Shown piece after piece: positions 1 through 64,000 of a stretch of 64,000 bases of DNA (its first letter is position 1; every line of letters begins with the position of its first letter). The stretch comes from an uncultured Candidatus Saccharibacteria bacterium (lineage in GTDB: Bacteria; Patescibacteriota; Minisyncoccia; Phycocordibacterales; UBA918). The stretch spans positions 499 through 64,498 of the forward strand of contig CAZTWW010000001.1 of assembly GCA_964618165.1 (NCBI GenBank), given 5' to 3'. The translations under genes were made by a program, and so were the position numbers. Under the pieces are notes generated by a model that was not told where the DNA came from, did no database searches, and saw nothing but the letters and a program-made list of their open reading frames with translations.

Positions 1-3000
1 ATCTTATCCATACTGTCAATGGTGCAAACGAGCTCATACTCTGCGGAGTTGGTGCATGTGGTGATGCGCGACTTAAGATTAAGGCTGGCTCAACGTATCA
101 ACCGCTCACAAACAGTACTATTATTAATCTCCAAAATTACGGTCGACTAGCACTTGGTACTTCGACCTTGCGTGTAGCTGGTGCCTGGCAACAGTTAGGT
201 ACGTTTGTGACTGATACATCAACGGTAGTGTTTACCGCTACGTCTACGCCGTATACGCTCCAAAATGCGACTTCGTCGTTCTTCTTCCATAACGTGACTT
301 TTGGTGAGACGAGTGGTACTGCCACCTGGACTATCGATAAACCACTAAGTATCACTGGTACACTCAGCGTGATGCAGGGAACACTGGCGCGGGGTACTTC
401 AACGATGGCTATTGGTGGAAACCTGACGCTTGGTGCTAATGGTTTTGTGACTGGTATCGCGACGACAACATTTAATGGTACAGGCAGTAATACCTGGTCT
501 GATGCCAAGGCGAGTGCTTCAAGTACAAATGTCGGAAATGTCGTTATTGATGGTACGGCAAAAACCATTACGCTTGCAGGGAACGTGGCCGCTGAGTCAG
601 TTACTATCGGTACAGATGATACGCTTAACGCTTCAGGAAGTGGTTTTAACATTAATGTTGTTCGAGCCTGGACTAATAACAATCTTTTTGTTCCGCAGAC
701 TGGTACTGTTACTTTCATTGGGACTTCAACCGGTGTCATTGCTCGTGGCACCTCACCATTCAATAATCTTACCTTTGCGGGTGTTGGAGGAAATTGGTCA
801 TTTAGTACGTCAACTTTGGCGCTCAATGGTACACTCACAATTGCGACCGGTACGGTCACTCTACCGACTGGTACTACCACCATCGCCGGCTCTTTCCTCA
901 ACACTGGCGGGTCATTCGCACATAATAATGGTGAGGTACGTATGACAAGTGCTGTCGGCGGACGTACAATCACTCAACAGGCAGGTGTATTTACTAATGC
1001 CTTCTACGACTTAGTATTTACTGGCGGTGGTACTTGGAGTTATTCAGAAAGCGCAGCTACGACAACCCGTAATATGCTGATTCAGGCTGGTACAGTTACG
1101 CTCCCAAGTGGTCAGCTCACTGTCGGAGGTGAATTTGCAGTAACGGGTTCAGGCGCCTTTGCGCATAACAACGGTGAATTAGTGCTCCTTGTTACACAAA
1201 CCAACACACTGCGTACGAATGGTTCAGCGCTTAATAATGTTCGCACTCGTGGTGTCGGTTCGGGTTCATGGTACGGCTCAGGATGGGGAAGACGACTATC
1301 AATTACTGTACAAAGTTCGCAGGTACCAACCAACCTCTCTGACTTCCCGGTATACGTCAATCTCGCAAATCTCCCTGTTGAATTCTTTAATGGCGTCAAA
1401 GCTGATGGTGGAGATATTCGCATGACGACAAGTGACGGTGTCACTGAGGTGCCAGTAGAAGTTGTGTCGCTTAATACTGGGGCGAGAACTGGTGAATTGC
1501 ACTTTAGAGCTCCTTCGCTATCATCTACGACAAACTCAGTATTCTATATCTACTACAACAATCCAGCTGCTGCGACCAATACTGCTACTTCTACGTTTGG
1601 TCGCGCGAATGTGTGGAGTAATGGTTATGAGGCGGTGTACCACTTGGATACCAATCCTGCTTCTGCGATGCTTGACAGTACCCGCAATGCACGTAACCTG
1701 ACGCAGCTTGGTGGCATGAACAGCAGTGATGTGGTGGCTGGAGCAGTTGGAAATGGTATTGATTTTGACGGCGTTGATGATCGTCTTACTAACGCTGGCT
1801 TCGCCTGGCCAAATGCCTCTAACACCGTCACTGTGACAGCCTGGAATAATGTGACAGTGGCCGAAACAAAAGCTGCAAACCTCTTTGGATTCAATGAAAG
1901 TGGTGGTCAACGGTTTGCTACGCACGGACCATGGAGTGATTCAGTTTTGTATTGGGACTTTGGTACTGCAGGAGTACCAGGACGCGTGCAGACTGCGTAT
2001 AACTCATATCGCGATAAATGGACTCATGTCGCGCTCACTTCACCCGGTAACGGTGGAGGCAACATGAACATCTACCTCGACGGTGCATTTATTGCTGGCA
2101 GCGCTGCGAGTGATCCAACTGCCACCTTAACCGGATTTTTCCTTGGTAGCTTAGGTGCTGGACAATATCACGACGGTCGTATCGACGAATTCCGTATTGC
2201 CTCAGTTGTTCGCACCGCCGGTTGGATTGCTACTGAAGAGAATAATCAATCAAGCTCAACGGCGTTCTACACCGTGAGTGGAGAGGAGACGCAACGTATT
2301 CGCACGTTTGCTGATACAAATACAACTATCCTCGGCAATGTCGTCCTTGAAAATGGCGGTGATGCTATTTTCCCAAGTGGTGTACTGTCTGTTGGAGGTT
2401 CATTTGATAATAACGCTAACTTCACCTCAAATAATGGAACGGTGCGCTTCAATTCAATCGCTGGTAGTGAAACTATCGCTGCTGGATCATCAACCTTTGC
2501 TACCCTTGAGTTTAATGCGACTAGTGGAGACTTTGCTATTACCGAGCATGCAACAGCGACGGTAGCGGTTAATCTTGTGAATGCAGCAAGCTTTACACTC
2601 AGTAGCGGACTCTCGCTCACAGCGAGTGGCACCTTTACTCAGGTTATGTCTGGTGCAAGTACTACTTGGACTGGTTCGACGCTCCGTATCCTTGGTGCTG
2701 ATCAGACAATTCACGCTAAGACATTTGGTGGCGATGTCTACGGTACACTTGAGACCAACGGTGACACGGATGTGGCGATGTGGAACAGTAGTGCTACGAG
2801 CTATGTGACCGGTAGTACCTCATCTATCTATTCTCAAGATCATGCTGGCGTAGATGGAGACCTTAATATCTATGGTAATTATGTCCGGTCTACCGGTACT
2901 GAACACTGGTCGTGGGAGACTGACTTTGATGGTGTCTCGCTCGGCGTTGGTGCTCGTCAAGTCGATGTTCGTATTGCGACTGGTTCAACTATTGGATTTG

Positions 3001-6000
3001 TAAATGCTTCGTGGTCAATCCAAGGTACAACCTCAGCTACCACGACTGTTGCCAGTATTGCTGGAGCCTTTAGCGTGTCAGCTACTAATACTACCGTGAC
3101 CGGTCGATTCTTCAGCTTTGCCAATACGGATGCAAGTGGACTCCGACTCGTTTCATCAAGTACGGTGAGTGTGCTTGATGACGGTTTCTTCACAGTTGCT
3201 CCTGGTCAGACTGGTATTACGATGGATGGTACGACGGTCGGTACTAATCCAGCCAGACAGTTCAACCGCATTGGCTTTGCCACGACCACAGCCGGGGCTG
3301 CATCAAACGTCACCTTTACTGGTACGTCTACCACATTTGTGTGGTTCAGAAATGGTTCTGGTAATCTTTACGGAGAGGCGTTTGATGCTGGTGACTTGAA
3401 TCCGGGAGCCATTCGATTCGATGATAGTTCGTACCTCATCACGGTTTCTGGTCGTGTGCTTACCAATAATGGAAGTGGGGTACAAGGTGCACCAGTCTGT
3501 AACGGCACTACCCCAAATGTTCGTATTGTGGTTAACAATGGTTCGTTTACTGCTTCAACATCATGTAATGCTACGACGGGTGCGTATACATTTAACAACG
3601 TTGCATTCGTTGGTGATCCTGTGATCTCGGTATACCTCAATACCAATGGTGGCGTGCAGGGGAGTGTGGTGACAAAGACACCAACCGCCAACATCACAAA
3701 CCTCGATCTCTACACGAATCAGGTAATGATGCGACATGAGGGGGTCGTACCAATCGCAATTGCAGATCTTGTACAGTTTAATAATGCCTCTGACACTGAT
3801 ATGGGCTTTGTGGCAACGACGTCTCCAACAACAACACTGACGGTGTCTCCAGCACGTGGTTTGTTCATCTGGGCAAGTAGCACCTTCACGCCGGGTGGTC
3901 CAGTCACGCTCGCGGGTAATGCATCGACCAGTGCCTTTGAAGGATCACTCACGCTTGCTACTTCATCTCGCTTTATTGCTGAAGGCACGCAAACTCATAC
4001 CTTGGCTGGTCGCCTGGTGCTTGGTAGTAATGCCTCTATAACCGCTGCCTCCTCTACCTTTGTCTTTAATGCAACGACTACAGGCAAGAGTATCACCGGT
4101 TCAACAACTATAAACCTCCATAATGCATCCTTTACCGGGGTTGGTGGTGCCTGGAATATTACTGCACCGATTGTATTTACTGGTGACATGACGGTTGCAA
4201 CTGGTACCGTGACTGGTACAAGTAATCTGACCCTCACCAATGGTCAGCTTACCGGTAATGGAACACTTTCACTCGGTGGAGGTACAACTACTATTGCTCG
4301 CACTAATACACTTGGCGGTACGACACCTTGGACATTTGCGAATCTCGTCCTCGGCGATGGTTTAACGGTGGGTACAACCACCCGTGCTGCCAGCGCCACG
4401 ACGACGATTAGTGGACGCTTGACCATAGCAAATGCTCATACCCTCGCTGCTACGAGTGAAGCGTACGACTTTACTGGTACCGGTACGGTATTCCAAGTAA
4501 CTGGCACTTGGCAGCCAGGTTCAAGTCTCGTCCGCTACAGTGGAGCGAATGCTAATGTGCTCGGTACGAGCTACTATGACTTGTCTATCGGTGCGCTGGT
4601 AGGAAGTTCTACATTCACTGGTACAGGCTCTGGTATCCTCGTTGGTCGCAATCTCACCGTTGGTAACGGTACCGCGAGTAGTACCTTTAACGTGACGACA
4701 AGCGACCCAGTCGTAACCGTTCTTGGTGATGTTCTCATACAAAGTTCCTCAACATTGAGTGCGAGTGATATTGCGACCACTACAATTGCCGGTAGCTATG
4801 ACAACAACGGTCGATTCTTCGGTAATGGTGGCTTGGTGACCTTTACGGGTAGTGGATCACATACCATTGCTGCAGGCAGTTCGAGCTTGAGTCGTGTCAT
4901 CGTTGACGGTACTGGCTCGTTTACGCTGCCTGAGTCTGCTACAACAACCGTCAGTCTCATTCTCCAAAATCACAGTCTCTTTACGGTGGCAACCGGCACA
5001 ACACTCGCGGTGGCTGGCACTTTTGAGAACCGCCTTGGTGGTAGTGCCACTGTCTGGTCAGGTGCACTCTTTGCGCATGGTGGAGGCTCACTTACTATCA
5101 ATCAAAAGACTACGAGTGATGTGTACAGTACCTTGCGTGTTGCCAGTACGACTCGCGTGCGTATGTGGAATAGTACGAGTACCGTATATGATGCACAAGG
5201 CGGTATCTACTCACAAGATCATGCGGGTATTGATGGAGCGTTACGTATCTACGGTAACTTTAATGAAACCAGTGCTGCCGATCATTGGAGTTTTGAAACT
5301 GACTTCGATGGTACAACTCTTGGCACTTCTACTCGTCCAGTAACCGTAGCGTTTGCAAGCAATGCAACAGCTACCTGGAGTGGCGGTAGTCTCAGTGTTA
5401 TTGGAAGCACAAGTGCCTCTACAACCTTACAAAATCAAGGTTCCGGTACGTACCGGTTGGTGATTGGTGGCACTGCTACTGTTAACTTCAACCGGGTCGT
5501 TATCCGTGACACTACAGCTGCTGGTATCACCTTCACTGGTACTCCGACCGTGACCGATTTCTCACGTACTGACCATCTCATCAGAATCAATAGTGGTACT
5601 GCATTGACCGTAGGTGGTACGGTTATCAATGCGAACGAAGCGAAAAACTTTACGAATAATGTGTTTGCGCCTGATACCGGTGTCATTGGTGCAACGAACG
5701 TTACTGCTACTGGTACTGCAGTTAGTTCTTGGAGATTTACTAATCATACCGGCTCGATATCAGGTGAAGCATTTGATGTTGATCCAGCGGGTGATCCTGG
5801 ATACATCGTTTGGGATGATTCAGCGGCGCTGATTACCGTCAGTGGTAATGTGTACAGTGATGAGGGTGTTACCGTCTCACCAGTATGTGACGGGGTGACA
5901 AATAATATCGTTCTTCGGGTTGCTGGTTTGACTTCATATAGTACCAGTTGTAACGCGAGTACCGGTGCCTACAGCATCAGTAATGTTGCCTACAGTCCAC

Positions 6001-9000
6001 TTGATAGTCTCGTGGTCTATATTGATGGCGCGACACCAAAGGGTGCTCATGTCACGAAGTCACCAATTTCTTCAATCTCTAATCTCCACATTTACCACAG
6101 TCGAGTGATTGTCCGTCATGAAAATACCGACCCAATAACGATTGCTGATATGGCAGTATGGGATAGTAGTGATGATACAGATATTCCGTTCACTGCCGTA
6201 GATGCTGGTACTGATACATTGACGCTACCAGCTGACCGTAAGCTGATGGTGTGGACCAGTAAGACCTTTGCACCAAATGGTAATGTGACGATTTCTGGTG
6301 GCGGGGCAGGGGATGCGGTTGATGGTTCGTTTGAAGCCCTCGCTAATGCCCGTTTCCGTGGCCAAAACAGTGAGACACATACGATTGCCGGAAGCTTCGT
6401 CTTTGGTGCTGGTGCTGTCTATGAGGCTAATCAAGCAACCACAACATTCACCTCAACGGCCGCCGGACGTACTATTGATGTCAACGAGTCAGCGTTCGGG
6501 AATATCGCATTCACGGGTACTGGTTCATGGTCTATGAGTGATGCCACGCTCACGACACAACGCTCATTTACCCAGTCAGCAGGAACCGTAACGTTCGGTA
6601 GCGGCACGACCACAATCGGCGCGTCGTTCAATGCAACCGGCGGAACATTTACCATGAATGGAAGTGCACTTGTCTTTACGAGTACGAGTACCGGTAATAT
6701 TGTTCGGTTTGATGACTCAACTGTTCCAACCACCACGTTCTCGGGTGCGAGCGGTGCTTGGAGTATGACTGACACGAACGCGACGACAACCGGTAGCTTC
6801 TTTATCACCAACACCGGTGCGGTGACACTACCGAGTGGTAATCTTGGTGTGGGCGGTTCATTTGTGAACGCGAGTGGTACCGTGACGCATAATACGAGTG
6901 ACATCTATTTCACTGGTGCCGGGACACTTAGTTTGCGTGCTAATGGCTCCGACCTGTTTGCGGTTCGGAAGATTGGGGCTGGCACACTAACGATGACTGA
7001 GGGTAGTGTAACGCTCCGCGATGATCTGGCGGTAGCTTCGGGTACACTCATTGCTGCTACTAATACCTTGGCTGTCGGTGGTTCATTTACGGTAACGAAC
7101 GGCTTCTTTAATAATGCGACCGGTACGGTTCTTATGAATGCCACGACTGTTGGTAAGACGATTCAGGCCAGTACCAGTCCGTTCTATAACCTTAACTTCG
7201 GTAGCGCTTCAGGTGGCTGGACTTGGCAGAGTAATGCAACGGTTACGAATAATATGACAATTACCGCTGCAAACACCTTTACGAAAGAGTCTGGTACAAC
7301 CCTTACCGTTGGTGGTGTCTTTACCAATCTTGTTGGTGGTGCGCAAACGACCTGGAGTACTACGACGCTCCGGCTTATCGCCACCGATCCGTACACCATA
7401 AATACCAAGTCTGCTGGTGGTGATGTGTATGCTACCGTTGATATTCCATCGGCCGATATTCGAGTCTGGAATAGTAGCTTCAGTACCACTACAACGGGTC
7501 TCGGTGCATCACTCTATTCACAAGACAATGCAGCGGTTGATGGTCAGTTGGCTATCTATGGTGAGTTTACCGTTGCGACAACTACTGAACACTGGAGCTT
7601 TGCAACTGATTTTGACGGCACTGCCCTCACTGGCCCAAGTCAGCGCGCCGTATCAGTACTTTTCGCCTCAAGTGCTACCACGTCGGTTATCTCCGGTACC
7701 CTCAATGTAATTGGTGGTCCGTCGGCGACAACAACTATTGGCATTATTGGTACTGGTACCCACGCCCTCGCCGTATCAGGAGGTACCTTTAACGCCCAGT
7801 TCTACCGCTTCAATGCCCTTAATGCTACCGGCCTTTCATTCACTGGTTCTCCAACGATTACTACGTTGAGTAACGGTTTCTATCAGCTTGCGGTGAATGG
7901 CGGTACGCTTGTCCGCGTCACCGATACGGCACTTACCGCCAATGCATCAAAGATATTTACGGCAGTAGGATTTAATGCGACGAGTGGCTTGAGTGGTGTA
8001 AACGTAGCCCTCGTGGGTAGTACCAGTAATGCGTGGCGATTTAGTGGCTCGTACGGCACGCTCAGTGGTGAGGCGTTTGACGATGATGGTGTTGATGCCT
8101 GCGGCGCGATTCGCTTTGATAATAGTCTTTGTCTCCTTACCTCACAAACAGCTTTCCGTTGGCGCAGTGATGATGGGCTTGAAGGGGCGCCAAGTAGTGA
8201 ATGGTTTGATGCCTCATTTGACTACCGACAGCGTGTCCGTGTCCAAAACACAACCGGTACATCATTTAGCACAACCACACTGAAGATAGTTGTTCCGTAT
8301 GATAGTGCGATGCAATCGGACTTTGATGATATTCGCTTTACACTCGGCAATGGCTTGACCTTGGCTGATCACTGGCGAGAGCGGTTTACCGCGAGTACCG
8401 AAGCTACATTCTGGGTGGAGGTACCAAGCTTTGCGGCCTCATCTTACACGACTGTGTTTATGTATTACGGTAGTTCAACTGCAAGTTCAGCCAGCAATGC
8501 GAGTGCAAGCTTCGTCTTCGTGGATGACTTTGAAGACAATAACATTACAGAATATTCGGGCGATACTTCATTATTCCAGACTGATACGGCACCGGTATTT
8601 GCTGGTACGTATGCGCTTGAGGCATCAAATAAAACTGGTCGTACGACTGATGGTATTTACCGAACTGGTTCACTCGTCTCTCAGGGTCAAATCGTCCGCT
8701 ATATGCAGTACGTTGATACCACATCAGGTAGTACTGACGAGGGTTGTGTCATGTTTGGTGTTCAGGGTAACCAAAACCAGAATTATGGTGTGTGTCTTGA
8801 ACTCTTTGGAGTTGACCGTATCGCATTATCACGTGACGTTGACGATAATGATGTGTCAGGTACTGTCCTGGCGAGTACCACAGTGTCGTACACTACAGGT
8901 TGGTATGAGGTACAAATAGATTGGCAAACTAATAATCGTATTGATGTCTATCTCTATAATCCTTCAGGCGCATTGGTGGCTACTACCTCGGCCACCGACA

Positions 9001-10406
9001 GTAATTACACGAGCGGTGGTGTTGGGTATACGTTCTGGATCCAGAACGGTGCTTGGGATAGCTACACCGTGCGTGGTCGGGCGCCAGTGACACCGCCTGT
9101 CTTCTTTGGGGCCAAGCAGACGGATGGTGGCGCCACTTGGTTAGCAGCTCAAAATGCATCAGGTAGTGGTCTTCCTGGTTCAACTCGTCGACTCCGTATC
9201 GGTATCGAGAACTCAGGTCTCACGGTAACGGGTCAGACCTACCGTCTCCAGTATGCAGCGAAGGGTAGTGCGCTCACGTGTGAAGCTGTCAGTAGTGGTA
9301 GTTACACAGCGGTGCCAAATCAGGCGTCGTGTGGCTCGTCACCGGTTTGTATGCAGACATCAACGAATGTGACTGATGGTGGAGCGACTACAGACCTATT
9401 ATCTGGCATGAATGGGATGTACAGTGCTGGACAGACAGTTGAGAGTCCATCAAACATGACTGGTGGTATTACTATCAATCAAAATTACTACACCGAACTT
9501 GAATATGTAATTACTGCTACCGTGAATGCTTCTGACGCGTACTGCTTTAGAGTCGTGAACGACACTACACCGCTTGACTTCTATGCTGAAGTAGCAGAGC
9601 TTGGTCTAACCTTCGATCCAACTTTTGGACCAGTTGCCCTTAACAATGGTATGCCGATTGTATTAACTCCTGGAGCAACCACGACCGTGTATGCTACCGG
9701 TACAGTCACAGACTTCAATGGTGTGGCAGATCTCGTGGCGGGTACTTCAACCATCTACCGCAGCGGTGCTGGTGCGGCATGTACACCTGATAACAATAAT
9801 TGTTATGTTTCAACAGTCTCAAATGGTGGTTGTAACTTCACAAATTGTAGTGGTTCAACATGTACGCTTGAATGTCGAGCGGATATCTTCTTCCATGCTG
9901 ATCCAACCGACGACGGGGCGTATGCTGGGGAAGAGTGGCTTGCGTACCTTGAGGTGAATGACGTGAGTGGTGGGTATGACTTCGCGTCAGCGCTTGGAGT
10001 GGAACTACTCACATTGCGAGCCTTGACGGTCGATAATGGGATTAACTACGGTGCGCTTGAGCCAGCTAACAACACTGGTGCTTACAACGCAACGACAACG
10101 ATTGCTAACACTGGTAATGTAGCATTTGACATTGAAGTGGCTGGTACTGACCTCAGTGACGGTAGTTCATCGGTCATTCCTGCTACGGAGCAACGATTTG
10201 CAACTTCAACGTTCAACTATGCAGCCTGTGTCAGTTGTGCATCACTTTCAAGTACAACGCCGGTTGAACTAGCGGTCAACCTCGCAAAGCCAACAGCGCC
10301 TTCACCATTACCAGAAACGCCAATCTATTGGGGTATCGCGGTACCGCTCGGTATACGTAGTGCACCGCACTCTGGTATCAACGTCTTTACTCCAATTTCG
10401 CCGTAA
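1..10406 (+). CDS. Giant Thr/Ser-rich cell-surface protein, 5'-partial (at least 3,412 aa). It has beta-helix-like repeats, two DUF2341-like + LamG-like modules, CnaB/CarboxypepD_reg-like modules and a C-terminal WxL-like domain.
   Basis: The frame stays open from nt 3 to the listed start at 168 (a TTG) with no in-frame stop, so the gene continues upstream of the window. Residues are dominated by T/S/G/N with repeated 'NNGE...VGG.F' beta-helix-like units. A DUF2341-like segment 'GWGRRLSITVQSS..DFPVYVNL..GGDIRMT..VFYIYYNNPAA' is followed by a LamG-like segment ending 'GRIDEFRIASVVRTAGW'. The C-terminus is shared with three other proteins in the window. Stop TAA at 10404-10406. Confidence 0.9.
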   Translation, partial: LIHTVNGANELILCGVGACGDARLKIKAGSTYQPLTNSTIINLQNYGRLALGTSTLRVAGAWQQLGTFVTDTSTVVFTATSTPYTLQNATSSFFFHNVTFGETSGTATWTIDKPLSITGTLSVMQGTLARGTSTMAIGGNLTLGANGFVTGIATTTFNGTGSNTWSDAKASASSTNVGNVVIDGTAKTITLAGNVAAESVTIGTDDTLNASGSGFNINVVRAWTNNNLFVPQTGTVTFIGTSTGVIARGTSPFNNLTFAGVGGNWSFSTSTLALNGTLTIATGTVTLPTGTTTIAGSFLNTGGSFAHNNGEVRMTSAVGGRTITQQAGVFTNAFYDLVFTGGGTWSYSESAATTTRNMLIQAGTVTLPSGQLTVGGEFAVTGSGAFAHNNGELVLLVTQTNTLRTNGSALNNVRTRGVGSGSWYGSGWGRRLSITVQSSQVPTNLSDFPVYVNLANLPVEFFNGVKADGGDIRMTTSDGVTEVPVEVVSLNTGARTGELHFRAPSLSSTTNSVFYIYYNNPAAATNTATSTFGRANVWSNGYEAVYHLDTNPASAMLDSTRNARNLTQLGGMNSSDVVAGAVGNGIDFDGVDDRLTNAGFAWPNASNTVTVTAWNNVTVAETKAANLFGFNESGGQRFATHGPWSDSVLYWDFGTAGVPGRVQTAYNSYRDKWTHVALTSPGNGGGNMNIYLDGAFIAGSAASDPTATLTGFFLGSLGAGQYHDGRIDEFRIASVVRTAGWIATEENNQSSSTAFYTVSGEETQRIRTFADTNTTILGNVVLENGGDAIFPSGVLSVGGSFDNNANFTSNNGTVRFNSIAGSETIAAGSSTFATLEFNATSGDFAITEHATATVAVNLVNAASFTLSSGLSLTASGTFTQVMSGASTTWTGSTLRILGADQTIHAKTFGGDVYGTLETNGDTDVAMWNSSATSYVTGSTSSIYSQDHAGVDGDLNIYGNYVRSTGTEHWSWETDFDGVSLGVGARQVDVRIATGSTIGFVNASWSIQGTTSATTTVASIAGAFSVSATNTTVTGRFFSFANTDASGLRLVSSSTVSVLDDGFFTVAPGQTGITMDGTTVGTNPARQFNRIGFATTTAGAASNVTFTGTSTTFVWFRNGSGNLYGEAFDAGDLNPGAIRFDDSSYLITVSGRVLTNNGSGVQGAPVCNGTTPNVRIVVNNGSFTASTSCNATTGAYTFNNVAFVGDPVISVYLNTNGGVQGSVVTKTPTANITNLDLYTNQVMMRHEGVVPIAIADLVQFNNASDTDMGFVATTSPTTTLTVSPARGLFIWASSTFTPGGPVTLAGNASTSAFEGSLTLATSSRFIAEGTQTHTLAGRLVLGSNASITAASSTFVFNATTTGKSITGSTTINLHNASFTGVGGAWNITAPIVFTGDMTVATGTVTGTSNLTLTNGQLTGNGTLSLGGGTTTIARTNTLGGTTPWTFANLVLGDGLTVGTTTRAASATTTISGRLTIANAHTLAATSEAYDFTGTGTVFQVTGTWQPGSSLVRYSGANANVLGTSYYDLSIGALVGSSTFTGTGSGILVGRNLTVGNGTASSTFNVTTSDPVVTVLGDVLIQSSSTLSASDIATTTIAGSYDNNGRFFGNGGLVTFTGSGSHTIAAGSSSLSRVIVDGTGSFTLPESATTTVSLILQNHSLFTVATGTTLAVAGTFENRLGGSATVWSGALFAHGGGSLTINQKTTSDVYSTLRVASTTRVRMWNSTSTVYDAQGGIYSQDHAGIDGALRIYGNFNETSAADHWSFETDFDGTTLGTSTRPVTVAFASNATATWSGGSLSVIGSTSASTTLQNQGSGTYRLVIGGTATVNFNRVVIRDTTAAGITFTGTPTVTDFSRTDHLIRINSGTALTVGGTVINANEAKNFTNNVFAPDTGVIGATNVTATGTAVSSWRFTNHTGSISGEAFDVDPAGDPGYIVWDDSAALITVSGNVYSDEGVTVSPVCDGVTNNIVLRVAGLTSYSTSCNASTGAYSISNVAYSPLDSLVVYIDGATPKGAHVTKSPISSISNLHIYHSRVIVRHENTDPITIADMAVWDSSDDTDIPFTAVDAGTDTLTLPADRKLMVWTSKTFAPNGNVTISGGGAGDAVDGSFEALANARFRGQNSETHTIAGSFVFGAGAVYEANQATTTFTSTAAGRTIDVNESAFGNIAFTGTGSWSMSDATLTTQRSFTQSAGTVTFGSGTTTIGASFNATGGTFTMNGSALVFTSTSTGNIVRFDDSTVPTTTFSGASGAWSMTDTNATTTGSFFITNTGAVTLPSGNLGVGGSFVNASGTVTHNTSDIYFTGAGTLSLRANGSDLFAVRKIGAGTLTMTEGSVTLRDDLAVASGTLIAATNTLAVGGSFTVTNGFFNNATGTVLMNATTVGKTIQASTSPFYNLNFGSASGGWTWQSNATVTNNMTITAANTFTKESGTTLTVGGVFTNLVGGAQTTWSTTTLRLIATDPYTINTKSAGGDVYATVDIPSADIRVWNSSFSTTTTGLGASLYSQDNAAVDGQLAIYGEFTVATTTEHWSFATDFDGTALTGPSQRAVSVLFASSATTSVISGTLNVIGGPSATTTIGIIGTGTHALAVSGGTFNAQFYRFNALNATGLSFTGSPTITTLSNGFYQLAVNGGTLVRVTDTALTANASKIFTAVGFNATSGLSGVNVALVGSTSNAWRFSGSYGTLSGEAFDDDGVDACGAIRFDNSLCLLTSQTAFRWRSDDGLEGAPSSEWFDASFDYRQRVRVQNTTGTSFSTTTLKIVVPYDSAMQSDFDDIRFTLGNGLTLADHWRERFTASTEATFWVEVPSFAASSYTTVFMYYGSSTASSASNASASFVFVDDFEDNNITEYSGDTSLFQTDTAPVFAGTYALEASNKTGRTTDGIYRTGSLVSQGQIVRYMQYVDTTSGSTDEGCVMFGVQGNQNQNYGVCLELFGVDRIALSRDVDDNDVSGTVLASTTVSYTTGWYEVQIDWQTNNRIDVYLYNPSGALVATTSATDSNYTSGGVGYTFWIQNGAWDSYTVRGRAPVTPPVFFGAKQTDGGATWLAAQNASGSGLPGSTRRLRIGIENSGLTVTGQTYRLQYAAKGSALTCEAVSSGSYTAVPNQASCGSSPVCMQTSTNVTDGGATTDLLSGMNGMYSAGQTVESPSNMTGGITINQNYYTELEYVITATVNASDAYCFRVVNDTTPLDFYAEVAELGLTFDPTFGPVALNNGMPIVLTPGATTTVYATGTVTDFNGVADLVAGTSTIYRSGAGAACTPDNNNCYVSTVSNGGCNFTNCSGSTCTLECRADIFFHADPTDDGAYAGEEWLAYLEVNDVSGGYDFASALGVELLTLRALTVDNGINYGALEPANNTGAYNATTTIANTGNVAFDIEVAGTDLSDGSSSVIPATEQRFATSTFNYAACVSCASLSSTTPVELAVNLAKPTAPSPLPETPIYWGIAVPLGIRSAPHSGINVFTPISP
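1264..2270 (+). other. DUF2341-like domain followed by LamG/concanavalin A-like lectin domain (copy 1) inside the giant protein
   Basis: The translated motif is W.GSGWGRRLSI....DFPVYVNL....DGGDIRMT....YIYYNNP, then LDSTRNARNLTQ...GIDFDGVDDRLT...IYLDG...DGRIDEFRIAS. The order matches the known DUF2341 - LamG_3 architecture. Confidence 0.55.
2830..7620 (+). repeat. Three tandem super-repeats of about 2.35 kb (about 790 aa) within the giant ORF
   Basis: The near-identical motif 'HAG[VI]DG.L.IYGN...EHWS[WF]ETDFDG' recurs at nt ~2833, ~5218 and ~7510. CnaB-like segments 'GEAFD..D...I.[FW]DDS..LITVSG.V....GV...PVC.G.T.N' recur at ~3360, ~5760 and ~8070. Confidence 0.7.
8150..9100 (+). other. Second DUF2341-like + LamG-like module inside the giant protein
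   Basis: WRSDDG...WFDASFDYRQRVRVQNTTG...DFDDIRFT...TVFMYYGSS, then FVDDFEDNN...VFAGTYALEA...WYEVQIDW (a jelly-roll-like segment). Confidence 0.45.
9960..10403 (+). other. Shared WxL-like C-terminal domain (copy in the giant protein)
   Basis: The segment ...INYGALEPANNTG...NTGNVAFDIEVAG...IPATEQRFATSTFNYAA...ETPIYWGIAVPLG...SGINVFTPISP aligns with the C-termini of the ORFs ending at 16585, 20845 and 32970. Confidence 0.6.
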
Positions 10407-10415
10407 GAGAGTGCT

Positions 10416-11903
10416 ATGATTACGTTACTTATGCGACATGTACTTGTGTTATTGCTGTTCGTTCTTGGTGGACTGACACTGACTTCGGTCGTATTTGCAC
10501 AATCTGATGACACGCGTGCACCAGAAATTACGGGAGTGACCATCGCCTCAACCACCGAGACTTCAGTGACGATCACCTGGAAAACCAACGAAAACGCTGA
10601 TTCAGCAGTCAATTACAGCCTTGACCCAAATCTCGGCGTGGTACGTGTGCCAGTGGCAAATCGTACGACCCATTCCGTCACATTGGATAACCTCGAGCCG
10701 GGAAGGACGTACTACTTCCGTGTCGTCTCAGCTGATGCCGAGGGTAACCAAGGAATCTCAGCAGATTATAAAATTGATCTTGAAAGTGAAGCGACGAGCG
10801 AAAATAGTGGGGAAGGTACTGGTGTCGGACCAGGTGAGGTGCCACAAACACCCCAAGAAATCATTGAGCAAATTCAAGAAATTAATAATCCGCAACAACT
10901 TCAAGAGATTCTTAATGAGACCGTAAAGGCGATTCAGGGTATTACTGAGGATTTGACCATTGTCGGTCCGCCAACCGTTGTGCCGGAGACAACCTCAGCC
11001 CTGGTCTCATGGAGTACTGACCGACCAGCTAGTTCAGAGGTGCGATTCTCTAAAACTAATGGTTTTGATGGTACTAATTATGAATTTTCTCAATCATCCA
11101 CCGACGGTTCAGTTACTGACCACGAAATTCGTCTCATCGGCCTTGAGCCATTTACTGAGTATAGTTTTCAGGTACGTTCAACAGATGAGTATCAGATAAC
11201 TGGTGAAAGTCGTAACTTTACCTTCCGCACTAAAGCATCGCTTCCTGACATTCGAAATCTCCGTATCGTGAAGGTGGAGGAAAACGCAGCGACACTTGCC
11301 TGGGAAACGACGGTACCAGCCAAAGCGCTCATCGAATATCAGGATCTGACCACTGGTGGTCAAAACTCAGTCGGCCGCCCAACGCTCGCTACAACACACC
11401 AAATGCGCCTCTCAGACCTGACGCTAGGAACACGCTATGTTGCGTTTGTAATTGCTGAAAACTCTGGCGGGGACCGTGTTCGGAGTCAGCCGGTTCAATT
11501 CATTACGGTCCGTGATAATGCACCGCCACTTATCTCAAACGTGACAAACGAATCAACTATTTTCCCTGGTGGTGAATCGCGTATTCAGACAATTGTTGAG
11601 TGGAATACCGACGAACCAGCATCTTGTACGATGACCTATCGTGAAGGTGTAGCTGGTGGTGTTGATCCGGTTGTGCTTGAGAAAGAGGTGGTTGAGTACA
11701 ACACGAATCATGTTGAGGTAATTATCGACTTTGCTCCCGCGACTGTATACCAGTTTTGGCTTAATTGTACTGATGAAGCCGGCAATACTGTCCAGTCTGA
11801 GAACTTCGTACTCTTTACCCCAATTCAAGAAAAAAACATTATCGACTTGATCTTGGAGAACTTTGAGTCGACGTTTGGTTGGGTTAAAAACATCACAAAC
11901 TAG
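10416..11903 (+). CDS. Secreted protein with four fibronectin type III-like repeats (495 aa)
   Basis: N-terminal signal peptide LLLFVLGGLTLTSVVFA. Repeated units of the form 'P.I..V.....T.T.A.I.W.T...A.S.V.Y......Y.......H.V.L..L.P.T.Y.FRV.S.D..GN'. An acidic Q/E-rich linker lies between repeats 2 and 3. Confidence 0.8.
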   Translation: MITLLMRHVLVLLLFVLGGLTLTSVVFAQSDDTRAPEITGVTIASTTETSVTITWKTNENADSAVNYSLDPNLGVVRVPVANRTTHSVTLDNLEPGRTYYFRVVSADAEGNQGISADYKIDLESEATSENSGEGTGVGPGEVPQTPQEIIEQIQEINNPQQLQEILNETVKAIQGITEDLTIVGPPTVVPETTSALVSWSTDRPASSEVRFSKTNGFDGTNYEFSQSSTDGSVTDHEIRLIGLEPFTEYSFQVRSTDEYQITGESRNFTFRTKASLPDIRNLRIVKVEENAATLAWETTVPAKALIEYQDLTTGGQNSVGRPTLATTHQMRLSDLTLGTRYVAFVIAENSGGDRVRSQPVQFITVRDNAPPLISNVTNESTIFPGGESRIQTIVEWNTDEPASCTMTYREGVAGGVDPVVLEKEVVEYNTNHVEVIIDFAPATVYQFWLNCTDEAGNTVQSENFVLFTPIQEKNIIDLILENFESTFGWVKNITN

Positions 11904-11922
11904 AACTATTTCACTGACACAT

Positions 11923-11959
11923 TTCTTTGTTGTGCTTTAAAAATTTTGTTCACCGTACA
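11923..11959 (+). repeat. Conserved post-gene element TTCTTTGTTGT-N-GTTCACCGTACA (copy 1)
   Basis: An element of about 38 nt lies 20 nt after the stop of the Fn3 gene. A near-identical copy is at 18764-18802, after the dockerin gene. Confidence 0.6.
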
Positions 11960-12116
11960 ACATGTACGACTTACAAAATTTTTCTTGCATGCCTCGAACT
12001 GCATCCAGTGTAAAAGTTCTAGATGGTAGTTGTCAAAGGTGTAAACACAAGCATGGCGTAGTTTTGTATGTGGACTACACTCCAAAGTATTCACGAAGTA
12101 ATGCCATAATACAGAC

Positions 12117-13439
12117 ATGGCAAAGCCTCTCATTGTGTGCCGTGATTTGTCGATTATTTATAATAAAGGCAAATCCAATGAATTTCGTGCGCTCCAAAAC
12201 GTAAACACCGACATCTATGAAGGTGAGTATATTATTCTGTTTGGTGCATCTGGGTCGGGCAAGTCAACACTCATGTATTCGATTCAAGGATCACTCCCGC
12301 CGGGCGAGGGGACGCTCCTTATTCGTGGTGACGATATTTACTCGTATCCACCGAGTGAACGAGTGTACTTCCAGCGGTACGTGATGGGTATTATCTTCCA
12401 ATCCTTTAACCTGATTGGCTCACTCTCGGTGCTCGATAATGTCGCGCTCCCGATGATTTTTTGTAATGCTGACAAACAAACGCGCGATCGTCGCGCACAG
12501 TCACTCCTTGATCGCTTCGGCGTGGGGCATGTCTCTCATAAGATCCCAGCGATGCTCTCCGGTGGCCAGCAACAGCGTGTCTCGGTAGCACGCTCTATGG
12601 TGAATGATCCGAAGATTCTTCTTGCAGACGAGCCAACCGGTAACCTTGACTCCGTTTCTACCCAGCAGGTGATGGACAAAATTGACGAAATTAACACGTT
12701 CGATAGACGGACTATTATTATGGTATCGCACAACGCGGCTCATTTGTCATACGCACATCGCGTATATTACCTCAAAGATGGGGCGGTCGTGCGTGAAGTG
12801 GTGAATCCGCAACGCAAGCAGATTAAACCAGTCCGTGAAGGTGAGACCATTGTAACCGAGTTAGAGCAGCTCGCGCGCCTGTTTCCGTACGACTCAGTTG
12901 ATACGCTGCGTATCAAGAGTATGGTGAATTACTTAACTCAAGATTATACCTTTGACCAAATTCAGCGCCTTGAGCGTGCCATTGGCTTCTTTATCAAGGG
13001 TAAGATTGACCGTGATGCATTTATAAACGCGCTCGTCCTTCCGCTCGAGCGCGGGGGAGTAGAAATAGACGAAAATACCGCGCGTGAGATGGCGAAGCGC
13101 ACTGAGCGCATGATTCTCCAGTCTGATGACATCAGACGTTTTCGAGCAAAAAAAGACAATGACGGGGTCTTCTTTAGTCAGCATAAGCTCGCTGAGCGAC
13201 TTCGTGATCACCTCCTTGAGGTATATCGCCTCAAGCTCTCAAAAGAGCAAGATAATAATCTTGTAGAACTGGTTGCAGACCGTGTGACGGGTGTGACTGA
13301 TAGTGCGGAGTTTAATGTCCGACTCATGAACGGGGTTCGCAGTGGCGGCTTGGCTCTTACCGAAGGCGAAGCAGATGATATGACAAGATACTTTGAAAAG
13401 CTGATTGCCCAAGGGGTAGACGTCAGTTATAAAAATTAG
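12117..13439 (+). CDS. ABC transporter ATP-binding protein (MacB/LolD-type NBD) with a C-terminal extension of about 200 aa of unknown function
   Basis: Walker [11 protein letters not shown]-loop, ABC signature [14 protein letters not shown], Walker B LLADEPT and H-loop VSHN are all present. The ABC domain is about 230 aa of the 440 aa total. Confidence 0.9.
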
Positions 13440-13442
13440 TGT

Positions 13443-14651
13443 ATGCGTGTCCAGGATCTTGCTCAGCTTTCAACTCGAATGTTTAAGACGAACCCGCTTC
13501 GTACCTGGCTTACTATTCTTGGTATGGGAGTCGGGACGGGTGCGGTAGTTATTCTCGTCGGGCTTGGATTCGGGCTTCAGCAGATCATTCTTGAGCAGAT
13601 TGTGTTCGGTGAGACACTCCTCTCACTTGGTGTATCAGCCACCGGCGCGCAAAATCTCCGCCTTACTACCGAGACCGTCACGCAATTTGAAGAAATGCCA
13701 GAGGTTCTCGACGCTGCTCCGCTGGCACGCTTCCCGGCCCTCGTAACCTATAAGGGGCTGACTGGTAACGTGTTTATTCAAGGAGTAGAACCACCATACC
13801 TTCGGTATGCTGGTGTTTCCGCGACTGCTGGTGAGGTATTTACCGATGTTGATGCAGCTGATACCAGCAGTGTAATGCTGTCGCCGGCGGTATTAAAGCT
13901 CTTCGGGATTGAAGACGCAGAGAGTTTTGTGGGGGAGAAGGTGTCATTTCGTATACTCATTCCGGCAAATGATGGTACCGGCAACAACAACGAGGTGATT
14001 ATCGATAAAGAGTATACCGTTCGGGGTATCACGAAGGAGGAAGGTGTCCTTAATGCCATGATGATGCTCCCTGAACTCCGTAATTATGTTGGTATTGAGG
14101 AATTTGAGCGTATTCAGGTCCGTGTCGATACGAATGAAAATCTACCGATTGTCGAGACAAAGCTTATTGAGGAAGGGTACCGCGTGACTGCGCTCTCAAA
14201 GACTGTTGAACAGGCGTCAAAGATTTTCCAGGGTATTCAAGCAGTTTTGGCGACATTTGGTGGTATTGCCTTAGTGGTGTCGGCGATTGGTATGTTTAAC
14301 ACGATGACGGTGACACTCCTTGAGCGTACCAAAGAGATCGGTATTATGCGTACTATTGGTGCTTCTCCGAACGATGTAAAGTATCTCTTCGTGTCTGAGT
14401 CGGTAGTGGTAGGCTTTTTGGGTGGGGTGAGTGGGATAGTTATGGGGGTAGGACTTGGACTCACTATCAATCTTTTTTTGAATATTGTGGCGGGGCAGTT
14501 CGGTGGGCAAGCGGTAAAGCTCTTTTCATTCCCACTTGGGTTCTTGCTCTTCATTGCCCTCTTCTCAGCGGCGGTGGGGTACTTGACCGGTATCTTCCCA
14601 GCTCGTCGGGCCGCCAAGCTCAACCCGCTTGATGCGATTCGCTACGAATAA
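13443..14651 (+). CDS. ABC transporter permease, FtsX/MacB-like (402 aa)
   Basis: Starts 4 nt after the ATPase stop. It has an N-terminal TM helix, an extracytoplasmic domain of about 230 aa and three C-terminal TM helices, which is the FtsX/MacB topology. Confidence 0.8.
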   Translation: MRVQDLAQLSTRMFKTNPLRTWLTILGMGVGTGAVVILVGLGFGLQQIILEQIVFGETLLSLGVSATGAQNLRLTTETVTQFEEMPEVLDAAPLARFPALVTYKGLTGNVFIQGVEPPYLRYAGVSATAGEVFTDVDAADTSSVMLSPAVLKLFGIEDAESFVGEKVSFRILIPANDGTGNNNEVIIDKEYTVRGITKEEGVLNAMMMLPELRNYVGIEEFERIQVRVDTNENLPIVETKLIEEGYRVTALSKTVEQASKIFQGIQAVLATFGGIALVVSAIGMFNTMTVTLLERTKEIGIMRTIGASPNDVKYLFVSESVVVGFLGGVSGIVMGVGLGLTINLFLNIVAGQFGGQAVKLFSFPLGFLLFIALFSAAVGYLTGIFPARRAAKLNPLDAIRYE

Positions 14652-14710
14652 GTCTGTGCATAACTAGTGCATAACTGTCGTACCCTCCTATAAAATAAAG
14701 AGGTAAACGT

Positions 14711-16585
14711 ATGTTGTACAACAAAAATAATCTACCGCGGTATGTAGAGACCGCCGGTAAAATCACCATTTTATCAGCCTTAACTGGAGTATTGATTTTC
14801 ACCTTCATCTTTATTCTTAACATCGGTAAAACCGAGCTCCAGAAAGCCGAAGCGACATCAACCGCGACGACTACTCTCACTGTTCTTAACACGCCCCCAC
14901 AGTGGGAGATTGGTGAAGAAGGTCGTGAAGAGTTTGGTTCTTCCACGACCACACCAACTAACTCAGGTGATGTTGTCTCTTGGATTGGTCGAGCCACTGA
15001 CTCAAACGGCGCACCTTACTTCCTTATCATTTGTAGTAATAGTGCGACACCAACAGCTCAGCAGTCCACGACAACACTCGGAACCGCAGCGCCGATTTGT
15101 TCTGGCGGCGGTATCCGCTGGGCCGTTTCAACTTCTACCGTGAGTGGTGCACAGGCGCGTGCTGCTACAACCACGTTTGAAGGTGGTAACTTCCAGGAAT
15201 CTAATACCTGGTACGCCTGGGTGTGTGACGACGATCCGGTGAGTCCAAAGTGTAGTACAACATTCTCTCAGGGAACCAACGCCACGAACTCAAGTCCTTT
15301 TAACGTAAATCGTAGACCAATCTTCACCACTTTTGGTAATAATGGACCTGTTAATCCTGGCGGTACCATTACCTTCAATGCTACGGCAACCGATCCAGAC
15401 ATTGTAGACTTTGAAGATAATATTTACCTTGTTGTCTGTAGCCTTCCTTCATACAGTACAACCACGAACTCATGTGGTGCAGGAGACTTCATTGCCTCAA
15501 GTTCTCTCGGCGCCCTTCAAAATCCTACCGCTGCAACGAGTCTCGTAGCTATCATTCAGGACACGAGTTACAACGCCTATGGTTATGTCTATGACGAGCA
15601 TGGACACGAGGCACTGCTTGGAGCCCAGGGTACCAATACACCGTTTGTAGTTAATAACGTAGCACCAACAGTTTCGGGAGGTACTATTACACTTAATGGC
15701 GGTCTTGATATTACCCTCACAACACCTGGGGCGGAAACAACTGGCTTTACGCTCGAGTTCACTATCGCTGATGCAAATAGTTGTGATGCGGTCGGTGGTG
15801 GGCCTGCGGATGAGATTATTCGTCCGGTCGTCTCGATATTTAGAAGCTCACTAGGTACAACAACCTGTAACGGAGCTTTAGCTTACGATCCGAATCGCTG
15901 TTATGTAAGTGATGTTCCTACTTCTGTCTGGAATCTCGCATGTACAGCCTCTACCACCTCGTGTACCGGAGCGACTGATGATACGATTCAATATAATTGT
16001 ACGTTCCCACTTTGGTTCCTCGCTGATCCTACTGATGCAAGTTCACCATTTTCAGCTGAAGACTGGCGTGCTGGTGTAGCTGGAGTTGATGACGACCTTT
16101 CGACCGGTACAATGGCAACGTCGACGAGCGGACGAGAGCTCTTCAGTTTTGTAGCAATTGACTTGTTAACGCAAAACATTGCCTATACTGACCTTGAGCC
16201 TGGAACTGAGATGGCTAACTTGACTTCGTCTTCAACGCTTCGTGTGCTCGGTAACACCGGTATCAACCAGCTCCTCGGCGGAGATTCAATGTGTGACACC
16301 TACAGCATCAGTAATCCATGTCCTGTTTCGGGTACGTCAACTATTCCTCAAAGTGAGCAACGCTACGCAACTACAGCAGTAGCGTACGCAGCTGGTACAC
16401 CGCTTCAGCCTACTTCTACACCAGCACTGTTTGACATCCGTATCCCAAAACCAACTTCGACTTCAAGTCCGACACAGGATGAAACGTTCTGGGGTATCCG
16501 AGTTCCAGGTTCAATTACACGCGCGGGAGTATATACAGGTCGAAACACCTTTATGGGTGCGGTATCACCATCAGGAAGCTGGTAA
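14711..16585 (+). CDS. Secreted Thr/Ser-rich surface protein (624 aa) with the shared WxL-like C-terminal domain
   Basis: SD AAGAGG precedes the ATG. N-terminal signal anchor ILSALTGVLIFTFIFIL. The C-terminus '...IPQSEQRYATTAVAYAAG...ETFWGIRVPGS...GVYTGRNTFMGAVSP' is homologous to the C-termini of the 3,412-aa, 385-aa and 2,048-aa proteins. Confidence 0.8.
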   Translation: MLYNKNNLPRYVETAGKITILSALTGVLIFTFIFILNIGKTELQKAEATSTATTTLTVLNTPPQWEIGEEGREEFGSSTTTPTNSGDVVSWIGRATDSNGAPYFLIICSNSATPTAQQSTTTLGTAAPICSGGGIRWAVSTSTVSGAQARAATTTFEGGNFQESNTWYAWVCDDDPVSPKCSTTFSQGTNATNSSPFNVNRRPIFTTFGNNGPVNPGGTITFNATATDPDIVDFEDNIYLVVCSLPSYSTTTNSCGAGDFIASSSLGALQNPTAATSLVAIIQDTSYNAYGYVYDEHGHEALLGAQGTNTPFVVNNVAPTVSGGTITLNGGLDITLTTPGAETTGFTLEFTIADANSCDAVGGGPADEIIRPVVSIFRSSLGTTTCNGALAYDPNRCYVSDVPTSVWNLACTASTTSCTGATDDTIQYNCTFPLWFLADPTDASSPFSAEDWRAGVAGVDDDLSTGTMATSTSGRELFSFVAIDLLTQNIAYTDLEPGTEMANLTSSSTLRVLGNTGINQLLGGDSMCDTYSISNPCPVSGTSTIPQSEQRYATTAVAYAAGTPLQPTSTPALFDIRIPKPTSTSSPTQDETFWGIRVPGSITRAGVYTGRNTFMGAVSPSGSW

Positions 16586-16605
16586 AGGTATCGAGACATA
16601 GTTTC

Positions 16606-16648
16606 TGCAATGACCACCGTTATCCAAACGGTGGTCATTGCTTTTTAT
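16606..16648 (+). terminator. Intrinsic terminator after the 624-aa gene
   Basis: Hairpin GCAATGACCACCGT-tatccaa-ACGGTGGTCATTGC followed by TTTTTAT. Confidence 0.7.
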
Positions 16649-16677
16649 CAATAAGTTTTCGATAATAGAGGGACTGC

Positions 16678-17631
16678 ATGAAGGGAATTCTTCAAACGTC
16701 GCTACTACGTTCTTTGTGTTTGGTTGTTTTGTCGACAGTGGTCTTTTGGCCTGCCACAACTTTTGCCAGCTTTGGTATTACGCCTCCTTATGTACGCAAT
16801 ACGAGCCTGACCCGCAACTCTACCTACGAGCAGCAAATTCTTTTAGTACGGGGGAATCCTAACGAAGACCTGCGCGCAGAAATTACTATTGATGCACCAG
16901 AGATTCAGGACTGGATTGAGGTGGTAGAAGGAAACAATATCTCACTCCCTCGTGGTGAACAGAAGGTGCCAATGACCGTTCGTATTAAGGTCCCGGCAGA
17001 CGCAGACTTTGCAGACTACATGGGTAAGATCCGTATCCGTACGCTTCCAACTGATGAGGCTGCGGCTGAGGGTGTGGTGAGTATTAGTCTTGGTGCGCAG
17101 GTTGATATTGATCTATCAGTTATCGATAAGGTAATCGAAGATTTTCGAGTTCGAAAAATTACTATTAACGATCTCAATGAAGGTCGTAAGCTCGGCTGGC
17201 TCTATTTCCCGGGTAAGATTAATTTCGGCATGCTGATTGAGAATACCGGTAATGTTGACATCGCGCCGTCTAAGGTTGAGTTCCGCATCTATGACCGAGC
17301 TGGAGCCGTTCTCCTTGAGACCACCGAGCATACCGGCCGCATCAAAAAGATTGCTCCGTATGCGATTGAAGAGGTGACTGCTAATCTGCCCACTCGTCTT
17401 CCGGCCGGTAGTTACATTGCTCGTTACTCAATCTTTAATGGAGATGAGGTTAAGCAGGAAGGTGAGCTTAATTTGAGTATTCTTCCATACGGTACACTCC
17501 AGACTGCCGGGTACGGCTTCATGGGGCTCTCAATTGCGCATAAAGTATCTATCCTATTACCAATCTTTGCGCTTCTCATAACTATTCTGTACATTATCCA
17601 TAATCGACGCAGTCGTAAGACGCGAGCGTAG
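16678..17631 (+). CDS. DUF916-like cell-surface protein (317 aa) with N-terminal signal peptide and C-terminal TM anchor plus basic tail (paralog 1)
   Basis: SD GAGGGA precedes the ATG. Signal peptide LCLVVLSTVVFWPATTFA. The C-terminal TM helix ILLPIFALLITILYII is followed by HNRRSRKTRA. It is paralogous to the ORFs at 32972 and 33933. The architecture matches DUF916/WxL-interacting proteins. Confidence 0.7.
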   Translation: MKGILQTSLLRSLCLVVLSTVVFWPATTFASFGITPPYVRNTSLTRNSTYEQQILLVRGNPNEDLRAEITIDAPEIQDWIEVVEGNNISLPRGEQKVPMTVRIKVPADADFADYMGKIRIRTLPTDEAAAEGVVSISLGAQVDIDLSVIDKVIEDFRVRKITINDLNEGRKLGWLYFPGKINFGMLIENTGNVDIAPSKVEFRIYDRAGAVLLETTEHTGRIKKIAPYAIEEVTANLPTRLPAGSYIARYSIFNGDEVKQEGELNLSILPYGTLQTAGYGFMGLSIAHKVSILLPIFALLITILYIIHNRRSRKTRA

Positions 17632-17635
17632 ACAT

Positions 17636-18742
17636 ATGCTCAGTCGCTTATTCTTCATTGGTATCGTACTCTTGGTGCCACCATTCACTGTATTTGGTCA
17701 GGAGATCTACACTGCCACTACTACTATTAATCTCAGTATCTGTGGTAATAACGTGGTTGATACTGGTGAACAGTGTGATGTGCCGGGTGAGACCGGTCTA
17801 TACAGTACGACTATTGCTGGGCGACAGTGTAACGCACGGTGTGATTATGGTCCGTATTGTGGTGACGGGATTCTCCAGACTACATTTGGCGAAGAGTGTG
17901 ATGACGCGAATAATGACAGTGGTGACTTTTGTTCGGCTACCTGTACGATAGAGCCTGCTGGTTCTGGTGGAGGCGGTAGTTCTGGCGGTGGATCGGGTGG
18001 TGGTGGTTCAACCCGTGACTTAGGGGACACCTCAATTAGCGTGACCGGTCTTGGGTATCCAAATCAGCAGATCAATTTTCTCCTTGATACGAGAGCGGTA
18101 GGTTCCGTGCGGGCAAATAGCACTGGTCGTTTTGAATTTTCGACTAAAGCTTCTCCTGGTACCGCAACACTCGGTGTCTGGGCAAATGACTCAACTGGTG
18201 TTCGTTCAATTACGCTCAATAACACCTTTGATGTGACACAAGGTGCAGTGACTAATGTTAATGGACTTTTATTGCCGCCAACGTTGACACTCTCAAACAA
18301 TAAAGTTAGCCCTGGCAGTACGGTGACGATTAGTGGTCAAGCCGTTCCAAGTGCTCAGATTGAAATCCAGGTAGGAAACAGTAGTCTTCGCACGGAACGG
18401 ACGACGAGTGACGCAACGGGTCGCTATACGTTCCAGTTAAATACCTCCACGCTCCGTAATGCCGAGTATCCGATAAAAGCGCGATCAATCACTGGTACCG
18501 CGCCACTCCTCACGCAAAGTGGATATAGCTCGATTGCACAGCTATTTGTTGGTGTTGATGGTGCGCCGAGTTCACCGTCTGACTTGAGTCGAGACGGTAA
18601 GGTAAATCTCACCGACTTTTCGATTCTGATTTTCTGGTGGCAATCGGCCGGAGGTGATTCAAATCCGCCAGCTGATATCAATGGTAACGGTCGGGTGGGG
18701 TTGGAGGATTTTTCTATTCTCCTCTTCAACTGGACCGGCTAG
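17636..18742 (+). CDS. Secreted protein with Myxococcus-type Cys-rich repeats (DUF4215-like), Gly/Ser linker, Ig-like region and C-terminal dockerin-like domain (368 aa)
   Basis: Signal peptide. Cys-rich repeats CGNNVVDTGEQCD... and CGDGILQTTFGEECDDANNDSGDFCSATCTIE. Linker GSGGGGSSGGGSGGGGS. Two C-terminal dockerin repeats, DLSRDGKVNLTDFSILIF and DINGNGRVGLEDFSILLF. Confidence 0.75.
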   Translation: MLSRLFFIGIVLLVPPFTVFGQEIYTATTTINLSICGNNVVDTGEQCDVPGETGLYSTTIAGRQCNARCDYGPYCGDGILQTTFGEECDDANNDSGDFCSATCTIEPAGSGGGGSSGGGSGGGGSTRDLGDTSISVTGLGYPNQQINFLLDTRAVGSVRANSTGRFEFSTKASPGTATLGVWANDSTGVRSITLNNTFDVTQGAVTNVNGLLLPPTLTLSNNKVSPGSTVTISGQAVPSAQIEIQVGNSSLRTERTTSDATGRYTFQLNTSTLRNAEYPIKARSITGTAPLLTQSGYSSIAQLFVGVDGAPSSPSDLSRDGKVNLTDFSILIFWWQSAGGDSNPPADINGNGRVGLEDFSILLFNWTG

Positions 18743-18763
18743 AGTCTATTAATTACCTCCATC

Positions 18764-18802
18764 TTCTTTGTTGTACTTCGGTAAATTGTCGTTCACCGTA
18801 CA
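18764..18802 (+). repeat. Conserved post-gene element TTCTTTGTTGT-N-GTTCACCGTACA (copy 2)
   Basis: Lies 22 nt after the stop of the dockerin gene. It aligns with 11923-11959. Confidence 0.6.
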
Positions 18803-19647
18803 GGAAGTACGCCTCACAACAATTTCCTCGTACGCCTCGAATCTGGGGCCACTTACTTGACTCTAAGTGTTACAATGGCGAATTTTCGCGAGTGAGGCCT
18901 ATTCCTAATGGCCTCGTCCGCGTCTCTGCCTTACCTCGCACTCTACCAGTAGGGACTATTGCGAATTCTCGCGAGTAATGCGACCCCCAAGGGAGTATTA
19001 TCCTCGTACTACCACTTTGTTTCTTAGATTACTATCTGTCCGCCTCGAATACAGGGGTATTTAGTGGAGTCTAAACTCGTGACTTAACTTTTGATAGGTT
19101 CGCTATCTTTTGTAACATCGACAGCGAAAGGCGTAGTAGTGACGGAAGGAGAGTGTCACTAGTAATCACCGACGTCATTTTTGTGAGGGGTGGTGATAAT
19201 GGCCGAAGCAGAAGTCTAATACTCCATAATTTCTCATAAAATGCTTTTCAAGTTGTGTCGCTCTAGTACAAATGACGGGATTGAAACGCTGTTACTGGTC
19301 ACGAATGGTCGACACTTTCTATTTCCTAAAATGAGAAAAAATTTCATAATCTAACCTTTCTACTGGCAAAATATATGCACTGCGTAAATCCTCACTATTC
19401 TCTCGTGTAGTTAAAAATATTTTTGTGTATAAGTTTCCGTTTCGTAACCTCTATCAAGCTAGAATGAATAAGTACTAATGTTGGAGGTATCTCTTTAATG
19501 ATACTGCTAGCTCCCACCACGGAATGCTAGGGCACAACAGCCAGTGTTACGGCATTAGTATGCCTGTCACTCACTATGGGGAAGTGGGGTGGAGACCACA
19601 CCTCTGAGCGATGCAGGGTCGCGCTGTGCGTTGTTGTACTCAATTAT

Positions 19648-19675
19648 TTGATATACAACAGTGCCAGGCTAATAC
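19648..19675 (+). promoter_or_regulatory. Candidate sigma70-type promoter for the 385-aa gene
   Basis: TTGATA, 16-nt spacer, TAATAC, then 12 nt to the ATG at 19688. Confidence 0.35.
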
Positions 19676-19687
19676 AACGTAGAGAAC

Positions 19688-20845
19688 ATGAGTAGAACGA
19701 ATTCAACGTTCGGACTACTCCAAGCAGTGGCCTTTGTAGTTGGCCTTGCGATTCTTATTTGGTCGCTTGGTTTACCTGCATTCCGTTTTGCGGAGGCCGC
19801 AAATGTCAGATTAGTCAGTGATACACTGTCGGATTCAGCACCAAGTGTGCCATCAAATCACACCATCTCATTTGTTACACCATCAGGTGTTGCAAACGGT
19901 GAATCTATTGTTATCAACTTCTCAGAAGGACCGTTTGTCCTCGGGGCAGTCGCATTTGATGACGTAGACATTCGTGATGATGGAACGGATCTGTCAGTGG
20001 CAGCAGGTTGTGGTGGCACTGAAGAAGTTGGGTTTTCAACCTCTACCAATCAGATCACCCTTCAGTTTTGTCCTGGCGACGGGGCTTCATTACCTGCAAA
20101 TGGTACAACCACTATTGAGATCGGAACCAACGCCACCTTTGGTGCAACTGGTAACGCTCAGCTCACTAACCCTGGTGTAGGCTCATACGAGATCAACATC
20201 ACGGCTGGTTCGCAGGATAGTGGTGCTACGCGAGTAGCTATCATTTCTCCAGTTGTCGTTACTGCTGCTGTCGATACGAGCTTTACCTTTACGGTAGCTG
20301 GTCTCGGTGGTACAGGTGATGTCAACTCGGAGCCGATCACTGGTACGAGTACCGCTACTACCATTCCGTTTGGTACATTGACTGCGAACACTGCATCAAC
20401 TGCAGCACAGCAGCTTTCAGTGGCCACCAACGCAAGTTACGGATTTGCAGTAACGGTACAGGTTGATCAGCAACTGCTCTCATCAACTGGTGCTGACATT
20501 GACGGATTTATCGATGGTGCCTACACGTCAACTCCGGTTGCGTGGCAACCACCATCTGGTTCAATTAGTAATGAGAATTCATGGGGTCACTGGGGTATTA
20601 CCACAGAAGACGCCACGCTCACTGCTGGTTTGACCGACCCATTCAATGCGAGTTCAACCGGGCAGCTCTTCGTATCTGCCTCGACAACCCCAGTTGAAGT
20701 GTTTCGACACAATGGTCCATCTGACGGTACTACCGCTAATATCGGCCGTACCCGCGTTGGATACAAGGTTGAAATTTCACCGCTACAAGAAGCCGGTGAT
20801 GACTACAATGCAACGCTGACATACGTTGCGACACCAGTGTTCTAG
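19688..20845 (+). CDS. Secreted protein (385 aa) with the shared WxL-like C-terminal domain
   Basis: N-terminal hydrophobic signal LLQAVAFVVGLAILIWSLGLPAFRFAEA. The C-terminus '...TIPFGTLTAN...WGHWGITTEDATLTAG...RTRVGYKVEISP...DDYNATLTYVATPVF' is shared with the other three surface proteins. Confidence 0.8.
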   Translation: MSRTNSTFGLLQAVAFVVGLAILIWSLGLPAFRFAEAANVRLVSDTLSDSAPSVPSNHTISFVTPSGVANGESIVINFSEGPFVLGAVAFDDVDIRDDGTDLSVAAGCGGTEEVGFSTSTNQITLQFCPGDGASLPANGTTTIEIGTNATFGATGNAQLTNPGVGSYEINITAGSQDSGATRVAIISPVVVTAAVDTSFTFTVAGLGGTGDVNSEPITGTSTATTIPFGTLTANTASTAAQQLSVATNASYGFAVTVQVDQQLLSSTGADIDGFIDGAYTSTPVAWQPPSGSISNENSWGHWGITTEDATLTAGLTDPFNASSTGQLFVSASTTPVEVFRHNGPSDGTTANIGRTRVGYKVEISPLQEAGDDYNATLTYVATPVF

Positions 20846-20881
20846 TGAATATTGGTCCAAGCTTGGAGTAATACGCAAAAA

Positions 20882-20910
20882 TTCCCCCCACCACGGGGGA
20901 TTTTTGTTTG
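20882..20910 (+). terminator. Intrinsic terminator after the 385-aa gene
   Basis: Hairpin TCCCCCCA-cca-CGGGGGA followed by TTTTTGTTTG. Confidence 0.8.
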
Positions 20911-20955
20911 TGTAAAACAAGTCAATTCTTGTGCCTGTGCTTGTATACTAATCAT

Positions 20956-21975
20956 ATGTTACGGATTGTTTTTGTCCTCGGACTCTTTCTTTGTGCGCTA
21001 CCCGCACAAGCTGCAACCCTATACATTGATCCACCACAACCAACCCTCAATCGTGGTGATGCCGTAACGCTCGCGGTGCGGGTTGATACCGATGAGGCGG
21101 CAGGTGAGTGTATTAATGCTATTGATGGTGTTATTACCTATAGTGATGGTATTAACCCGGTCGATATATCGCTTGGTGAATCAATTCTTCCAGTCTGGGT
21201 AGAACAACCAACCATCGATAAAGAGAATCGTCGCATCACGTTTGCCGGTGGTATTCCAAACGGCTACTGTGGGCGTGTTGAAGGCGATCCGCGGTTAACG
21301 AACGTTATTGCAGAACTCGTATTTCGGGCGCCTGGTCTTACTGTCGGTGGTGATGAGCCAAACAATACCGCTAGTGTTTCGTTTGCACCAGAGACGAACG
21401 TTTATCTAAATGACGGCTTTGGTAGCATTGCGCCATTATCGACACTTGGCGCAGAAATTACCCTGACACAAGCACTTGGTTCTGAAATTGTTGATGTGTG
21501 GCGTGAGGATATTAATGCAGACACGGTCCCGCCGGAAGAGTTTTCGATTACACTCGAACGTGATGAGTTTGCGTTTGAGCAGAAGTACTACATCGTATTT
21601 AACACCACTGATAAACAAACCGGGATTAGTCATTACGAGGTAATTGAAGAAGCCCCACAAGACGCTCGTCTCTTCTCATTTGGTGCCGCCACCGCTCCAT
21701 GGGAGCGAGCTCGTAGCCCATATGTGCTGAAAGATCAGACGCTTAAAAGCACCATACGAGTTCGGGCTATCGATAAAGCCGGTAATGAATACGTAGCCAC
21801 ACTTGCACCGCAGAATGCCAGTCGATTCTCGGTAACTGACTATATGTTGATTGGAGGAGCTACACTGCTCGCGGCCCTCATTATTGGTGTCACCGTATGG
21901 TTTGCTCGTCGCCGTCGCCGCAACATAGCGATGACTACCGGTGTAATGCCAGATGATAAGACAGATATCGTATGA
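20956..21975 (+). CDS. Membrane-anchored cohesin-like protein (340 aa) with signal peptide, cohesin-like beta-sandwich and C-terminal TM helix plus RRRRR stop-transfer
   Basis: I chose the internal ATG at 20956 (MLRIVFVLGLFLCALPAQA) because it lies just downstream of the terminator. Cohesin-like segment ATLYIDPPQPTLNRGDAVTLAVRV...INAIDGVITYSDGINPVDISLG...ITFAGG...VIAELVFRAPG. C-terminal TM helix LIGGATLLAALIIGVTVWFARRRRRN. Confidence 0.65.
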   Translation: MLRIVFVLGLFLCALPAQAATLYIDPPQPTLNRGDAVTLAVRVDTDEAAGECINAIDGVITYSDGINPVDISLGESILPVWVEQPTIDKENRRITFAGGIPNGYCGRVEGDPRLTNVIAELVFRAPGLTVGGDEPNNTASVSFAPETNVYLNDGFGSIAPLSTLGAEITLTQALGSEIVDVWREDINADTVPPEEFSITLERDEFAFEQKYYIVFNTTDKQTGISHYEVIEEAPQDARLFSFGAATAPWERARSPYVLKDQTLKSTIRVRAIDKAGNEYVATLAPQNASRFSVTDYMLIGGATLLAALIIGVTVWFARRRRRNIAMTTGVMPDDKTDIV

Positions 21976-23690
21976 AAAAGCTAATTGTTCTTACCTTTGT
22001 TCTTTTGAGTTTTTTGGTAGCTGATAGCGTGTTGGCTTCCACGCTCAGTCTCTCGCCAGCAACTGGCGTTTATACGACGGGTAGTACGTTTACCGTACGT
22101 GTTACTGTTAATACGAAAGGGGCGCCTATCAATGCGGCTGATGGTACGTTGTCGTTTAATCCGAAAGAGCTCCAGGTGGTGTCGGTATCCCGTGGGTCAT
22201 CAATTTTCAACCTCTGGACAACTGAACCAACCTTCTCAAATAGTGCCGGCACTATCTCATTTAGTGGCGGGTCACCGACTGGATACACTGGTAGCGGTGG
22301 TACGATTATGTCGGTTACGTTCCGTACTCTTGGAGCCGGCTCACCGCGGGTGAGTATGACCAATGGTTCAGTTCTCGCTGCTGATGGTCGAGGTACAAAT
22401 GTCCTCACAACGATGGGAAGTGGAGCGTATACGGTATCAGCTGTTGCCGACACCCCAATCCCTGAAGCAATTGTTGAATTTGTCCCGCCAGCGAATACTC
22501 CAGCTGCACCAAAAATCATCTCAGAGACCCACGGTGACGGTACGGGGTGGTCAAAAGAGCGTACCGCGCGACTCTCATGGACAGTTCCGGGTGATGTGAC
22601 AGCAGTCCGTACCCTGCTTGATGAAAATCCGACTTCAATCCCGACCAAAGTCTATGATTCACCAATTCGTGATATCACCATCGATGATTTGCCAGATGGT
22701 ATATCGTATTTCCATATACAGTTCAAAAACGATGAAGGGTGGGGCAGGGTAGCGCACTATCGACTGGCTGTTGACTCTTCAGCGCCACAAGGATTTGTCG
22801 TGATGTTGGCCCCTGATAGCAATCTCGCAAATCCGACCCAAACTCTTATCGCTACCACCACCGATACTCTTGGTGCCCCAATCAAAACCTTCAAGATACG
22901 AGTGAACAATGGTGAGGAGATTATCCAAGAGAATACTGCTGCTGGACAAATTAAGCTAGAAAATCTTTCGCCTGGACAGCAGGTGGTAGATGTGGAGGCA
23001 GTTGATGCAGCTGGCAACACGGTTGAGACCTCATTCACTTTTGAGATTGAAGCATTTGAGGCACCACGTTTTACTGATGTGCCGGCTATTGTTAATTCAG
23101 GAGTGATTCCAGTGATTACCGGAACCACAAGACCAAAGTCATCAGTTAAGGTTGTGCTGTCATTGGCTGGAGCGTCACCAATTGAGTACACGGTGACTGC
23201 TCAAGACGACGGAACCTTCCGTTTTGTGCCTGATGCAAAGCTAGTCGATGGTGTTTACAAAGTGTCTGCTCAAGCGACCGATGAGTTTGGCGCCATGAGT
23301 GAGTTGTCGAGTGAGATAAGCTTCGTTGTCCAGCCATCAGGGTTTGTACGTATTGGTGGTATCTTGATTAGCTTCCTCTCAATTATTGTGCCACTCATTG
23401 CACTCTTATTCCTCACTGCTTTTACTTGGTTCTTCTTCCTCGCTCGGTATCGTACCTGGCGAAGGAAGGTGGCGAGAGAAAGTGGTGAGGTGATGTCTGC
23501 ACTCCATGAGCAGTTTAGACAACTCTCTACGGTTATTGACGAACACGAAGAAAAGCTCCAGTCATCACGAAAGACTAAGAAACTCACTGCCGCCGAAGAA
23601 GCTCTCATCACTGATCTCCGTACTGTTCTGAGAGGTGCAGAGTCGGTAGTTGAAAAGGAGGTGAAAGATGTTACTGATTTAACCGATTAA
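21972..23690 (+). CDS. Membrane-spanning cohesin-like protein (572 aa) with N-terminal cohesin-like domain, Ig-like regions, TM helix and cytoplasmic coiled-coil tail
   Basis: ATGA start/stop overlap with the upstream gene. Signal peptide. Cohesin-like segment LSLSPATGVYTTGSTFTVRVTVNT...INAADGTLSFNPKELQVVSVS...SIFNLW...ISFSGG...IMSVTFRTLGAG. TM helix IGGILISFLSIIVPLIALLFLTAFTWFFFLA followed by RYRTWRRK and a charged helical tail. Confidence 0.65.
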   Translation: MKKLIVLTFVLLSFLVADSVLASTLSLSPATGVYTTGSTFTVRVTVNTKGAPINAADGTLSFNPKELQVVSVSRGSSIFNLWTTEPTFSNSAGTISFSGGSPTGYTGSGGTIMSVTFRTLGAGSPRVSMTNGSVLAADGRGTNVLTTMGSGAYTVSAVADTPIPEAIVEFVPPANTPAAPKIISETHGDGTGWSKERTARLSWTVPGDVTAVRTLLDENPTSIPTKVYDSPIRDITIDDLPDGISYFHIQFKNDEGWGRVAHYRLAVDSSAPQGFVVMLAPDSNLANPTQTLIATTTDTLGAPIKTFKIRVNNGEEIIQENTAAGQIKLENLSPGQQVVDVEAVDAAGNTVETSFTFEIEAFEAPRFTDVPAIVNSGVIPVITGTTRPKSSVKVVLSLAGASPIEYTVTAQDDGTFRFVPDAKLVDGVYKVSAQATDEFGAMSELSSEISFVVQPSGFVRIGGILISFLSIIVPLIALLFLTAFTWFFFLARYRTWRRKVARESGEVMSALHEQFRQLSTVIDEHEEKLQSSRKTKKLTAAEEALITDLRTVLRGAESVVEKEVKDVTDLTD

Positions 23691-23691
23691 C

Positions 23692-24375
23692 ATGACAGAA
23701 AAACTGACTACAAAAAACATCGCAATTACACTTATCACTGTTATCGTAATTACAGTTGTTGCATCACGCTATATCAAAGCTGAGGTGAGTGAAGCGCTTC
23801 GTGATACTGAAGACACAGTGCGTGGTCAAATTGCGATTCAAACTGAACGGGTGCGAACAATTGCTGACGCCACAAAACTCAATCAAGGTGACGATGTAGC
23901 AACGTCTCTCGTGCTTGATTGTTCTGGTGATAATCGTCTCAAGTTTGATAGGTTGCTTGATAAGTTATCTGCTGATATCACTCGAACCGAGCTACTTGAA
24001 CTCGATAGTATTTTTCCAGATTGTGCAAACTACACTGCTGAGATAAAAAACATCATGGCAGCACGTCTCTTGCAAGAAGTAGAAATATTTGATCAGCATA
24101 AACAGCTCCTTGATAAACTCCGTGTTGAAGATGAATCTGTTGCGGCTAAAATTGACTTATGGAAGCGTGTTGCCGAAGGTGAGCAGAACGCGGCAAAACA
24201 ATACAGACAGTTGGTCAGCTTACAACGAGATATTATTCGTACGCTACTGGCAGGTAAGTCCAAAGATTCAGCTGAAATTAAGGCAATACTCACACAAGTC
24301 ACTAATGTAAAGAATGAAATGACAGTTACCCGCTCACAAATTGAAAATGTCCGTGCCGAGCTTGCGGCTTTATGA
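23692..24375 (+). CDS. Membrane-anchored coiled-coil protein (227 aa), unknown function
   Basis: Starts 2 nt after the previous stop. N-terminal TM helix IAITLITVIVITVVAS. The remainder is heptad-rich helical sequence. Confidence 0.65.
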   Translation: MTEKLTTKNIAITLITVIVITVVASRYIKAEVSEALRDTEDTVRGQIAIQTERVRTIADATKLNQGDDVATSLVLDCSGDNRLKFDRLLDKLSADITRTELLELDSIFPDCANYTAEIKNIMAARLLQEVEIFDQHKQLLDKLRVEDESVAAKIDLWKRVAEGEQNAAKQYRQLVSLQRDIIRTLLAGKSKDSAEIKAILTQVTNVKNEMTVTRSQIENVRAELAAL

Positions 24376-25130
24376 TGCAACTTTTACGTACTATTCTTGA
24401 GAAACTAGCACCAAGCTTTTTTCTCCGTAATACGAAGACAATTCATTATGCATTCTCGCTCCTGCTTCTCATGGCATTTGCGGTGGGAGTGGCGAGCGTA
24501 GTTGGTTCAGAGCGAACGAGCATTCTCATTGAATCATCAGTAGAGACGGTAGTTGAGAATGATTTATTCTCAATTCGTGTCTATGCGGTGGCAACCACAC
24601 CGGTTAATGCGGTGTCTTTATCGATAGCGACACCATCAGAGTTTGTTGAGGTGATGGGTGTTGATAGAGGGGAGTCAGTTATCACCCTCTGGACGAATGA
24701 GCCAAAAGTTGAGGGTGGGGTAGTAACCCTCGAAGGCGGAACGTACCGCCGAGGTTTTGTAGGGAAACACCTGATCGCAACAATCAATCTAAAAGCAAAG
24801 AAGAATGGGCAGGCAACAATTGTAGCAACTGATGCTAATCTACTTGCGGGCGATGGGCGTGGGACGGTGGTAGCAACAGATATATCGAAAGCTAAACGTA
24901 GTCTGTCGATAGGAACAAAGTCTACCGACGGGGAACAGGTAACGTTTGATGCAGCGGTTGTTATTGTGACTGACCTTGATGGAGATGGAGCGGTCTCACT
25001 CAGTGATATATCTACTTTTATGGGAGAGTGGATACGTCAGAACAATCGCTATGATTTTAATAATGATGGAGCAATGACTTTTAAAGACTTCTCGATTCTT
25101 CTGGCTAACTACTTTAAGTCCGCCTCTTAG
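24372..25130 (+). CDS. Adaptor-like protein carrying both a cohesin-like and a dockerin-like domain (252 aa)
   Basis: ATGA overlap with the upstream gene. N-terminal TM/signal FSLLLLMAFAVGVASVVG. Cohesin-like segment FSIRVYAVATTPVNAVSLSIATPSEFVEVMGVDRGESVITLW...VTLEGG...LIATINLKAKKNGQATIV. C-terminal dockerin repeats TDLDGDGAVSLSDISTFM and DFNNDGAMTFKDFSILLANY. Confidence 0.7.
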   Translation: MMQLLRTILEKLAPSFFLRNTKTIHYAFSLLLLMAFAVGVASVVGSERTSILIESSVETVVENDLFSIRVYAVATTPVNAVSLSIATPSEFVEVMGVDRGESVITLWTNEPKVEGGVVTLEGGTYRRGFVGKHLIATINLKAKKNGQATIVATDANLLAGDGRGTVVATDISKAKRSLSIGTKSTDGEQVTFDAAVVIVTDLDGDGAVSLSDISTFMGEWIRQNNRYDFNNDGAMTFKDFSILLANYFKSAS

Positions 25131-25168
25131 TTAGTGTTGATAACCAATCGGGAGTCTTGACAGTACAC

Positions 25169-25177
25169 TGGTATTAT
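25169..25177 (+). promoter_or_regulatory. Extended -10 element TGGTATTAT upstream of the 25219 gene
   Basis: TGnTATTAT lies 41 nt upstream of the ATG, with TTGACA immediately upstream but too close (9 nt) to serve as its -35. Confidence 0.3.
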
Positions 25178-25218
25178 ATGTGTACTGGAACTGTTGTATC
25201 ACCATCAGTCCAATTACG

Positions 25219-26757
25219 ATGAAACAAATACCAGCCCATACACAAAAAGTAACACTCACTACAGTGAGGCAGCCAATTGGTCTTTACCGTTTGGTATTTC
25301 AGAGTGTGTGGTCAAGTTTGTTCGTCATTCTCCTCATCACCTCTTTCTTCCTTCAGACATTTGAGCGAGCGCTCGCAAATGAAGTTGTCGAAGAGTCTGC
25401 TACTTCGCTGTCGCCACTCATTACTGACGACTTGATAGAAAGAGTTGAATCAGATGCGGTACCGATTGCGATAGAGCGTGCAGAAACACCAACAGAAGAT
25501 GTTCTGATACCACCAGAGATAACCGAAGCTGAACCGGTTAATCAACCGGATCCAACGACTATTCCGATTGATACTTCACCACCGCCACCACAGATTGAAG
25601 ATGGTAATTCAGTACCCGAATCGCCTCCTGATATAGGCACTACAACGCTTGACGAAACTCTGACAGAGGAAATCTCTCCAGAGTCTTTGCTCGTAGATAC
25701 TGGTACAAGTACGCCGACTCTGACCGTCGAAAGCGATCAAATGATTCAGTTTAATAAAAATAATTGTGTAGCCGTTGAGGATGGCTCATTCTACTGTCAA
25801 AAAGCCTCTACCTCGGTAGCGGTGGCAGATGAAGGCCTCTATAGTCTTCCGGACGCTGATGGTGATCTTGAGATTTACCTGAAGCGTGCTGGTGAACTTA
25901 CCCAGCTGACACAGAATACTGTTGATGACGCGTCACCGTATTACGATCCTGCATCAGATACGATTGTGTGGCATCGTGTTATAGATGAGCGGTATCAGAT
26001 CATGGTTATGGATGTAGCCTCTGGTGAGGAGACACAGCTTACCGATACTTCGACTAACAATATGGAGCCGTTTCGTTCGGATAACATAATTGTGTGGCAG
26101 CATTGGGAGAATAATGCCTGGCAAATTATGTTCTTTGATGGACAGACCATTGCTCAACTTACCGACACTGTTGAACACAATCTTGCACCGGTCGTCCGTA
26201 ATGGCTTGGTAGTTTGGCATCGAATCACGAATGGTGTGAAGACAATTGAGGTCTACGATATTTCCACCGCCTCCTTTATGACTATTGAAGATGAGGGTGG
26301 TGGAACGGTTACTAATCCGCGTATGGTGCTTGTGTTTGATTCGACTATGGATAACGGTGATACTGTGACAAAGGGCTATGACCTTGTCACAGGTGAGATT
26401 ACTGAGTTTGAAGCAGAACCAGCCCCACTACCAGAAGAAATTCCAACTCCTGATCCAATTGAGGAAGCGAGGGCACTAGTCCAGTCAAAGTCGACTGGTC
26501 GTGAGTCTGGTGAAAATATTGACACTGATTTAACTGGTTCTACAACGCCGATGATTGATCCGCCTATAGATGCCGTGACGTCAAGTTCAAGTTTCACAGC
26601 CGGAACAACATTAACACTTGACCTGAGTTCAGCGACGTCAAGTATAGTGACAGAGTTACCACAGGTAGCACCACTCCCTGCAGATTATATTACTGATGTT
26701 GTGATACCTCCGTATCAAGCGACATCTTCTCAGGATATCGATACTGTGGTGGAGTAG
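25219..26757 (+). CDS. Membrane-anchored protein (513 aa) with acidic Pro/Glu/Thr-rich linker and beta-propeller-like repeats (TolB/PD40-like)
   Basis: I chose the internal ATG at 25219. TM helix LFVILLITSFFL. An acidic linker of about 120 aa. Repeats of the form '..IVW[HQ]...~...QI...D..~G...QLTDT....~P.....' occur 4-5 times. Confidence 0.6.
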   Translation: MKQIPAHTQKVTLTTVRQPIGLYRLVFQSVWSSLFVILLITSFFLQTFERALANEVVEESATSLSPLITDDLIERVESDAVPIAIERAETPTEDVLIPPEITEAEPVNQPDPTTIPIDTSPPPPQIEDGNSVPESPPDIGTTTLDETLTEEISPESLLVDTGTSTPTLTVESDQMIQFNKNNCVAVEDGSFYCQKASTSVAVADEGLYSLPDADGDLEIYLKRAGELTQLTQNTVDDASPYYDPASDTIVWHRVIDERYQIMVMDVASGEETQLTDTSTNNMEPFRSDNIIVWQHWENNAWQIMFFDGQTIAQLTDTVEHNLAPVVRNGLVVWHRITNGVKTIEVYDISTASFMTIEDEGGGTVTNPRMVLVFDSTMDNGDTVTKGYDLVTGEITEFEAEPAPLPEEIPTPDPIEEARALVQSKSTGRESGENIDTDLTGSTTPMIDPPIDAVTSSSSFTAGTTLTLDLSSATSSIVTELPQVAPLPADYITDVVIPPYQATSSQDIDTVVE

Positions 26758-26826
26758 TTTCTCTACAATAAAAGCGTGGTCTCGTAACCCTGAACGTGCG
26801 AGAATAAAGGCATGTGGAGGTTTCCC

Positions 26827-29800
26827 ATGTCTTTTTTCTGTGACTGCAGGCGACCAGTGGCTTTGCTGTTGCTGGTGGTGACGTTTGGTCTCAATCTCAC
26901 TATTCTTGAGTATGTGACTTGGCCACAGTTCGCTGAGGCAGCGGTTGTAACGGTTGATGCCACCGTAAGTCTCGATGCTAACGCCTTTTTCTTTGGTGGC
27001 TCACAAACAGTTTTCGTTTCTGATCAGGTGGGGTATAAGTTTTATCCTGATAGTACCGGGCAGTGTGTGTATAGTAAAACCACTAATGGTGCAGTGAGTT
27101 GGAATACTCCTGTTATTGTGGATGCGCAGACTGACTGCGCCAGTATTTCTGTATGGTATGACCAGTGGACACCAAATGATTACGGTACTTATATCCATAT
27201 CGCAACTATGGATACAGCTGCTGCAACCGATCGTCTTTACTACAATCGCCTCGATACCACCAATGATTCATTACTCCTTGGTACTACTCCAGTGGTGACG
27301 AGTAGTAACTCAGGCCAAGGCGGTACGTTTGTGTCTGGTACCAATAGCGTAACTGTTACAAAGAGTACCAGTAATGAAGTGTTCATGGCTGTCTCAGATG
27401 CAACTGATTCGTTTGTGGTTCGCTGTTCTACAAACTGTAACTTGACCACTGGCTGGACCGAAGCGGGGACGGCCTTTATGGACCTTGATAATGATTGGAA
27501 TATACTCATGCCCGTTTCATCTGGCGGTGTACTCCTCATTAACCGCGACATTAGCCTTGATGATATCAGATCACGCTTTTGGAATGGTTCGTCGTGGTCA
27601 GTGAGTTGGACTAATGTCGATACGAATGCAGTAGAGAATGCGACCTATGACGTGAGTATGGCAGCGGTAATTGATCATACCAATGGCGACATTTATCTAG
27701 CCTATGGAGCCGATCACGATAACTACACGACCCTCGACCACGACATCCGTACGGCTAAGTTTTCTTCTGGATCTTGGACTGGTACGACAGCTGTGTTTAC
27801 TAATCGTGCGCTCCGTGGACTCCATACCGTTGCGATTGCACTTGATACCAATACGAGTACTGTCTATGTTGCATACATCCTCCGCACGACACCAGGCACC
27901 GCGACGACCGGTAACGTGTACTGGGCTACATCTACCTCAGCAATGTCTGCCTGGAGTGCAGAGCGTGGACCAGTTAATATCACCGCTGGAGATCTTCGTG
28001 GACTTGACCTCAACCTCATGAGTGATGAGCGTATCTATGTGACGTGGCAGGACCCGGCTCCAGACGATATCTTTGGTGAAACTTTAGCAGATATTGCACC
28101 AATAACGAAGTTGACTGCAAGTGGTACCCCAAGTACGACCATTGTTGCGAGTACCAGCAATGCGTATGTGGGTGGTAAGTTTGTTATACGTGAGAGTGTC
28201 ACAAGTCGTAATTTGACCGATATACTCTTTACTGAACGTGGGACTATAGCGGCTGATACAGCGCTCGCAAATGTGCGCTTGCGCTATGACCTTGATACGA
28301 CCGCGCCATATGATTGTGCGAGTGAGTCATATGCTGGTACCGAACCACAATACGGCCTTACCGATACCGATGGCTTCTCAAGCACTAACGGTACTGTCTC
28401 GTTTGCTGGGCTCGTGAATATTTCTCCAACCCAAGCCTTTTGTGGGTATGTTGTACTCGACGTGCTTGATAGCGCCCTTGATGGAGATACGCTAGCGATA
28501 TCTGTTGAAACGCCGAATACTCACGTACTGGTGACTGGGGGTGTACTCGTGTCTCCAGCTGGTCCAGTTCGGTTTGCGACTTCAACCTTAATTCAAAATG
28601 ATGAGTTGACCCAAACCAGTTACCATTGGCGTAATGACAATGGTACTGAAGCTGCGGCTACCTCAGCTACTGGTGGTATAGCGAATACTCCGATTGCTGC
28701 GATTCTTCCTAATGTACCCCGTCGACTTCGTCTTCAGGTCTCAAACGAGGGTAGTCTCACGAGTCCAGCGACCGCCTTTCGTCTTGAGTATGCAGAGGCT
28801 ACTCCAACCTGTGATGGAGCAACTGGATGGACAGACGTTGGGGCAACGAATGATGCCTGGAATATGTCACTCTCAGCTAACCTCACTGAAGGAGCCAATA
28901 CAACCAATATCGCAGTGGCAACTGGAGGTGTGGCTGATGAGAATACTACTTTCCTGACCCCGAACGGTGGTGTTCGAGAGTCCTCGTCTCAAACTGGTTC
29001 ATTGACGTTATTAAACACTAACTTTGTTGAACTTGAGTATTCTATCGTGGCGTCAACCTCAGCCTCTGAGGGGTCGACGTACTGTTTTCGAGTTACCAAT
29101 GCCGGAACACCTCTGCCGGTATATACCCAGTATCCGGCTGCTACCATTGCGGCGGACGTGTCGGTCTCTGCCAGTGGCACCCAAGCGACATCACTTGTAA
29201 TTCCTTCAACGGTACAACATGTTGGAGGACAGTTTGTACTTCGTGAAAATACCAGTAATCGTAATATTACGAGTATTATGATTACAGAGAATGGTACCGT
29301 TGACGGTGCTGTTGGTTTAGATAACATCCAGCTCCGCTATGATCTTGATACCACCGCACCGCAAAACTGCGCGAGCGAAACCTATGCTGGTACTGAGGCG
29401 CAATTTGGAGTAACTGATACAGATGGATTTTCGGGTGCTAATGGTACGTCAACCTTTACGGGTACATTAGCGGTTTCAACTACTTCCACCGTCTGTCTCT
29501 ATGTGGTATTTGATGTAACCGGCTTGGCAGTAAATGGTGAGACGGTACAAATCGAAATTAATTCACCGGCGAACGATGTACAGGTGAGTACCGGTTCGGT
29601 GTCACCATCTACACCAATAGCACTCGCTGGTACGACAACGCTTGCTGGTGCGGTGATGACCCAAACTGGCTACCATTGGCGTAATAATGACGGTGGTGAA
29701 GCTACTTCGACTTCTGCCACAGTAGGGACAGAAAACACTATATTAACAGAGCATCTTGCGAACAGCCCAATCCGTCTTCGTTTAGCACTCTCAAATGAAG

Positions 29801-32800
29801 GTGCTGCTACATCTGTTGCATCCACCTACCGTCTTGAGTTTGGTCCACGGGTAACAACGTGTGATGCAGTGAGTGTCTGGACACCGGTCGGTGATGCGGC
29901 TGATGACTGGAATATGTTTGATTCGCCAGCGCTCATTAATGGTGCAAACACGACAAATATCGCTGTCGCTACTGGTGGAGTTACTGATCCAAATCCCACA
30001 TTCATTGTTGCTAATTCCGGTGTTCGTGACACTACTTCCACATCGTCGAGTCTCACTATCAGTACGACCGAATTTGCTGAGCTTGATTTTAGTATTACCT
30101 CGACGAATATCACCGCCTTTAATACAACCTATTGTTTCCGACTCACGGCTGAGGGTCGTCCGCTTCAGACCTATACACAGTATGCGCAACTCACGACCGC
30201 ACCGAAGCGTGACTACAAAGTGCAACGGGGTGTGACGGTGGTCGCGGGTCTGACGCAGACACTTACGGCTGGTGTTGATTACACTGCACCGAGTGCGTCA
30301 TCAACCGCATTTGTGCGCATTACTGATACGCATCATACCCCGCCAGGACGCACCACTGCTGGTGGTGGTGCACAAAACGCTGACGACTACACGGCCTACA
30401 TCAGTAATCCAACGAATATCACCACAAGCTTCACTATCTCGCGCCCACCAGCAGCGACGGGTAACACTCGCGTGACCTGGGAAATAGTCGAGTTTATTGG
30501 TGATGCTGGTACGGATAACGAAATGATTGTTCGCGGTGGTGGTGCAGTGAACTTTGCCTCCGCATCGACGAGTGCAACTGGTACGACAGTCTCTGGTATA
30601 GCCGATGATGCTGATGTGGTCGTCTATATCACTGGAATAGAGAACCGCGATATCGCGCGCAACCTCTTTTATGCACAGCAAGTGACCGCTGAGTGGGATG
30701 CGACAAATGATAGACCAATCTTTCGTCGTGGAGCCGGTGGAGCGATTATTAATGTTAGCTATGCGGTGGTTGAGTACACGGGTATAAACTGGCGCGTGCA
30801 ACGGGTCGAGCATACGTATGCCTCATCGACTGTAGTAGAGACAAAGCCAATCGATCCAGTAAATAGCTTAGCTCGTACCTTTATTCATACCCAAAAGCGC
30901 ATGGGGGCACTTGGTAACGTCAACAACTTTGGTCACGAGGTCTGGTTATCGAGTATAGGACAAGTGTCGTTCAATCTTGAACCAGCAGCTACTACTCCAA
31001 CTGGCCATGTATCGGTAGCGTGGGTAATTGAGAACCAACAAACGAGTGCTGGTGCCATGAAAGTGCAGCGTACCAATGGTACGACAAACGCGGGCACTGA
31101 GCCGGTAACACTAAGTATTTCACTCTTTACTCCGATTGAGTCAACTAATAATGCATCTATCTTCGGTATGTCGCGAGTAGTTGGTGCGAACACTAACTTC
31201 CCGCTTGTAAATGCTGGTCTTCGTATTACCGGCACCTCTACGTTTGAACTGTGGCGTAGTGAGGCTTCCGCTGAAATGACCTACCGAACAGAGGTGGTCG
31301 AGTGGCCAGTGAGTGGGCTTGCAGTGCGCCAAAACTACTATCGTTTTTATGTTGATAATAATGCACTAACGCCAGCTGATCCATGGCCACCTGGTCCTGT
31401 TGATGTTGGTGAAAATAGTCCGATTACGGCACTTGATGAACCACTTGGCGAGAGTGAGGTTGTGCGCCTCCGAATGTCACTACGAGTAGCTAACGCTATT
31501 TTGCCTGCTGGTCTTTATGATTTTAAACTACAATACGGCCTCCGAGTGACGTCTTGTAGTAGTGTCGGGACCTGGACTGACCTTGGTGCAGCCGGTGGTT
31601 CTGGTGCATGGCGCGGCTACGCTGCTACTGGCACTACCGATGGCACAGCACTCAGTATTAATCCACCTGATAGTGGCGACTTGCTCATTTCTGTCTCAGA
31701 TAGAGCTGGTAGTCTTGAGGAAGAGAATCAAAGTCCAGCTAACCCATATTTGGTTAACCCAGGAGAGGACCTCGAGTATGACTGGTATGTGCAACATAAC
31801 GGAGCGCTTTCTCGTAATACATACTGTTTCCGCATGGTTCGTAGTGATGGAACTCCACTCGATGGCTACCTCAACTATCCGCAGCTTCGTACTGCTGGGT
31901 ACGCACCTCAAACTAAAAATTGGCGCTTTTACGAAGATGCAGAACTTGAGACACCACTTTCACCACTATCTAGTGAAAATATCTCACCAATTGAAATTCA
32001 AAATCAAAACGTGATTGCACTTCGTGTGACGGTCGGTGAACGCAAGAATGTAACTGGGCAGAATGTGAAGTTCCGATTGCAATACGATGAAGATCCGAAC
32101 TTCACCAATCCAAAAGAGTTAGCAGCTACCTCGACCTGTACTGCTACCTCCACCTGGTGTTATGCCGATGGTGGTGGGGTAGATAATGCGACGATTACCA
32201 CTAAGGTGCTCTCAGACGCCGATTCATGCACAGCATCAGTTGGTAATGGCTGTGGTACGCACAATGAGAGTCCAACGTTTGTTCCAGGCTTTACCCATCA
32301 GCCAAGTGCCAATAAAGAGTTTGCCTTTTATATCCGTCATGCGGCTGCTCGTGCTGGTGCGGTCTACTACTTTAGACTGTATGAAGTGTTTGAAGACGTC
32401 CCTGTCCCGGTCGCGAGTGGGGAAGTTACACCAAGTCTCGTGGCAGAGACAGCTAAGCTCACACTTACGATTAATGGGCTTCCAAGTGGTACCACGACCG
32501 CAGGTATTACGACTACTGCTTCCTCAACGCCATCAACGGTGGCATTTGGCTCACTGCCGCTCAATACCGATGTGTATGCAGCGCATCGGATTGCGGTGAC
32601 GACGAATGCCACGGAGGGCTATCGGGTATTAGCATTTGCTCGGCAACAGCTCCTTAATGTGTATGGTACAGCGATTCCATCGGTGACCGGTACTAATGCG
32701 GTACCAACTGCGTGGTCGGTCGGTTGTAGTTTGAGCGCGTCTGGTTGTGTTGGGTACCACGCAACTGATGCTGTCCTTTCTGGCGGCTCAACCCGCTTTG

Positions 32801-32970
32801 CGGCACTTGATACGTATGCCGGACTTCATACGACACCGGCTGAAGTCATGTACAACCCTATACCAGCGAATGATGTTCATGATATTGTATATCGAGTTCG
32901 CGTTGGATCGACCCAGCCGGCAGGTAATTACGAAACCGAAATCGTCTATATTGCTATCCCTACCTACTAG
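26827..32970 (+). CDS. Giant surface protein (about 2,048 aa) with N-terminal BNR/Asp-box-like beta-propeller, repeated modules of about 170 aa shared with the 3,412-aa protein, and the WxL-like C-terminal domain
   Basis: GGAGG sits 6 nt before the ATG at 26827 (the ORF track lists 26812). Signal anchor VALLLLVVTFGLNL. BNR-like motifs S.T.NGAVSW and FSSGSWTG. The module motifs 'YHWRN[DN][DN]G...RLRL..SNEG...YRLE[YF]...C....W..VG...W......T.....TNIAVATGG........ELE[YF]SI......YCFR' occur at least twice in full, plus two more divergent copies. C-terminus ...NYETEIVYIAIPTY. Confidence 0.85.
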   Translation: MSFFCDCRRPVALLLLVVTFGLNLTILEYVTWPQFAEAAVVTVDATVSLDANAFFFGGSQTVFVSDQVGYKFYPDSTGQCVYSKTTNGAVSWNTPVIVDAQTDCASISVWYDQWTPNDYGTYIHIATMDTAAATDRLYYNRLDTTNDSLLLGTTPVVTSSNSGQGGTFVSGTNSVTVTKSTSNEVFMAVSDATDSFVVRCSTNCNLTTGWTEAGTAFMDLDNDWNILMPVSSGGVLLINRDISLDDIRSRFWNGSSWSVSWTNVDTNAVENATYDVSMAAVIDHTNGDIYLAYGADHDNYTTLDHDIRTAKFSSGSWTGTTAVFTNRALRGLHTVAIALDTNTSTVYVAYILRTTPGTATTGNVYWATSTSAMSAWSAERGPVNITAGDLRGLDLNLMSDERIYVTWQDPAPDDIFGETLADIAPITKLTASGTPSTTIVASTSNAYVGGKFVIRESVTSRNLTDILFTERGTIAADTALANVRLRYDLDTTAPYDCASESYAGTEPQYGLTDTDGFSSTNGTVSFAGLVNISPTQAFCGYVVLDVLDSALDGDTLAISVETPNTHVLVTGGVLVSPAGPVRFATSTLIQNDELTQTSYHWRNDNGTEAAATSATGGIANTPIAAILPNVPRRLRLQVSNEGSLTSPATAFRLEYAEATPTCDGATGWTDVGATNDAWNMSLSANLTEGANTTNIAVATGGVADENTTFLTPNGGVRESSSQTGSLTLLNTNFVELEYSIVASTSASEGSTYCFRVTNAGTPLPVYTQYPAATIAADVSVSASGTQATSLVIPSTVQHVGGQFVLRENTSNRNITSIMITENGTVDGAVGLDNIQLRYDLDTTAPQNCASETYAGTEAQFGVTDTDGFSGANGTSTFTGTLAVSTTSTVCLYVVFDVTGLAVNGETVQIEINSPANDVQVSTGSVSPSTPIALAGTTTLAGAVMTQTGYHWRNNDGGEATSTSATVGTENTILTEHLANSPIRLRLALSNEGAATSVASTYRLEFGPRVTTCDAVSVWTPVGDAADDWNMFDSPALINGANTTNIAVATGGVTDPNPTFIVANSGVRDTTSTSSSLTISTTEFAELDFSITSTNITAFNTTYCFRLTAEGRPLQTYTQYAQLTTAPKRDYKVQRGVTVVAGLTQTLTAGVDYTAPSASSTAFVRITDTHHTPPGRTTAGGGAQNADDYTAYISNPTNITTSFTISRPPAATGNTRVTWEIVEFIGDAGTDNEMIVRGGGAVNFASASTSATGTTVSGIADDADVVVYITGIENRDIARNLFYAQQVTAEWDATNDRPIFRRGAGGAIINVSYAVVEYTGINWRVQRVEHTYASSTVVETKPIDPVNSLARTFIHTQKRMGALGNVNNFGHEVWLSSIGQVSFNLEPAATTPTGHVSVAWVIENQQTSAGAMKVQRTNGTTNAGTEPVTLSISLFTPIESTNNASIFGMSRVVGANTNFPLVNAGLRITGTSTFELWRSEASAEMTYRTEVVEWPVSGLAVRQNYYRFYVDNNALTPADPWPPGPVDVGENSPITALDEPLGESEVVRLRMSLRVANAILPAGLYDFKLQYGLRVTSCSSVGTWTDLGAAGGSGAWRGYAATGTTDGTALSINPPDSGDLLISVSDRAGSLEEENQSPANPYLVNPGEDLEYDWYVQHNGALSRNTYCFRMVRSDGTPLDGYLNYPQLRTAGYAPQTKNWRFYEDAELETPLSPLSSENISPIEIQNQNVIALRVTVGERKNVTGQNVKFRLQYDEDPNFTNPKELAATSTCTATSTWCYADGGGVDNATITTKVLSDADSCTASVGNGCGTHNESPTFVPGFTHQPSANKEFAFYIRHAAARAGAVYYFRLYEVFEDVPVPVASGEVTPSLVAETAKLTLTINGLPSGTTTAGITTTASSTPSTVAFGSLPLNTDVYAAHRIAVTTNATEGYRVLAFARQQLLNVYGTAIPSVTGTNAVPTAWSVGCSLSASGCVGYHATDAVLSGGSTRFAALDTYAGLHTTPAEVMYNPIPANDVHDIVYRVRVGSTQPAGNYETEIVYIAIPTY

Positions 32971-32971
32971 T

Positions 32972-33958
32972 ATGAAAGCACTACTCATCTGTCTCGCACT
33001 ATTTATTACCGTACCGCAGTTTGTATTGGCAAACAGTTATAGTGTGACACCGCTTGTGATAGAGCGCGATGTGTCAGCGCGAGACATGCTCGAGGAGACC
33101 ATTAAGGTGACCAATACTGGCACGGTACCGGTGAAGATATTTCCGTCGGTCAATGCCATTACGCTTGGTGAAGATGGTTCGATTGAGGAGTTTATTGCGC
33201 CGGTTATGACCGATCAGACGACAAATGTTGCAAGTTGGCTCGCTATCTCTCGCGCTCGGATAGAGCTTGCTCCCGGTGAAACGAAGCGTATCCCACTTTC
33301 AATTACCATCAATCCCCAGGCAGTTCCGGGTGAGTACTATGCGCTTATTGGGTTTGGGAGTGGCGATAAGCGTGATGAAGCAGAGGCTGCAGTCATGGCA
33401 GGTCGCGCACCTGGTGTGACGGTCCGTCTCGCGATAGCTGATAAGAAAAACGAATACCTTCGACTGCATTCATTTGTGGTCGACCGCTTTGTCACCAATC
33501 CAGCTGAGAGCCTCGTGCGCTACGAGCTTGAAAATATCGGGGACACCCCAATATCACCAAAAGGTGAGATTATTATTTACGATGTGCGTGGTAAGGAGGT
33601 TGGAGCAGTATCCGTAAATGATGCTGGTGAAGTACTCGAGCCGAGTACTCGTCGAGAGTTTTCAGCAACACTACCCGCTACCGGTATTTATGGTCGTCAC
33701 AAAGCTTTTCTTAATCTTGAGTATGGTAGTACCCAGCGAGCAAATTTGTACGACACTACCTTTTTTACCGTAGTACCGATTCTTTATATTATGATTGCCT
33801 TTGGGGTGCTCCTCTTAACCACCCTTATACTCACGCTTTTGTATATCTTTAAGCAGCGTCGACACCATCATGTCGATGATGAGTCAGTCGCAATGTATAT
33901 CCGCGATGGGGTTCATAGTGATCTAAAAGACCATGACATCAATCTTAAACACAATTAA
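32972..33958 (+). CDS. DUF916-like cell-surface protein (328 aa), paralog 2, with C-terminal TM anchor and His/Arg-rich tail
   Basis: The ATG at 32972 lies 2 nt after the stop of the giant gene. The ORF track's alternative start at 32747 would overlap 226 bp, so I rejected it. Signal peptide ALLICLALFITVPQFVLA. The motif 'APGETKRIPLSITINPQAVPGEYYALIGF' is paralogous to 'PPQQTATIPLQVNVPDNAAPGGHYAAVLIG' in the next gene. C-terminal TM helix FGVLLLTTLILTLLYIF followed by KQRRHHH. Confidence 0.7.
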   Translation: MKALLICLALFITVPQFVLANSYSVTPLVIERDVSARDMLEETIKVTNTGTVPVKIFPSVNAITLGEDGSIEEFIAPVMTDQTTNVASWLAISRARIELAPGETKRIPLSITINPQAVPGEYYALIGFGSGDKRDEAEAAVMAGRAPGVTVRLAIADKKNEYLRLHSFVVDRFVTNPAESLVRYELENIGDTPISPKGEIIIYDVRGKEVGAVSVNDAGEVLEPSTRREFSATLPATGIYGRHKAFLNLEYGSTQRANLYDTTFFTVVPILYIMIAFGVLLLTTLILTLLYIFKQRRHHHVDDESVAMYIRDGVHSDLKDHDINLKHN

Positions 33959-35564
33959 ATACTCGTTAGTCGCTATTTGTATAGGGATACCGTTTTACAC
34001 GCTTGCGCAACAACCAGACACGCAAACACTCACGGTGTCACCAACACTGTTTGAAATGCGGGCCGAGCCAGGTCAGGCCTGGACGAGTGAGCTCCGCGTC
34101 ATTAATGCCAATAATTATGAAATTACGGTATACCCAGAGCCGGTAAACTTCGCACCACTTGGTGAAGATGGTCGAGGTGACCTCATCCCTATCATGAGTG
34201 AAGAAACTGGCGGTCAAACGCTTGCTGAGTGGATCACGGTACCTGTCGAACCGGTTGTAATCCCACCGCAACAAACGGCCACCATACCGCTTCAGGTGAA
34301 TGTGCCGGATAACGCTGCTCCTGGTGGACACTACGCCGCCGTCCTTATCGGTACAAAGCCTCCAACAGAGGGTCGGCAAGCATCACAGGTTCAGACTGCA
34401 CAGTATGTAACCTCACTATTCTTTGTTCGTGTTGCGGGAGATGTGCGTGAGGTGGCTGATATTCGTGAGTTTACAACTGAGCCCTCGGTTGTCCAACGTC
34501 CTGAGGTGACACTCTCGCTTCGGTTTGAAAACACGGGTAATGTCCACGTACAACCCCAGGGAGATATTAAGATTTTAAATATGTGGGGACAGGAGCGAGG
34601 TCTTATTCCAATCAATCATCAAACCCACTTCGGTAATGTCCTACCTGATAGTGTTCGAAAATTTACATTCACCTGGAAAGGGGATACAGCACTTTATGAT
34701 ATTGGTCGTTACAAAGCGGTGGCAACACTGGGGTATGGCGTTGAAGGCAAGCAATTTGTGACGAGTACGACATACTTTTGGATTATTCCGTACACGACAA
34801 TTTTCCTCACGATTATTCTTGTGGTGGCAGTTATTAAAATCGGTGCGTGGCTCATTCGTCGATACATCGAGCGCATGCTTGCCCTCTCAGGAGTTTCTCC
34901 AGACACACGTCCATATGTACCACAACATATGCGTACTGGTACACTAGATTCGAAGACTGTTGTCATGCGTGGCAATTCTTATCAACGAGCAACGGCACCG
35001 GTGCGTGCGGGTTTCCTTGATATCCTGAAATCATGGCAAGCGGGAACTACCGTTAAGATGCGCCTCAAGTCACTCTTCCGTACGCTTCGTCATTACGCGA
35101 AGCTAATAGGAGCCTTCATCGTTGTGCTGCTAGCCTTTGTGGCAATTACCTATGTCATCGCGAGTATTATGAAAGAAGACACGCACTTTGAAGTTGCTAT
35201 CAATAGTCCTGGAGCCGACGTGGTTATGTCATCTGAAGAAATCTCATACAACGAGTTAAAGCTAGACGAAACATTCCCAGAAGAAAAAATAGCCACACCA
35301 CCAATTACCGTTGTAAACGCGAGCGGCAAGGTGGGTGCTGGTGCTCGTACGCAGATCGCTCTTGAGAAGGCTGGCTATAGCGTCTACGATCTTGATACTG
35401 ATGAGAGTCGCCAAGATGAGCGCACGATAATCGTGTACTCTGCTAAGGATCAAGAACTGGCACTGACGCTTAGCCGTCTCCTGACTGGAGCACTCCTCTC
35501 GGCACGTGAAGGTGAGGAGAATAGTATTATCATCTATGCTGGGAGCGACAGCCTCTCACGCTAG
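33933..35564 (+). CDS. DUF916-like protein (543 aa), paralog 3, with two TM helices and a C-terminal LytR_C-like domain
   Basis: Overlaps the previous gene by 26 nt. Signal peptide LVAICIGIPFYTLA. DUF916-like ectodomain. TM1 IIPYTTIFLTIILVVAVIKIGAWLI. TM2 LIGAFIVVLLAFVAITYVIASI. C-terminal segment VVNASGKVGAGARTQIALEKAGYSVYDL...TIIVYSAKDQELALTLSRLL, which resembles the LytR_C domain of LCP proteins. Confidence 0.7.
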   Translation: MTSILNTIKYSLVAICIGIPFYTLAQQPDTQTLTVSPTLFEMRAEPGQAWTSELRVINANNYEITVYPEPVNFAPLGEDGRGDLIPIMSEETGGQTLAEWITVPVEPVVIPPQQTATIPLQVNVPDNAAPGGHYAAVLIGTKPPTEGRQASQVQTAQYVTSLFFVRVAGDVREVADIREFTTEPSVVQRPEVTLSLRFENTGNVHVQPQGDIKILNMWGQERGLIPINHQTHFGNVLPDSVRKFTFTWKGDTALYDIGRYKAVATLGYGVEGKQFVTSTTYFWIIPYTTIFLTIILVVAVIKIGAWLIRRYIERMLALSGVSPDTRPYVPQHMRTGTLDSKTVVMRGNSYQRATAPVRAGFLDILKSWQAGTTVKMRLKSLFRTLRHYAKLIGAFIVVLLAFVAITYVIASIMKEDTHFEVAINSPGADVVMSSEEISYNELKLDETFPEEKIATPPITVVNASGKVGAGARTQIALEKAGYSVYDLDTDESRQDERTIIVYSAKDQELALTLSRLLTGALLSAREGEENSIIIYAGSDSLSR

Positions 35565-35606
35565 GTGTATACTTAGGGTACCTTTATTTGGTAATCACAA
35601 AAACCT

Positions 35607-36080
35607 ATGCGTCAAAGAGAAATTATCTTAGTCTGCGGTTTACTCGGAGCAATCGTACTCGGGATGTTTACCTACACCTACCTAGCCAAGCAGCAGCCAG
35701 CCCCAGTTGTGTCTGAGCCGGTCGCCGAAACTCCTACCCCAAGCCCACTTATTTCTCGAATCGAAGCCAAGCACTTCTATCGTGATGGTGTTCATACTAT
35801 AGTAGGCGAAGTCATGATGCCGACACCGTGTGATCTGTTGACCTACGAGTCACGGGTAGCTGAATCGCTCCCGGAGCAAGTCACCTTCCAGTTTGACGTC
35901 ATTAACAACAGTGAGATGTGTGCCCAGGTGATGACACCGCAGCGCTTTATGGTGAGTGCTACTGCGAGTGAGGCAGCAAATCTCTCCGCCACCTTTGCAG
36001 GGACTCAAATTGAGCTCAATTTGGTTGAAGCTGCACCGAATGAGACACTCGAGGATTTCGAGCTCTACTTTAAGGGATAG
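35607..36080 (+). CDS. Membrane-anchored hypothetical protein (157 aa)
   Basis: N-terminal TM helix ILVCGLLGAIVLGMFTYTYL. No recognisable motif. Confidence 0.65.
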   Translation: MRQREIILVCGLLGAIVLGMFTYTYLAKQQPAPVVSEPVAETPTPSPLISRIEAKHFYRDGVHTIVGEVMMPTPCDLLTYESRVAESLPEQVTFQFDVINNSEMCAQVMTPQRFMVSATASEAANLSATFAGTQIELNLVEAAPNETLEDFELYFKG

Positions 36081-36086
36081 ATTGTC

Positions 36087-36653
36087 ATGGATGCTCGATC
36101 GTACAAACGCACCACCATCATTTTTCTCGTTGTCATGGCAGCGGTGATTCTGGCTGCGGCATGGTTTACCTATGACACGGTCACTGAGCGTCAGGATATA
36201 GCCAGTGATGCCGGACTCGCGTTTATTGGTGAAGAAAACAATCCAAATCGTTATACCAGTATTACCGGTGCACCAGTCTCAATATCAGAAGCAGTTGGGA
36301 GCCAAAAGCTCTACGTCAATTCGTGGGCTAGCTGGAGTCCGTTAAGTCGAGACGAACTGATTGCACTTAATGAAATTGCTGGTGAGTACAAAGACCGAGG
36401 AGTCACGTTTATTGCCCTAAACCGTAAAGAACCAAAAGAACAGGCAGAACGCTATCTCACCACCTTACCACCGCTTGATAACCTCCAGATTGTGATTGAC
36501 ACGGAAGATCACTTCTATAGTCGCTCAGGTGGCTATGCCATGCCAGAGACAATTACCTATAACGAAGATGGCACTCTCGTGCGTCATGAACGTAACCCAC
36601 AAACCAAAGAGCAAATGCGGATTCTCATTGATGAGCTCTTAGCTGCTGAGTAA
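36087..36653 (+). CDS. Thioredoxin-fold TlpA/ResA-like protein lacking the CxxC motif (188 aa)
   Basis: N-terminal TM helix. The segment 'KLYVNSWASWSPLSRDELIALNEIAGEYKDRGVTFIALN' matches the TlpA/AhpC-TSA family pattern 'W..WC.PC', but the CxxC is replaced by S-W-S-P. Confidence 0.6.
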   Translation: MDARSYKRTTIIFLVVMAAVILAAAWFTYDTVTERQDIASDAGLAFIGEENNPNRYTSITGAPVSISEAVGSQKLYVNSWASWSPLSRDELIALNEIAGEYKDRGVTFIALNRKEPKEQAERYLTTLPPLDNLQIVIDTEDHFYSRSGGYAMPETITYNEDGTLVRHERNPQTKEQMRILIDELLAAE

Positions 36654-36702
36654 GTTGTACACGGTATCAGAACAACTTTGTCACACATTACGGTGGCTTT
36701 TC

Positions 36703-36711
36703 TGGTATAGT
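36703..36711 (+). promoter_or_regulatory. Extended -10 element TGGTATAGT 8 nt upstream of the AI-2E transporter ATG
   Basis: A TGnTATAnT-type motif. The short distance to the start codon implies a leaderless or near-leaderless mRNA. Confidence 0.4.
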
Positions 36712-36719
36712 TTTGCTAT

Positions 36720-37775
36720 ATGGCTCGAGGGAGAATTATCGAGTATACCTTTTTCTTTAGTACGCTGGCGCTCGTTGGTTATATTGCGTGGCAAATATTT
36801 TTTCCGTTTCTGACGGCACTTGCCCTATCTGCGATAACCGTCATTATCTGTTATCCAATGTACCGCTTTATCTTGCGGTTCATTACGAGACAGAATCGAA
36901 CCCTGGCGGCACTGCTGGCTACCTTGGTAGTGTTTTGTGCAGTGGTGACTCCGGTCTCACTTGTTTCCACCCTCCTCGTAAACGAATTTGTTTCCTTTTA
37001 TCGCTCACTAGAGTCGACTGGTCAGCTTCCAATCGATACGATGATGACCGGTGTTGAAACAACCATCCAAACCTACATACCAACTTTTGATCTTAATCTC
37101 TCGGCCCAGATCCGTGAGAGTGTCTCGTGGTTTGCAGGCAATCTCGGTACTATCTTCGCCGGTACACTATCTGTTGTATTCACGTTCCTGATTGCTATGC
37201 TCGGATCATTCTATCTCTTCAAAGACGGTGAACGACTCGTTGCGTGGATGGTATCAGTTAGTCCACTGAAGGATACGGAAGACAAGGTTATTATGGATAG
37301 AATTGCTCGTTCTATTCGCTCGGTGGCGACTGGCACCGTGCTCGTCGCTATCCTCCAGGGTGTTGCAGCAGCCCTTGGTTTTTCTATCTTTGGTATCGAT
37401 AGACCTATCCTCTGGGGTACGATTGGTGCGCTCGGTGCACTCCTTCCTGGCTTTGGTACAGCAACGATTATGGTGCCAGCGGTTGGTTACCTTATCTACA
37501 TTGGAGAGTTTGGACCGGCAGTAGGTCTGGCTGTCTGGGGTATTGCGACGATGGTCATTGTCGACAACTTTATCAGTCCGTATCTCATGAGTCGAGGTAA
37601 TAATCTCCATCCGTTTGTAGTACTCCTCTCAGTACTTGGTGGTATTTCACTGTTTGGACCAATTGGCTTTATTATTGGTCCGGTGATGGTGAGTCTCTTT
37701 ATGGTACTCTTAGAGCTCTACAGTCTCTATGTGTCTGATGATAGATTGACCCCAACACGTAAAGCAAAGCGCTAA
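36720..37775 (+). CDS. AI-2E family transporter (PerM/UPF0118-like permease), 351 aa
   Basis: Eight predicted TM segments. Conserved region 'IFGIDRPILWGTIGALGALLPGFGTATIMVPAVGYL' is typical of the AI-2E/PerM family. Confidence 0.8.
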   Translation: MARGRIIEYTFFFSTLALVGYIAWQIFFPFLTALALSAITVIICYPMYRFILRFITRQNRTLAALLATLVVFCAVVTPVSLVSTLLVNEFVSFYRSLESTGQLPIDTMMTGVETTIQTYIPTFDLNLSAQIRESVSWFAGNLGTIFAGTLSVVFTFLIAMLGSFYLFKDGERLVAWMVSVSPLKDTEDKVIMDRIARSIRSVATGTVLVAILQGVAAALGFSIFGIDRPILWGTIGALGALLPGFGTATIMVPAVGYLIYIGEFGPAVGLAVWGIATMVIVDNFISPYLMSRGNNLHPFVVLLSVLGGISLFGPIGFIIGPVMVSLFMVLLELYSLYVSDDRLTPTRKAKR

Positions 37776-37776
37776 T

Positions 37777-38211
37777 ATGATAGACAAGAATCAAATTGAG
37801 ACAATATTGAAAACTAATGGTATTCATCCAACTGCGCCTGATGAGGTTATTCGTTCTGTCCTCATTAGTGCCCGCTGGAACGACAATGATGTCGATACTG
37901 CCCTCATGGTTCTTAAAGAGAATACTGCGACAAATACCAGTCACGTTGATACGCTCCATCGTGTTTTTCATACTGATGAAAAGCTCTCGCCAGCAGACAT
38001 TAGTGCTATGTTGGGAGTAAAGGTGGCCATTGATGATAGTGACCTCAAAGATCTCCAAGCTGAACGTCGTCGAATCGAGAAGACTCAGATGCGTGCCTCT
38101 CTTATCCTGGCTTTCAGTATCGTGCTATTTGGGTTAACCTATCTATTGTATGTCGAAAAAGCTGGAGTTTTCCACCCGTCAGAAAATCCTCCTGTATCTC
38201 AGCCTCGCTAG
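37777..38211 (+). CDS. Hypothetical protein with C-terminal TM helix (144 aa)
   Basis: The ATG lies 2 nt after the upstream stop. TM helix LILAFSIVLFGLTYLLYV near the C-terminus. Confidence 0.6.
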   Translation: MIDKNQIETILKTNGIHPTAPDEVIRSVLISARWNDNDVDTALMVLKENTATNTSHVDTLHRVFHTDEKLSPADISAMLGVKVAIDDSDLKDLQAERRRIEKTQMRASLILAFSIVLFGLTYLLYVEKAGVFHPSENPPVSQPR

Positions 38212-39226
38212 TGCTGGGGTTGTACTTTTACTTATTCAGCTGTTTATTCCTGCCACCATCGTTACAGAAGTCACCTTTGACTCCCAAGTCCTAGAAGTAA
38301 CCCCAGTTCTTCCACCACCTCCAAAACCGCTAGTCATAAACTTTACCGGCGACATTATGCTCGGGCGACATGTCGAGGTGCTGCTCAACCGACATGGGCA
38401 TGGGTATGTGCGTGCGAGCAGTTCGCCTCTCTTACCACCCGCAGATGCGACGGTGGTAAACTTTGAAAGCGCAGTCGCCCTCCCGCACATCTCAACTCCG
38501 TCTGGTGGTATGCGCTTTTCGACTGATGTACGACATATCGCGCTCTTGCGCTCACTTGGGGTGACACACGCATCGTTGGCGAATAATCATGGACGCGATT
38601 ACGGACGTGATGGTCTTATGAATGCGTACAATGCTCTGGCGGATGAGCAGATAATCGCTTTTGGTGACCCAGTTTTGGTTGCTACCTCATCTCTCGTCAT
38701 TATTCCTGGTGAGATAGACACTGTTGGTGTGATTGGGATCCATACACTTTTTGGTATGCCGGACGTTGAGACACTCGGCACACTCATGACTGCTCTCATC
38801 GCCTCAAGCACGTATCAGGTGGCATATATCCATTGGGGTAATGAGTATGAGCTCGTTCATAGTGGAGCTCAGTCTGCCTTTGCTCGTCGATTGATTGGAC
38901 TTGGTGTCGATGCGATTATTGCCCACCATCCCCATGTGGTTCAGGATATACAGCTCATTGATGGTGTGCCAGTATTTTACTCACTCGGCAACTTTATCTT
39001 TGATCAGTACTTTAGCGATGATGTGCGTGAAGGTATGAATCTAACACTCACGCTTGCTACTACTACCGCAGCGTTTACTATCATTCCGCACGCACAGTGT
39101 GCGCTCGCAGTACCGTGTCCTCGTGATGCCACTTCAACAACGCGCTTCCTCGCAGCACTCGCAGACAGAAGTGAACCATCACTTCGAGAGCAAATAATGG
39201 CTCAAACTATCACTATTTCACGCTAG
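38150..39226 (+). CDS. CapA/PgsA-like metallophosphatase (poly-gamma-glutamate/capsule biosynthesis family), membrane-anchored
   Basis: N-terminal TM helix, then 'INFTGDIMLGRHV', 'HASLANNHGRDYG', 'IIAHHPHVVQ' and 'GNFIFDQYFSDD', which match the CapA calcineurin-like phosphoesterase motifs. The start at 38150 overlaps the previous ORF by 62 nt, so the true start is uncertain. Confidence 0.65.
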   Translation: MSKKLEFSTRQKILLYLSLASAGVVLLLIQLFIPATIVTEVTFDSQVLEVTPVLPPPPKPLVINFTGDIMLGRHVEVLLNRHGHGYVRASSSPLLPPADATVVNFESAVALPHISTPSGGMRFSTDVRHIALLRSLGVTHASLANNHGRDYGRDGLMNAYNALADEQIIAFGDPVLVATSSLVIIPGEIDTVGVIGIHTLFGMPDVETLGTLMTALIASSTYQVAYIHWGNEYELVHSGAQSAFARRLIGLGVDAIIAHHPHVVQDIQLIDGVPVFYSLGNFIFDQYFSDDVREGMNLTLTLATTTAAFTIIPHAQCALAVPCPRDATSTTRFLAALADRSEPSLREQIMAQTITISR

Positions 39227-39280
39227 TGGTTGCACGATAGCGGTCACCATCGTACTATTAGTACTACTAACTTTTTGTGT

Positions 39281-39823
39281 ATGTTTTCTAAGATAGAAAT
39301 TGCTGGTATTGCCCTCAGTGTCACCGCGATGACCGGTGCTCTCTATTTGATTACCAAAGACGACAGCAAGGTGGTTGTAAATGTTAATGATCAGATGGCA
39401 CAATCGGGTATGGTCTTTGTGTCTGATGAGGGTGACCCTGAAGCTAATCTCCGTAGCGCTATCATCAATGCAGCAGACGCAACTGGTAATCTCTCGAAGC
39501 TTGTGGTCGATGACGTGGTCATCGGTACCGGAGCTGAGGCAGCGGTAGGAGACACGGTAACCGTTCACTACATCGGAACACTCCAGAATGGTCAGGAGTT
39601 CGATAACTCAAATAAGCGCGGTGAGGCCTTCACATTCACCCTCGGCGAGAATAAGGTGATTGCCGGTTGGGAAGAGGGTATTCTTGGTATGAAGGCTGGA
39701 GGCAAGCGTATCCTCGTGATTCCGGCTGATAAGGCCTATGGTGCGAAGGGGTACGGCCCAATCCCTGGTGGAGCCAACCTGGTCTTCGCGATAGATCTCC
39801 TTGAGATTAAGTCAGGTAAATAA
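39281..39823 (+). CDS. FKBP-type peptidyl-prolyl cis-trans isomerase with N-terminal membrane anchor
   Basis: 'GDTVTVHYIGTLQNGQEFDNS...AFTFTLGENKVIAGWEEGILGMKAGGKRILVIPADKAYGAKG...GANLVFAIDLLEI' is the canonical FKBP domain. I chose the internal ATG at 39281 (MFSKIEIAGIAL...). Confidence 0.85.
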   Translation: MFSKIEIAGIALSVTAMTGALYLITKDDSKVVVNVNDQMAQSGMVFVSDEGDPEANLRSAIINAADATGNLSKLVVDDVVIGTGAEAAVGDTVTVHYIGTLQNGQEFDNSNKRGEAFTFTLGENKVIAGWEEGILGMKAGGKRILVIPADKAYGAKGYGPIPGGANLVFAIDLLEIKSGK

Positions 39824-39828
39824 GAAGA

Positions 39829-39856
39829 AGGCCCGGAGTTAATCCGGGCTTTTTCG
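39829..39856 (+). terminator. Intrinsic terminator after the FKBP gene
   Basis: Hairpin GCCCGGAGTTAATCCGGGC followed by TTTTTCG. Confidence 0.8.
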
Positions 39857-39894
39857 TGCAGATTTCTCCAAATACGCTATACTCGAACCCATCT

Positions 39895-41142
39895 ATGTCA
39901 CAGCGACCAGTATGGTTTGAAACCGAGGCTACCAGCACTAAGAATCTCGCTCGAGCGGGGGTTATTCATACACCACATGGTGATATTCATACACCAGCGT
40001 TTGTAGTGGTGGGTACCAAGGCCTCGGTCAAATCCCTCATGCCTGAGGATCTTACCCAGTACGTGGGGAACGAGGTAACACTCGCGAATACCTACCACCT
40101 TTTCCTCCAGCCAGGACATGAGGTCATTAAAGCTGGTGGGGGACTCAATGAATTTGCCAAGTGGCAGACACCGACCATGACCGACTCAGGCGGATTCCAG
40201 GTGTTTAGTCTTGGCGCTGCCTTCGGAAAAGGGGTGACCAAGTTCGCCAAAGGCGAGGTCGAGGAGACTGATGAGCTCCCGGTCAAGAAAGGGCTCAATG
40301 TGTACAGTCAGAAGTACGCCGAAGATCACGGCAAGCTCTGTATCATTGATGAAGAAGGGGTGACCTTCACCTCACATCTTGATGGCTCGATGCATCGCTT
40401 CACCGCCGAGCGGAGTATCGATATTCAGCATGCCATTGGGGCAGATATTATTGTTGCGTTTGATGAATGTACGAGCCCAACTGCGGATTATGAATACCAA
40501 AAAGAGGCAATGGACCGTACGCACCGCTGGGCGAAGCGAAGCATCCTCGCCCATAAGCAAAATTACGAAGCCTTAAAGAAGCAAGGTCTCTACGGCGTCA
40601 TTCAAGGTGGTCGTTTTATGGACTTACGGCAGGAGAGTGCTCGTGTGCTCTCCGATATGGATTTTGATGGTTTTGGGATTGGCGGTAGCTTCAGTAAAGA
40701 GGATCTCGGAGACTCGCTTAAGGTAGTGAATGAGATTCTTCCAGACGATAAACCACGACACCTCCTTGGTATTGGTGAACCAGAGGATATTGTGCAGGGT
40801 ATCCTCCAGGGTTGCGATACCTTTGACTGTGTCGCTCCAACCCGCATTGGTCGCACTGGCACGATTTACGTGCATACCGGTAACATGGTGACGACACCAT
40901 GTGGTACTTTTACCTACCCAGAGACTAAGAAGCTCAATCTCCGCAATGCCCAGTACGTTAACGACCATACGCCACTCGATCCACTCTCAACTGGCTATGT
41001 CGCGCAGAAGTACACGAAGGCCTATGTCGCACACCTCTTCCGGGCTGGTGAGATTCTCGGACCACACCTCGCCTCAATCCATAACCTCAACTTCATCGTC
41101 AACTTCACAAAGAATTTACGCGAACAGCTTCTTCAAAAGTAG
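39895..41142 (+). CDS. tgt: Queuine tRNA-ribosyltransferase (Tgt) homolog that lacks the CxCxxC zinc-site cysteines
   Basis: 'TPAFVVVGTKASVKSL', 'TDSGGFQVFSL', 'HAIGADIIVAFDECT', 'LYGVIQGG' and 'LLGIGEPEDI' match Tgt. At the position where I expect the zinc-binding CxCxxC, the sequence reads 'PLDPLSTGYVAQKYTKAYVAHL'. The start could instead be 39856. TATACT lies about 12 nt upstream. Confidence 0.8.
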   Translation: MSQRPVWFETEATSTKNLARAGVIHTPHGDIHTPAFVVVGTKASVKSLMPEDLTQYVGNEVTLANTYHLFLQPGHEVIKAGGGLNEFAKWQTPTMTDSGGFQVFSLGAAFGKGVTKFAKGEVEETDELPVKKGLNVYSQKYAEDHGKLCIIDEEGVTFTSHLDGSMHRFTAERSIDIQHAIGADIIVAFDECTSPTADYEYQKEAMDRTHRWAKRSILAHKQNYEALKKQGLYGVIQGGRFMDLRQESARVLSDMDFDGFGIGGSFSKEDLGDSLKVVNEILPDDKPRHLLGIGEPEDIVQGILQGCDTFDCVAPTRIGRTGTIYVHTGNMVTTPCGTFTYPETKKLNLRNAQYVNDHTPLDPLSTGYVAQKYTKAYVAHLFRAGEILGPHLASIHNLNFIVNFTKNLREQLLQK

Positions 41143-41223
41143 CTATAGGATAACCTCAAAAAGTTGAAGCCGGCTTGAGTTTGTGGGTTTATATTTTGAG
41201 TCTAGCGCGGTATACTCAGCAGC

Positions 41224-43368
41224 ATGATATTTGACCTCTCAACCGAAAAGACGCCGGCGGGCGATCAGCCACAGGCGATTGAACGTCTCGTTGCTGGTGT
41301 CCGCGCCGGGAAGCGTCACCAGACGCTGCTTGGTGTCACTGGCTCTGGTAAGACCTTCACGGGAGCGAATGTTATCGCACAGATCGAGAAGCCAACCCTC
41401 GTCATAGCCCACAATAAGACCCTGGCTGCTCAGCTCGCGCAAGAGTACCGTGATTTTTTCCCGAACAATGCCGTCCATTACTTCGTTTCGTACTACGACT
41501 ACTACCAGCCAGAGGCATATATGCCGACGAGCGATACCTACATCGAAAAAGAAGCGCAAATCAATGAGGAGATTGATCGTCTCCGTCACGCCTCAACTCA
41601 GGCTCTCCTTACCCGACCAGATGTGATCATAGTGGCATCAGTATCGTGTATCTACGGTCTCGGCTCGCCAGTAGAGTACGAGAAGAAGCACAAGAAGATT
41701 GAACGAGGCTTTCCTATTACGCGGACAGATATGCTCCGTCTCCTTATCGATATGTACTTTGAGCGGACAAATGCCGATCTTACGCCGGGGCAGTTCCGTG
41801 CTATTGGAAATACGGTTGAAATCATGCCGACGAATGAACGGGTTATTGTCCGCCTTGGGTACCAGGGGGCAGCCGTCTCCTCAATCACGAAGATTGATGC
41901 GGTGACGCGTGAGATTATTGCCGAGCTCGACGTTTTCTTCCTCTTCCCAGCCAAGCACTTCGTCTCACCTGAAGACGAGCGTAAGGTGGCATATGAGGAT
42001 ATCAAGCTTGAGCTTGAAGAACAGCTGAAGAAATTCAAAGCTGAAGGTAAGCTTCTCGAAGCGGAGCGTCTTCGTCGGCGCACCGAGCACGATCTCGCGC
42101 TTATTCGAGAGGTCGGATACTGTAACGGTATTGAGAATTATTCACGACACTTTGATCGGCGAAAGCCGGGTGAGGCGCCGTACACGCTCATCGACTATTT
42201 CCCGCATCTCCCCGATGGTACACCAGACTTCCTCACCATTATCGATGAGTCTCACGTAACCCTGCCACAGATTGGTGGTATGTATGCTGGTGACCGTAGT
42301 CGTAAGGATACCCTGGTCGACTTTGGATTCCGTCTTCCGAGCGCAGTTGATAATCGTCCGCTTAAGTTTGAAGAATTTGAAGCCAAGATTGGTGAGTGCA
42401 TCTATACGTCAGCGACACCCGGCAAGTATGAGTTCGAGCATTGTTGTCCGATTGGTGCAGTCGGCGAAGGGAAGCAGAGTAAGAGTGGTACTGAGAGTCA
42501 AGCAGCCTACTTCCGTGGAGTAGATATCAATCGCTGTGTGGCAGAAGGCGATGTGGTTGAACAGATTATCCGCCCGACTGGGCTTATTGACCCCTATATC
42601 GATATGCGCCCAGTGACCGAGAAGGGTGATTACCCAGGTCAGATTAAAGACTTCATTGAAGAATCGGTGAAGGTCATTGCTGGTGGCGCTCGTGTTCTCA
42701 CGACTACGCTCACTAAGAAGATGGCAGAAGATCTCTCCGAGTTCCTCACCGAACGTGGTATCAAGACGAAGTATATCCATAGCGATGTAGAGACCCTTGA
42801 GCGTATCGAGACCCTCACTGATTTCCGTAAAGGGAAGTTTGATTGTCTCGTGGGGGTTAACCTCCTCCGTGAAGGACTCGACCTCCCTGAGGTAGAGCTC
42901 GTCGCAATTCTTGATGCCGATAAAGCGGGCTTCCTCCGCAGTGAGACCGCGCTCATTCAGACTATCGGTCGTGCTGCCCGTAACGTAAATGGACGCGTCA
43001 TTCTCTATGCTGATGAGATGACTGATGCGCTCACCTACGCGGTCAATGAAACTAACCGTCGTCGTAGCCTCCAGATGACCTACAACGAAAAGCATGGCAT
43101 CACCCCTAAGACTATTGCGAAGGAGATTAAATCAATTGCCGACCAGCTCCGTACCCAGCACGATGAGACGGTTGATACGATGCTCAAGGTCGATATGGAG
43201 CTCTTCAAGCGAAATCCCGCCAAGGTCCTCAAGGAGAAACGTCAGCAGATGGCAGATGCTGTCTCTATCCTCGATTTTGAAACAGCCGCTATCATCCGCG
43301 ACGAAATTGCCTACCTTGAAGCCGAAGCCGCCGGCAAAACCAAAAAATCAAAGAAAACCCTTATGTAA
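41224..43368 (+). CDS. uvrB: Excinuclease ABC subunit B (UvrB)
   Basis: 'LLGVTGSGKTFT', beta-hairpin region, helicase motifs 'DESHVT' and 'TATPG', and a C-terminal UVR motif 'LDFETAAIIRDEIAYLE'. 714 aa. Confidence 0.95.
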   Translation: MIFDLSTEKTPAGDQPQAIERLVAGVRAGKRHQTLLGVTGSGKTFTGANVIAQIEKPTLVIAHNKTLAAQLAQEYRDFFPNNAVHYFVSYYDYYQPEAYMPTSDTYIEKEAQINEEIDRLRHASTQALLTRPDVIIVASVSCIYGLGSPVEYEKKHKKIERGFPITRTDMLRLLIDMYFERTNADLTPGQFRAIGNTVEIMPTNERVIVRLGYQGAAVSSITKIDAVTREIIAELDVFFLFPAKHFVSPEDERKVAYEDIKLELEEQLKKFKAEGKLLEAERLRRRTEHDLALIREVGYCNGIENYSRHFDRRKPGEAPYTLIDYFPHLPDGTPDFLTIIDESHVTLPQIGGMYAGDRSRKDTLVDFGFRLPSAVDNRPLKFEEFEAKIGECIYTSATPGKYEFEHCCPIGAVGEGKQSKSGTESQAAYFRGVDINRCVAEGDVVEQIIRPTGLIDPYIDMRPVTEKGDYPGQIKDFIEESVKVIAGGARVLTTTLTKKMAEDLSEFLTERGIKTKYIHSDVETLERIETLTDFRKGKFDCLVGVNLLREGLDLPEVELVAILDADKAGFLRSETALIQTIGRAARNVNGRVILYADEMTDALTYAVNETNRRRSLQMTYNEKHGITPKTIAKEIKSIADQLRTQHDETVDTMLKVDMELFKRNPAKVLKEKRQQMADAVSILDFETAAIIRDEIAYLEAEAAGKTKKSKKTLM

Positions 43369-43372
43369 CAGT

Positions 43373-43400
43373 GCCCTCCCTAGGCCGGTCCTAGGGAGGG
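43373..43400. repeat. Palindromic element CCCTCCCTAGG-ccggt-CCTAGGGAGGG (copy 1)
   Basis: A perfect 11-bp-arm hairpin lies 5 nt after the uvrB stop. A near-identical copy is at 44036-44062. Confidence 0.7.
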
Positions 43401-43440
43401 TGTTTACAGTAACAGTAACGTACAAAAACTAACTATTACT

Positions 43441-43581
43441 ATGCGACCATATCATAAGTCATCATATGTGGGAGGGATTGCGTTCGGACTGGTATTTATC
43501 GGAATTATTTTTGGCTTTAAAGGTGTTGTTATTGCTGTAAGTATTATAATTTTTCTTATGTACCGAGCATTTAAGAGGTGA
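43441..43581 (+). CDS. Possible 46-aa hydrophobic miniprotein (MRPYHKSSYVGGIAFGLVFIGIIFGFKGVVIAVSIIIFLMYRAFKR)
   Basis: I translated this ORF manually. It has a single TM helix and a basic C-terminus and lies between the two palindromic elements. No SD is present, but TATTACT directly precedes the ATG, so it could be leaderless. Speculative. Confidence 0.3.
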   Translation: MRPYHKSSYVGGIAFGLVFIGIIFGFKGVVIAVSIIIFLMYRAFKR

Positions 43582-43687
43582 GTTGATAACATGCAAGAAG
43601 CATAGCTGTTGCTAAAATAGACTGCTAGCAATTGAGCATTGTCTTAAAATACGTTACAGTACTTTTGGATATAAAGGAGGTATAATC

Positions 43688-43996
43688 ATGACCACACTGA
43701 CTCATCGTGGACTTATCTTGGCAGGTATTGGTCGAGAGGTGGACTGGAGGCGTCGCTACCGGACACTCGTCCATATGTCTGTCCGACACACGATATTCTG
43801 TCGGACCCGGATTGGTCTACCGGCGCCTACCTACCAGCAAGTCAAAGTGATGCTTCGTCGTCATGCGATGTTCTATTTTGGTGTCGGTACCTTGCGTGAA
43901 TGGCTGGTCGAAATGCGTGCGAATCGTGATTACTTTGAACACTGTGAGAGTTTTCCGAATGCTGCCGACGACGACCTCATACTGTCTAACGACTAG
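43688..43996 (+). CDS. Hypothetical protein (102 aa), Arg-rich, unknown function
   Basis: A strong SD AAGGAGG plus TATAAT lie upstream. An intrinsic terminator follows at 44006-44038. Confidence 0.6.
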   Translation: MTTLTHRGLILAGIGREVDWRRRYRTLVHMSVRHTIFCRTRIGLPAPTYQQVKVMLRRHAMFYFGVGTLREWLVEMRANRDYFEHCESFPNAADDDLILSND

Positions 43997-44005
43997 CATC
44001 TAAAG

Positions 44006-44038
44006 CACCCGGGTAATTACCCGGGTGTCGTCTTTACC
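44006..44038 (+). terminator. Intrinsic terminator after the 102-aa ORF
   Basis: Hairpin CACCCGGGTAATTACCCGGGTG followed by a TCGTCTTTA U-tract. Confidence 0.7.
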
Positions 44039-44062
44039 TCCCTAGGCCGGTCCTAGGGAAGG
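44036..44062. repeat. Palindromic element CTCCCTAGG-ccggt-CCTAGGGAAGG (copy 2)
   Basis: Its 22-nt core is identical to the copy at 43373-43400. Together the two copies bracket the small-ORF cassette between uvrB and uvrA. Confidence 0.7.
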
Positions 44063-44155
44063 TTTGCTGCTTTTTATAATGACTGCTGTCTGCTATACTC
44101 ATACCTATAAACCACTACCACCGTGCAGTGGCGTTTCGTATATTTATTGGGGTAA

Positions 44156-46810
44156 TTGTTGACTATGGCACAAGACAAAAAAGGTGACGGGAAGAAGGTC
44201 ATACGGACCAATATGGACGATCGGTCACAAAAGATCATCGTGCGTGGTGCTCGTACCCACAACCTCAAGGACATCACAGTCGAAATGCCACGTGGTGCCA
44301 TGGTCGCTATTACCGGGCCATCTGGCTCTGGTAAGTCTTCACTCGCGTTTGACACCATCTTTGCGGAGGGGCAACGTCGCTATGTTGAATCGCTCTCACC
44401 ATATGCTCGCCAATTTCTCAACAAAATGCAGAAGCCTGATGTCGATGAGATATCTGGTCTCTCACCAGCTATCTCGATTGACCAGAAGTCGGCGAGTCGT
44501 AATCCACGCTCAACAGTGGCGACCATTACCGAAATCTACGACTACCTCCGTATCCTCTACGCGCGTGTCGGGCAACCGTACTGTCTTGATGTTGATGTCC
44601 CGATCCAGAAGATGTCTCAGGACGAAATCCTTCGGGTTGTCCTTGATTCTATCGAGTCTAAAGAGGTGAAGAGTGCCACGAAAGCCCAGTCACAAAAGGT
44701 GATGGGGATTGAGGTCTCGAAGGGACGGGTGGTGGTGTTTGCACCAGTGGTGGTCGGACGTAAGGGTGAGTACTATCAACTTCTTTATGATCTCCTTGGT
44801 AAAGGCTTTGAAACGATTAAAGTGGACGGGGAAGTGAAGCAACTCCGTGAACGGATTGAGCTGTCAAAAACGAAACGACATGACATCGATGTACTCATCG
44901 ACGAGATTTATGTGAGTGAATTCACCGATGATCCGAAAGGTTCGCGTGAACGTCTCTCAGAGGCAGTCGAGGTCGCCTTAGGTCTTGCCAATGGTCTTGT
45001 TAAAATCGAGTCGCCAGACGGTACCTCACGCATGCTCTCGGCGAAGTTTATTTGTCCAGTTGATGGGTCATCGTTCCCTGAGGTAGAACCTCGTCTCTTC
45101 TCGTTTAACTCACCGTATGGTGCTTGTCCTGAGTGTAACGGACTCGGTGTGGTTGGTATCTTCCAGAGTGATGTCTGTCCGGTCTGTGAAGGGGCACGAC
45201 TCCGTAAAGAAGCACTTCGTGTCTACCTCGGTGGTAGCGACAAATCACTTGGTATCAATATCGTGCAGTTCACTGCGATGACCGTCAAGGAAGCGACGAA
45301 GTTCATTGAGGAACTGAAACTCACGAAGCATCAGCAAGAAATCGCCTGGCCGGCACTACGTGAAGTTATCGAACGCCTCGAGTTCATGAATAATGTTGGT
45401 ATTGAGTATCTTACCCTTGATAGACGAGCTAACACGCTCTCCGGTGGCGAGGCGCAACGTATTCGTCTCGCGTCTCAGCTTGGATCGGGCCTCGTGGGTG
45501 CGCTGTATGTGCTTGATGAGCCGACTATCGGCCTCCATCAGCGCGATAACGACCGCCTCATCAAGACACTCACCGAACTCCGTGACCTCGGTAACACCAT
45601 CATCGTGGTTGAACACGATGAAGACACGATCTATGCCTCAGACTACATCGTCGACATTGGCCCTGGCGCCGGCGTGCATGGAGGTAACGTGGTGGTCTCT
45701 GGTTGGCTTGAGGACCTCCTTAAAGCGAAGAAGAATGACTCTGGCTCATCGACCTTGGCCTACCTGCGACACGAAAAGAAGATTCAGATACCAGACCGCC
45801 GAGATAGCGAAAAAGGCTCTATCAAAATAAAAGGAGGAAAAGCCTTTAATATCAAGAATCTCAATGTCGATATCCCGCTCGGACGCCTCATCTGTGTCAC
45901 CGGTGTATCTGGTTCGGGTAAGTCGACCTTCATGTACGAAATAGTCGATAAGAACCTTAAGGCTCGCCTCGAGAAAAAGTACCGCAGTCCAAAGACGTAC
46001 AACTGTTCATCGTTTACCGGGACTGAGTACCTCGGTCGCTCAATCCTCATTGACCAATCACCAATTGGTCGTACGCCACGCAGTAACCCAGCGACATACA
46101 CTGGCTCCTTCTCGCACATCCGTGACCTCTTTGCCGCCACTGGCGAGGCCCGTGCACGCGGGTGGAAGCCCGGCCGCTTCTCGTTTAACGTGAAGGGTGG
46201 TCGCTGTGAAGCGTGTCAGGGTAATGGAGAGATTGCGGTAGAGATGCACTTCCTCCCGACCGTGTTTGTGGAGTGTGATGTGTGTGAGGGTAAGCGCTTC
46301 ACGAAGGAGACACTTGAGGTCACCTACCGCAAAAAGAATATCCACCAAATCCTCGAGATGACCATTGAGGAGGCGTATGAATTCTTCAAAGATGTTCCAG
46401 CCATCGAGGAGCGCCTCAAAACCCTCCTCGATGTCGGACTCTCGTACCTGAAGCTTGGTCAGAGTGCGACCACGCTCTCTGGCGGTGAGGCACAGCGTGT
46501 AAAGATTGCGTCTGAGCTCTACAAACCACATACGCAGAAGACCCTCTACATGCTTGATGAGCCTACCATTGGTCTCCACTACGATGATGTCCGTAAACTC
46601 ATTGAGATTCTCCAAGAGCTCGTGAATAAGGGGAATACGGTGATGGTGATTGAGCACAACCTCGACCTCGTGAAGTGTGCCGACTACATCATCGATATTG
46701 GCCCTGAAGGTGGCGCTGGTGGCGGTGAAGTCATCGCCAAAGGGACACCCGAGCAAGTGGCCGAAAATCCGAAGTCTCATACCGGTAAATACCTTAAGAA
46801 CGTGCTCTAG
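44156..46810 (+). CDS. uvrA: Excinuclease ABC subunit A (UvrA)
   Basis: Two ABC modules ([10 protein letters not shown] and [10 protein letters not shown]; [12 protein letters not shown] and [12 protein letters not shown]), zinc-finger cysteines (CPVDGS...CPEC; CEACQG...CDVC) and the C-terminal 'HTGKYL'. A TATACT -10 lies at 44094-44099. Confidence 0.95.
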
Positions 46811-46821
46811 GTCTCATAAGC

Positions 46822-46856
46822 AAAACCACCGCGTCACGAGACGTGGTGGTTTTGTT
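46822..46856 (+). terminator. Intrinsic terminator after uvrA
   Basis: Hairpin AAAACCACCGCGTC-acgag-ACGTGGTGGTTTT (one mismatch) followed by GTT. Confidence 0.7.
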
Positions 46857-46932
46857 ATACACGAGCTGATTGTTGCGCTTCAAAAAGACGGGAGTACAAT
46901 GCACCACGGAAACAGTGAAAGGGGGATACAAG

Positions 46933-47085
46933 ATGACCCAAGCCGGTGACAACGAGGAACCTGAGCGCCAGAAGCGTGAAAAGTCGAAGCAGCAGCAGGG
47001 AGAAGATTCGACCAAGCAGTCCGAAACATCCTCCAAGAATGACCGCGAGCAGATGAATGAATACATCCGCCAGCTGTATGGCTGA
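46933..47085 (+). CDS. Small highly charged protein (50 aa), unknown
   Basis: SD GAAAGGGGGAT lies 7 nt upstream of the ATG at 46933. The protein is Lys/Glu/Gln-rich. The terminator at 47181-47212 (GCCCGCCAG-cttgt-CTGGCGG + TTTT) lies downstream. Confidence 0.45.
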   Translation: MTQAGDNEEPERQKREKSKQQQGEDSTKQSETSSKNDREQMNEYIRQLYG

Positions 47086-47180
47086 GCTCATGCAGTCTCA
47101 ATCGACACCGCCACCCGATCCACGTGGTCGTGACGTTGTACCCACCCACGCTACCTATGAACGTGGCTGATACGAAACGA

Positions 47181-47212
47181 AGCCCGCCAGCTTGTCTGGC
47201 GGTTTTCCTTTA
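47181..47212 (+). terminator. Intrinsic terminator
   Basis: GCCCGCCAGcttgtCTGGCGG followed by TTTTCCTTT. Confidence 0.7.
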
Positions 47213-47267
47213 TCCATATAAATCGTTATGCTAGTCTATAGATAGTCGACCAGATACGGAGGGTGTC

Positions 47268-47450
47268 ATGAAGTACCTGCGGTACATGGTAGCGAGTTCT
47301 TTCTATCTCACTTTTATTGGCTGCTTATTACTCGGTTCTGTCTCGCTTTCTACCGGCGGGAAAGAGTTCTTTGATGGAGTACTGTACTTTATCTTGGCAT
47401 TTATTGCTCTTGCTGCTGGTGTAAAGATTACAAACAAGCAGAACGACTAA
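47268..47450 (+). CDS. Small two-TM membrane protein (60 aa)
   Basis: SD ACGGAGGGTG precedes the ATG. Two hydrophobic helices. The terminator at 47449-47483 follows immediately. Confidence 0.5.
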   Translation: MKYLRYMVASSFYLTFIGCLLLGSVSLSTGGKEFFDGVLYFILAFIALAAGVKITNKQND

Positions 47451-47483
47451 CCGCCCCAGCACCGATGATTGGGGCGGTTTTTG
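47449..47483 (+). terminator. Intrinsic terminator
   Basis: CCGCCCCAGCAccgatgaTTGGGGCGG followed by TTTTTGATTT. Confidence 0.8.
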
Positions 47484-47487
47484 ATTT

Positions 47488-47496
47488 GTGGTAGAG
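47488..47496 (+). promoter_or_regulatory. Extended -10 element TGGTAGAGT 7 nt upstream of the uvrC ATG
   Basis: A TGnTAnAnT motif. The spacing implies a leaderless uvrC transcript. Confidence 0.4.
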
Positions 47497-47503
47497 TACC
47501 CGT

Positions 47504-48739
47504 ATGACAAAAGGAGACCTCAAAGCCCTCGCGCTCCCGGACACCCCTGGGGTGTATTTTTTCCTTGGCCCACAAGAGCAGATTCTTTATATTGGGAAGG
47601 CGACTTCGCTCAAGAACCGTGTCCGTAGCTACTTCGCGAGTGATATCAAAGAGAAACGCTCTGAGCTCATTGAAAACATGGTTACTGAGGCGGTGACAGT
47701 ATCAGTCACTGAGACTGAGAGTGTGCTTGAGGCACTTATTCTTGAGACGAATCTCATCAGGACACACAAGCCGCGGTACAACACTCGTAGTAAAGACGAT
47801 AAGTCATACAATCACCTCGTGATTACGAACGAAGAATGGCCACGCGTTCTCGTCGTTCGAGGCAAAGACCTCACCGAAAAGTTTACTGAAAAGGAAATTA
47901 AATATCACTTCGGACCGTTTCCGAGTGGCAGTCTCTTGCGCGAGGCGCTTAAGATTGTCCGTCGCCTCTTTCAGTTCTATGACACCAAGGAGCCGGTCGG
48001 GTTTGAACGGACCAAGCTTGCCCGTGGTAAAGTCGATTTTAATCGTCAGATTGGTCTCTATCCAAATCACACTGATAAGCCGCTGTACGACCGTACCATT
48101 AGGCACCTGAAGCTCTTCTTTGAAGGTAAAAAGCGCCAGATTATCACCGAGCTCACGAAGGATATGCTCAAAGAAGCAAAAGCCGAGCGATTCGAAATGG
48201 CAGCCAAGATTAAAAAGCAAATCTTCGCCCTTGAGCATATCCAAGATATCGCACTCATCAAAGCTGAGCGTGCTACCGCTCGCACTGGCCAGACACTCCG
48301 CATTGAGGCATACGATATCGCGCATATGGACGGCCAGGATATGGTTGGTGTCATGACGGTGGTTGAAGGGAGCGAGCCACAAAAGGATGGCTACCGCAAA
48401 TTCAAAATAAAGACACTCAAAGACGCCAACGACCCCGCGGCTCTCAAAGAGGTGTTAACGAGACGTCTCGCGCACCCAGAGTGGCCGTTTCCAAATATCA
48501 TCGTAGTTGACGGCAACGAGATTCAGAAGCGCGTCGCCGAGCTTATTCTTGCCGAGCATTCGCTCCTTATACCGGTCGTAGCAGTCGTCAAAGACGATAA
48601 GCACAAGGCAAACCGTATCCTCGGCCCACAGGCACTCATTGAGGCGCATCGTCTCGAGATACTCCACGCCAACGCCGAATCACACCGCTTTGCCATCAAC
48701 TTCTTCCGCACCAAGCAACGCAAGCGCTCGCTATCTTAG
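47504..48739 (+). CDS. uvrC: Excinuclease ABC subunit C-like (short UvrC, 411 aa) with GIY-YIG + UVR + RNase H-like endonuclease region, lacking the C-terminal (HhH)2 domain
   Basis: GIY-YIG motifs 'GVYFFLGPQEQILYIGKATSLKNRVRSYF' and 'ETNLIRTHKPRYN'. UVR motif 'FEMAAKIKKQIFALEHI'. Second nuclease region 'RIEAYDIAHMDGQDMVGVMTVVEGSEPQKDGYRKFKIK...IIVVDGNEIQ'. The protein ends without helix-hairpin-helix motifs. Confidence 0.8.
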   Translation: MTKGDLKALALPDTPGVYFFLGPQEQILYIGKATSLKNRVRSYFASDIKEKRSELIENMVTEAVTVSVTETESVLEALILETNLIRTHKPRYNTRSKDDKSYNHLVITNEEWPRVLVVRGKDLTEKFTEKEIKYHFGPFPSGSLLREALKIVRRLFQFYDTKEPVGFERTKLARGKVDFNRQIGLYPNHTDKPLYDRTIRHLKLFFEGKKRQIITELTKDMLKEAKAERFEMAAKIKKQIFALEHIQDIALIKAERATARTGQTLRIEAYDIAHMDGQDMVGVMTVVEGSEPQKDGYRKFKIKTLKDANDPAALKEVLTRRLAHPEWPFPNIIVVDGNEIQKRVAELILAEHSLLIPVVAVVKDDKHKANRILGPQALIEAHRLEILHANAESHRFAINFFRTKQRKRSLS

Positions 48740-48803
48740 TAATGTTGTAGATGTATCACCGTAGGTATATAGTAATGCTGGAATCAAATAGAGGAGTTCA
48801 TGA

Positions 48804-49436
48804 ATGACCAATAGCCCAAAGCAGAGCAGACGTGTGTCACTGCCAAATAGACGAACAGGGTACACGCAGTCGGTCGTTATCTCTGGTCACAAGATTCATC
48901 TTCGGACCGGAGAGTATGGTGATGGAAAGCTTGGCGAGATAATTATTGATACGGAGAAAGAAGGTGCGCTTGTTCGTAATCTCCTTATCAATTTTGCCAA
49001 GTCAGTCTCTCTTGGTCTTCAGCACGGTGTTCCGCTTGAAGCCTTCGTCAGAGCTTTTACCTTCACTCGATTCGAGCCGGCAGGAGTAGTTGAGGGGAAT
49101 GACTCAGTGACTCAAACGACGTCAATTCTTGACTATGTGTTCAAAGAATTGGCGATCAGCTATCTTGGTCGGACTGACCTCAGCAATCAAGGTCTTCCGC
49201 CAATTGATTCTGATGTAAAGCCGACGAAGTCGCCACAGTCTGTCTCGAGTGGGTTCGTGCGACAGATGCTTGATGATATTGCATCGCAAGCTAGAGCGAC
49301 AGTGATACCTTTGTCGACCGCAAAAGGCAAAAGACAGTCAAAAGCAAAACAGTCTGTCCATACCACCTGCACAAAGTGTGGTCAGACAATGATTGGTGAC
49401 GGAAGCAGCCATATATGCTCCAGATGCGACGGCTAA
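48804..49436 (+). CDS. Stand-alone NrdJb/TSCPD-like protein (C-terminal domain of class II ribonucleotide reductase), 210 aa, with a Cys-rich tail
   Basis: '[81 protein letters not shown]...[15 protein letters not shown]' matches the C-terminal TSCPD region of B12-dependent RNRs. The tail CTKCGQ...CSRCDG carries four Cys. No NrdJa-like gene is adjacent. Confidence 0.55.
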
Positions 49437-49532
49437 ATCGAACACAACACCAAAGCGAGCAGGTAACCCTGCTCGCTTTTGTATACATGATTTCAATACT
49501 CGCAATGTATTTATGGTAAACTGTAGCTACGT

Positions 49533-50504
49533 ATGACTAAAAAGCGTGTCGCGGTATTGCGTGGTGGTCCGAGTACCGAGTATGACGTCTCGATGCAGAC
49601 GGGAGCCGGTGTGATTGCTGCGCTCAATCGCCTTGGGTATCACGTTATTGATATCCCGGTTTCGAAGCAAGGTGAGTGGATTATCGACGGACGCGTAAAA
49701 TCACCAGATAAGGCACTCCTGACAACCGACGTCGTATTTATTGCGATGCACGGCGCCTATGGTGAAGACGGCACCGTCCAGCGTATCTGTGAGCGACACC
49801 ATATCCCATTTACCGGCAGTAGCTCGTTTCCTTCCAGTGTCGCTTTTAACAAAGACGTCACAAAGCGCGCTTTGCGCGAAGTGCTCCCGAAAATGCCGAA
49901 GCACGTCCGTGTGACGCGTGAGCATGAACGTGACCTCCTCGAGGTCGTAAAGGTGGTCGAACGGAGCTTTGGCCCAGAGTATGTCGTAAAGCCGTCTCGT
50001 AATGGCTCATCCCATGGTGTCACCATGACTGGTGGTGGAGCGAGCCTCCTCAAAGCCGTTCATACCGCACTTCGTGATCATGATGAGTGTCTTGTTGAGG
50101 AGCGTATCCGTGGTGTTGAGGCAACCTGCGCCATTCTCGAGGATTTCCGTGACACGAGTCACTACGTTTTGCCACCGATTGAGATTGTCCCGCCACAGAA
50201 TCGTGAGTTTTTTGACCTGGAGTCAAAGTACAATGGTACCACTGCCGAAATCTGCCCCGGACGGTTTAGTTACGAAGAAAAACAACGTATTGCCGACCTC
50301 GCGCTCCTCGTCCACCAGACCCTTGGCCTCACGCAATACTCACGTACCGATTGTATCGTCCGTGATGGTGAGGTGTACTTCCTTGAGGTAAACACGCTTC
50401 CTGGTCTTACGAGCGAATCACTCTTCCCGAAGGCTGCCGCGGCGGTTGGACTCCCGTTTGACGCACTCATCGACCATCTCATTAAAACGGCTCGTGTATA
50501 CTAG
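49533..50504 (+). CDS. ddl: D-alanine--D-alanine ligase
   Basis: 'VAVLRGGPSTEYDVSMQTG', 'IAMHGAYGEDGTVQ' and an ATP-grasp C-terminal half 'EVNTLPGLTSESLFPKAA'. 323 aa. TGGTAAACT lies 10 nt upstream. Confidence 0.9.
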   Translation: MTKKRVAVLRGGPSTEYDVSMQTGAGVIAALNRLGYHVIDIPVSKQGEWIIDGRVKSPDKALLTTDVVFIAMHGAYGEDGTVQRICERHHIPFTGSSSFPSSVAFNKDVTKRALREVLPKMPKHVRVTREHERDLLEVVKVVERSFGPEYVVKPSRNGSSHGVTMTGGGASLLKAVHTALRDHDECLVEERIRGVEATCAILEDFRDTSHYVLPPIEIVPPQNREFFDLESKYNGTTAEICPGRFSYEEKQRIADLALLVHQTLGLTQYSRTDCIVRDGEVYFLEVNTLPGLTSESLFPKAAAAVGLPFDALIDHLIKTARVY

Positions 50505-50863
50505 TGATCATGGAGAAGCGTTCTACCAAAACCAAAAAGAAATCAGCTACGCCGACACTCTCACGCGTAGAAAAAAAGCGTATTACGCGCCTCGGTGAGC
50601 ACTGGTCACTTGATGCCAAAGAACGTCACCTCACTGCCACCTTTACCTTTCCAAATTACCTCGACGCACTTATGTTCGTCACCCGTATCTCAGTCCACGC
50701 TGAGGTGCATCGTCACCACCCTGAGGTGTGTCTTTCTTACGGAAAGGTGGTGGTGACGCTCACCACGCACGAGGCCAAAACCGTGACCACGCTCGATATC
50801 GAGCTCGCTGAGGCAATTGAACGCGTGCTATCCACGCAGAACCGCACCCGTACACACGTGTAA
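50504..50863 (+). CDS. Pterin-4-alpha-carbinolamine dehydratase (PCD/DCoH)
   Basis: 'W......L...F.F.NYLDALMFVTRISVHAEVHRHHPEVCLSYGKVVVTLTTHEA' carries the conserved [EH]HHP motif. The start overlaps the ddl stop. Confidence 0.8.
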   Translation: MIMEKRSTKTKKKSATPTLSRVEKKRITRLGEHWSLDAKERHLTATFTFPNYLDALMFVTRISVHAEVHRHHPEVCLSYGKVVVTLTTHEAKTVTTLDIELAEAIERVLSTQNRTRTHV

Positions 50864-50883
50864 CAGGGTATACTACACGTATA

Positions 50884-51494
50884 TGAATTTAGAAGGTACC
50901 AAACACGAAAAGGCTGTACTCGTAATCGTAGCCTACATTATTGGATTCACCTCAGGCTTCATTGCTTTTGGGGTGGCAAACTTATCATCTAACAATCAAG
51001 TTGCTGAAATCCCTCCAGTAACCACCGGTTGGCCAGAGGGCTACATGCCACCAACCGAGATGCCACCAATGGAGACTATGGAGATGGAGGCAATGCCGTT
51101 GCCAGATGAGGCAGCCTACTACCAGGACGGCAAGCTCTATGCCACGGTCGGTGCTGAGCGTTTTGTGCTCTCGCTCCACTCAGAGATTATGCCAACGGAG
51201 AATGTTGAAGGCTTTTCAACCCAGGGCATTCACGAAAACCTCCCGAAGTACGCCGCTTCAGCTGATGGTCGCTACGTATACTTCTGTGAACAGCAGACCA
51301 CCGATCCAGAGTGCACCAGCTTTATCTTTGATGTAGCGAAAAGTGTCATTCAGCCAGTATCAATTGATGGCGAGCGCCTTATTACTCCAAACGAGGTAGC
51401 TGAAGATGCTCGCTGGGAGGGTGATCGCATCGTCATTGGTTCATACACCTCAGACGCAATGGATACCCCGTGGAAGGTAGCCCTCGCACAGTAG
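50884..51494 (+). CDS. Membrane-anchored hypothetical protein (203 aa)
   Basis: I chose the internal ATG at 50884 (GGGTATACT lies 9 nt upstream). TM helix AVLVIVAYIIGFTSGFIAFGV. Confidence 0.6.
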
Positions 51495-51563
51495 TCTCCT
51501 TGACTCTGACACTAAATCTGCGTATTATATGGACCAGCTTGCGATTGTCGCGATCGCAAACTT

Positions 51564-51639
51564 GGGCCTGTAGCTCACTTGGTAGAGCGCCTCATTTGCA
51601 CTGAGGAGGCAGCGGGTTCGAATCCTGTCAGGTCCACCA
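51564..51639 (+). tRNA. tRNA-Ala (anticodon TGC)
   Basis: Cloverleaf: acceptor stem GGGCCTG/CAGGTCC with G3:U70, D-arm GCTC-ACTTGGTA-GAGC, anticodon stem CCTCA/TGAGG with loop TTTGCAC, T-arm with TTCGAAT loop, encoded CCA 3' end. Confidence 0.9.
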
Positions 51640-51646
51640 CCGTAAT

Positions 51647-51685
51647 ATAAAACACCACCATTAAGTAATGGTGGTGTTTTATATT
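51647..51685 (+). terminator. Intrinsic terminator after the tRNA
   Basis: Perfect hairpin AAAACACCACCA-ttaagtaa-TGGTGGTGTTTT followed by ATATT. A second hairpin AGCAAGCAATAAGTATTGCTTGC follows at 51687-51709. Confidence 0.8.
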
Positions 51686-51729
51686 AGCAAGCAATAAGTA
51701 TTGCTTGCGTACGGTGGTGGAAGGCGGAG

Positions 51730-52020
51730 ACATGTTTTCGAGCTACTAGCGAGAAAACGGTCGAGCCGGGGTCGAGAACACTTAGTAGATTGAGAACGCA
51801 GTGAATCAATCTACTTAGTGATTCGTGACCACATCGGCGTACTACATTTGAACAGGATGAGAACCGAGGTGCGGCGAAGCCCGCAGACGAGTTTACGAGT
51901 CGAGGACCGCACCGAGTGGGGGTCGAGCGAATGAGCTAGATTATGAGTGAAACGAAATAATCTAGCCATGAGAGTGACCGAATCGTGTTAGGTCTTAGAA
52001 ACTCGTGACCACATCGCTAC
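51730..52020. repeat. Non-coding region with two hairpin + direct-repeat units (TCGTGACCACATCG x2), candidate island junction downstream of the tRNA
   Basis: Hairpin ACTTAGTAGATTGA..TCAATCTACTTAGT + GATTCGTGACCACATCGGCG (~51780-51840). Hairpin GCTAGATTAT..ATAATCTAGC + ...AAACTCGTGACCACATCGCTAC (~51940-52020). Confidence 0.55.
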
Positions 52021-52025
52021 CAAAA

Positions 52026-52058
52026 AATAAAACAAAACCCCGATGCCAGACCGGGGTT
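52026..52058 (-). terminator. Intrinsic terminator for the minus-strand gene 52077-52598
   Basis: Minus-strand reading: AACCCCGGTCTGGCATCGGGGTT followed by TTGTTTT. Confidence 0.75.
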
Positions 52059-52076
52059 CTGCCGGTGACATCAGGG

Positions 52077-52598
52077 TTATTCCTTTTCGATGAGTGCATT
52101 CAGTCGTGAGATGTATTCCTCAAGTGCAGCTCTCGAGAGAGTTTCCACTTTCTTGTCGAGAGTGGAGTGTTGTTGCTTGATTATTTGATCAAGCTGCAGC
52201 ATGGCGTTGTTGTAGGTGGTAAGTGCCAGCCGTTCTTCTTCGTAGAATTTCCTCACCTCATCATATGTTGAGATAAGTGCCCTGATTCCGTCCCAGTTGC
52301 CCCGATATTCTGCTTCAAGCACGAGGATGAAGAGATCGAGACTAGCCCTCCGAAGCCTATCTAACGATTGATCCTGAGATCTATAGTACGCTTCTTCGGC
52401 TTCGGTAATTGCCTCCAGTCTGGCGGCTATCTCCCAGTCTGCCTTGATTTGCGAAAGACGACTCTCGTAATCCGCATGAATCTGGCGGATGGTAGTCTCA
52501 TCCGCAACAGCAGGGAAGGAGAGGCCGACTAAGACGGCGATGGCAATTAGACTCCGAAAGAACATTGTGAACTCCTGTTGTTCGTTGCTTGCACACAA
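52077..52598 (-). CDS. Secreted coiled-coil protein (173 aa), unknown
   Basis: Signal peptide MFFRSLIAIAVLVGLSFPAVA. The rest is helical and Glu/Arg/Leu-rich. This is one of only three minus-strand genes with good support. Confidence 0.65.
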   Translation of the reverse strand: MCASNEQQEFTMFFRSLIAIAVLVGLSFPAVADETTIRQIHADYESRLSQIKADWEIAARLEAITEAEEAYYRSQDQSLDRLRRASLDLFILVLEAEYRGNWDGIRALISTYDEVRKFYEEERLALTTYNNAMLQLDQIIKQQHSTLDKKVETLSRAALEEYISRLNALIEKE

Positions 52599-52675
52599 TA
52601 CGACTAATATACCGCTGTGTCAATACATTTCTATATAAAGTAAAAGGCCCGCGAACTCGTCGCAGGCCCTTCCTC

Positions 52676-52936
52676 TTAAAACGTCACCGGCTCTCTTCTG
52701 TTTGAATTGATGATGTCGATGCAGAGCACTATCTTCGGTAACGGACGTGGCTCATGTTCTGGTCCACCCCAACCGCTAGGATCAGGTCCTTTAATGACGT
52801 CGCCATCTTCGCATTCATAATCACACACCTCAAGCTCAATGCCTGCAAACGCACCTTTCGTGGTTGAGACCACGATTTCCGTTTCGCCATCAAGCCCAAG
52901 GGCAGTGATTGCTTGGAGCAAATCTTTGATTTTCAT
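52676..52936 (-). CDS. Hypothetical acidic protein (86 aa)
   Basis: Clean ORF in the intergenic space. A hairpin GGCCCGCGAACTCGTCGCAGGCCC lies downstream on the minus strand. Function unknown. Confidence 0.4.
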   Translation of the reverse strand: MKIKDLLQAITALGLDGETEIVVSTTKGAFAGIELEVCDYECEDGDVIKGPDPSGWGGPEHEPRPLPKIVLCIDIINSNRREPVTF

Positions 52937-53009
52937 GGGAACCCCGCTTTTTCCTCAGCCGTATAGTACATGCCCCAGATTGTCTGTCCAGTCTTGGTAT
53001 ACTACGAGT

Positions 53010-53402
53010 ATGACCAAGACTGAGCTTACGACTATTATCACGAGTATTCAAAAGCGTCGGGTACAGTATCAGCAACGTCTGAACGAACTCCACCGTCTTA
53101 TTCGCGAAATCGAAGGAGACACGGTATTTAAGGAACAAGCCTTTCATGAGTACCAAGCTCTTTTAACAGAGGCAACCACTGTCCATTTTGACTACACGAA
53201 GCACCTCCGCCACTACTATCCAATTGTAAAGCTCGCAAAAGACTGTCTCACCACCGATAAGGTCATCTCAGACACCCTCGCCACACTCCTCAATGAGCAC
53301 TACACGATGATTATGTCGTTTACTGAGACACACATGCGTGATGTGGAGGAATACACCGCCCTCCTTGCTGAAGGCTATGAGCTTCAGCTCGAACAGCTCT
53401 AA
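53010..53402 (+). CDS. Hypothetical helical protein (130 aa)
   Basis: I chose the ATG at 53010 because TGGTATACT lies 7 nt upstream (52995-53003). The ORF track's start at 52839 is an upstream alternative codon. Confidence 0.55.
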   Translation: MTKTELTTIITSIQKRRVQYQQRLNELHRLIREIEGDTVFKEQAFHEYQALLTEATTVHFDYTKHLRHYYPIVKLAKDCLTTDKVISDTLATLLNEHYTMIMSFTETHMRDVEEYTALLAEGYELQLEQL

Positions 53403-53432
53403 ACCCTGCACACCACGACGTTTCTCCCTACT

Positions 53433-53738
53433 ATGACACCCACCACCATCACGCTCCTCATACTGCTTGTTGTGAATATGGTCACATTCATGGTGGTTGC
53501 ACACGACAAACACAAAGCAATGAAGCGTGGTGAGGTAGAGCGTACACCTGAAGGTCTCATATTCTTTTCGGCCGCTGCCTTCGGAGCCCTTGGTGCTTAC
53601 CTCGCGATGATTATCTTCCGCCACAAGACCCGGAAGTGGTATTTTCAGATTGGGATACCGCTCCTCATCATCCAGAATATCGCCACCCTCTATTGTCTCG
53701 CGCTCCTCTGGCCGAGTGTGAGTCTTTATTTCTCATAA
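53433..53738 (+). CDS. DUF1294 family membrane protein (101 aa)
   Basis: 'AHDKHKAMKRGEVERTPEGLIFFSAAAFGALGAYLAMIIFRHKTRKWYF' matches the DUF1294 signature (DK..A....RIPE..L.....GG..GA.....FRHKT.K). Confidence 0.7.
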   Translation: MTPTTITLLILLVVNMVTFMVVAHDKHKAMKRGEVERTPEGLIFFSAAAFGALGAYLAMIIFRHKTRKWYFQIGIPLLIIQNIATLYCLALLWPSVSLYFS

Positions 53739-53748
53739 TCATATCTCT

Positions 53749-54309
53749 ATGAAAAAACTATCACGCACCGAACAAGCAACGCTCAAGAACCTCAAGCAGC
53801 AGCTCACTACCCTCGAATCAAACCTTCTGACCGCGAAGCGTAAAGAAGGTATCGACGACAACCTCACCATCAAGGTAAAGAAGAATAAAGCCAACTACAG
53901 CAAAACGAAGCGCAACGGTGCCAAGGATACAGTCGAGGGGACGTTCTTCATCCTCCTCACCGTAACGGCAAAGGCCAATACCATCTATGTACCGATCTCA
54001 ATGGCGTCCGGCAAGAAGCAGGCTGGCTTCATGTACCAGATAGAGGGGACAGACACCGGCGCTATCGGGCGAGCGAGTGTCGATAGCCGAGGCGAGGGGG
54101 TGAAGGAGGTGACTGTCGGCACCATTGTCTATGCCATGATCCCACCAAAGATGACAGCTGAATTCAGGATAAATGTCACCATCGGTGGCCGGGTCGGCCA
54201 GACGTACAACATTGTCATCAACCGTATCAACTACAAGCTCAGTCTCGACGACACCCGCTACCAGCAGTACTTGAAGCCAATTGTGTCTGATAGTGTGAAG
54301 TTTAGCTAA
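53749..54309 (+). CDS. Hypothetical protein (186 aa)
   Basis: CATAAT lies 9 nt upstream. No recognisable motif. Lys-rich N-terminus. Confidence 0.55.
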   Translation: MKKLSRTEQATLKNLKQQLTTLESNLLTAKRKEGIDDNLTIKVKKNKANYSKTKRNGAKDTVEGTFFILLTVTAKANTIYVPISMASGKKQAGFMYQIEGTDTGAIGRASVDSRGEGVKEVTVGTIVYAMIPPKMTAEFRINVTIGGRVGQTYNIVINRINYKLSLDDTRYQQYLKPIVSDSVKFS

Positions 54310-54331
54310 TCTTCTCATTCCACTACGACAG

Positions 54332-54340
54332 TGGTACTAT
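54332..54340 (+). promoter_or_regulatory. Extended -10 element TGGTACTAT 6 nt upstream of the MazG-like ATG
   Basis: A TGnTAnnAT motif. Same architecture as the other near-start -10 elements. Confidence 0.35.
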
Positions 54341-54346
54341 GGAAAT

Positions 54347-54694
54347 ATGGATTCAAATGACAGACTAACAATTCTAAGTGAGAGAATAAAGACTTTTTGT
54401 TCTGAGCGTGAGTGGTCACAATTCCATGACCCAAAAAATCTAGCTATCTCTCTACAACTTGAAGCATCTGAAGTGTTAGAGCTGTTTCAGTGGACAAAAG
54501 ATAATCAAGTAAAGTCTGGTAAAGAAGCAAGTATCTCAGAGGAGGTTGCAGACGTTTTTTACTGGTTATTAATGCTTGCTAACCACTATAATATTGATTT
54601 AGTAGAAGCATTAAACTCTAAGATGGATATAAATGAAATTAAGTATCCAGTCAATAAGTCTAAAGGAGTTTCAACAAAATATACTGACCTATGA
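54347..54694 (+). CDS. MazG-like nucleoside triphosphate pyrophosphohydrolase (115 aa)
   Basis: 'LTILSERIKTFCSEREWSQFHDPKNLAISLQLEASEVLELFQW' ... 'EEVADVFYWLLMLANHYNIDLVEAL' is the all-alpha MazG/dCTPase-like fold with its EExxE/D motifs. AT-rich coding sequence. Confidence 0.75.
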   Translation: MDSNDRLTILSERIKTFCSEREWSQFHDPKNLAISLQLEASEVLELFQWTKDNQVKSGKEASISEEVADVFYWLLMLANHYNIDLVEALNSKMDINEIKYPVNKSKGVSTKYTDL

Positions 54695-56550
54695 TTGTTT
54701 ATGAAGCTACGGCTGCAAAGTTTATAGAAGATGTTGATTCAAACAACATTATTTCCGAAATTGAGAAAGCATTTCGAAGTAAGCTAGGTCGTGGAATACC
54801 ACCAAGTGAAATCTCTGCCTACTCAAACTCTTTACCGCACATGGAAAGAGTAGTGAGAAGATCAGGTGTACCTTCTGATTGTGGTATTCTAATAGAATAT
54901 AAAATTCCTCTTACTAACTTCAGAATTGATTTTGTTATATCAGGTGAAGACGACAATGGAAACAAAAATTTCGTAATTGTTGAGTTAAAACAGTGGCAGA
55001 AAGCTGACATTGCAGAGGGTGATGGATTAGTAGAGGCGTTTACCGGCAATGCTTTAAGAACGGTGACACATCCTAGTTACCAAGCATCACGTTATAAAGA
55101 TTATATATGTGATTTTAATGAAGTGTTTTATACAGGTTCTGTAAAAGCATACTCGTGTGCTTACCTACATAACTATGAAGAAAAGAGAGTTGAACCACTT
55201 TTAGATTCACGCTATAGCAAAGTTACCGAAGAGACACCTATTTATTTCAGAGACGATCAATCAAAACTCCAGGAGTTTATAAAGAAGTATGTTAAACAGG
55301 GTAAAGGAATGGATATCCTTTACCATGTAAATAATGGGAGGATTAAACCTTCAAAAAAACTTATTGACCATGTCTCAAGCATGTTTGAAGGTAACAGCAA
55401 TTACATTCTTTTAGATGAACAAAAGGTAGCATTCGAAACAGCTAGAAAGATTGCAAATCAGCAATTAAAGAACGTTGTTATCATAAAGGGTGGTCCTGGT
55501 ACAGGGAAGTCTGTTATATCAGTAAATCTGGTTAGCGCACTACTGAAAGATAACTTAAATGCGATTTTCGTAGCGCCAAACTCGTCGTTTAGAAATGCCT
55601 TGGTGAAGCGGCTTACTCAAAACCATCCAAGGCAACGTATAAACAATATATTCAAAGGCTCGGCTTCGTTTTATGACACCGCAGAAAACGAATTCGACGT
55701 GCTCGTCGTAGACGAAGCGCATCGGCTAAAAGCAAAGGGTGCATTTATGTACAAAGGTGTTAACCAAGTACTAGATGTTATTAAATCTGCACAGACTTCA
55801 ATCTTCTTCATAGATGACAATCAGGCAGTAAGACCAGAAGATATAGGTTCTGTAGAGTCAATTAAGAAAATTGCTGAGTCTCTTGATGTAAATGTTACTG
55901 AGTTAGAGCTTTCGGCACAATTTCGCTGTGCGGGAGCTGATGGCTATCTTAACTGGCTTGATGATGTCTTACAAATTAGGGAAACAGCTAATTACGATGG
56001 TTGGGACAAAAAGAGTTTTGATTTTAGGATATGTGAAAATCCTAATGAACTTCGTGATGAAATAAATAGGAAGTCAGAAGAAGGTTTCAATAGTCGCATT
56101 TTAGCTGGTTACGCTTGGGACTGGACTCCAGCCGGAAGAGGTAATGAAAATGCAGAAGTTAATGACATTTGCATTCCTGAGTTTGATTTTAAAATGCCTT
56201 GGAACTCAAGACGAGTGGGTACAACCTGGGCCATAGAAGATGCTGGTAAAAATCAAATTGGTTGTATTCATACATCGCAAGGCTTAGAGTTTGATTATGT
56301 AGGAGTGATTGTCGGTCTCGACCTGCAATATGATCAACAGTTATCAATGTATTTAACCAAGCATGAACAATATAAAGATAAGCTTGGTAAGAAAGGCTTA
56401 AGAGATAAACCGGAAGAACTTAATAAACTTGTTCGAAATATATATAAAGTGTTAATGTCTCGTGGAATGAAAGGTTGTTATGTGTATTTCATGGATAAAG
56501 AAGTAGAAAATTACTTTAAATCTAGATTAGGAACTGTAAAAGATGTGTAA
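54691..56550 (+). CDS. DUF2075 (SLFN-like P-loop ATPase/helicase) protein with N-terminal PD-(D/E)xK nuclease-like domain (619 aa)
   Basis: ATGA overlap with the MazG-like gene. N-terminal 'FRIDFVISGEDDNGNKNFVIVELKQWQ' has a D...E-x-K arrangement. Walker A 'GGPGTGKSVISVNLV'. Walker B/DEAH-like 'VLVVDEAHRL'. 'SAQFRCAG'. 'IHTSQGLEFDYVGVIVG', a helicase motif VI-like segment. AT-rich. Confidence 0.75.
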   Translation: MIVYEATAAKFIEDVDSNNIISEIEKAFRSKLGRGIPPSEISAYSNSLPHMERVVRRSGVPSDCGILIEYKIPLTNFRIDFVISGEDDNGNKNFVIVELKQWQKADIAEGDGLVEAFTGNALRTVTHPSYQASRYKDYICDFNEVFYTGSVKAYSCAYLHNYEEKRVEPLLDSRYSKVTEETPIYFRDDQSKLQEFIKKYVKQGKGMDILYHVNNGRIKPSKKLIDHVSSMFEGNSNYILLDEQKVAFETARKIANQQLKNVVIIKGGPGTGKSVISVNLVSALLKDNLNAIFVAPNSSFRNALVKRLTQNHPRQRINNIFKGSASFYDTAENEFDVLVVDEAHRLKAKGAFMYKGVNQVLDVIKSAQTSIFFIDDNQAVRPEDIGSVESIKKIAESLDVNVTELELSAQFRCAGADGYLNWLDDVLQIRETANYDGWDKKSFDFRICENPNELRDEINRKSEEGFNSRILAGYAWDWTPAGRGNENAEVNDICIPEFDFKMPWNSRRVGTTWAIEDAGKNQIGCIHTSQGLEFDYVGVIVGLDLQYDQQLSMYLTKHEQYKDKLGKKGLRDKPEELNKLVRNIYKVLMSRGMKGCYVYFMDKEVENYFKSRLGTVKDV

Positions 56551-56590
56551 AAGCAGTTGCAAGTCCGCTCATTATGATCAATGATCAGGA

Positions 56591-56788
56591 ATGACTAAAG
56601 TAAAATATTTACGACACCAGTGTCAGCACTGTGGGTCAGAATCGAAACTTTTAGAAACAATTATTGATGATGAATTTATTTGGGATGATACATCTAAACA
56701 GTATCAACCACACCAATATACGGACTGTTTTGAGCATACTGGTAAAGAGCGTTGTGCTAGATGTCAGCAAGACTGGACTGGGGTATGA
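56591..56788 (+). CDS. Zinc-ribbon miniprotein 1 (65 aa; CxxC...CxxC)
   Basis: 'CQHCGSES...CARCQQ'. AT-rich. Lies 40 nt after the DUF2075 stop. Confidence 0.5.
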   Translation: MTKVKYLRHQCQHCGSESKLLETIIDDEFIWDDTSKQYQPHQYTDCFEHTGKERCARCQQDWTGV

Positions 56789-56973
56789 ATCAACGAATAT
56801 ATTGTTGTAAATGTAAGCTGAAGCTTGAGTATATTGTTTTACGTCAGGTTGAAGAAGTGTTTTATAAGTATGACATAGTTACTAATCAGCTCAGTGATTA
56901 TCACGGAGACGGCTCAGTTATTACGAGTGATTACAAGTGTCCATTTTGCAACACATCACAAACGCTAGATTAG
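56785..56973 (+). CDS. Zinc-ribbon miniprotein 2 (62 aa; CCKCK...CPFC)
   Basis: ATGA overlap with miniprotein 1 (ATG at 56785). 'YCCKCKLKLEY...YKCPFCNTSQ'. Confidence 0.5.
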   Translation: MNQRIYCCKCKLKLEYIVLRQVEEVFYKYDIVTNQLSDYHGDGSVITSDYKCPFCNTSQTLD

Positions 56974-57055
56974 TGTTAATCATCGAGAAATCACTTTACA
57001 ACCCCTCAATCCTTCGGTACTGTTCACGCTAGAGTGTGAGGAAGGGGAGGGTCAG

Positions 57056-57556
57056 ATGACAAACACACAGGCTGAAGTCGAGGCTATCGACGATGAGATA
57101 CTCAAACGGTATGCCGGGTATGGGCGTCTCATGGGGTGGAGTGTCGGGTATTATGACCGGACACTGATGCTCGATGTCCCTGGCAATAGTGGGGCAGTGC
57201 GACTGCAGGTGTTCACGAAACCGAATGCGGAGCTCGTTTGTCACCAGGTCGACCTGCTCGTAATCGATATGAGACGTGTGACGATTCTCCTTCAGTTCAT
57301 GAACTGCTGGAATGATCATACGTGGTTCGGTAACCTGGTGTTTAATCCGGACACTGGGTATGTCTCGTGGCGGTATGGTCTCGCCATTAACCAGCGGTAT
57401 GGTGTCACCGATGGGCAGGTGTCCAAGATCGCCTACACGGCCACAGAAGCGGTGGTCTCAGCGATGCCAGCGCTCTATCTCATTCGTGACACCGAGTGTG
57501 ACCTTGAGACCATTCTGATTCAGATGGCACGTCAGGATGGACATCTCGTGAACTGA
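57056..57556 (+). CDS. Hypothetical protein (166 aa), possibly a YbjN-like fold
   Basis: SD GGAGGG lies upstream. GC-rich again. Weak resemblance to the YbjN/putative sensory-transduction-regulator family. The terminator at 57560-57592 follows. Confidence 0.5.
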   Translation: MTNTQAEVEAIDDEILKRYAGYGRLMGWSVGYYDRTLMLDVPGNSGAVRLQVFTKPNAELVCHQVDLLVIDMRRVTILLQFMNCWNDHTWFGNLVFNPDTGYVSWRYGLAINQRYGVTDGQVSKIAYTATEAVVSAMPALYLIRDTECDLETILIQMARQDGHLVN

Positions 57557-57559
57557 AAG

Positions 57560-57592
57560 ACGACCGCGGTGGCGACACCGCGGTTTTTCTCT
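57560..57592 (+). terminator. Intrinsic terminator
   Basis: ACCGCGGTGGCGACACCGCGGT followed by TTTTTCTCT. Confidence 0.8.
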
Positions 57593-57622
57593 GCCTCGTG
57601 TCGTGGTACGATATCGCGTATT

Positions 57623-58039
57623 ATGGAAATTGAATTTGAGGCGTTGCACCTCCTCTCGCTCGCGTTTGTAGCGGTGGTTATCATACTCGCTGATAGTGAC
57701 GGGGTGGCGTATCTCCGTGGGAAGAAGGAGACGCTCAAGGCTGGGAAGGTGCGCCTCCTTCATAATCTCGCATGGGTCGGGCTCGGGCTCATGGCAGTGA
57801 CCGGTATTGGGCTTATTGCTGAACACCCTGATGTTGTCACCGAAAGTGCCTTTATGGTCAAGATGCTCATGGTGCTCGCACTCTTTGTGAACGGCTTTGT
57901 CATCGGGCAACTGGCGAAGCTCTCGACCGCGACACCGTTTAGACTCCTTTCACCCCGCCAGAAGATGATGATCCTCGCCTCTGGGGCAGTATCCATCTCC
58001 TGCTGGATAGGAGCTGCCATGATTGGCTTTCTCATTTAG
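57623..58039 (+). CDS. Four-TM membrane protein (138 aa), unknown
   Basis: I chose the ATG at 57623 because the ORF track's start at 57569 lies inside the upstream terminator. Hydrophobic helices throughout. Confidence 0.55.
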   Translation: MEIEFEALHLLSLAFVAVVIILADSDGVAYLRGKKETLKAGKVRLLHNLAWVGLGLMAVTGIGLIAEHPDVVTESAFMVKMLMVLALFVNGFVIGQLAKLSTATPFRLLSPRQKMMILASGAVSISCWIGAAMIGFLI

Positions 58040-58413
58040 TACCAGGAGCGTGATTGCAATTGGGTCACAGGAAGCGCATACTTCTCAGTGACGGCAGGGT
58101 GAGGGTGCATTCAACTGTCCCCACCACACTTGCAGGCAGTCTCGCTTTGCCGTCACCGAGGAGACATCCTTTTCATCAAACTTGCTCCGTCATGTACGGA
58201 GCTTCTTTTTTATCAACTTGCAGGGTAGGTGAGTGCATGTTACGTTTATAGTCCTGATAGCAGTCGCGAACGACACCTCCTCCCCGGAGATGCTTGGCCG
58301 CAGCGTTTGTGATTGTTATCAGGACCTTGACCTGAGTACTTAAACCCGAGCCATAGGCGAGGGTTTCTTTTTATATATTGCTGACACATCGAAAAAATGG
58401 TACTGTAACAGTG

Positions 58414-58522
58414 ATGGTAGGGGTGTATACCCCCCTTAGACTGTCCGACTCAATCACTCCTACCAGACACTGCTCTGAAACTGCCTCAACCTGACCCCGC
58501 CCACAAGGTGGGGTCTTTTTTA
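58414..58522 (+). ncRNA. Candidate small RNA (about 110 nt): extended -10 promoter, internal hairpin, intrinsic terminator
   Basis: TGGTACTGT at 58398-58406. Then hairpin AGGGGTGTATACCCCCCT. Then the terminator ACCCCGCCCACAAGGTGGGGT + TCTTTTTT (58495-58522). No convincing ORF in the 470-bp gap between 58039 and 58538. Confidence 0.3.
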
Positions 58523-58531
58523 TGGTATAGT
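58523..58531 (+). promoter_or_regulatory. Extended -10 element TGGTATAGT 6 nt upstream of the CPBP protease ATG
   Basis: Same motif and spacing as at 36703 and 62613. Confidence 0.4.
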
Positions 58532-58537
58532 CGCAGT

Positions 58538-59065
58538 ATGAGGCGACTCGTAGCGTATATCTCTCACCTCGCAGACCCAAATCCGTATCATGCAAATGAA
58601 TGGGCGTATTACCGCTTGCCGGCACTGGTCATCGTGATTGATGTAGTACTGTCAATTGGGTTGGCGGTTGTGTTTAGTGTGACCGATACAATCGAACCAG
58701 TCGAGCCGATCGGGGTACCGATTCTCTCGCTCTGGTTTATTCCGTTTCTTCTCCTTGTATCAACGATTGAAGAGCTCTTATTCCGGATTATACCGCTCTC
58801 TATCGCCATGAGTGCGAGTGAACGAAAGATTATGCATGTGCTTACCGCACTCATCGCCGCCATGCTCTTTGGCTACGTGCATGGTGGGTGGGCGAATGTG
58901 CCCCTCCAGGGGATTGGTGGCTTTCTCTATGGACTCCTCTTTATCCGCTACGCGCGGGGTGGCGAAGCCTTCTTAGAGGCAAGTATCGTCGTGATAATGA
59001 TGCATACGGCCTTTAATGGATTGATTGGGATGATTGCGCTCCTCGGTGGTGAGACCATGTTTTAA
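58538..59065 (+). CDS. CPBP family intramembrane glutamic protease (CAAX protease/Abi-like), 175 aa
   Basis: Motif 1 'EELLFRIIPL', motif 2 'FGYVHG', motif 3 'HTAFN', in a multi-TM protein. I chose the ATG at 58538 (MRRLVAYISHL...). Confidence 0.75.
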   Translation: MRRLVAYISHLADPNPYHANEWAYYRLPALVIVIDVVLSIGLAVVFSVTDTIEPVEPIGVPILSLWFIPFLLLVSTIEELLFRIIPLSIAMSASERKIMHVLTALIAAMLFGYVHGGWANVPLQGIGGFLYGLLFIRYARGGEAFLEASIVVIMMHTAFNGLIGMIALLGGETMF

Positions 59066-59118
59066 GTAGATTGTGCAGTCTTTTATCAGGCAGTCTTCTT
59101 TGGTAAGCTAGGAAGCCT

Positions 59119-60228
59119 GTGAAGCGTATTCTATTGAGTCTTGTTGCTATTGGTATCGTGATTAGCGCGGTTGTTGTCGTGCGTGGTGTGCCAAGTGCCA
59201 TGACACTCCCGTTTAGTGCCACTGAGGAGGATTTTGATAATGAACCAGTTGAACTCCTTGATGCGGAGACGATACGCGTCGGGCAGGGTGGGTGGTATAC
59301 CATCGCGGAGCTGGCCTCCTATAAGCGGCCAGAAGGCCCACTCCGGGTCGGGGTACAGATTGGACACCTTGATAACGATAAGGTACCAGAAGAATTGAAG
59401 GCACTCACAGCGAATACCGGCGCAAGCTTCGGTACGGTAACTGAGCGCGAGCTCATGAAGCAAATTGGCGAGAAGGTACGGGTTGAACTTGAGGCGCGTG
59501 GTGTCGTGGTGGATGTCCTCCCAGCGACGGTACCGCCGAAGTATGAGGCTGACGCCTTCATTGCGCTCCATGCTGATGGTAACCAGAATCGTCGGGCACG
59601 CGGTTTTAAGATTGCAGGACCTCGTCGGGATTATTCTGGCCTCTCTGAGCGTCTAGTCTCGAGTCTCACCACCGCCTACGCCTCGACCACGAAGCTCCCG
59701 TTTGATGACACCATTACCCGTCGAATGACGGCGTACTACGCCTTTAACTGGCCACGCTATGAGCACGCGATACACCCGTTCACCCCAGCCGCGATAGTAG
59801 AGACAGGGTACGTCACCGACGCCGTTGATAGAGCCTTCCTCATTAACCAGCAAGATGTCATCGCCACGGCGATTGCGGACGGCGTTATGGACTTCCTTGC
59901 AACAGAACGAACACCAAATCCACCAGCCGGCTCCCTTGAGATACCAAGCATGCCACTCTCAGGCACCGTTGTCTGTGCACCAATCCGCGCTGACCGTGGT
60001 GGTACCACCACACCAGAATGTGTCCCGGGCCTTAAGACCAGTGACGGTACCCACTACCTCCTTGAGCCAAAGGAGCGAATAGCGACCACCTCACTACCGT
60101 TTACCACGACGGTACGTGGGCGCTACGTACCAGCCAACACACTCCCGAACTACTTCTGGTTCCCATATGAGGTACGTGGCTTCATTATGGAGAGCGAGAT
60201 TGCGACGGTTACCGTTGCACCTTTATAG
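59119..60228 (+). CDS. Secreted N-acetylmuramoyl-L-alanine amidase-like protein (Amidase_3-like), 369 aa
   Basis: GTG start at 59119, with TGGTAAGCT 9 nt upstream. Signal peptide. 'LRVGVQIGHLDN', 'ELMKQIGEKVRVELEARGVVVDVL' and 'ADAFIALHADGNQNRRARGFKIAG' resemble the MurNAc-LAA His/Glu/His arrangement. Confidence 0.55.
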   Translation: MKRILLSLVAIGIVISAVVVVRGVPSAMTLPFSATEEDFDNEPVELLDAETIRVGQGGWYTIAELASYKRPEGPLRVGVQIGHLDNDKVPEELKALTANTGASFGTVTERELMKQIGEKVRVELEARGVVVDVLPATVPPKYEADAFIALHADGNQNRRARGFKIAGPRRDYSGLSERLVSSLTTAYASTTKLPFDDTITRRMTAYYAFNWPRYEHAIHPFTPAAIVETGYVTDAVDRAFLINQQDVIATAIADGVMDFLATERTPNPPAGSLEIPSMPLSGTVVCAPIRADRGGTTTPECVPGLKTSDGTHYLLEPKERIATTSLPFTTTVRGRYVPANTLPNYFWFPYEVRGFIMESEIATVTVAPL

Positions 60229-60242
60229 TATCGAGGCAAGAG

Positions 60243-60272
60243 AAAAGGCGCCTGGTGGGCGCCTTTACTTTA
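60243..60272. terminator. Bidirectional intrinsic terminator between convergent genes
   Basis: AAAGGCGCCTGGTGGGCGCCTTT flanked by A- and T-runs. Confidence 0.75.
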
Positions 60273-60731
60273 ACATTGCTCTGCGTCTGCATGTTTGATA
60301 ATCAGCAACATACCGTCTTGGTGACGCACCCGCCAGAAGTTCCTACCCCAAAAGGGGAACTCACTATTGCCGGGTACAATAAGCGGAGACACTTTCTCTT
60401 TTGTCAGAATACGCCGATTCTCGAGCATGAAGGCTTCGACTCGGTGCAGATCTTTAGATGGTACACTCGATATTGACCAAGCAGAACCGAACCAAAGAAA
60501 GCAGCGTATGAAAAACTTCCGATTAGCCGGTGTACCCGGACGGTAGAGACACTCCTCAAGACGCGATATGAGACGGTCTTCTTGTCGATCGCTCTCACAG
60601 TTAACGATATGGATCAGTTTCTGGTCCTCAAAGAACAACCTCGATGAGAGCGGATCTTCCGTGGTAATGTTCGTGCTTGCTTGTCCGACATAGACGATGT
60701 TGTTGTCGACTATCGGCATCTTGACGTTCAT
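60270..60731 (-). CDS. Hypothetical protein (153 aa)
   Basis: Strong SD AAAGGGGG 6 nt upstream of the ATG on the minus strand. Convergent with the amidase-like gene. No recognisable motif. Confidence 0.5.
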   Translation of the reverse strand: MNVKMPIVDNNIVYVGQASTNITTEDPLSSRLFFEDQKLIHIVNCESDRQEDRLISRLEECLYRPGTPANRKFFIRCFLWFGSAWSISSVPSKDLHRVEAFMLENRRILTKEKVSPLIVPGNSEFPFWGRNFWRVRHQDGMLLIIKHADAEQC

Positions 60732-60849
60732 GGTAAACCCCCTTTGTTTTCCGTCGTGATTATGCCAGCAAATAGCATAAGTGCAAGGAATCCACGACCT
60801 CAGAAGAGAGTGATGCAGTCATATTAGACAAAAGTGCTACTATACATGA

Positions 60850-61581
60850 ATGGATACCACTGAACCACACGAAGCTCAGCCAACTACGATTTCTAACAAT
60901 CGCTATGAATCGCTCAATCGTGTCACCACGCTTTCGAAGTACCTTGCGCTCACACTGTTTGTAGCATTACCGTTTATTGGTGGGTATGTCGGGTATCAGC
61001 TCTCTGCATCGACACATGTCTCGATGCTGTATGAGTCTCCAAGCAACGTTGTGGTGCCTGTGGAGATATCGACACCAACTACAGCCGTCTCTTCTGATGC
61101 ATATACTTCGTGGTCGCTCCAGCAGTCATTCCAGATACCATTGTCTGGTGACACTTCTCTGATTGGAACGCTGCAGTTTGGTGCGATGGGAAGTGTCGGT
61201 GAAGCAATGATTGATGCCCCATTGTCTGCTATTAAAGTCGATGCTGCTGCCAGAACAATACATGCCGATGAAGGAGGTATTCCGCTCCTCACCGTGCATG
61301 AGTATTCAGGTAGCACTACCATGCGAGATTTCATAGCTACACTTATCTTGCCTATTATGACCATGTCTGAAAGCTGTACCATGGAAACGGTCACCACTAA
61401 GGAAGGGAACATTTACTACAGTTTTGTCGGAACACTAGAAGATAATGCTTGTCCGGAACGTATGCAGTTTGTGCAACTAAACAACTATGTAGCGGTTATA
61501 TGGTACACCCCAGTTGATCCAGAATCTGCTCGCATTGACGCCACTAGCCTGCGCCTCACATCACCGACCCTACTGCAATAG
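60850..61581 (+). CDS. Membrane-anchored or secreted hypothetical protein (243 aa)
   Basis: TM helix LALTLFVALPFIGGYVGY. No recognisable motif. Confidence 0.6.
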   Translation: MDTTEPHEAQPTTISNNRYESLNRVTTLSKYLALTLFVALPFIGGYVGYQLSASTHVSMLYESPSNVVVPVEISTPTTAVSSDAYTSWSLQQSFQIPLSGDTSLIGTLQFGAMGSVGEAMIDAPLSAIKVDAAARTIHADEGGIPLLTVHEYSGSTTMRDFIATLILPIMTMSESCTMETVTTKEGNIYYSFVGTLEDNACPERMQFVQLNNYVAVIWYTPVDPESARIDATSLRLTSPTLLQ

Positions 61582-61639
61582 TATGTCTATAAACGCGTAC
61601 CTTAGTTGTTGCATATCTCTGTAATACGTGGTTTTATAC

Positions 61640-61895
61640 AGAGGCGGAGGCTACTTGCCGCACTCGTTACTAACACTAGTACACCAGTGAATTTGGTACG
61701 TAGCCTCCGTAAGTTTGTTCTTTACGGAGGTATATAAAAATGAAAACAAACATTTCAATTGTTCTTTTTATTGATAAGTACGGTGTGGTACACACCACAA
61801 GGCAGGGCTGCATACAGGCAAACATGCAGTAATCACGCGGGGTAACCCGCCTGATAGGGCGCTCGGGAATGAAACCACCGAGCGCCTTTTCATAT
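61640..61895. other. Highly structured non-coding region (candidate ncRNA or riboregulator) ending in a terminator-like hairpin
   Basis: Nested stems GGAGGCTAC/GTAGCCTCC and CTCCGTAAG/CTTTACGGAG. Then four consecutive hairpins: GTGGTacacACCAC, CTGCATacaggcaaacATGCAG, GCGGGgtaaCCCGC and GGCGCTCGGgaatgaaaccaCCGAGCGCC + TTTTCAT. Confidence 0.35.
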
Positions 61896-62101
61896 GCTTG
61901 AAATATCAAAAATATGTGGTCTCGGTGCATTCGAGAAAGTGACGAAAATGGGTGTATCCTGATACCGACATGACGGTCTGTCAAAGGTGTGGTATGGGTG
62001 ATCGGTGCGATAATAGTATTATTTTAAGCCATATTTTGAGTATCCGGTAATCATGTGCTTTGGCTTTGTCAACTTGCCGGCCAGAACGGTGGTGGTAGTA
62101 T

Positions 62102-62545
62102 GTGCATATGGAAAGCATCTTTAATCGTCATACTGATCTCGCGACCGGTATCAAAAATCACCTTCAGACACTGCGTCGGGAGGAACAGCGATTACAGGTT
62201 CGATTGCTCGCGGTCGACCGCTGCCAGCGTGTCATTAAGACCCTCCAACTTGATGCCGATGGGGCAGAGGAAGGGGAGGATGAGTTCAGCGAAGCGCTCG
62301 CGAACGTCGAGGCCATCAAGTACGACCTCACGACCTACCTCCGTCAGCTTCGTGACCGGATTGTGCATATTGAGCGTGGTGTCTCACAGATATACAGTCT
62401 CGAGCAGAATCCGAGTGCACAGACGTTTGCCCTCTATATTGAGGAAGATGCCCGCCTCTGCGCGCGCGATGTCCTCGTTGCACGCGAAGGCTACGATGAA
62501 CTCATCGAGAACATCCAAGCCCTCAGTCACCTCCGCGACCAGTAA
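62102..62545 (+). CDS. Hypothetical helical protein (147 aa)
   Basis: The composition is protein-like. The terminator at 62551-62577 (GCCCCGATGTGGGGT + ATTTTTTG) follows. I rejected the overlapping frame at 62055. Confidence 0.6.
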   Translation: MHMESIFNRHTDLATGIKNHLQTLRREEQRLQVRLLAVDRCQRVIKTLQLDADGAEEGEDEFSEALANVEAIKYDLTTYLRQLRDRIVHIERGVSQIYSLEQNPSAQTFALYIEEDARLCARDVLVAREGYDELIENIQALSHLRDQ

Positions 62546-62612
62546 CGAAAATGCCCCGATGTGGGGTATTTTTTGATTCGGTTATCATAGTATTGAATAG
62601 TAGATATTTTTA

Positions 62613-62621
62613 TGGTATAGT
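62613..62621 (+). promoter_or_regulatory. Extended -10 element TGGTATAGT 8 nt upstream of the ATG at 62630
   Basis: Identical to the 9-mer at 36703 and 58523. Confidence 0.4.
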
Positions 62622-62629
62622 AGGAATAC

Positions 62630-63283
62630 ATGAACAAATTCCAACCAGGCGGTTTGCGTAATCGCCGTGATGATATAGGCGGACGACCACGTGGCGATAT
62701 CAATAGTTACGCCCCGAAGAGTCGCCAAGGAGGCGGTAAGCCAGGCTTTAAGAAGAGCTTTGGCGACCGTGGGAGTAAGCCATTTGGCCGAAATGAGCGC
62801 GATCGTGACACTCGACCACCAATGAAGTCGTATGATGCGATTTGTACCAGTTGTGGTGCCAAGTGTGATGTACCATTCCGCCCAGACGGCACGAAGCCAG
62901 TACTCTGTCGGGATTGCTTTAGTAAGAAGAATGCGAGCGCAACCAACATGGCCGGGCACCCAGAGCGATTCACTCGTACTGAGCGTCAAGGCCACTCTCG
63001 TGACACGTCATACGGCGAGAAGCACGCGCCAGCCGGTGTCTCAAAAGAGCAATACGACCTCCTCGTTGCCCAGCTCACCACGCTAGAGGCGAAGGTGTCA
63101 CAGATTCTCGAGCTCGTCCTTGCTTCAGAAAAACTTGTGACTAATCTGCCTGAACTGACCGTCGAGGCGCCTGTGGCAGCTAAAAAGAAGACAGCTGCCA
63201 AAAAGGCTCCTACTAAGAAAGCGGCTCCGAAGAAGGTGGCAGTAAAGAAAGTAACAAAGAAGGCGACAAAAAAGACAAAGTAA
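62630..63283 (+). CDS. Zinc-ribbon protein with Arg/Gly-rich N-terminus and Lys/Ala-rich histone H1-like C-terminal tail (217 aa)
   Basis: 'CTSCGAKCDVPFRPDGTKPVLCRDCF' gives CxxC-x17-CxxC. The C-terminal tail reads 'AAKKKTAAKKAPTKKAAPKKVAVKKVTKKATKKTK'. A hairpin ACACCCGGCAAAG-actatgt-CTTTGCCGGGTGT follows at 63301-63333. Confidence 0.65.
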   Translation: MNKFQPGGLRNRRDDIGGRPRGDINSYAPKSRQGGGKPGFKKSFGDRGSKPFGRNERDRDTRPPMKSYDAICTSCGAKCDVPFRPDGTKPVLCRDCFSKKNASATNMAGHPERFTRTERQGHSRDTSYGEKHAPAGVSKEQYDLLVAQLTTLEAKVSQILELVLASEKLVTNLPELTVEAPVAAKKKTAAKKAPTKKAAPKKVAVKKVTKKATKKTK

Positions 63284-63391
63284 CAACCAAAATGAACGAC
63301 ACACCCGGCAAAGACTATGTCTTTGCCGGGTGTGTCTGTACGTAGCGGAATAGTATGTTATAGTTTTGCCGGACTGAACGAGGGGGTCTAA

Positions 63392-63844
63392 ATGACAACA
63401 GATGTGCATGAACAGGACAGTGTGTTGCAGTCGCTCTATGGAAACAACCTGAGGCGAGTACCCATCGCACGAGCTACAAGTTTGGCAGCGTACGAACTGG
63501 TAGACACTGATATTCGTGTCATTCTCCGACACGATCCTGAGTACCCGATACCGGTACTGGTAATGATTCATCAGGGTGGTCTCGAACGAAAGGACATGTG
63601 TCGTTGGCGCAAACCGAATCTTGGTGCCGCAGAAGAAGAGTTTCGTGGGTGGCCAACGCACTTTCTTTGGCTCCATAGTCGTGTAGGTGAACCGACACGA
63701 CTGTTTATCATTGAGGTGGTTAGAGAGGGTTCAATTCCAAAACTGAGAGAAATCAAAGAGCTCGATGATAAGCGTCCAAAAGAATTCATCTGGTTCTATT
63801 CTCATATACAGGCGAGATTGCTTGAATACAACTGGGTGCGCTGA
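63392..63844 (+). CDS. Hypothetical protein (150 aa)
   Basis: The terminator GCCCCGACACGTGCGGGGC + TTTTTCTT lies at 63852-63880. No recognisable motif. Confidence 0.55.
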   Translation: MTTDVHEQDSVLQSLYGNNLRRVPIARATSLAAYELVDTDIRVILRHDPEYPIPVLVMIHQGGLERKDMCRWRKPNLGAAEEEFRGWPTHFLWLHSRVGEPTRLFIIEVVREGSIPKLREIKELDDKRPKEFIWFYSHIQARLLEYNWVR

Positions 63845-63851
63845 CACCTTA

Positions 63852-63880
63852 GGGCCCCGACACGTGCGGGGCTTTTTCTT
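63852..63880 (+). terminator. Intrinsic terminator
   Basis: GCCCCGACACGTGCGGGGC followed by TTTTTCTTG. Confidence 0.8.
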
Positions 63881-63905
63881 GTCTGCTATACTCGGCGCAA
63901 TTGCA

Positions 63906-64000
63906 TATGGTAAACCTTGATGATTATCACTACGTATTGCCACCAGAATTGATTGCCCATGAGCCAGCCTCACCACGTGAGTCGGCCAAGCTCTTGGTCT
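63906..64000 (+). CDS. queA: S-adenosylmethionine:tRNA ribosyltransferase-isomerase (QueA), 3'-partial
   Basis: N-terminus 'MVNLDDYHYVLPPELIAHEPASPRESAKLLV' matches the QueA N-terminal consensus (LSDFDFELPEELIAQ.P...R..SRLL). The ORF runs off the window. A TATACT -10 lies 13 nt upstream. Confidence 0.8.

Follow-up and report, generated by a model that had tools for sequence, protein, structure and literature searches.

A conserved, mobile gene pair of a predicted DCTPP1-type pyrophosphatase and a nuclease-helicase as a candidate defence module

The DNA analysed here, a stretch of 64,000 nucleotides from an uncultured Candidatus Saccharibacteria bacterium (the window), carries a small gene for a MazG-like protein of 115 amino acids (54347..54694, + strand) that runs into a large gene for a protein of 619 amino acids (54691..56550, + strand). 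Do these two genes form a functional unit and, if so, is it the anti-phage module that the original prediction saw in them? Their overlap by 4 nt was confirmed from the sequence, where the shared start and stop are read directly as ATGA (54691..54694, + strand), suggesting that the two genes are translationally coupled. The results described below indicate that the pair is real and that its function is probably defensive. The anti-phage assignment gains from the conservation of the pair among defence genes elsewhere, but an orthologous pair assayed earlier, SG192, gave no observed defence.

The two proteins and their predicted activities

The 115-residue protein matches PF12643 in Pfam (57.7 bits, curated cut-off 27; E = 1.4e-15), and its closest solved relatives in the PDB are DCTPP1/RS21-C6 (6sqw, 2a3q; 2e-22 over residues 16-115), identifying a MazG-like, all-alpha NTP pyrophosphatase that is more precisely a predicted DCTPP1-type dCTP pyrophosphatase. 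DCTPP1 is a house-cleaning enzyme (PMC7162842) with a preference for dCTP and C5-modified dCTP (PMC7162842, PMC13291643), and its cytosine pocket consists of a Trp47/Trp73 sandwich, His38 and His51 as proposed filters, Asp98 and Tyr129 (PMC13291643). The EXXE...EXXD metal site, the Trp sandwich and a C-terminal KYTDL are common to DCTPP1/RS21-C6 and the window protein, which also has equivalents of His51, Asp98 and Tyr129; the equivalent of His38 falls outside the aligned region. The predicted metal ligands E39 (54461-54463), E42 (54470-54472), E66 (54542-54544) and D69 (54551-54553; all + strand) are conserved in 100% of 70 paired homologues, and the pocket residues F17, W23, F26, H27, W49 and Y100, which correspond to DCTPP1 F41, W47, F50, H51, W73 and Y129 (DCTPP1 residues per PMC13291643), in 93-100% of the same set. 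Because the metal-binding residues and the alignable cytosine-pocket residues are intact, the protein is likely to be catalytically active and not a dead sensor; its predicted substrate, dCTP and/or C5-modified dCTP, follows from pocket conservation alone. DCTPP1 itself, unlike the window protein, serves a housekeeping function in eukaryotes and is not tied to a fixed partner.

The 619-residue protein has more than 8000 homologues, the best of which (58-78% identity) belong to CPR bacteria. Its predicted structure (pLDDT 77.7 at full length) finds SLFN11, Dna2, IGHMBP2, RecD2, Upf1 and Dda as best Foldseek matches. The N-terminal nuclease suspected originally was borne out: a PD-(D/E)xK domain spanning approximately residues 1-160 (54691..55170, + strand) has an endonuclease-like fold and the D...(D/E)xK arrangement of that superfamily, with the motif residues E69, D80, E98-x-K100 and Q131-xxx-Y135 (54895-55095, + strand) invariant among homologues. 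So was the proposed DUF2075/Schlafen-group-3 ATPase, an SF1B helicase core at residues 260-602 (55468..56496, + strand) that matches PF09848 from the first to the last of its 354 profile positions (308.6 bits, cut-off 24; 8.7e-92) and contains an invariant Walker A (GGPGTGKS with lysine K273, 55489-55512, + strand) and an invariant Walker B (DEAH, 55711-55722, + strand). A PADLOC run, which the original prediction had called for, was less decisive: the MazG-like protein matches nothing there and no model spans either protein in full, but the Nhi and AbiO profiles match residues 218-413 of the 619 (1e-16 and 1.5e-17, respectively).

Characterised relatives and an earlier assay

Nhi (SERP2475 of Staphylococcus epidermidis; Bari et al. 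2022), whose mechanism and architecture have been described (bioRxiv 10.1101/776245), and AbiO resemble the large protein in joining an N-terminal PD-(D/E)xK nuclease to a DUF2075-overlapping SF1B helicase within a single polypeptide, and Nhi has the structural neighbours Dda, Upf1 and DNA2 in common with it. In contrast with the window protein, Nhi has a C-terminal glyoxalase-like domain and acts as a single gene, with no pyrophosphatase partner; the PADLOC matches to both families are moreover restricted to the segment given above. The Nhi-like protein SG141 of Bacillus cereus FSL H8-0482, verified by Millman et al. 2022, likewise has an N-terminal nuclease followed by DUF2075, and its nuclease motif pattern, 'EY...R.D...IE.K', resembles that of the window protein, but identity is 19% over 244 residues (pairwise E = 0.002), covering the linker and the N-lobe of the ATPase only, and SG141 was validated as a single gene, for which a pyrophosphatase partner was not reported. 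The kinship to Nhi-like effectors claimed at the outset thus holds for architecture, which the large protein has in common with validated Nhi/AbiO-type proteins, and fails for family membership.

Systems that deplete nucleotides through a dCTP deaminase or a dGTPase reportedly act in defence (Tal et al. 2022). These, and KomB of the Kongming system, resemble the window pair in placing a nucleotide-metabolising enzyme within a defence locus, but they employ deaminase, HD or HAM1 folds whereas the window enzyme is an all-alpha MazG. In Kongming, a nucleotide-sensing, pyrophosphatase-like KomB (PMC13434031) is a catalytically dead sensor whose partner is an NADase, in contrast with the fully conserved catalytic residues of the window family and its nuclease-helicase partner. 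A KomB-like sensor role for the MazG protein was rejected as the leading idea on the strength of that conservation.

The original prediction also held that the pairing had not been described as a named system. This needs correction. Our full-text literature searches returned no paper joining DUF2075 with MazG, the only record being an entry in a supplementary table, as 'pyrophosphatase', but the pairing has been considered earlier, and assayed. Among 45 candidates picked by defence-island enrichment, Millman et al. 2022 independently included one listed as 'Pyrophosphatase', which the main text neither names nor describes (bioRxiv 10.1101/2022.05.11.491447). The SG192 construct, from Bacillus firmus LK28, was assayed under its native promoter in E. 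coli and B. subtilis with 26 phages and gave no observed defence, while cloning of SG193, from B. thuringiensis Lr3/2, failed (bioRxiv 10.1101/2022.05.11.491447, Table S2). Both SG192 genes are orthologous to those of the window and lie in identical order; the DUF2075 proteins are 42% identical over residues 1-395 (E = 1e-110) and the pyrophosphatases 47% identical (E = 3e-28), the sources differing in that SG192 comes from a Firmicute and the window copy from a CPR-like metagenomic genome. SG193 differs from the window pair, at 22% identity and with the gene order reversed. SG192 is the only orthologous pair ever assayed and, with no defence seen, a defence role is unproven. The negative result would be explicable by a 26-phage panel lacking suitable targets or by inadequate expression.

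Linkage, mobility and genomic surroundings of the pair

Co-occurrence of the two genes in other genomes, one of the checks proposed originally, was found in 71 of 82 informative relatives (39-78% identity), which carry a MazG-like gene within approximately 1 kb. A single-protein search of genome contigs had yielded 6 loci only, and the productive source was an alignment-based metagenome scan. MazG lies immediately upstream at 61 of the 82 loci, upstream with a gap at 7 and downstream at 3; of these 61 adjacent pairs, 19 have by inference the −4 overlap seen in the window and the remainder have gaps of 0-71 nt. The other relatives, approximately 13%, are solo nuclease-helicases from which MazG is absent, and the pyrophosphatase is for this reason regarded as a helpful but not obligatory partner. 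Paired copies occur in CPR bacteria, Firmicutes, Bacteroidota, haloarchaea and phages. The association also holds in reverse: among plasmid records listed for both proteins, 24 of 31 have the two matches within approximately 1.1 kb. The two proteins co-evolve (Mantel r = 0.49, a value reached in 0 of 2000 permutations). Additional pairs were found on a Priestia plasmid, on a haloarchaeal plasmid, in a Microcystis phage record, on two viral contigs and in three CPR genomes. A copy in a culturable host is that of Priestia aryabhattai plasmid NZ_CP083270.1. The two genes are thus a co-inherited, co-evolving and horizontally mobile unit. That they are functionally unrelated and adjacent in the window by accident would draw on nothing more than the existence of solo versions; linkage of 87% at such divergence, across several phyla and both prokaryotic domains, together with the co-evolution and the reverse association on plasmids, effectively refutes this reading.

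The linkage data also bear on the possibility that the genes are a self-restraining abortive-infection pair, in which a toxic nuclease-helicase is held in check by the pyrophosphatase as its safety or regulator. By keeping the concentration of a nucleotide (dCTP, a modified dNTP or another NTP) low, the pyrophosphatase would prevent the effector from being activated or fuelled, until a phage altered the pool or the pyrophosphatase was inhibited and the effector was set free. An upstream MazG gene with overlapping stop and start is what many antitoxin-toxin pairs look like, one Nhi homologue is toxic on induction (bioRxiv 10.1101/776245), nucleotide-sensing pyrophosphatase-like partners such as KomB provide a precedent (PMC13434031), and one of the two constructs of Millman et al., SG193, could not be cloned. 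Cloning failure, however, has many trivial explanations, MazG is also found downstream or parted from the large gene by another gene, and the solo nuclease-helicases have no obvious replacement partner, which is unexpected if the effector is lethal when unguarded. We consider this arrangement unlikely.

Within the window, the pair occupies a segment of 2,696 bp (54311..57006, no strand assigned) of low GC content (approximately 0.33-0.40 vs 0.49-0.55 in the flanks), which also contains two small ORFs. Alternative alleles of the site lie in the sibling assemblies JACCEA010318640.1 and JACCEB010487823.1. One sibling contig (L117) agrees with the window at 99.5% through 54310 and diverges beyond, and sibling contig L115 matches from 57007 only, the match being preceded by a DNA methylase fragment; an N6/N4 methylase occupies the window site in a sibling contig. 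The site is therefore a strain-variable hotspot and not fixed core synteny. Direct, att-like repeats flanking the low-GC block were looked for and none were found; promoter and terminator scans gave no more hits than shuffled sequence would lead one to expect, and Pfam, PADLOC and NCBIfam profiles revealed no recognisable defence gene among the immediate neighbours. The small ORFs are both Cys-rich: one of 65 residues with a CxxC...CxxC pattern (56591..56788, + strand), which has zero matches in Pfam, PADLOC and NCBIfam, and one of 62 residues as called (56785..56973, + strand), or 70 if translation starts at 56761. Both were rejected as parts of the module, since the contigs in which they recur all come from the same organism.

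The surroundings of relatives are richer. A Priestia locus has as neighbours an ABC-3C system, a type I R-M system, a restriction endonuclease and a DUF3578 gene. At 8 loci the pair adjoins a PLD-helicase-DUF3427 gene (type IV, 4.6e-119), and HNH genes, GmrSD_N, NERD, AbiEi and Fic are further recurrent neighbours. DUF2075 NTPases, some fused to PD-(D/E)xK or GIY-YIG domains, are known beside DUF3427-type modification-dependent restriction endonucleases (MDREs) of the McaZI group (Lutz et al. 2019, PMC6765204), and the 8 loci conform to this arrangement; the pyrophosphatase partner is unmentioned in that work, and the window copy, by contrast, has no MDRE neighbour. Relatives thus sit in defence islands, where the neighbours are often modification-dependent nucleases. 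The original prediction had counted conserved core synteny free of defence neighbours against itself, and neither the strain-variable segment in the window nor the islands in relatives are of that kind.

This setting is pertinent to a role outside immunity, in genome maintenance, where sanitation of the dNTP pool (modified or excess dCTP) would be coupled to a nuclease-helicase for fork processing or repair, SOS-coupled in the S24-fused forms described below and mobile only as a useful accessory repair function. DCTPP1 has a house-cleaning role of this sort (PMC7162842); the structural neighbours Dna2, RecD2 and SLFN11 work at replication forks; the S24 domain suggests an involvement of RecA and DNA damage; MutT/NUDIX genes lie near the pair in 3 loci and an AddB-like helicase-nuclease adjoins it in one Saccharibacteria genome; and SG192 gave no observed defence. 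Against this, the pair is patchily distributed across the phylogeny, anomalous in GC and present or absent at the level of strains, it is carried by phages and plasmids, and restriction, toxin-antitoxin and Abi genes, not repair operons, dominate its neighbourhood, so that we judge a maintenance role distinctly unlikely.

Alternatively, the pair could be cargo that serves mobile elements rather than their hosts, in superinfection exclusion, inter-element competition or phage counter-defence; in the last form, MazG would remove a host signalling or defence nucleotide while the helicase-nuclease attacks competitor or host DNA. One of the two viral contigs carries terminase and portal genes, the Microcystis record is that of a phage, a P4 cII-like gene and Fic/RhuM genes lie near the pair in one Parcubacteria genome, and phage-encoded MazG proteins are frequent among the papers retrieved by literature search. 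Yet 12 of 2.9 million viral contigs matched, just 2 of these 12 being full-length close relatives, and most copies are chromosomal or megaplasmid-borne. Cargo of this kind, which overlaps with defence instead of excluding it, strikes us as quite improbable.

A proposed mechanism and variants of the module

We consider it about an even call that the pair is a functional conflict or defence module of the Nhi-type kind, in which a nuclease-helicase works with a nucleotide-pool enzyme; its target would most probably be phages or mobile elements. The pair is then an unvalidated variation on the Nhi-like nuclease-helicase defence theme, extended by a nucleotide-pool enzyme of its own. The helicase would load onto foreign DNA that is replicating or damaged, and the fused nuclease would degrade it, as reported for Nhi (bioRxiv 10.1101/776245). 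The pyrophosphatase would hydrolyse dCTP and/or C5-modified dCTP (5-methyl-dCTP, 5-hydroxymethyl-dCTP and similar nucleotides), the loss of which may starve replication of the invader or block synthesis of modified, nuclease-resistant DNA, thereby widening or potentiating the reach of the nuclease. The mechanism involving modified dCTP, taken alone, is rather doubtful, and given the solo relatives the mechanistic link between the two genes could be a loose one.

Linkage to MazG persists in variants of the large protein. In some homologues the nuclease domain is apparently swapped for GIY-YIG (weak Pfam matches), and others, of approximately 760 residues, have an added C-terminal LexA-like S24 peptidase domain in which 36 of 37 variants retain the Ser/Lys dyad; E. 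coli LexA served solely as a landmark for locating the Ser and Lys columns. An N-terminal position for the PF00717 domain of these homologues was rejected, Pfam coordinates placing it at the C-terminus. Fusion to this LexA/UmuD-like domain suggests that activation of the long variants is coupled to RecA-ssDNA filaments. The module can thus be defined as a two-gene core with S24-fused, GIY-YIG-swapped and MDRE-linked variants, and its predicted catalytic residues provide targets for mutagenesis.

A stronger version of the defence reading, which we regard as fairly unlikely, takes the pair to be a widespread immune module of Bacteria, Archaea, CPR and phages specialised against invaders with modified cytosine, the DCTPP1-like enzyme destroying C5-modified dCTP or dCTP. 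With that pool gone, replication would either stall or produce DNA lacking the modification, to be degraded by the fused nuclease-helicase, often with the help of neighbouring modification-dependent nucleases, and the long forms would add RecA-triggered S24 autocleavage. Phages with modified cytosine also offer a possible reason for a missed phenotype in the original panel, and the evidence as a whole makes a testable proposal out of a negative result forgotten in a supplementary table. If functional, the pair would represent a new logic of immunity, with a DCTPP1-type sanitiser of the nucleotide pool permanently teamed with an Nhi-type nuclease-helicase, and CPR/Patescibacteria, which have few recognised defences, would gain one of their most conserved defence candidates. 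If not defensive, it is still a very widely transferred and strongly conserved gene pair.

Bacterial Schlafen defence, whose proteins have an N-terminal Slfn tRNase domain (Perez Taboada et al. 2026), was considered as an identity for the large protein and rejected, since Pfam gave no match to the Slfn-core (AlbA_2-type) RNase; the likeness is confined to the group-3 helicase domain. Each component has a counterpart in eukaryotes, namely DCTPP1 and the SLFN group-3 helicase, so that on the stronger, fairly unlikely reading above the module could also record that these two guardians of the eukaryotic genome arose in prokaryotes.

The gene pair and its encoded proteins

The MazG-like gene (54347-54694, + strand, 115 aa) is followed by a nuclease-helicase gene (54691-56550, + strand, 619 aa) whose ATG overlaps the stop codon of the first at the junction ...GAC CTA TGA, a 4-nt ATGA overlap. 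These ORF positions and the junction sequence bear out the original prediction, in layout and coordinates alike, and its domain calls agree with Pfam: the small protein scores 57.7 bits (E = 1.4e-15) with the MazG-like family PF12643, whose cut-off is 27, and aa 260-602 of the large protein match PF09848, SLFN-g3_helicase/DUF2075 (8.7e-92).

The solved structures nearest to the small protein are those of mammalian DCTPP1/RS21-C6 (6sqw, 2a3q; E = 2e-22), in an alignment that runs from aa 16 to aa 115 and takes in the C-terminal KYTDL; second is an archaeal pyrophosphatase (4qgp, 5e-20). The metal-binding residues E39, E42, E66 and D69 are 100% conserved in 70 homologues from paired loci. The DCTPP1 pocket consists of a Trp47/Trp73 sandwich, Phe41, Phe50, His51 as a cytosine-N3 filter, Asp98 at the deoxyribose and Tyr129 at the alpha-phosphate (PMC13291643), and DCTPP1 has high affinity for dCTP and C5-modified dCTP (PMC7162842). 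The pocket equivalents in the small protein are F17, W23, F26, H27, W49, D69 and Y100, 93-100% conserved, while the counterpart of DCTPP1 His38 falls outside the aligned region. From these residues, we infer that the small protein works as a pyrophosphatase and that its pocket is of the dCTP type. Each half of the module has a eukaryotic counterpart: the best solved match of the small protein is mammalian DCTPP1 and not a prokaryotic MazG structure, and its partner shares a helicase domain with eukaryotic Schlafens.

Conservation and company of the pair

A scan of reference genomes found a MazG-like ORF directly upstream of the large gene in all five complete loci (two Saccharibacteria, a Paceibacterota, a WWE3 and a 'Pseudomonadales' bin). 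Linkage was counted over these five and 80 full-length metagenome relatives (39-76% identity), 82 loci being informative. MazG lies immediately upstream on the same strand in 61 of the 82, with 19 sharing the -4 overlap; it is upstream behind one small intervening gene in seven and downstream of the large gene in three, and the large gene is truly solo in 11 (13%). Co-occurrence in other genomes, named as a check in the original prediction, is thus found at an overall linkage of 87%; a few near-duplicate loci among those counted (e.g. L073/L074, L050/L051) leave the picture unchanged. The association also holds in the reverse direction, from the MazG-like protein on plasmids: 98 plasmid records (74 Bacillus) were found with it and 107 (69 Bacillus) with the large protein, and in 24 of the 31 records common to both listings the two matches lie within about 1.1 kb. 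Pairwise distances co-vary between the two proteins (Mantel r = 0.49; 0 of 2000 permutations attain the observed value). The two genes are a real, widespread and strongly conserved two-gene module. Chance adjacency is excluded.

The pair occurs on plasmids of Priestia aryabhattai (53% identity) and Halalkalicoccus jeotgali (40%), in a Microcystis phage record (40%), on two viral contigs, one with terminase and Mu-type portal genes, and, on contigs of 0.3-1.6 Mb, in three CPR (Patescibacteria) genomes; a Methanosphaera plasmid holds a solo copy. In one rival reading, the pair may be cargo serving mobile elements. The 490 ORFs within 4 kb of the pair were clustered across loci. A PLD-ResIII-helicase-DUF3427 gene, matching PADLOC type IV methyl-directed restriction (4.6e-119), is present in eight loci, in most of them right after the pair; a small HNH gene abuts the pair in five, NERD and GmrSD_N/DUF262 genes neighbour it in four each and NUDIX in three, with other HNH genes, AbiEi and Fic also recurrent. 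DUF2075 NTPases adjoining DUF3427-type modification-dependent enzymes were noted by Lutz et al. 2019 (PMC6765204). The frequent third gene beside the pair encodes an HNH, DUF3578 (McrB-N-like) or PLD-helicase-DUF3427 protein. On the Priestia plasmid, the pair sits amid an ABC-three-component system, a restriction endonuclease, MutT, a DUF3578 gene and a type I R-M system; there (NZ_CP083270.1, L093:6548-7941) the DUF3578 gene, itself a weak match to type IV restriction, shares 4 nt with the start of the pyrophosphatase gene and so forms a three-gene operon, with MutT just upstream. Neighbours in CPR genomes are TA modules, an AAA_15/23 ATPase with DUF2130 and HNH, and an M78 peptidase with Beta_protein, P4 cII and Fic/RhuM. 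The catalytic machinery of both proteins is intact; the two are inherited together, co-evolve, and move on mobile DNA in the company of defence genes.

Variants, known systems and proposed action

In about a quarter of the large-protein relatives, the C-terminus is extended by an S24 (LexA/UmuD-like) peptidase domain (e.g. aa 638-747 of one homologue, P0034, 1.4e-20; loci L035:5001-7370, L076:5001-7490 and L122:8001-10277), and MazG is still found upstream of these. The G-x-S-M serine and the lysine, aligned with LexA S119/K156 in columns located with the E. coli LexA sequence as a landmark, are retained in 36 of 37 variants. The fusion suggests coupling to RecA-ssDNA filaments, i.e. replication stress or damage, and the retained Ser/Lys dyad and MazG pairing would mean that a defence-like helicase-nuclease cleaves itself in a RecA*-coupled manner. 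On B. cereus-group megaplasmids and some viral contigs, the MazG-linked DUF2075 protein has a different N-terminus with weak Pfam matches to GIY-YIG (about 20-22 bits; L099:3833-5512 on a B. cereus C1L plasmid, L103:3457-5040 on a viral contig). MazG at these loci is 47-49% identical to the window's, whereas the helicase partner is only about 25-31% identical; the MazG partnership appears to outlast a swap of the nuclease domain from PD-(D/E)xK to GIY-YIG-like. A more distant DUF2075 protein on B. thuringiensis pKK1 (L098:2178-5767) has, upstream of it, both an all-alpha NTP pyrophosphatase of another kind (PRA-PH type, PF01503) and an HNH endonuclease; DUF2075 loci would thus have taken up all-alpha pyrophosphatases on more than one occasion.

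Nhi (S. epidermidis SERP2475), whose defence role has been validated, acts as a single gene and combines a PD-(D/E)xK nuclease with a DUF2075-overlapping SF1B helicase; immunity requires both activities, and Nhi limits phage DNA accumulation (bioRxiv 10.1101/776245). Millman et al. 2022 (bioRxiv 10.1101/2022.05.11.491447) validated an 'Nhi-like' protein of the same architecture, unrelated in sequence. The comparison with Nhi-like fusions drawn in the original prediction holds for the nuclease-helicase architecture rather than for the sequence: PADLOC profiles for Nhi and AbiO cover only aa 218-413 of the large protein, and its identity to the verified Nhi-like protein is 19% (pairwise E = 0.002), which places it by sequence outside the Nhi family and probably outside the Nhi-like one.

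The pairing itself had already been proposed: Millman Table S2 lists it as the candidate 'Pyrophosphatase'. Candidates there were picked by defence-island enrichment, cloned under their own promoters and exposed to a panel of 26 phages. SG192 (B. firmus LK28; 98-aa pyrophosphatase and 643-aa DUF2075 protein), 47% (E = 3e-28) and 42% (E = 1e-110) identical to the window proteins, is marked x, no defence seen, under 'observed defense'; SG193 (B. thuringiensis; DUF2075 and 108-aa pyrophosphatase) is marked 'Cloning failed', and its DUF2075 protein is a distant cousin (22% identity). By the authors' own caution, a system left unverified could nonetheless be defensive. In our literature search, the pairing turned up neither under a system name nor with a mechanism or any later work, and the module definition given here exceeds any found in that search. 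The pair is not categorically new, since others had singled it out and assayed it once with a negative outcome; we class it as a variant, so far unvalidated, of nuclease-helicase defence of the Nhi type that has a DCTPP1-like protein as its dedicated partner.

Specific testable predictions can now be attached. By analogy with Nhi, the helicase of the large protein would load onto replicating or damaged foreign DNA, which the fused nuclease would then degrade. The DCTPP1-type enzyme would lower dCTP and/or C5-modified dCTP, slowing invader replication or preventing synthesis of modified, nuclease-resistant DNA; in S24-fused forms, activation would be coupled to RecA. That modification-dependent nucleases are often found next to the pair would agree with cytosine-modified invaders as its main targets, although the case for this is circumstantial. 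In rival readings, MazG may be the safety or regulator of an abortive-infection pair, or the pair may be a non-immune repair and pool-sanitation module. The main counter-evidence to defence is the negative SG192 assay together with the solo copies; the anti-phage interpretation is supported in part, by unit conservation and defence-gene company, and weakened by that assay.

The variable site in the window

GC is 0.33-0.40 across about 54300-57000, against 0.49-0.55 on either flank. One sibling contig (L117) is 99.5% identical to the window through 54310 and then diverges, its last 86 nt holding a gene start that weakly resembles ADP-ribosylglycohydrolase (1.9e-4); another (L115) matches only from 57007, after 267 nt with the frameshifted end of an N6/N4 DNA methylase (4.6e-27). 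Because the siblings diverge exactly at 54310/54311 and 57006/57007, with other genes beyond, the segment 54311-57006 is a strain-variable, cargo-swapping hotspot. Flanking repeats were searched for and none found, and Pfam, PADLOC and NCBIfam profiles detected no recognisable defence genes among the pair's immediate neighbours in the window.

Besides the pair, the segment holds, just downstream within the low-GC stretch, two small Cys-rich + strand ORFs (56591-56788 and 56785-56973) that overlap by 4 nt and each have two zinc-ribbon-like CxxC pairs; they are without family matches, and their homologues recur only in the same organism. The segment begins about 2.7 kb downstream of a tRNA-Ala(TGC) gene (51564-51639, + strand). 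The intervening 51640-54310 has normal GC and contains several small function-unassigned ORFs and a DUF1294 membrane protein (53433-53738); the strand of an ORF at 53749-54318 differs between gene callers.
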